20,000 nucleotides of DNA from an uncultured virus (IMG/VR IMGVR_UViG_3300042569_003179) (lineage: Duplodnaviria > Heunggongvirae > Uroviricota > Caudoviricetes). The stretch lies in IMG/VR virus record IMGVR_UViG_3300042569_003179, one strand, 5' to 3'. Every line of letters starts with the position of its first letter. Within the stretch, counting starts at the first letter, position 1. Of the stretch, positions 1 through 20,000 are shown piece after piece. A program made the position numbers and the translations under genes. The notes under the pieces were generated by a model that was given only the letters and a program-made list of their open reading frames with translations, ran no database searches and was not told the DNA's origin.

Positions 1-68
1 CCAGCTTTGATGGTTCTTACTCATTGTCAATCATTGTCAGATTGAGTGTGATTTGTTATTTGCCACAG

Positions 69-320
69 TCAACGGTAACCTACAGCAATGTAGTCTTTCA
101 TATGCGACTCAGGGATTTCTTTTGTGGCACCATCGGCGTAAAACATGCGCTCTGCAACGAACCAACTACCAGTGTACATTCGCGGACTTGAACGGTAAAT
201 GTGGTACAAGTTCCCGTCTCGCAGATTGCGAAAGATTGTCTCGGTACGATCACCAGACTTTCGATCTAATTCGAAACCGAAACCTTGTTCAACCAATTGC
301 TTGAGGGTGACTTTTAACAT
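69..320 (-). CDS. hypothetical phage protein (83 aa)
   Basis: ATG-started ORF co-oriented with neighbours; no recognised motif. Confidence 0.7.
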   Translation of the reverse strand: MLKVTLKQLVEQGFGFELDRKSGDRTETIFRNLRDGNLYHIYRSSPRMYTGSWFVAERMFYADGATKEIPESHMKDYIAVGYR

Positions 321-347
321 TTTTGATTTATTGAGGAGTTGGAAAGG

Positions 348-1089
348 TTACAATGACCCTGTCACGACTGCTAGAATGTCTTCTTCACTTCCAAATGGGC
401 ACTTACCGTTAGCGTAAACGGAAATACGATTGTAACCTTTGTAATCATTTCTATAAGAAATTTGCCACAAGTCACCATCCCAGCTTACCTCGTGAACGGT
501 AATAATCCTATTGTCTCGAAGAATTAGGCGGTCCCCTGGCTTGACGATGTGGCCGTCAATGGTTACGGGGGGTGTCTGAGGTAGTCTTTTTATGTGTGTT
601 TGCTGACATTTCGGTTGGAATCAATGCTACAACACGACGAAGCAAAGCAACCTGTTCAGAGCTGAGTCCTGTATCTCCGTCATCTAAGACGGTTGGCAGG
701 ATTTGGTTAAGTAATGCCGCTCTTTCTCGCTTCAGGGCCAGCTTAGGGTCGGGCACCCAGTCGGGGGTGTGGAGCCAAGGCAACAGGTCTGGCCTGTTTC
801 CGTAATTCTTGAGTGCTCCGGCGTGGTTTGAAGCAACGGACGTCCAGTGCGTGTTTCTCCAGTATCCGTATTCAAGAATCTGCACCTGCCCTCGCTGGTC
901 CCCATCCGCCTCAGTCGGTGGCGCGTTCCGGATACCATCGGTCGGCATTTGGTATTTCAATGCTTCGGCTGCCTGGGCAGCACCCCACCGGGCCCAGAAG
1001 GTTGCAGATTGAAGCTCATTGCCGTATGTTCTTGCGACATAGTTGACAAAATTCTCGGAAGCAGTGATGCTGTTTGGATTGAATGCCAT
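348..1089 (-). CDS. hypothetical protein (~246 aa) interrupted by a +1 frameshift at G6 run 567-572
   Basis: MAFNPNS... ORF (ATG 1089, downstream of promoter 1127-1155) stops at 556. A start-less frame 348-566 (VTIDGHIVKPGDRLILRDNRIITV...DILAVVTGSL*) joins it if one G is removed; 742 nt = 247 codons + 1. Confidence 0.6.
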
Positions 1090-1126
1090 GATTGTTTTTA
1101 GATGGGCGAGGAATGGTGACAAAGCA

Positions 1127-1172
1127 ACTATACTGCCTTCGCCCCGCAGAAACAAGCCGGGGAACCGAACCG
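1127..1172 (-). promoter_or_regulatory. sigma70-like promoter with upstream CGGTTCGGTT element
   Basis: TTGTTT-17-TATAGT. Confidence 0.55.
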
Positions 1173-1260
1173 GGTGGGGCGGTTATCCGACTTTGCCGTG
1201 TTGGTAAAAAAGTTTTTTACCATTGCGTTCATACTTTTTGAAATTTTTCGAGTGTTAAAA

Positions 1261-1331
1261 ATCCCCTAGACAGAATTGAACTGTCGTCTCTCGCTTACAA
1301 GGCGAGTGCATCACCACAATGCTTTAGGGGC
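1261..1331 (-). tRNA. trnT: tRNA-Thr(UGU), G1·A72 mismatch
   Basis: GCCCCTA/TAGGGGA-T acceptor, CTCGC-CTTGTAA-GCGAG anticodon arm, GACAG-TTCAATT-CTGTC T arm. Confidence 0.9.
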
Positions 1332-1341
1332 AAGCGTTTCC

Positions 1342-1369
1342 ATTATAGCATGGCTTGGCAAAAAGTCAA
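1342..1369 (-). promoter_or_regulatory. sigma70-like promoter for tRNA-Thr
   Basis: TTGACT-16-TATAAT with extended -10 TG. Confidence 0.75.
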
Positions 1370-1459
1370 TGCCCCCAAAGTCAGGGTGCCGGTTTTGACA
1401 CCCCGCGCCTCTAGATTACGGACTGTAAGGGCCAATAAACGGGATGCCCCCCCTCTCTC

Positions 1460-1891
1460 CTACACCACAACCAAGTTATCACGAACCCAATCAGATGAGT
1501 AAGAATACACCTCATCATCAATACCAATAGCAACATAGTCAGGGTGTGAGACCGTGGTATCGCCTTCCCTTGTTTTAAGGATTACGGTGACCTCAAGGGG
1601 GACGGGGACAAATTTGCACAGGGCACTGCGGCGATACATGCCAGAATTAGGCTCAGTTTCTTCCCAGGAGCCAGGAAAAATATCAACCTTACACGGGTAC
1701 GGCTGTGACCCATCGACCGGCATCAGTACATAGTCAATGCCTTCGACGGCAGTTAAATCACCCCTTTCTCGGGGGAAGACTTCGGTACCGACCGTCGGGC
1801 GAATGCGGACCAGGGTTTTTCGTCTTGCAGTCAAGGGTTGCCCGAAAGCTGCGATGACTTCGGTTCCGGTTGTGAATGTAAGGGTTGTCAT
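1460..1891 (-). CDS. PGDYG-like domain phage protein
   Basis: Two internal repeats of a T/RxxGD..xxDY..G...YPCKxDIF-type motif (ERGDLTAVEGIDY...YPCKVDIF; TREGDTTVSHPDYVAIGIDDEVY). Confidence 0.6.
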   Translation of the reverse strand: MTTLTFTTGTEVIAAFGQPLTARRKTLVRIRPTVGTEVFPRERGDLTAVEGIDYVLMPVDGSQPYPCKVDIFPGSWEETEPNSGMYRRSALCKFVPVPLEVTVILKTREGDTTVSHPDYVAIGIDDEVYSYSSDWVRDNLVVV

Positions 1892-1949
1892 TTTTGATGT
1901 TGGTTTGGGTGGTGGGTTTAGGTTTGGAGCTAGACGGTTAGACCCCCGT

Positions 1950-1978
1950 AGTTTAGCAGGCCACTAGGGCAAAGTCAA
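1950..1978 (-). promoter_or_regulatory. sigma70-like promoter
   Basis: TTGACT-17-TAAACT, extended -10 TG. Confidence 0.6.
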
Positions 1979-2113
1979 GGGTGGTTCCAGGTCCGTGAGG
2001 GAATTTGGAATGGTAACTCTTCGTCAGATTTCCTGGTATGTCGTCCCTCCTGGCAATGAGATACCGCATCAACGCATCACAAATTGTGCTAGGGGGAACC
2101 AAACTGGGTACAA

Positions 2114-2530
2114 TCAGTTCCGATTGGTCGGAGCAGTCAGGATTGGTAACCCGCCTTGGTTGGGCGCTACGAAATAGGTCTTGTTTCCCTTTTCCGCCCC
2201 TTCCTCAATGTGTTGAATCTGCAGGAACGTCAAATACTCAGGGTTATCCTTAAGGCTGGCACCAATAATTTTATTGGATTCTGCGATACCTTCAGCTTCT
2301 TTGATGCGAACTTCTTTCAGCTTTTCGGCACTATCGAGTTTAGCTTGGGCTTCCAAAACTGCTACTTGGCGCGTATATTCGGCCTTTTGCAACTCGGCTT
2401 TTCCTTCCAGGGACTGCTGCCAGACTCCGTATTGGGGAAGTACAAACATTGCGGTCGCAATGATGGCCGCCAAAAGGAATGCCAGGATGCCAAAAATGAC
2501 GCCGCCTGAGTAACTGTCTGAGTGCTTCAT
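2114..2530 (-). CDS. membrane-anchored coiled-coil phage protein (SPFH C-terminus-like), 138 aa
   Basis: Start MKHSDS (upstream ORF extension overlaps tRNA-Cys); N-terminal TM helix followed by an EA-rich coil (GKAELQKAE...EAEGIAESNKII). Confidence 0.75.
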   Translation of the reverse strand: MKHSDSYSGGVIFGILAFLLAAIIATAMFVLPQYGVWQQSLEGKAELQKAEYTRQVAVLEAQAKLDSAEKLKEVRIKEAEGIAESNKIIGASLKDNPEYLTFLQIQHIEEGAEKGNKTYFVAPNQGGLPILTAPTNRN

Positions 2531-2605
2531 GGTGCGATTGGTTGTTGGTGGTTGGTTGTTTGAGGTAGTGATTTGGCCTAATCGGGGGGGGAACCCGGTA
2601 GGCAA

Positions 2606-2681
2606 AGTTCCAGGCCGGATTCGAACCGGCGAAAATGCGAGTTTTGCAGACTCGTGCCTTAGACCACTTGGCGACTGGAAC
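2606..2681 (-). tRNA. trnC: tRNA-Cys(GCA)
   Basis: GTTCCAG/CTGGAAC-U73, CGAGT-CTGCAAA-ACTCG, GCCGG-TTCGAAT-CCGGC. Confidence 0.95.
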
Positions 2682-2691
2682 ATTCGATTGT

Positions 2692-2719
2692 ATTATAGGG
2701 TGCCCAATGGGCGAGTAAA
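2692..2719 (-). promoter_or_regulatory. sigma70-like promoter for tRNA-Cys
   Basis: TTTACT-16-TATAAT, 10 nt before the tRNA. Confidence 0.65.
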
Positions 2720-2723
2720 CCGA

Positions 2724-2906
2724 TTAGACTCGGATCGTGTTGAAGCCATTCTCAAAACCGTCACCGTACCCTTGGCTATAGGCTTTTGTGTCGATTATTC
2801 TGCACCACTCCAGGAAGTGTTCGAGAGATAAGTCCCCAGCGGCTACTGTTTCAAAGATCTCAGTGGCTGTGGGATAGACCACAAACAGTTCGTCAAAGGT
2901 TTTCAT
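2724..2906 (-). CDS. hypothetical protein (60 aa)
   Basis: ATG overlaps upstream stop (ATGA); AYSQGYGDGFENG motif. Confidence 0.7.
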   Translation of the reverse strand: MKTFDELFVVYPTATEIFETVAAGDLSLEHFLEWCRIIDTKAYSQGYGDGFENGFNTIRV

Positions 2907-3052
2907 AGTTGTTGATCTGTAGAATGGTTCTTTTGTTGGAGTCTACGTGCTTTCCTAGCAAACCTTTTCCAAATTTGTTTGGCGACTTTCGTAGGAAAGT
3001 CTCTCATCTCCCTAAGGTATCGGCTCTGATTTCGACTTACTGGTTTTGCCAT
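2903..3052 (-). CDS. small basic hypothetical protein (49 aa, MAKPVSRNQSRYLREMRDFPTKVAKQIWKRFARKARR...)
   Basis: Read manually; fills the gap between two ORFs with overlaps at both ends. Confidence 0.6.
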   Translation of the reverse strand: MAKPVSRNQSRYLREMRDFPTKVAKQIWKRFARKARRLQQKNHSTDQQL

Positions 3053-3285
3053 TTCTCTTCAAGAAAATCGGTGTCTTGCTGAGTTATCTTGTGAAGCCTT
3101 TCGTAAAATTGTTCTAACTTTTGATCGACCTCTTCTCTGTCTACTGTCATTGGCATGTTCAAGCGGGCGTCTTCTAATGATGACAAGGCATCACGAACTA
3201 AAGTTTTGAGGGACCCTACTTGTTTTCCAAGATGGTGCATCTCGTCTCGCTGCTGTTCTAGGGGGGGGGGGTCAATGTTTGCCAT
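3037..3285 (-). CDS. hypothetical coiled-coil protein (82 aa)
   Basis: ATG ORF downstream of promoter 3312-3340. Confidence 0.7.
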   Translation of the reverse strand: MANIDPPPLEQQRDEMHHLGKQVGSLKTLVRDALSSLEDARLNMPMTVDREEVDQKLEQFYERLHKITQQDTDFLEEKWQNQ

Positions 3286-3311
3286 TGTGTTGGGAATTTG
3301 AAGCCGTGGAT

Positions 3312-3340
3312 ACTATAGCACCTTACACAGGGTAAGGCAA
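3312..3340 (-). promoter_or_regulatory. sigma70-like promoter
   Basis: TTGCCT-17-TATAGT, extended -10 TG. Confidence 0.6.
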
Positions 3341-3404
3341 GCCCCGGAACTGGCCTAGACAGGGAGGCAAACCACCCTTAACCAATTTGTAGACTCCCAT
3401 GGTT

Positions 3405-3770
3405 TCAGAGTTGGGAAAGAGTAAGCCCCAAGTAGCAAAATTGATGAAGGAGCTGATCAAAACCGATCAAAACCCAAAAAGCTTTGTCAGTAGTGGACAT
3501 TCCAAGCTTTAGGGTGATATTCTGCTTTGACCAATCGATGTGGTAGTGGAGCATACCGTCAATGGCCCCTAAAACTAGGGCCACACTTGGCAGAAAAGGA
3601 AAGGTAACCAGCACTGTTGCCAATGCGTGTTTTATCGAGTGTTGGATTCCAATTGGATGCAAGTAAGTGCCTTTATGCTTCACTTCGTCTTCCGTTTGTA
3701 GACACCAATCTACCGCGAAGTGTTTAATAAGGAGTAATGAAAGCAAGGCTAAGGCTTTTTGAGGGTCCAT
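3405..3770 (-). CDS. DUF3307-family membrane protein
   Basis: KHFAVDWCLQT, H..H, HYHIDWSK and GFDQLLHQ motifs with hydrophobic helices. Confidence 0.85.
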   Translation of the reverse strand: MDPQKALALLSLLLIKHFAVDWCLQTEDEVKHKGTYLHPIGIQHSIKHALATVLVTFPFLPSVALVLGAIDGMLHYHIDWSKQNITLKLGMSTTDKAFWVLIGFDQLLHQFCYLGLTLSQL

Positions 3771-3818
3771 GGGAACTTGTAAGGCAAGTTTACAACTTGG
3801 GTGCGTATCTTAGTGTAA

Positions 3819-3890
3819 TGGGGGATATCGGGCTTGAACCGATGGCGGCCTGTTTGTAGGACAGGTGCTCTACCACTGAGCTAATCCCCC
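3819..3890 (-). tRNA. trnV: tRNA-Val(UAC), C33 variant
   Basis: GGGGGAT/ATCCCCC-A, CCTGT-CCTACAA-ACAGG, ATCGG-TTCAAGC-CCGAT. Confidence 0.9.
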
Positions 3891-3919
3891 AATAAAGACC
3901 AACGATGACCACCCCTACT

Positions 3920-4120
3920 TCAGTCCAAGACAATAAAAACGGAATTTTGTATCACATTGGGGCCGAAATACACGGAACCTTCCTCAGTTACACAAAAGTA
4001 GTACTTAAGATCCTCCAAGTTAGTAGTCAGCATTTCTTCGAGCGCTTTCCTTTGGGACTCTGAGAAGGGTTGCTCCACAGAGACAAAAGTTCCAAGAGGG
4101 GTGATTGCTTTGATTTTCAT
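3920..4120 (-). CDS. hypothetical protein (66 aa, MKIKAITPLG...)
   Basis: Internal ATG chosen because it lies downstream of promoter 4185-4213. Confidence 0.7.
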   Translation of the reverse strand: MKIKAITPLGTFVSVEQPFSESQRKALEEMLTTNLEDLKYYFCVTEEGSVYFGPNVIQNSVFIVLD

Positions 4121-4184
4121 GATTGGGTGGGTAGGGTTCAGGGAGCAAGTTGAGGGGGAATTCAACTTTGTTTTCCATGGGCCA

Positions 4185-4230
4185 ATCATAGCGTTTCTGC
4201 GCGGCAGAAACAAGGGAGAGAACCGAACCG
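4185..4230 (-). promoter_or_regulatory. sigma70-like promoter with 8-bp inverted repeat and CGGTTCGGTT upstream element
   Basis: TTGTTT-17-TATGAT; GTTTCTGC-CGC-GCAGAAAC. Confidence 0.6.
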
Positions 4231-4271
4231 GATAGCACGGTAGACCGACCCTCCCTAGAGCAGTGACCGCC

Positions 4272-4871
4272 TTAGATAGCAACCGGTGTAAATACTCCAT
4301 AGTATGCCCTGCCATAACAGCCGGATTCAGCCAACGTAGTAACACGACCTGTCTGCCCTATCCACCCATTAAGAGCATCTTCGGTAAGTTCATGGGGGTG
4401 GCCATCATGAGCAGGAATGTCGATCCACTCGAAAATTCTAAAAATCGGTGCAGCTTTTAGGGCGTTATGAACGATTTTGGCAGGGTCTACCGTATGTTGT
4501 AAACAGTTATACATCCATACCTCATCCCACCCCGTGTCTTCAATATCCTCACCCATCGAAACTGAAACTGAGACGTTATTACTCGCGTATCGATCAACGG
4601 TCCATTTAGGGTAGGATACCGGGTCTACGACTTTGCCTTCAGTTAAGTTGATGGTTTTAAGCAAAAGGCTGCTGGGACCACCACCGATATCAAGGATTCT
4701 TTTGCCCCCCACATCAAAACTATAATGGGTCCGATGCAATCCCATTAATCTCCCGTAGACGAATTGCTTCTGTTCCTCGTCAAAGGTATTGCAGCAGTTA
4801 CCCCAGTATGACCTTTCAAAGTCGTAGTCGTTGCTGCGATCGTTATGGTTGCCGTAGTCGTTATGGCTCAT
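4272..4871 (-). CDS. class I SAM-dependent methyltransferase
   Basis: ILDIGGG motif I, VVDP, WDEVWMYNCLQHTVDP motifs. Confidence 0.85.
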   Translation of the reverse strand: MSHNDYGNHNDRSNDYDFERSYWGNCCNTFDEEQKQFVYGRLMGLHRTHYSFDVGGKRILDIGGGPSSLLLKTINLTEGKVVDPVSYPKWTVDRYASNNVSVSVSMGEDIEDTGWDEVWMYNCLQHTVDPAKIVHNALKAAPIFRIFEWIDIPAHDGHPHELTEDALNGWIGQTGRVTTLAESGCYGRAYYGVFTPVAI

Positions 4872-4911
4872 TTCAGTGGGTTAAATTTGTGATATTTGCG
4901 CCAGCAAATTA

Positions 4912-5143
4912 TGGCGGACCGGAGAATTGAACTCCTATTCCGATAGAATTTTGCTAACCTAAGTTAACAATGCACAGGTATTAATACCTGAGGGGCTATC
5001 TCCCAAAGTCTCAAGAATTCTTGAGACGCTTTTTACCCAGATATTCCGGGCACCATGTTGGCAGTAGATGCTAAGCTACTGGCCTTAGTATTAAAACTGA
5101 GGACTTAGACCTGTGCGTCTTACCTGGATTTCTCCAACCCGCA
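4912..5143 (-). ncRNA. enlarged tRNA-like RNA A (~232 nt)
   Basis: (T)GCGGGT...GTCCGCC-A ends pair; GGAG-TTCAATT-CTCC T arm; D-like GGTAAGAC; helix GCACAGGT/ACCTGTGC enclosing ~5 hairpins. Confidence 0.6.
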
Positions 5144-5174
5144 GTGAGGTAATGAACTGAAGAAGCAACCTTCA

Positions 5175-5292
5175 GACTTAAGGGAACCTTAAGATTTGAG
5201 TTATGGCCAGAAGGTCATACAAGATGGTTGGGTTTCTATAGCAAAGAAATTTGTAAATTGCTGAACCATCTTAGTTTTGTGCTAGCAAAACA
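5175..5292 (-). repeat. structured repeat copy 1 (AAGATGGTT-CAGCAA...AACCATCTT element)
   Basis: High similarity to 5712-5831; core also at 7172-7240. Confidence 0.85.
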
Positions 5293-5364
5293 TGGCGGAA
5301 GCTGGATTTGCACCAGCGATCTTCAGGGTATGAGCCTGACGAGATTCTACTTCTCTACTCCGCG
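5293..5364 (-). tRNA. trnfM: initiator tRNA-fMet(CAU)
   Basis: C1·C72 mismatch, TCAGG-CTCATAC-CCTGA, T loop TGCAAAT. Confidence 0.85.
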
Positions 5365-5392
5365 TTATTGTACCGTGTGTTAATTACGGTAA

Positions 5393-5463
5393 TCGGGATG
5401 GAAGGTACTGCCCCTTCTATTCTGCTTCCCAAAAGCAGTGTGATACTTTTCTACTACACCCCG
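5393..5463 (-). tRNA. trnP: tRNA-Pro(UGG)
   Basis: CGGGGTG/CATCCCG-A, CTGCT-TTTGGGA-AGCAG, atypical T loop GGCAGTA. Confidence 0.8.
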
Positions 5464-5496
5464 ATGTCTACCTAATGTTACCCTTCCGGTTCCATG

Positions 5497-5541
5497 CCCA
5501 TGCTTGCAAAACAGGTGCCCCCCCAATTGAGCTATGACCCC
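5497..5541 (-). pseudogene. tRNA-Ala(UGC) remnant (5' half only)
   Basis: GGGGTCA-TA-GCTC-AATTGGG-GGGC-A-CCTGT-TTTGCAA-GCATG; no T arm or acceptor 3' strand follows. Confidence 0.6.
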
Positions 5542-5545
5542 GTGT

Positions 5546-5686
5546 TCATCTAATGCTTTCTAACATATAGGTTTTACCCTTGAGTGTGACAGTGAGCGAA
5601 GGGTTAGCTATGGCAGCAGCCAGTTGCTTCCTTGCCTTAGGGTCGTTTAATATCCCCTTAATTAACCTGGTTGGTTCTACTTTCAT
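5546..5686 (-). CDS. small hypothetical protein (46 aa, MKVEPTRLIKGILNDPKARKQLAAAIANP...)
   Basis: Manually read ATG..TGA ORF inside the tRNA cluster. Confidence 0.55.
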   Translation of the reverse strand: MKVEPTRLIKGILNDPKARKQLAAAIANPSLTVTLKGKTYMLESIR

Positions 5687-5711
5687 TTTATCAGGGTTTG
5701 TGTGGCCATCC

Positions 5712-5831
5712 GACTTGAGGGAACTTTAAGATTTGAGTTATGGCCAAAAAGTCATACAAGATGGTTGTTTTTTCTACCAAAAAGAAAGTTTTTAGATTGC
5801 TGAACCATCTTAGTTTTGCTATCGCAAAACA
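5712..5831 (-). repeat. structured repeat copy 2
   Basis: Near-duplicate of 5175-5292, directly 3' of tRNA-Phe. Confidence 0.85.
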
Positions 5832-5832
5832 A

Positions 5833-5909
5833 CCGGAAATCGCAGAATCGAACTGCGGACCTCTCGTTTTTCAGACGAGCGCTCTTCACCAAGACTGAGC
5901 TAATTCCCG
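5833..5909 (-). tRNA. trnF: tRNA-Phe(GAA)
   Basis: CGGGAAT/ATTTCCG-G, CTCGT-CTGAAAA-ACGAG, CGCAG-TTCGATT-CTGCG. Confidence 0.9.
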
Positions 5910-5970
5910 TTTTTTACCCGGGTTTGATCTCCCGGTAGTTATTACCCCCAGACTTTCACCTGAGGGCAAA

Positions 5971-6042
5971 TTGAACGCACGGGACTCGAACCCGCATCCT
6001 CCACCAACCCGGTGGCGCTCTACCACTTGGAGCTAACGTCCA
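5971..6042 (-). tRNA. tRNA-like RNA with G3·U70/A73 and shortened anticodon arm (undetermined isotype)
   Basis: TGGACGT/GCGTTCA-A, normal D and T arms, CCACC-GGGTT-GGTGG anticodon arm. Confidence 0.75.
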
Positions 6043-6177
6043 AATCCCTTTGAATAAACCTGCAAGTTACTTTTAAGGGCCGGGTATTACAATTGCAGTT
6101 GCTTTCCCCTCGGGACTTTCACCCGTATATGCAACTCTGTTAATTCGTGGTTGCTAACGATTTCCCGTTTCCGGAAA

Positions 6178-6248
6178 CGGGGTATAGGGGACTCGAACCC
6201 CCCTTTGCGAGTAGACAGCCCGCAGCCTTCCCTGACGGCAAATACCCT
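6178..6248 (-). tRNA. trnD: tRNA-Asp(GUC), A1·C72 mismatch, U37
   Basis: AGGGTAT/ATACCCC-G, GCGGG-CTGTCTA-CTCGC, GGGGG-TTCGAGT-CCCCT. Confidence 0.85.
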
Positions 6249-6314
6249 ATTTGCCCCTGCCCTGGCTCACTTGCTTGTTCCGAAGAACCGCACTAGCAAA
6301 CCTGCTGGAGGCAA

Positions 6315-6387
6315 CACCCAATGAGGGAGTCGAACCCCCGTATTCTAATTCGTAGCCAGACGCTTTAATCCACTAAGCTAATTGGGC
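6315..6387 (-). tRNA. trnR: tRNA-Arg(ACG)
   Basis: GCCCAAT/ATTGGGT-G, TCTGG-CTACGAA-TTAGA. Confidence 0.92.
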
Positions 6388-6442
6388 AGTTTTCTGCCGA
6401 AAACTTTCAGAGTGTTCTCGTAAGTTTCTCGTTAGAGAAACA

Positions 6443-6523
6443 TGGCCCCCAAGGGACTTGAACCCTTACAGCTTTCGCTGGGAGTTTTTAAGACTCCTGT
6501 GTCTACCCTTCCACCAGAAGGCC
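6443..6523 (-). tRNA. trnL: tRNA-Leu(UAA), intron-less
   Basis: GGAGT-CTTAAAA-ACTCC, variable arm CAGC-GAAA-GCTG, A73. Confidence 0.93.
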
Positions 6524-6582
6524 ATTTGGTGTTAAATTTTCAAGTTGCTGGTTGAGAGTTTTGACTCTGCCAACCTGTCACT

Positions 6583-6626
6583 ATTATAGCGTCTCTGCGG
6601 GCAGAGACAAGGGCGGTTAACCGAAC
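6583..6626 (-). promoter_or_regulatory. sigma70-like tRNA-operon promoter with CGGTTAACCG palindrome and 8-bp inverted repeat
   Basis: TTGTCT-16-TATAAT; GTCTCTGC-CC-GCAGAGAC. Confidence 0.7.
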
Positions 6627-6696
6627 GTTTGCTGAGCAAACGACACCGGAGAGATGGCCCCCCGAGATTTATCTTAAGTTTCCTCGTCAGAGAAAA

Positions 6697-6768
6697 AGCG
6701 GGTAGGGGTAGTCGAAACCCCGTCTACTGCTTGGAAGGCAGTCATATTGGCCGTTATACGATACCCGC
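6697..6768 (-). tRNA. trnG: tRNA-Gly(UCC)
   Basis: GCGGGTA/TACCCGC-U73, ACTGC-CTTCCAA-GCAGT. Confidence 0.95.
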
Positions 6769-6808
6769 ATTTTGTATGTTGCTTCGGTAATGTTTACGTC
6801 AGCAAAAG

Positions 6809-6881
6809 GGTGATGAACGGGAATCGGACCCGCGCTAGTCTGGCTCACAACCAGATGCCTTACCACTTGGCTACCACCACC
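6809..6881 (-). tRNA. trnH: tRNA-His(GUG) with genome-encoded G-1
   Basis: G-GTGGTGG/TCATCAC-C73, TCTGG-TTGTGAG-CCAGA, T loop TCCGATT. Confidence 0.92.
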
Positions 6882-6882
6882 A

Positions 6883-6978
6883 TGGTGCCCTAGGTTTGTA
6901 TCCAACGGTAATGAAACTTTAAGGTGATGGTCTCCCATTTCCACCCTAAGTCATATTACCCAGACTCAACCGTAAGCA
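6883..6978 (-). ncRNA. rod-shaped hairpin RNA ending in ACCA
   Basis: Nested helices GGTT/AACC, GGTAAT/ATTACC, AGGGTG/CACCTT, ATGG-GAGA-CCAT; fills the gap between two RNA genes. Confidence 0.45.
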
Positions 6979-6979
6979 A

Positions 6980-7135
6980 TGCCCCAACCAGGGGTTCGAA
7001 CCTGGAGGCAAAAGAATCTATTTTCAATAAGAAGGTTTGATTTCAAGGCCACACCTTATCAACGTAGGTTCAATACGCCTATCAGCATTTACTCGTAGAT
7101 TTGAACCCTGATGCCTGTTCCAACTACTTTGGGAC
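6980..7135 (-). ncRNA. enlarged tRNA-like (tmRNA-like?) RNA B (~156 nt)
   Basis: GTCCCAA/TTGGGGC-A acceptor, CCAGG-TTCGAAC(C)-CCTGG T arm, AGGCA/TGCCT helix enclosing a ~100-nt insert. Confidence 0.7.
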
Positions 7136-7171
7136 TTTTTTCGTGTTTTGAACATTCCTAACAAAGTTAGG

Positions 7172-7240
7172 CTAGATGATTGTTTTTCCAATTTCGAAGG
7201 AGTTGATCGCTGAATCATCTAAGTTTGCAACTGCAAAACA
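7172..7240 (-). repeat. structured repeat copy 3 (core, diverged)
   Basis: TAGATGATT-CAGCGA...AATCATCTA with compensatory changes relative to copies 1 and 2. Confidence 0.75.
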
Positions 7241-7248
7241 ATGGCAAA

Positions 7249-7329
7249 TGCCCACCGGGGGACTCGAACCCCCACGCCTTTCGGCACATGGGCCTAAACC
7301 ATGCGTGACTTCCATTCCACCAGGCAGGC
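7249..7329 (-). tRNA. trnL: tRNA-Leu(UAG)
   Basis: GCCTGCC/GGTGGGC-A, CATGG-TTTAGGC-CCATG, long variable arm. Confidence 0.93.
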
Positions 7330-7359
7330 TTTTTTCTAGGGGTTTTTCAAAGAAAAACA

Positions 7360-7517
7360 TTGAAGTGGAGAGGCTTGAACTCTCAATGTTAAGATTGCGT
7401 CTGGCTGCTACTTAACAGGTGGTTTCAACCATGAGCCAGGAAGTTGCTATTAGCATTTACAACCCCATCCGTATCGGCTGATTCCACACCCCCGTATACC
7501 AGTTCCGGCACACTTCT
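7360..7517 (-). ncRNA. enlarged tRNA-like (tmRNA-like?) RNA C (158 nt)
   Basis: (A)GAAGTG/CACTTC(A)-A, Leu-like D arm CCG-GAACTGGTATA-CGG, GAGAG-TTCAAGC-CTCTC; pseudoknotted insert. Confidence 0.75.
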
Positions 7518-7535
7518 TCTTTCCTTAGAAAGAAA

Positions 7536-7616
7536 CTGGAGCGGAAGGACTCGAACCTTCATTGTCTTTCGACACTCGTTAACAGCGAGTTGCATTTCCA
7601 ATTATGCTACACCCCA
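7536..7616 (-). tRNA. trnN: tRNA-Asn(GUU) with long variable arm
   Basis: TGGGGTG/CGCTCCA-G, ACTCG-CTGTTAA-CGAGT, variable region GTC-GAAA-GAC-AAT. Confidence 0.88.
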
Positions 7617-7777
7617 TTACACCCTGCGTTACGGCAGGGGACAGTAGGAAACACTCTGGGGTCGCATTGCGTCCCGGTGTGAGTACGAATCGTTACTTAA
7701 ACCGGTTATTACTGACCCTTAGCTGCAAACCGGAAACCTGTGCTAAAGGACTTTTTCCTTTCCCGTTAGGGAAAGAA

Positions 7778-7851
7778 TGGGAGCGGTCGGGATCGAACCG
7801 ACGACCTATCGGTTATCAACCGAGTGCTCTAGACCGCTGAGCTACGCTCCC
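7778..7851 (-). tRNA. trnI: tRNA-Ile(GAU)
   Basis: GGGAGCG/CGCTCCC-A, loop TTGATAA, GTCGG-TTCGATC-CCGAC. Confidence 0.95.
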
Positions 7852-7917
7852 TTGGTGTTAAATTGTCTAGTTTCTGTCAATGGCGTAACCAGTGGCGTTA
7901 CTACCAGCGACACCCTT

Positions 7918-7946
7918 AGTATAGGGTCTTGCCCCGGTAAAGTAAA
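7918..7946 (-). promoter_or_regulatory. sigma70-like tRNA-operon promoter
   Basis: TTTACT-17-TATACT. Confidence 0.6.
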
Positions 7947-8057
7947 GGACGGTTTGCCGCCCCCACCTTACGGACTTTTTCGCGTTTTTCGCTTAGCGAA
8001 AGTTGCCTTGCGATTAAACCTTACCAGGGTTAGCTGGTGGGTTAATCTTAGAGCAAA

Positions 8058-8184
8058 TTGACTACCGAGGACTTGCACCTCGACCCCCTCTGTCCAAAAC
8101 TACTCGCAGGTACGGAACTTGGCCTTCGTTCTATCTTACTGCTTTCGCCCAAAGGGACATGCTGACTTCTAACACTCGTAGTCA
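8058..8184 (-). ncRNA. enlarged tRNA-like RNA D (127 nt)
   Basis: Perfect TGACTAC/GTAGTCA-A acceptor, CGAGG-TGCAAGT-CCTCG T arm, D-like GTGTT/AGCAT hairpin, CCCTTTG/CAGAGGG helix enclosing ~55 nt. Confidence 0.7.
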
Positions 8185-8346
8185 AAGTCCATTTTACGTC
8201 AGGGCGGACACACCCCGTTTGCCTTTGGAAAACCAAAGATTTAACCTACCTAGATTTACCCTCTTACACGATAACTCGTTTTGATGCAATCTCCCGATCT
8301 GCAGAGGCAAAGTAGGCTAGCCCCGTGGATTAATCCCATAGGGCCA

Positions 8347-8420
8347 TACTCTAGAAGGGATTCGAACCCTCGATTTCCTGCTTGAAAGGCAGGCGACTTA
8401 GACCGCTTGTCCACTAGAGC
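8347..8420 (-). tRNA. trnE: tRNA-Glu(UUC)
   Basis: GCTCTAG/CTAGAGT-A, CCTGC-CTTTCAA-GCAGG. Confidence 0.95.
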
Positions 8421-8511
8421 CTATGCCGCATTGCTCCGGATACCGGAGTTACGGCTTTTGGCAATTAGGTTGTCAAGTTGCGTTGCTCGGGGTTGTGTCC
8501 CTTACCTCTGT

Positions 8512-8556
8512 ATTATAGGTTGCTGGCCCTGGCAAGTAAAGGGCGGTTAACCGAAC
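8512..8556 (-). promoter_or_regulatory. sigma70-like promoter heading the RNA cluster, with CGGTTAACCG palindrome
   Basis: TTTACT-17-TATAAT; upstream GTTCGGTTAACCGCCC identical to 6611-6626. Confidence 0.7.
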
Positions 8557-8727
8557 CTTGCGCATGGGGAAAATTTCGGGAGGGGGCGTAAGCCCCCGAC
8601 CTGGGACGGGCGCCGTAGGCGATTGCCCGGACCCAACACCACCCAGCATCATGGCGCCAAGGGTAATACCCACTGATGCCACAACCTTCCAGGTATTATA
8701 CCCCCCCCTATAATCAGCATTATACTA

Positions 8728-9501
8728 CTAAGCAACAAAATCCCCTAGCTGAATCCTGCCCTCCGGCACCCATTCTTTGACAATGGCCCTAATTATGGGC
8801 TTATTCGGTCTATACTGGGGGGGAATATCCGACATGTCCAAACTCTCGGGTCCAACCAAAACCCGTTGACGCTTAATGTAGGTCCCATGGGTGAATGCCC
8901 TAGGGAGTTCTTCCCATGGTTTCCCTATTTGTTTCAGCAAGGTTTTCATTTCTTCGCAAGTTACCCCTTGAAGGTCCTTATGTGAAAATAAACTCTGGGC
9001 ATACATTGACACTGAGTTTTTCGTAGCGTCATTGAGCCTCCATAGGAAGTTCTTATAGACGTATTCCAAATTAGGGACATTCCATACCCTGCAGTCAAAT
9101 ACGGGGTACTGGCCTACCTTTTCAGGGAGATATTCAGGTAAGTTTCCTGTGAAAAATGCCCCCGCTGTCGAGGCCAGTATTGATGTCAGCTTCTGGTATT
9201 TGCCCCTAAATAGAAATTCCCTATTGGAGTAATTCCGCTTGTCAAGATGCCAATACAAAGTTATCTCATCGGATTGGCAATACCCTAGTAAAGCCTCACT
9301 TTCGGTAACAAGGTGCCTTGTGGTAGCAACCATTAGGTTAACGAATCGCTCATCAAACGGCTTTTGGAGGTTATGGGTAAACGAACTAAAGGTCCTCCCA
9401 TCGATGCGGCACATTAAAGGGCGGAAGGGATTTGCAGTCCTGCCTGCCTCTTTTTGCTCTTGTTCTTTTAGGGTGTCGCCCAGGGTGTCAGTGTGTGGCA
9501 T
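8728..9501 (-). CDS. thg1: tRNA(His) guanylyltransferase Thg1-like protein (TLP, 3'-5' polymerase)
   Basis: RIDGRTFSSFT, KPFD, YCQSDEITL, FDCRV, WR..DATKNS and FSHKDLQG motifs. Confidence 0.95.
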   Translation of the reverse strand: MPHTDTLGDTLKEQEQKEAGRTANPFRPLMCRIDGRTFSSFTHNLQKPFDERFVNLMVATTRHLVTESEALLGYCQSDEITLYWHLDKRNYSNREFLFRGKYQKLTSILASTAGAFFTGNLPEYLPEKVGQYPVFDCRVWNVPNLEYVYKNFLWRLNDATKNSVSMYAQSLFSHKDLQGVTCEEMKTLLKQIGKPWEELPRAFTHGTYIKRQRVLVGPESLDMSDIPPQYRPNKPIIRAIVKEWVPEGRIQLGDFVA

Positions 9502-9595
9502 TTTGTTTTGCTGTGAGTTTTTCTATGGTTGGCTGGTATTAGTAATTTGTATCTTAGGTTAATTTCAACGTTAAAGGATATGTACATTGTGCGGT

Positions 9596-9985
9596 TTAAG
9601 GTTGGTTGCTAGAGAGACTTGCTGTTGAAAAAATAACGTTGTCTTGAGAAGGTTTGAGTTTCATGTATACCCTAGTGAGAAACTCCTGGGGTTCAGTGGG
9701 GTTGTTCCAGTATATGGGTTTGTACTCGTTATAGATCAAGTCGCCCCGTGAGTGGAATCTAACGTACCTCTCAAGAATCTCAAAATTAAAATTAAAATAA
9801 CTGGATAGGATTTCCTCCCCGTCTTGTTCTCTGACTTTCAGTTTGCGGTCTCTTCGAATGTAGTACACCAAATAATCACTCTTTCGGGTGAAAAGCCTGC
9901 GAAGAAACCCGGAATCTCTAAACTCAAATGCCACTTCATAATTGTAACGGTCGAAGTTGAAATTGCTGAGGCTTACGTTTATCAT
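9596..9985 (-). CDS. hypothetical protein (129 aa)
   Basis: ATG ORF in operon. Confidence 0.7.
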   Translation of the reverse strand: MINVSLSNFNFDRYNYEVAFEFRDSGFLRRLFTRKSDYLVYYIRRDRKLKVREQDGEEILSSYFNFNFEILERYVRFHSRGDLIYNEYKPIYWNNPTEPQEFLTRVYMKLKPSQDNVIFSTASLSSNQP

Positions 9986-9994
9986 TTTTATCCC

Positions 9995-10300
9995 CTACGA
10001 ATAATATTTAAGATAGCCCACATCATCGTAGGCCTTAAACCAATCCCTCACCCAGAGTTCAGGGTTTTCCTGGTTTTCTGGCACCATTACGTTGAGTAAG
10101 CCACCCCTCAGTAATGCCCTACCATACACCCCCCCAACATAAGCCCAAGCGTGTCTTGGATCCCCCTTAAGCATAGCATGGAGCTTATCCACGGCTTTCT
10201 CTAGGTTGACGCAACCACGTCTGTAGCAAGGTTTCATTTCTTCTTGAGTCACGTATTTTAGAAATAAATCTGAAGCATTGGCAAAGGTTTCAGGGTCCAT
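9995..10300 (-). CDS. hypothetical protein (101 aa)
   Basis: ATG 6 nt after a -10 box (possibly leaderless). Confidence 0.75.
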   Translation of the reverse strand: MDPETFANASDLFLKYVTQEEMKPCYRRGCVNLEKAVDKLHAMLKGDPRHAWAYVGGVYGRALLRGGLLNVMVPENQENPELWVRDWFKAYDDVGYLKYYS

Positions 10301-10306
10301 GTTGCT

Positions 10307-10336
10307 ATTTTAGCATGGGTATCGGCAAGCTGTCAA
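10307..10336 (-). promoter_or_regulatory. sigma70-like promoter
   Basis: TTGACA-18-TAAAAT, extended -10 TG. Confidence 0.6.
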
Positions 10337-10358
10337 AAAAAGGGGGGGCAAGGGCCCC
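10335..10358 (-). terminator. intrinsic terminator after ligase
   Basis: GGGGC-CCTT-GCCCC then CCC and T7. Confidence 0.5.
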
Positions 10359-10361
10359 AAC

Positions 10362-11489
10362 TTAAAATCCCCCCTTCTCAGTCTCCCTGAGGGCCACTCC
10401 GACCGGGAAAATCGGGACACCACTTGCACTCAGTTCTTGATACCGGACTGTAAGGTACTTTGTTGTTGACAATATGTCCTCACGATTTTCGTAAAGAGAC
10501 CTGCGGTATTCCATATCGCCTTCTGGCACGACAGTAAAGGTTTCAGTCTCAGTGGCTTTACATACAAAGATCGAAGCACTTTTGAACCGGCCACCCCCTT
10601 CGATAATGTCAAGGACTTCAAACTCACCGTCCACGAAATCCTTCACCTTTTGCAACTGGTTGTTCCGGTGTCCGATATCATACCCGCCAAGGTCGAACCT
10701 GACCATCGAACCCTCGTACCCGGAGTCAACGAATTGACTGTGGTGAAAAATAACGTCAGATGGGGACTCCACCTCGGCAGTAGGGGTTAGTATAATGTGT
10801 GATTCTCCCAAGGGAACCAGACTCTTCAAAATTTCAAACCGTTCGGAGAAAGGTCTCGAAGGATCAACAATGTCGTAGACCCAGTATACAAGCGTGGGGG
10901 ACAACTCGGGACGAAACTTCTTGATCGCAGTCATTGTCTTTTGTAACAGAGGGTTTCCCGGCAGAATGAGTTCCCCGTCCAGGATCACCCCTGGTGGCAA
11001 TTTTCTGATTTCCTCTTTAATATGTGCGATACACTCCGGAATAATCAACTTGCCACCGCGAGACCACCCCCCACTATTGTCGAGTAGCATCCGTTGTCCG
11101 TTCAGTTTAGGTTGCACGAATGCGGGCCAGGTTACCTTGTGGCCACGGTCCGAAAACTTATGGGCTAGCATTGGTAAGGGCAAAACCTCGGGCTCCTGCC
11201 CGATTTCAGCATATCCTTTATCAATTTGCTTTTTAAAGTCGCGCTCAATTTCTAGGTGGGCTTGTTGCTCCGCTGTGGTTGCGTTGGCCCGTCCGACATT
11301 TTTGGGATACACACAGTAAGGATCACTAAATTGCAAGGCTGAGCTTGAGCCATCATTATTTGTTTGCCAATAGGACGATTGTGTAAACCACCTATCCACG
11401 CTACTAAAAAGGACGTGCCCTTGCCAGAACTTGGCTTTACCGGTGCGGGTTGTTGACTGGAGGACTGGGGTGCTGTGTACGATTTTCAT
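10362..11489 (-). CDS. lig: ATP-dependent DNA ligase with N-terminal WGR-like domain
   Basis: Motif I QPKLNG, III ILDGEL, IIIa YWVYDI, IV EGSMVR, V LQKVK; C-terminal OB domain ending TVRYQELS..GVPIFP. Confidence 0.92.
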   Translation of the reverse strand: MKIVHSTPVLQSTTRTGKAKFWQGHVLFSSVDRWFTQSSYWQTNNDGSSSALQFSDPYCVYPKNVGRANATTAEQQAHLEIERDFKKQIDKGYAEIGQEPEVLPLPMLAHKFSDRGHKVTWPAFVQPKLNGQRMLLDNSGGWSRGGKLIIPECIAHIKEEIRKLPPGVILDGELILPGNPLLQKTMTAIKKFRPELSPTLVYWVYDIVDPSRPFSERFEILKSLVPLGESHIILTPTAEVESPSDVIFHHSQFVDSGYEGSMVRFDLGGYDIGHRNNQLQKVKDFVDGEFEVLDIIEGGGRFKSASIFVCKATETETFTVVPEGDMEYRRSLYENREDILSTTKYLTVRYQELSASGVPIFPVGVALRETEKGGF

Positions 11490-11536
11490 TTCTTTTGGGG
11501 GGGTTTAACTCGCGTTGTGGATCAGTTCCGGGTAAA

Positions 11537-11782
11537 TCATTCGCTGTCATCAACCTCGAAGTAGTCGTTAAGTCTCATGGACAGTTCACGGGGAATTTTC
11601 ACTTCCTGCCCATACCGCATATCCGCTAACCATACCTCTTCAAGAAGATCCTTGGCCTTTTGAAGATCTTGAATCTCTTCAACCAGCTTAAGTAACGAGT
11701 CAATGTTCGGGTGATTTCTCATGGCTCTAGGGTCGTTTCTTTGGGGGGTGCAGTAGCCGCCTTTCAGCGACGATTGTCTCAT
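11537..11782 (-). CDS. hypothetical protein (81 aa, MRQSSLKGG...)
   Basis: ATG one base after the upstream TAG. Confidence 0.65.
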   Translation of the reverse strand: MRQSSLKGGYCTPQRNDPRAMRNHPNIDSLLKLVEEIQDLQKAKDLLEEVWLADMRYGQEVKIPRELSMRLNDYFEVDDSE

Positions 11783-11783
11783 A

Positions 11784-12168
11784 CTAATACTCTTGTTTGT
11801 CGCCAAGGGTCACATTTGTGCCGTTCAGAGCAATGAAGGGTCTACCGCACACTCCCCAGTCTGCTATCCAGAGTGGCGTGGTGGGGGTCATCTTATACTC
11901 TCCGCCTTTGTACCCAACGAAAGTCCTTCCTACCAGTTTTTTACACATTGCAAGAAGGGTCTTGGATGGGACTTCCCCAGGCTCTTGCTCAAAGGCTAAA
12001 TCGGAATAATACCCACGGTAAGAGTGGGGGGGAAGTCAGGTTGGCAACTGGGTGGTCATCTGTGTACTCCAAGTAGGAAATTAAGTTGCCAAGTGTAAGG
12101 TGAGTTTCTGAGCGAAGCGCTGCTGCATCACGTAGAATTCCTTCTGCAGGGCTATCGAATCGGTTCAT
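11784..12168 (-). CDS. conserved phage protein (127 aa) with +1 frameshift at G7 run 12026-12032
   Basis: Removing one G gives MNRFDSPAEG...LTLGNLISYL...SPHSYRGYYSDLAF...GRTFVGYKGGEYKMTPTTPLWIA...QEY*; 385 nt = 128 codons + 1. Confidence 0.75.
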
Positions 12169-12268
12169 TTTGTACGGTAGAATTTTGCTAGATTAGGGGG
12201 GGCTTAAAACTATACAAACTCGTGAAGGAAATAATCAATGGAAATCCCACAGCAGGTAGAATTGCTCC

Positions 12269-12538
12269 TCAGTCATTGCTTTCAAGCATTTTAATGGCGT
12301 TCACGAAGGTTTCTTCACCGATGTCACCGCTGTACAGGCGATCAATATGCCTCATTACTCGTGCAGTCTCTCGAATGATGAGCAGTTTGCTACAGAGGAT
12401 CGAAAGAACTTCACGCGATAGGTGCGCTCCGCCGTTTTCATCGTACTCGTTGAAGTCGATTGCGTTTTCTAGCTCGTCGGCAAATTGCTCGACTTTGAAG
12501 TAAATGTAACCGTTTTCGTTAAAGTGTCCACCTGACAT
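12269..12538 (-). CDS. conserved phage hypothetical protein (MSGGHF... type)
   Basis: MSGGHF start and IDRLYSGDIGEETF end, a pattern recognised from phage proteins. Confidence 0.8.
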   Translation of the reverse strand: MSGGHFNENGYIYFKVEQFADELENAIDFNEYDENGGAHLSREVLSILCSKLLIIRETARVMRHIDRLYSGDIGEETFVNAIKMLESND

Positions 12539-12622
12539 GTTGTTGTTTTGATAGTTTTAACTGACTTTAGAGTTTTCCGACAGATTCGGATTTTTCTGTG
12601 GGGGGGTTCTACCCCCTTATCA

Positions 12623-12916
12623 TCAAACTTCCGTAAATCCTTTTTTCTTTTGCTTTTTAACGTCCCGCTCAATTTCCAAATATGCTTGCTGCTCAGCAGA
12701 GATTTCAGTGGATTTACCTACGTTTTTGGCCTCTACGGGGAAAGCTTCGCTCCATTGTGTAACCGACATAGTGCCGTCAACTTTCTGTCTCCAGAAAGAC
12801 ACTTGGGTAAACCACCCTCCGGCGTCATTGGAAATGATGTGACCTTGCCAAAACTTGGGATCACCTGAACGGGCGATTATTGCTTGGAGGACTGGTGTGC
12901 TGTGTACGATTTTCAT
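12623..12916 (-). CDS. stand-alone paralog of the DNA ligase N-terminal (WGR-like) domain, 97 aa
   Basis: Shares MKIVHSTPVLQ, KFWQGH, WFTQ, KNVG and AEQQAxLEIERD.KKQ..KG with the ligase N-terminus. Confidence 0.85.
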   Translation of the reverse strand: MKIVHSTPVLQAIIARSGDPKFWQGHIISNDAGGWFTQVSFWRQKVDGTMSVTQWSEAFPVEAKNVGKSTEISAEQQAYLEIERDVKKQKKKGFTEV

Positions 12917-13041
12917 GGTTGGGGTGGTAATGGGGATAATGGGAAGGATAAGGGGAGATAACGGGAAGGACAGGATGCAGTGCAAGGACTAGATGGCACA
13001 ATACCATCTCCATACCCAGTGTAGCACACTTTGCGGCCCTG

Positions 13042-13959
13042 TCAAGACAAGGCAAGCATCTTCTCAAGGGGCTTCAAAGCCTTCAATCTTAACCCCCCTT
13101 CAAGTTTAATCTCGGGTGTCAAATCCCGCAGACAATTGCGAACTTTTTCCAGAGTGCTTAACTTCATCCATGGGCAGTCATTACAACTACAGCCATCTCG
13201 GCCAGGGACATCTAGGAATACCTTGTTGGGTGCAACCTGACTCATCTTGTGGATAATTCCTGGTTCTGTCAGGACGATGAATGTTTCTGCCGGGCTATCT
13301 TTCACCCTTTGCAGTAAAGCACTGGTAGAGCCCACAAAATCAGCAAGGCGCAATAACGCTTCTTCGCATTCCGGGTGGGCAATAACTTCGCAGCCAGGGT
13401 TGGCTGTCCAGAGATCCATCAACGCTTCTTCGCTGAAAGCTTCGTGTACCTGGCAGCTGCCATCCCATAAAGTCAAATTTCGACCTGTTTGCTCAGCTAC
13501 CCATCGCCCCAAATTTCTATCCGGTGCGAACAAAATGGGCCTGTCAGCGGGAATCTGGTTTACCAGGCGCACCGCATTACTGCTAGTGCAGATAAGATCG
13601 CTCTGGGCCTTAATCGCTGCTGAACAGTTTATGTAACTGACTACATAGTGGTCGGGGTGCTCTGCACGAAACTTGGAAAAGTCACCCGGTAAACAAGCAT
13701 CAGCCAAGCTACAACCTGCATTGATATCAGGAAGTAAGACGGTCTTCGATGGGTTAACAATCTTGGCAGTTTCAGCCATGAAGTGAACACCGCAAAACAC
13801 AATCGTGTCTGTATTTGTCCCAGCAGCTTGGCGGGCAAGCTCAAGGGAATCCCCTACAAAATCCGCAATTTCCTGAATGGCTGGTTCCTGGTAGTAGTGG
13901 GCCAGGATTACTGCGTTACGTTGCTTTCTCAGCTTAAGAATCTCTTCGACCGGGTTCAT
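13042..13959 (-). CDS. nadA: quinolinate synthase NadA
   Basis: [55 protein letters not shown] and CPWMK motifs; Fe-S cysteines present. Confidence 0.97.
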
Positions 13960-13971
13960 TGCTTTTTGGGG

Positions 13972-14217
13972 TTATGTGTCAGGTTGTTCAACTGAACGGT
14001 CACTAAACGGGGTAGAACTTGTCATGGTAATTAGAACCGATTTCAGTTCGTTCCCCTGGTTTATTAATTCTAGACCCCCATCAGATTCCCACCGAGGTGC
14101 AATCCGATAGTATACATAAGGTTCCGTTAGAGCTTCCAAGCTATATTCTTTCCTCCCTTTAAGGTAGTCTAAGATAATCTCCTCTATTTGATTAGAGGTT
14201 AGGCAGATTGTTTTCAT
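13972..14217 (-). CDS. small hypothetical protein (MKTICLTSNQIEE...)
   Basis: ORF; start uncertain (14217 or 14259). Confidence 0.65.
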   Translation of the reverse strand: MKTICLTSNQIEEIILDYLKGRKEYSLEALTEPYVYYRIAPRWESDGGLELINQGNELKSVLITMTSSTPFSDRSVEQPDT

Positions 14218-14359
14218 GTAACGCGGGTTTGGCGTTAGCGGAAATTGGGGTGGGTACATTTATTGGGGCTCTGTGGCTATGTGCTAGATTGTCAAACTGA
14301 ACGAGAATTAAATGGGGGTGGAGCCTAACAACACGTTCCGCTCCGCCGTACGCACTAAA

Positions 14360-14572
14360 TCAATCCGTACATTCCTCCATGGTAATCTCAAATCCGGAAA
14401 ATTCCCGCTGCGAAGGGAAGCGATCCTCGTAGTATCCGATTGGGCTCTCATACAGAGCTTGAACACTGGTAACCCTGTGGTCCGGGTATTGTGTTTCTAG
14501 AGAAGAAACCATGGCTTCTTTCACAGCTTCGAGATCAAGTTTGACTTTGGCGAAGTGCCTGAGTTTAGTCAT
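14360..14572 (-). CDS. small hypothetical protein (70 aa)
   Basis: ATGA overlap with upstream gene. Confidence 0.75.
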   Translation of the reverse strand: MTKLRHFAKVKLDLEAVKEAMVSSLETQYPDHRVTSVQALYESPIGYYEDRFPSQREFSGFEITMEECTD

Positions 14573-14805
14573 CGGTCCCAGTAAGAAGAATTACGAGTTT
14601 CTGAAGGTTTCAGAACGATCTCAACCCCTTCGAAAGTAGTGCCGCTAACTTCGTGCCTCATGTCGGTTTGTGTGGAAGCGTTGAATGAGATTTGATCCGC
14701 AACAAAGTTAGGGAAAGATTTCCCAACTTCTTGCCTAATAAGTGCCTCAATTTGAGTTTTTGTAAGAGATACCCGTACCGGGGTGTTATTAAAAAGGTTG
14801 CTCAT
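14569..14805 (-). CDS. small hypothetical protein (78 aa)
   Basis: ATG ORF coupled to the next gene. Confidence 0.75.
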   Translation of the reverse strand: MSNLFNNTPVRVSLTKTQIEALIRQEVGKSFPNFVADQISFNASTQTDMRHEVSGTTFEGVEIVLKPSETRNSSYWDR

Positions 14806-14836
14806 TGATGTGTGTGTTCAGGGGGGGGGGGGGGGA

Positions 14837-15079
14837 TTAAGTGCAGGGTCGATCGTAACGTACAAGCTGCTCATCGTTGGTAACGTAACTCTCACCTAAA
14901 TAATGAAAGCATCTGTTACGGATGAGAAACCACTCAGTTGTGTTGTCGTCGTCACTCTTAGCTAGTAACAGGTCATGATCAAAACCTACATAGTAGTTGT
15001 GGTTGTAGTGGCTAATTTCCTCAATTCTTTTGAATTGCTCCATTTGCAATCCGTTTGGGTACTTTTCTACGGGGTTCAT
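14837..15079 (-). CDS. hypothetical protein (80 aa, MNPVEKYPNG...)
   Basis: Internal ATG chosen; the upstream extension looks non-coding. Confidence 0.7.
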   Translation of the reverse strand: MNPVEKYPNGLQMEQFKRIEEISHYNHNYYVGFDHDLLLAKSDDDNTTEWFLIRNRCFHYLGESYVTNDEQLVRYDRPCT

Positions 15080-15209
15080 AAATGAAATGTCGGTGATCAA
15101 ACTAAGCCTAACGTCTTTACAGGGGGGAAGGCAAGCCGGAGAACTGGGCCAAAAGATTCGGGTAACCGTCCTACTTGTCAGGGCAATCACTCAGTCTCCC
15201 CATAGCCAA

Positions 15210-15338
15210 TCAGCGGCGGTAAGGGGAAGCCCAATAAACCCGCCAAACGCTGATGCAAATAGCAAGCGTCGAAATAATGCCGATAAGACCTAGGAAAGTG
15301 GTAGCGTTGCCGGTGAAATCTAGAGAGTCGGGAGCCAT
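15210..15338 (-). CDS. small single-TM membrane protein (42 aa, MAPDSLDFTGNATTFLGLIGIISTLAICISVWRVYWASPYRR)
   Basis: Manually read; one hydrophobic helix with a basic C-terminus. Confidence 0.7.
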   Translation of the reverse strand: MAPDSLDFTGNATTFLGLIGIISTLAICISVWRVYWASPYRR

Positions 15339-15384
15339 GGTTGATTGGTTGGTTGGTTGATTGTCAACTAAAGCAGGGTCAAAA

Positions 15385-15570
15385 TCACATACGACTCAGG
15401 ACAAACTCAACTTCTTCTAAAGTTGCTTTTTCAGGATCTACGAATTCCGCATAGATGTAATCTACAGGGAGACCATAAAAATCAGCCATTTTCTCACAAA
15501 GTACATACTTTAGGAGTTCTGGTTCAATAGAAGAGTCAATTAGCATGGGTCTCAAGGCGATTTTGAACAT
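15385..15570 (-). CDS. hypothetical protein (MFKIALRP...)
   Basis: ORF; start uncertain (15570 or 15621). Confidence 0.65.
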   Translation of the reverse strand: MFKIALRPMLIDSSIEPELLKYVLCEKMADFYGLPVDYIYAEFVDPEKATLEEVEFVLSRM

Positions 15571-15689
15571 GGGCTTGATCGCAGGAACGGCGAAGAACCC
15601 GGTACCAACCCCGTGAACCATAGTACCATACAGAAAAAGGGGAGTGTCAACCCCCCGTGATTTACCGGTTCCTGCGACCCGCGCTCAAA

Positions 15690-15815
15690 TCAGTTATCAT
15701 CACAACGGTTTCTCGAAGCTTCCCTGAGGTTGATTTCTGTCTCTAGGTCAATTAGTTGTTTCAGATACAGTCCATACTCCGACGAAATGAGATCCGCCAG
15801 GGAAGAATCATCCAA
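15690..15815 (-). CDS. possible small protein (41 aa, TTG start)
   Basis: Helical-looking 3' part of ORF 15690..15932 overlapping the AbrB-like stop. Confidence 0.35.
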   Translation of the reverse strand: MDDSSLADLISSEYGLYLKQLIDLETEINLREASRNRCDDN

Positions 15816-15990
15816 CTTTTCTAAATATGATCCTCCCAGCAAAGAGTTCGATTCCAAGTGTATCTCCTTCTTTCCAATTAACCGCTTGTAAAAGCTCATC
15901 AGGGAAGTCAAGAATGAGGTTGCCATTTTCATCGGATGATAGTTTAGTAGTTAGCTGAGTGTTTTCAGTGGTTTCTGGGTTTAGGTTCAT
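15808..15990 (-). CDS. AbrB/MazE-like swapped-hairpin DNA-binding protein
   Basis: DENGNLILDFPDELLQAVNWKEGDTLGIE pattern. Confidence 0.75.
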   Translation of the reverse strand: MNLNPETTENTQLTTKLSSDENGNLILDFPDELLQAVNWKEGDTLGIELFAGRIIFRKVG

Positions 15991-16037
15991 TTTGCTGCGG
16001 GGTTTACGATTTAATGTTAAACAGCAAGGTCACAATC

Positions 16038-16232
16038 TCATGACAAGCACCCATTTTCTATAATTTGTAGGTTTAACTTAGGGTCAGCCATTAGTAGATC
16101 ATTCCTCATGTTTTGGATTCGTAACCTGTTTTTAGAAGTTGCCTGAAGTTTGGCGTGGCTTTGAACGACTGTTTTACCATCCATCTCCACTAATTCCAAT
16201 GTACTTTCTGGGAAATTTCTGGGTGGGATCAT
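16038..16232 (-). CDS. hypothetical protein (64 aa)
   Basis: ATGA overlap with upstream ORF. Confidence 0.65.
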   Translation of the reverse strand: MIPPRNFPESTLELVEMDGKTVVQSHAKLQATSKNRLRIQNMRNDLLMADPKLNLQIIENGCLS

Positions 16233-16399
16233 TGGGTTCTCGTATTCTTTTCGGTTGGCACTATGGTAACGCCACTATCGTCTTCACCTTCTTCATGAAG
16301 GGATCTTGTAGCAGAGGCTACGGAAAGGAACTCCCTCGCCATGGTACTCCAACTTAAACCATCCCAATAGCAACCATCGGCTCTAACAACTAGAAACAT
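16229..16399 (-). CDS. hypothetical protein (56 aa, MFLVVRADGCYWDGLSW...)
   Basis: Manually read; GGAGG RBS upstream, directly after promoter 16423-16450. Confidence 0.7.
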   Translation of the reverse strand: MFLVVRADGCYWDGLSWSTMAREFLSVASATRSLHEEGEDDSGVTIVPTEKNTRTQ

Positions 16400-16422
16400 C
16401 GGGTGACCTCCACTCTGTCACC

Positions 16423-16450
16423 AGTATAGCAGGACCGCCAGAAAAGTCAA
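16423..16450 (-). promoter_or_regulatory. sigma70-like promoter
   Basis: TTGACT-16-TATACT, extended -10 TG. Confidence 0.65.
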
Positions 16451-16475
16451 TGGGTTAGCCGAATGCTGTCAGCAA

Positions 16476-16910
16476 TCAGTGTCCTAAGGCTTGTTGAAGC
16501 AAGCTTTGGTTGTGCAAAATTTCGCTAGACATTGATTGCAAGTAGTCTGCTAAGCCTACCATTCTCGGGTCCCCTTTGAAAGAACTTGTGTATTCAAAGA
16601 ATAATGAGACCATACCATTGACTGCCATTGTGTAGTCTAAAGTTAGGGCCAGCAACGACAAGCAGTCATAGGTTTGCATGGAAATAGCGGGACCAGAAAA
16701 TTCGGGGAAATCTGGATTGTAACCACAACCACGCAACCTTTCGATGAGGCCGTCCATTAGGCCGTTAAGGGAATCATATACCCGGTCAAACAGCAAATGA
16801 CATTCATAGAAATTACTACCACGTACATTCCAATGAGCCATGTGCAACACAATGGTTGCATCATTCAAGAGTTTGACAGTTTTTTTAGCATAGACAGTGA
16901 GTTCTTCCAT
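16476..16910 (-). CDS. dps: Dps/ferritin-like protein
   Basis: AHWNVRGSNFYECHLLFD...DGLIERLR Dps signature with ferroxidase H, H, D, D, E positions. Confidence 0.85.
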   Translation of the reverse strand: MEELTVYAKKTVKLLNDATIVLHMAHWNVRGSNFYECHLLFDRVYDSLNGLMDGLIERLRGCGYNPDFPEFSGPAISMQTYDCLSLLALTLDYTMAVNGMVSLFFEYTSSFKGDPRMVGLADYLQSMSSEILHNQSLLQQALGH

Positions 16911-16927
16911 TGGGTGCTTCAGGGTGC

Positions 16928-17203
16928 TTAGGGTGCTTTTAGATACATTTCAATAGCAACTTGATCATCTGATGATTCACATAATGCCAGGAATTCTTTG
17001 TCTGGATTATAATTAGCTAGACTTGTAATCAAGCTGTTTTCAAACTCAAAATAATCCCCACCTTTATCGAAATTTTTTAAAAATTGTAGCACATCAGCCC
17101 AGGACAAAAATTTACAGTCAGACGACGTATAGAAGTGAGCGCCCCTTTGGCCCAAGTGTGCCTCAAAACTTTCCATTAGGTAGGGATTATCCATAGCAAC
17201 CAT
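16928..17203 (-). CDS. hypothetical protein (~91 aa)
   Basis: TGATG overlap with the upstream stop; alternative start at 17221. Confidence 0.7.
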   Translation of the reverse strand: MVAMDNPYLMESFEAHLGQRGAHFYTSSDCKFLSWADVLQFLKNFDKGGDYFEFENSLITSLANYNPDKEFLALCESSDDQVAIEMYLKAP

Positions 17204-17829
17204 CAGTAACGAATCTGCCATTTACCGTCAGACTTTTCGCTGATTTTGAATGGGAATTTTTTAGAAGTTGCATCCGGGGGTGAATCATAGAAGATTCCAG
17301 CAAAAGACTTCCCATCTTCGGCCATCAGATAATTATTGGCTGCATTAGGGGGATTGCCGTTACGGTCGGTAACATTAGTTACCCCATCAAGATAGACAGA
17401 GGAAATTACTTTCTTAAAGAAAAGCTCCATTTTGCTAGATAGACCTTCGTCATCTTCGGCAAAGTCAAAATCAAATTCATCTTCGGCAAAGTCGGCGTCT
17501 GGCTCTATTTGATGCAGGAGTTTAGAGGATTGAATTTCTTCGGTGAACTCTGGATTTGGCCACTCATCGGGGTTAGTCCTAATTAGGGATTCAACTACTT
17601 TGATGTAGTCTTCATAGGTAGTTCCCTCGGCAAAGTCAACTTTGCTAAGTTGGGACAAAAGGGACACAGTACCATCTGAATATGAGTGATCCAGGGATGA
17701 CAAATAGGATTCTGGAACCGTGGAAAAATCTCCACCGGTCGCTTCCCATAACACATCGACTGCTTTTTTAGCTGCAGCAGTGAATGTATCGTCCTTGTCA
17801 AAATAAGGGTTTTTATCTATATGTAGCAT
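17203..17829 (-). CDS. acidic hypothetical protein with repeated DFAE motifs (possible virion head protein)
   Basis: 208-aa ORF containing VDFAE, ADFAE and FDFAE. Confidence 0.75.
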   Translation of the reverse strand: MLHIDKNPYFDKDDTFTAAAKKAVDVLWEATGGDFSTVPESYLSSLDHSYSDGTVSLLSQLSKVDFAEGTTYEDYIKVVESLIRTNPDEWPNPEFTEEIQSSKLLHQIEPDADFAEDEFDFDFAEDDEGLSSKMELFFKKVISSVYLDGVTNVTDRNGNPPNAANNYLMAEDGKSFAGIFYDSPPDATSKKFPFKISEKSDGKWQIRY

Positions 17830-17886
17830 GATAGTTAGATGACCGGTTGATTTTACCCGAAGGTTATCCTAGTTTTACCCTCTCGA

Positions 17887-18960
17887 TCACTTCAGCGTAT
17901 ACCACCCTTCCCCCCAGAGATTATCCAAATCTGTGAATACCTTGTCGTACCTCCTGCCGCAAGCTTCAAGGCTGTAGCGACCCCGAGCAATTTCTGCTAT
18001 TTTCTGGCGATCCAGGTCTCCAGCATTGTGGCAAGCATCGACCCAATCTTGTAACGTATGGCAACGGAACCCGGTAGTCCCCTCAATGACGGTTTCTGTA
18101 AAGGCCCCGTAATCTACTCCGATAAGGGGTGTCCCACACAACATACCCTCAACACCAGACCCACCAAAAGGCTCAGTAAATATCGTGGGCATAAGGCAAG
18201 CACGGGCATTTCGTAGGAAGTCATTTCGTTCTTTACCTTTTAGGGGACCAACATAGCGAATGTTAGGGTGTTGCCACGGGGCAGGGTCCCCCTGACCAGC
18301 CAGGAAAATAGGGTATGGCACATGGTCTGCAAGTGCTTTGATTGTGTCTAGGCCCTTGAGGGGTGTTATCCTGCCGAGGAACGCCAAGTATTCTCCGGTC
18401 TCAAATGATGGTTGCCAATCCTCAAGGTCGAAGTAATTAGGGATGACCCACTCATAGTTATGGCCATTCCGATTCCCTTTCCCTTGGTGATAGTGCATCC
18501 ATGCATATGACTCATATATTTTTTTTGTTCCGGGCATTGTGGTCGGATACCCAATTCCCGTCTCAACGTGTGTGTTTTTAGGAAATTCACCCAACAGCAT
18601 AGAATGGGCATGGCCGAATGGGTGGCAAATTATGTCACGGGTTTGAACACGTTCGTGTAATGCTGGAATCAGTCGAGATTCAAAAAGCTGGTGTCCCTCG
18701 GTGCCAACTGTAGCATCGTCCCCATGGAAACTGGTACCGGGGCGGTTGCCGTATAACCGGCCAAATTCTGGTTCCGTAAGCATAGTAACATGCTCAGATG
18801 CGTTGGCTTCGGAACCTTCATTTGCGTATTCAATTACGGTGTAACCTTGAGCCATCATCATCTTTGCAAAGCGTAATGCCTTGCCAGTGAATGCACAATG
18901 GCTATATTGTTGGGTAGGTTGAGTGTGGAAAATTCCGATGAGGTGCAGGGTTGGTTTCAT
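17887..18960 (-). CDS. GT-B fold glycosyltransferase, GT4 family
   Basis: FLGRITPLKG, EPFGGSGVEGMLCGTP (ExFG..xE) and ETVIEGTTGF motifs. Confidence 0.92.
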   Translation of the reverse strand: MKPTLHLIGIFHTQPTQQYSHCAFTGKALRFAKMMMAQGYTVIEYANEGSEANASEHVTMLTEPEFGRLYGNRPGTSFHGDDATVGTEGHQLFESRLIPALHERVQTRDIICHPFGHAHSMLLGEFPKNTHVETGIGYPTTMPGTKKIYESYAWMHYHQGKGNRNGHNYEWVIPNYFDLEDWQPSFETGEYLAFLGRITPLKGLDTIKALADHVPYPIFLAGQGDPAPWQHPNIRYVGPLKGKERNDFLRNARACLMPTIFTEPFGGSGVEGMLCGTPLIGVDYGAFTETVIEGTTGFRCHTLQDWVDACHNAGDLDRQKIAEIARGRYSLEACGRRYDKVFTDLDNLWGEGWYTLK

Positions 18961-19067
18961 TTTGTGGTTGTTGAAGGTTTTACAGTAAGGTGCTTAAAGT
19001 TGGTTGGTGCCCATGGTTAGGTGGGGTTCTGGGTGTGGCATGGCAGAGGCAGAAGGGGCCCAGGGTG

Positions 19068-20000
19068 CTACACCGTGGGAGCGTTAACCTTGTACGGGTG
19101 TCCTGCGGGGAGGTTGCCTTGCAAGTTCCATCCCGCTACAGGACCAGCGACGTAGCCCTCTGCCCGCAGGATGGTGTCCTGGGTAGTGCCAAGCGGCAAG
19201 ATGCCGATAATGTATATGTCGCCGACAAGCGGAAATGAATTAATACCCGCTGCCCCAACCTGCAGTTGAAATGTAGCGTTTGCCGTAGAGGCGGCACTTG
19301 TGGCTATATTGTTTTTGAACTCTGTGCCATTGATCCTGAGTATGGACCTATCGGCTGGGAGGGATGCAGCGGGGTTAGACGTATGGACAATTATTGTAGG
19401 TGTATTTGCTGGGTGCGTATTATTCGCTGATGCGTTTTGCGCTGTAGGCTGGTTAGTAACACCGCGAACAATTTGCGCAAGCGCCGAGTCGTTTTTGGTA
19501 GCACTCAGCCTGTCGTCGAAACCCATGGCGAAGCCATGGTTTAGTGTTGCAAAGCCACTGTTCCCTAACAAGCCGTAAAAAGCGTTAGGGTTGCTGTTGG
19601 TTCCAGCTCTCCACACGGCAACCACCGTTGAACCAGCTCCGGCGGCTGTATGAAGAAAATTGAATACTGACGCCAAGCCTGCAAAGGTAAGCCATTGCGT
19701 GCCACTAAAGGTAAGACTGGCTTTGTTATTTAGCGCGTTCGCTGTAATAGTGGGCCGACTCCCGGCGGCGCCGTCAAATACCTTGCCGTTGTTCTTGAAG
19801 TCCCGTATCTGGGCTACAGCATTAGATGCGATCGTGATAGTACTGGCCTCGTTCGGCAGCAGCAGCAGCTCAGTGGCCGTGTCCGCGAGGGTCCATGGAG
19901 TTGTCCCCACCCTCCGCCTAGGAACAATAATCACCGGTTGCACCTCACGATTTGATAGCCCAGCGGCAGGGGTGATCCATGGGGGAGGGAAACGCAATCC
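19068..20000 (-). CDS. virion/tail-associated protein with LamG/concanavalin-like domain (5' end probably outside window)
   Basis: A/T/G/N-rich beta-type sequence ending in LPAGHPYKVNAP; frame open to the window edge. Confidence 0.6.
   Translation of the reverse strand, partial: GLRFPPPWITPAAGLSNREVQPVIIVPRRRVGTTPWTLADTATELLLLPNEASTITIASNAVAQIRDFKNNGKVFDGAAGSRPTITANALNNKASLTFSGTQWLTFAGLASVFNFLHTAAGAGSTVVAVWRAGTNSNPNAFYGLLGNSGFATLNHGFAMGFDDRLSATKNDSALAQIVRGVTNQPTAQNASANNTHPANTPTIIVHTSNPAASLPADRSILRINGTEFKNNIATSAASTANATFQLQVGAAGINSFPLVGDIYIIGILPLGTTQDTILRAEGYVAGPVAGWNLQGNLPAGHPYKVNAPTV

What the first reader, a model, noticed from the sequence alone, without database searches (positions are those of the whole stretch)
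4912..8184. Family of four enlarged tRNA-like RNAs embedded in the tRNA cluster
Seen: four minus-strand elements (A 4912-5143, B 6980-7135, C 7360-7517, D 8058-8184) each have an acceptor-like stem with A73, a T arm and a D-arm or D-loop-like segment. In each, the anticodon arm is replaced by a 55-130 nt structured insert. The inserts are otherwise dissimilar, so this is not one duplicated pseudogene. They look too short for group I introns and show no recognisable intron core. Known: T4 has tRNA-like RNA C and D of unknown function, and tmRNA uses this tRNA-like-domain-plus-insert architecture. Inference: RNase P-processed, possibly aminoacylated scaffolds carrying cargo domains.
Basis: partly seen in the sequence, partly recalled or inferred. 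Interest (0 to 1): 0.85.

Follow-up and report, generated by a model that had tools for sequence, protein, structure and literature searches.

The report
Phage tRNA-shaped RNAs that cannot decode
Inside the tRNA gene cluster of a large lake-water phage sit three small RNA genes that keep a tRNA's ends and corner but have a rebuilt middle, so they probably cannot read codons, plus one scar left by a DNA rearrangement; their job is unknown, as it still is for phage T4's similar RNA C.

Summary
All four minus-strand elements exist and carry tRNA-like ends. No tRNA, tmRNA, intron or Rfam model calls them. They are not one family, and each resembles a different tRNA type.

- **C (7360-7517)** is a real, conserved structured RNA. 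I found 13 distinct sequences, including an unannotated stretch of cultured cyanophage S-CRM01. 12 of 39 pairs covary and 96% of cells pair, against 41-51% in slid controls. It has a class-II tRNA frame (most like tRNA-Leu), a 52-nt insert and a pseudoknot.
- **D (8058-8184)** has 3 distinct homologues. All 108 cells pair and 4 of 37 pairs covary. Its frame scores best with tRNA-Pro, with tRNA-Arg about as high. The UUUGGG stretch is paired inside a 73-nt rod.
- **B (6980-7135)** is kept in 5 close genomes, but none of its 43 predicted pairs covary. Its function is open.
- **A (4912-5143)** is a rearrangement chimera: an 87-nt piece, a truncated dispersed repeat, and the last 30 nt of an initiator-like tRNA-Met that is intact in relatives.

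Best reading: tRNA-derived, non-decoding RNAs matured by tRNA enzymes, like T4 RNA C. Processing, charging and function are untested.

The parts
7360..7517 (-). Element C: 158-nt conserved tRNA-shaped RNA. Positions count from 7517 as 1. Helices: acceptor 1-7/151-157; D stem 10-12/24-26 with an 11-nt GG loop; conserved stretch 27-51; hairpin Pa 52-58/72-78; helix X 79-84/112-117 enclosing hairpin 87-90/95-98; pseudoknot Y 101-107/125-131; T arm 134-138/146-150; A158 last.
   Evidence: 13 distinct sequences. 39 pairs, 96.1% of cells paired against 40.6-50.5% when slid; 12 pairs changed on both sides; 0 of 500 shuffles reach the observed value. One strong hit per genome in 5 of 5 genomes.
7387..7439 (-). 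C's pseudoknot domain: helix X, the inner hairpin, and helix Y. Helix Y pairs UGUUAAG (inside X) with CUUAACA, which lies just before the T arm.
   Evidence: Helix Y has 4 of 7 pairs changed on both sides, with different solutions in at least 3 lineages. Helix X has 1 of 6. The covariance model aligns X with the anticodon stem of class-II tRNAs, and the 16 nt after X with their variable arm.
8058..8184 (-). Element D: 127-nt tRNA-shaped RNA. Positions count from 8184 as 1. Helices: acceptor 1-7/120-126; hairpin 10-14/22-26; rod 28-35/93-100, 38-42/86-90, 43-46/76-79 and 54-57/67-70; 2-nt link; T arm 103-107/115-119; A127 last.
   Evidence: 3 distinct sequences: the window (identical in G001), G002, and L138. 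108 of 108 cells paired against 35-48% when slid; 4 of 37 pairs changed on both sides; 5 of 500 shuffles reach the observed value. L138 has lost one base on each strand of the basal helix.
6980..7135 (-). Element B: 156-nt tRNA-shaped element. 7-bp acceptor; 12-nt D-loop-like stretch with GG but no D stem; helix AGGCA/UGCCU closing about 100 nt (including GGUUCAA/UUGAACC); T arm directly after; A156 last.
   Evidence: 5 distinct sequences at 93% mean column identity. 0 of 43 predicted pairs changed on both sides. Strong model hits in G001, G003 and G005; none in G002 or S-CRM01. The nearest ordinary tRNA is a 75-nt tRNA(UAG) of L006, at 26.9 bits.
4912..5143 (-). Element A: a 232-nt chimera of three pieces, not a designed scaffold.
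   Evidence: L098 and L006 carry an intact tRNA-Met(CAU) where A has only its last 30 nt. L098 has A's first 87 nt about 200 nt upstream of that tRNA.
5057..5143 (-). A's first 87 nt. They start TGCGG like the initiator-like tRNA-Met. This piece supplies the strand that pairs with the tRNA-Met 3' end in a 13-bp closing helix.
   Evidence: 95% identical to L098 2124-2210, where it stands next to a truncated tRNA-Tyr.
4940..5056 (-). A 117-nt, 5'-truncated copy of a dispersed repeat of about 170 nt made of four hairpins.
   Evidence: A 30-nt pattern from it found 8 loci in 6 viral contigs, with two copies each in two genomes. 6 of these 8 copies extend about 55 nt further 5'. No Rfam match.
4912..4941 (-). 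The last 30 nt (T arm, 3' acceptor strand, A) of an initiator-like tRNA-Met(CAU).
   Evidence: 100% identical to nt 45-74 of tRNA-Met in L006 15937-16010 and L098 1920-1993.
7536..7616 (-). 81-nt tRNA-Asn(GUU) directly upstream of C. It is class-II-like, and its anticodon loop CUGUUAA is the same 7-mer as C positions 100-106.
   Evidence: It is the best ordinary-tRNA hit of the C model in the window, at 24.6 bits.
5393..5463 (-). Weak tRNA with a UUUGGGA loop (Pro-UGG type). It has the same anticodon type that D seems to derive from.
   Evidence: Rfam tRNA at 36.6 bits. Not called by ARAGORN.
8728..9501 (-). Thg1-like (tRNA-His guanylyltransferase family) gene next to the cluster. Context only.
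   Evidence: Pfam PF04446 at 2e-27; PHROG 4717 at 1.8e-64.

Best explanation
B, C and D are three unrelated small RNA genes. Each seems to have arisen from a different tRNA-type frame in the cluster:
- C has a class-II frame most like tRNA-Leu.
- D has a frame that scores best with tRNA-Pro (tRNA-Arg scores about as high).
- B resembles a 75-nt tRNA(UAG).

Each keeps the parts that tRNA-handling enzymes recognise: a 7-bp acceptor stem, a T arm, and a D-loop with GG. Each has lost a usable anticodon arm.

- In C, a 52-nt insert follows the D arm. The enlarged loop of the former anticodon arm is paired to the region that corresponds to the variable arm, forming a pseudoknot.
- In D, the UUUGGG stretch, which matches the tRNA-Pro(UGG) anticodon loop, is zipped into a 73-nt rod whose tip is invariant.

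I infer the following. They are transcribed with the tRNAs and cut out by RNase P and the 3' tRNA-processing enzymes. They receive CCA, since none is encoded and the phage has its own CCA-type nucleotidyltransferase. They then persist as stable, non-decoding RNAs whose conserved inserts do the work, probably by binding or titrating a host or phage factor.

A is different. It is a scar where a dispersed repeat and a deletion destroyed an initiator-like tRNA-Met gene.

**Shown:** the anatomy, the conservation, the covariation in C and D, and the origin of A. **Inferred:** transcription, processing, stability and function.
For: **C**
- 13 distinct sequences in at least 3 lineages, including S-CRM01.
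- 12 of 39 pairs changed on both sides; 96.1% of cells paired against 40.6-50.5% when slid; 0 of 500 shuffles reach the observed value.
- Single copy in 5 of 5 genomes searched.
- The insert core is 83% identical between the window and S-CRM01, while the flanks do not align.
- The C model scores T4 tRNA-Leu at 36.5 bits and the window's class-II-like tRNA-Asn at 24.6 bits. Both alignments delete the 52-nt block and place helix X on the anticodon stem.

**D**
- 108 of 108 cells paired; 4 of 37 pairs changed on both sides; a matched loss of one base on each strand in L138.
- The 30-nt rod tip is identical in all 3 sequences.
- The D model aligns S-CRM01 tRNA-Pro (25.1 bits) and T4 tRNA-Pro (25 bits) with a 54-nt deletion directly after UUUGGG.

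**B**
- Kept in 5 genomes.
- Related to a 75-nt tRNA(UAG) that lacks the 86-nt block.

**Context**
- T-arm hairpins in the cluster occur only in tRNAs and in B, C and D.
- Full-length, unjoined C lies in contigs of 3 RNA libraries, and D in 1.
- The genome encodes a PolyA_pol/CCA-type enzyme and a Thg1-like protein.
- T4 RNA C has the same layout.

**A:**
Against: - No experiment or read-level data shows discrete processed RNAs, CCA ends or charging. The RNA-library data are contigs and may contain DNA.
- B has no covariation (0 of 43 pairs). It is no better conserved than its flanks in close relatives (the blocks that include it are 91.5-93.7% identical).
- D rests on only 3 sequences, and 5 of 500 shuffles reach its scores.
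- Single-sequence folding of B, C and D is not better than shuffles.
- The ancestry assignments rest on 25-37-bit model hits. For D, tRNA-Arg scores about as well as tRNA-Pro: 28.7 bits in G002 and 24.3 in T4.
- The count of sigma-70-like promoter matches is at chance level: 4 against a shuffle mean of 3.6.
- The function of the inserts is entirely unknown.
Confidence: 0.6

Rival explanations
1. They are intron-containing tRNA genes. The insert is removed by self-splicing or by proteins, and an ordinary decoding tRNA results, as proposed for the 'enigmatic introns' of Lak megaphage tRNAs.
For: - After in-silico removal of an internal block, ARAGORN calls a tRNA in 16 of 1829 variants for D (Pro/Gln/Ser/Thr), 12 of 1829 for C and 6 of 1829 for B (Leu-CAA).
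- D's insert begins right after a tRNA-Pro-like UUUGGG, the usual intron site.
- The passages I read in PMC6784885 report conserved introns in phage tRNAs.
Against: - With the ends kept and the interior shuffled, the same scan does as well in 4 of 30 runs for D and 2 of 30 for C, though 0 of 30 for B. The called anticodons are also inconsistent.
- ARAGORN's intron mode finds nothing.
- There is no group I core at E<=10.
- In D, the covarying pair 29-99 and the matched deletion support a slipped helix that uses the former variable-loop G's. That leaves a 2-nt link, and no deletion restores a 5-bp anticodon stem plus a variable loop.
- In C, the anticodon-like 7-mer changes between lineages, with compensating changes in its partner. 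A decoding tRNA could not tolerate this.
- The inserts are conserved as well as or better than the tRNA frame.
- RNA-library contigs carry only the unjoined forms (weak evidence).
- The cluster also holds uninterrupted tRNAs with anticodons Asn-GUU, Leu-UAG, Met-CAU and a weak Pro-UGG type.
Confidence: 0.1
2. All four are decaying tRNA genes: insertion and rearrangement debris of a fast-changing tRNA cluster with no function. They look conserved only because the genomes are close relatives.
For: - A is demonstrably such debris.
- Relatives show other broken tRNAs, for example L005's tRNA-Lys with an internal deletion and a truncated tRNA-Tyr in L098.
- The tRNA content differs widely between relatives.
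- B shows no covariation and is confined to one clade.
- Folding z-scores of B, C and D are ordinary.
Against: - C persists as a single copy from the window's lineage to S-CRM01, with compensatory changes in 7 of its 8 helices, including the insert helices.
- D keeps every pair across 88%-identical copies that sit at different genome positions, with 4 double changes.
- Neutral debris would not keep helices.
Confidence: 0.2
3. They are charged, tmRNA-like or amino-acid-donor RNAs. The tRNA-like part is aminoacylated (C perhaps by LeuRS, given its class-II frame and A73), and the RNA acts on ribosomes or in a non-ribosomal transfer.
For: - C's frame scores best with tRNA-Leu: 36.5 bits on T4 tRNA-Leu.
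- C ends in A in 10 of the 12 rows with a clear end.
- That LeuRS does not read the anticodon is recalled knowledge, not a tool result.
Against: - ARAGORN found 0 tmRNA genes, and Rfam found no tmRNA family.
- By eye, no reading frame is kept between C homologues.
- The 1-72 position is unpaired in 5 of 13 C sequences.
- Nothing here can test charging.
Confidence: 0.07

Closest known systems
Phage T4 RNA C (species 1 RNA, rnaC, 139 nt) and RNA D (rnaD, 119 nt) of the T4 tRNA cluster
   Same: - They sit in a phage tRNA gene cluster on the tRNA strand.
- rnaC folds with a canonical T arm (CCGGG-UUCGAAU-CCCGG) and a closing stem around an enlarged, hairpin-rich interior.
- They are absent from Rfam.
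- Their function is still unknown, according to the passages I read in PMC3014915 and PMC9697503.
   Different: - No demonstrated homology. The C model scores rnaC at 17.9 bits, below T4 tRNA-Leu (36.5) and tRNA-Ser (18.8). The D model gives 12.1 bits, and the B model matches only the T arm.
- C has a pseudoknot and D a single long rod. rnaD shows no tRNA-like fold (z = -0.83).
- The T4 RNAs are experimentally known stable RNAs. These are predictions.
Class-II tRNAs (tRNA-Leu type) and tRNA-Pro(UGG), as the apparent ancestors
   Same: - C keeps the 7-bp acceptor, U8-G9, a 3-bp D stem with an 11-nt GG loop, a 16-nt region where the variable arm would be, the T arm and A73.
- D keeps the acceptor, the T arm and the UUUGGG of a Pro(UGG) loop.
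   Different: - Neither reaches the tRNA gathering score or an ARAGORN call.
- There is no free 7-nt anticodon loop on a 5-bp stem.
- C carries 52 extra nt after the D arm and a 27-nt loop. D carries 54 extra nt and only a 2-nt link to the T arm.
'Enigmatic' conserved introns in tRNA genes of Lak megaphages (Devoto et al. 2019, PMC6784885; passages read)
   Same: Large phages with tRNA-sized frames carrying conserved inserts of no known intron class.
   Different: There, removing the insert gives a tRNA that a standard program recognises, and intron-less alleles exist. Here, removal does not restore a canonical tRNA beyond what shuffled controls give for C and D, and the insert helices covary with frame nucleotides.
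YrlA, the tRNA-like bacterial Y RNA (Chen et al. 2014, PMC4201824; search listing and start of abstract only) and tmRNA
   Same: Non-decoding RNAs that contain a tRNA-like module joined to another functional domain.
   Different: - There is no Rfam match to YrlA, Y RNA or any tmRNA family.
- No Ro60/TROVE gene in 0 of 2 complete or near-complete genomes.
- As I recall, in YrlA the RNA ends form the Ro-binding stem and the tRNA-like part is internal. Here the ends form the acceptor stem.
- No tag reading frame; ARAGORN -m found 0.

Membership tests
tRNA (Rfam RF00005 / ARAGORN) | Score at or above the family threshold; called as a tRNA | tested here: not met
   None of the four is among the 15 ARAGORN genes or the 15 Rfam matches. 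None appears at E<=10.
tRNA (Rfam RF00005 / ARAGORN) | 7-bp acceptor stem followed by a T arm with a UUCRANY-type loop, then a discriminator base | tested here: met
   B, C and D pass the T-arm scan. The acceptor and T helices of C and D covary. A has only a 4-bp T stem.
tRNA (Rfam RF00005 / ARAGORN) | 5-bp anticodon stem with a free 7-nt loop, and a 4-5-nt or hairpin variable region | tested here: not met
   In C the loop is 27 nt and paired to the variable-arm region. In D, UUUG is paired in the rod and the link is 2 nt. In B, about 100 nt lie between the closing helix strands.
tmRNA | tRNA-like domain plus a tag reading frame with a resume codon; detected by ARAGORN -m or Rfam | tested here: not met
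   0 tmRNA genes. No tmRNA family in Rfam. By eye, candidate frames in C and B are not kept in homologues (alignments).
Group I intron inside a tRNA gene | Catalytic core (P3-P9) recognisable by the Rfam model; a tRNA restored when the intron is removed | tested here: not met
   No Intron_gpI match at E<=10 in 4700-8500. ARAGORN intron mode finds none in the elements. The inserts are 52-130 nt.
Protein-spliced or 'enigmatic' tRNA introns (Lak phage type) | Removing one internal block gives a canonical tRNA with one consistent anticodon | tested here: inconclusive
   ARAGORN and 6 of 1829 deletion variants for D, C and B, with mixed anticodons. Shuffled-interior controls reach this in 4 of 30, 2 of 30 and 0 of 30 runs.
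YrlA / Y RNA with Ro60 | Rfam match, and a Ro60 (TROVE) gene in the genome | tested here: not met
   No match. TROVE found in 0 of 2 genomes, while the control search found it in Deinococcus and Bacteroides.
T4 RNA C-type stable RNAs of phage tRNA clusters | Encoded within a phage tRNA cluster on the tRNA strand, with a T arm and closing stem around an enlarged interior | tested here: met
   Positions. T4 layout.
T4 RNA C-type stable RNAs of phage tRNA clusters | Sequence or structure homology to rnaC or rnaD | tested here: inconclusive
   The C model scores rnaC at 17.9 bits, below two ordinary T4 tRNAs. The D model gives 12.1 bits. The B model matches the T arm only.
T4 RNA C-type stable RNAs of phage tRNA clusters | Accumulates as a discrete, stable, processed RNA during infection | not testable with these tools
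   Only contigs from RNA libraries were available. They cannot show ends or abundance.

The most novel reading that the evidence does not exclude
Phages repeatedly convert spare tRNA gene copies into 'anticodon-locked' tRNA-shaped RNAs. The frame that tRNA enzymes recognise is kept. The former anticodon loop is base-paired to the RNA's own insert or variable region, and a conserved new domain is displayed. C, D, possibly B, T4 RNA C and the look-alikes noted elsewhere in this scan would then be independent examples of one widespread, uncatalogued functional class. A plausible role is as decoys or adaptors for host tRNA-binding factors during infection. C can be tested directly in the cultured S-CRM01/Synechococcus LC16 system.
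Probability: 0.35. Interest if true: 0.75.

Novelty: new variant of a known kind. Interest (0 to 1): 0.6.

Why it matters
Phage tRNA clusters are usually annotated as tRNAs plus empty spacers. Here two of the 'spacers' hold RNA genes whose helices are under selection. One of them lies unannotated in a cultured cyanophage, S-CRM01.

T4 RNA C has had no known function for about fifty years (the age is my recollection; 'roles unknown' comes from PMC3014915 and PMC9697503). A second and third family with the same logic would give comparative leverage and a second laboratory system.

Two further points matter:
- These RNAs seem to arise from different tRNA types by the same route, losing decoding while keeping the enzyme-recognition surface. 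That bears on how new non-coding RNAs are born.
- They could confuse tRNA counts and codon-usage arguments for phages.

Tried and rejected
- **Standard callers.** ARAGORN, ARAGORN with introns, ARAGORN tmRNA mode, and Rfam at gathering score and at E<=10 gave no call for any element. The -io mode gave only absurd 'introns' of 235-1790 nt spanning whole tRNAs.
- **GenBank phages.** Only C matched, to S-CRM01. B and D had no match.
- **Pattern scans.**
  - A 16-mer of C gave 82 loci, nearly all chance. nhmmer kept only true homologues.
  - One 22-mer hit, L092, lay in coding sequence.
  - The genome-contig scan gave 2 loci in unrelated MAGs, which I did not examine further.
  - D's T-arm/acceptor 23-mer gave 0 hits. 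D's homologues came from the genome search and a core pattern instead.
- **All-against-all column covariation on C** was too noisy, because there are only about 3 clades. I replaced it with the structured count and its controls.
- **Deletion scan for hidden tRNAs** turned out barely better than shuffled controls for C and D.
- **RNA libraries.** All four runs are kept as contigs from relatives. The joints seen are DNA-level differences between strains, for example the L098-type arrangement at A and relatives that lack tRNA-Asn before C. No joint lies inside B, C or D. This shows presence only, not transcription, ends or absence of splicing.
- **Promoter scan** was at chance level.
- **No whole genome is held for the window**. 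I used the nearest record, G001, instead.
- **Earlier notes of this scan** by place and by sequence held nothing.
- **Ideas dropped:** C as a UGA-reading tRNA (a possible hairpin 29-34/42-47 with loop AAUCAGC has no conserved U33 and an invariant purine-purine mismatch), and tag peptides in B or C (not conserved).

Full report
**Setting.** The window is phage DNA.
- Its genes include a Thg1-like enzyme (8728-9501), an ATP-dependent ligase, NadA, a glycosyltransferase and a virion protein.
- The nearest held record, G001, is a 279,339-bp genome with terminal repeats, in which B and D are 100% identical.
- DNA runs that hold the stretch are lake-water metagenomes.
- On the minus strand, ARAGORN finds 15 tRNAs and Rfam adds a weak one at 5393-5463.
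- Three promoter-like sites lie on that strand, but the total is at chance level: 4 found against a shuffle mean of 3.6.

**Observation.**
- All four elements have the described ends.
- A scan for T-arm hairpins finds, within the cluster, only the called tRNAs plus B, C and D.
- No tool calls any of them as tRNA, intron-bearing tRNA, tmRNA or any Rfam family, even at E<=10.
- Folding energy is exceptional only for A (z = -4.45). B, C and D score -1.01, -0.91 and -1.64.

**Element C.**
- *Homologues.* blastn against 50,697 phage records matched one thing besides tRNAs: 114 nt of C at 83% identity in Synechococcus phage S-CRM01. The match lies in an unannotated 376-nt gap between tRNA-Val and tRNA-Ala. 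Pattern scans of viral and metagenome contigs, filtered with nhmmer, gave 28 hits and 13 distinct sequences.
- *Structure test.* I read a structure off the alignment and tested it.
  - It has 39 pairs in 8 helices.
  - 96.1% of cells pair, against 40.6-50.5% when partners are slid.
  - 12 pairs changed on both sides.
  - 0 of 500 shuffles reach the observed scores.
- *Where the support lies.* It includes the acceptor, the D stem (CCG/CGG becomes CCC/GGG), the T stem (2 pairs), hairpin Pa, helix X and above all pseudoknot Y. In Y, 4 of 7 pairs covary, with different solutions in the window clade, the L003 clade, L107 and S-CRM01.
- *Copy number.* A covariance model (R1) finds exactly one strong copy in each of 5 of 5 genomes. 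In the window it finds nothing at B, D or A beyond T-arm fragments.
- *Ancestry.* R1's best ordinary tRNAs are T4 tRNA-Leu (36.5 bits) and the window's own 81-nt, class-II-like tRNA-Asn (24.6 bits). The alignments delete C's positions 27-78. They put helix X on the anticodon stem and the 16 nt after X on the variable arm.
- *Conclusion.* C is a class-II tRNA frame with a 52-nt insert after the D arm, a 27-nt loop in place of the anticodon loop, and a variable-arm region that pairs into that loop. The 7-mer CUGUUAA in the loop equals the anticodon loop of the neighbouring tRNA-Asn. In other lineages it changes, with compensation in its partner, so only the pairing is kept.

**Element D.**
- *Homologues.* Nothing was found at first. 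The genome search then found an 88%-identical copy in G002, again downstream of a tRNA-Glu but at a different genome position. A core pattern found L138.
- *Structure test.* With 3 distinct sequences, 108 of 108 cells pair (35-48% when slid). 4 of 37 pairs changed on both sides: 6-121, 7-120, 29-99 and 43-79. Only 5 of 500 shuffles reach this.
- *Further support.* L138 has lost one base on each strand of the basal helix. The 30-nt tip is identical in all three.
- *Ancestry.* The D model aligns S-CRM01 and T4 tRNA-Pro (25 bits each) with a 54-nt gap directly after UUUGGG. tRNA-Arg scores about as well, at 28.7 and 24.3 bits.
- *Why it cannot decode.* Relative to tRNA-Pro, D's helix is slipped. 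The former stem strand UCCC pairs with G's that correspond to the variable loop, and UUUG of the loop pairs with CAGA. Only 2 nt are left before the T arm. No simple excision restores a tRNA.

**Element B.**
- Five distinct sequences come from one clade, at 93% mean column identity.
- It is absent from G002 and S-CRM01.
- The consensus fold has 43 pairs, none with changes on both sides.
- Variation is concentrated in one hairpin tip.
- The nearest ordinary tRNA is a 75-nt tRNA(UAG) of L006 that shares B's D-loop region, closing helix and T arm but lacks the 86-nt block.
- B may be functional or a young pseudogene.

**Element A.**
- *The tRNA remnant.* A's last 30 nt are identical to the 3' end of a tRNA-Met(CAU) that is intact in L006 and L098. 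That tRNA has GGG/CCC in its anticodon stem and an unpaired 1-72 position. These are initiator hallmarks by recalled knowledge.
- *The 5' piece.* In L098, A's first 87 nt stand about 200 nt upstream of the tRNA, next to a truncated tRNA-Tyr.
- *The middle.* A's central 117 nt are a 5'-truncated copy of a dispersed repeat of about 170 nt, found at 8 loci in 6 contigs. It has no Rfam match.
- *Conclusion.* A is therefore a rearrangement scar shared by the window, L005 and L121. Its 13-bp closing helix joins pieces of two Met-type genes.

**Splicing.**
- Deleting internal blocks lets ARAGORN call tRNAs in 16, 12 and 6 of 1829 variants for D, C and B, and 0 for A.
- Shuffled interiors do as well in 4, 2 and 0 of 30 runs.
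- Contigs from three RNA libraries carry full-length C, and one carries D, with no joint inside B, C or D. This is presence only.

**Comparison with known RNAs.**
- T4 rnaC shows the same layout. It is not in Rfam, and its role is unknown (PMC3014915 and PMC9697503, passages). Homology to C is not shown: 17.9 bits.
- There is no Ro60 gene in G001 or G002.
- Both genomes encode a CCA-type nucleotidyltransferase.
- Lak phage tRNA introns are the nearest rival model (PMC6784885, passages).
- Six literature searches found no description of these RNAs. PMC10690425 predicts many phage tRNA-like candidates (passages). I did not check its supplements.
- Earlier notes of this scan describe similar RNAs in other phages. 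These are leads only.

**Verdict.** C and D are new, well-supported tRNA-derived RNA families. B is a candidate. A is debris. How they are processed and what they do remain inferred.

Noticed in passing
window 7536-7616 (-): The tRNA-Asn(GUU) is 81 nt long. It has a 3-bp D stem and a 12-13-nt variable hairpin (GUC-GAAA-GAC), a class-II body that is unusual for Asn. L003 has a normal 73-nt tRNA-Asn at the same place.
   Followed up: partly
window 4940-5056; L120, L122-L125, L127 (full-length copies): A dispersed repeat of about 170 nt with four hairpins, present twice each in two genomes. By eye, one hairpin shows a compensatory change (CAGGTA/TACCTG becomes CAAGTA/TACTTG in L122). It has no Rfam match. 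It could be a mobile mini-element or a repeated regulatory RNA.
   Followed up: partly
window 5169-5292, 5706-5831, 7196-7241: A second repeat family follows tRNA-Met, tRNA-Phe and tRNA-Leu(UAG). It contains a 9-bp inverted repeat (AAGATGGTT...AACCATCTT). The second copy is followed by a 46-aa ORF at 5546-5686.
   Followed up: no
window 8728-9501 and 10362-11489; G001:179217-179633: The phage carries a Thg1-like enzyme and an ATP-dependent ligase beside the tRNA cluster, and a PolyA_pol/CCA-type nucleotidyltransferase elsewhere. This looks like a tRNA maturation or repair toolkit. The base before the phage tRNA-His (6881) is already G.
   Followed up: partly
window 5393-5463 (-): A weak tRNA (Rfam 36.6 bits, missed by ARAGORN) with a Pro(UGG)-type loop and an odd T loop (GCAGTAC). 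It may be a degenerating tRNA-Pro.
   Followed up: no
L005 11697-11780 and 11213-11280: A relative holds another uncalled tRNA-like element (GGGTATA...TATACCC with T arm GCAGG-TTCGAAT-CCTGT) and a tRNA-Lys(UUU) with an internal deletion in its T arm. tRNA decay and remodelling seem common in this phage group.
   Followed up: no
L006 11932-12006: A 75-nt tRNA with anticodon UAG, a poor D arm and A73 takes the place of the window's 81-nt class-II tRNA-Leu(UAG). It is the closest ordinary relative of element B.
   Followed up: partly
window about 7990, 7755 and 7140 (-): The motif GAAAAAGTCC recurs three times on the minus strand. One copy overlaps the first bases of B. Its meaning is unknown.
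   Followed up: no
L111 1409-1547 (T4 rnaC): Within T4 rnaC, an internal CGGAACG can pair perfectly (7 bp, one G.U) with the 3' CGUUUCG. The last 92 nt alone therefore form a tRNA-like unit, as an alternative to pairing with the annotated 5' end.
   Followed up: no
window 13042-13959 (-): A full-length quinolinate synthase NadA (Pfam 3e-117) is encoded by the phage. This is an NAD-synthesis auxiliary gene.
   Followed up: no
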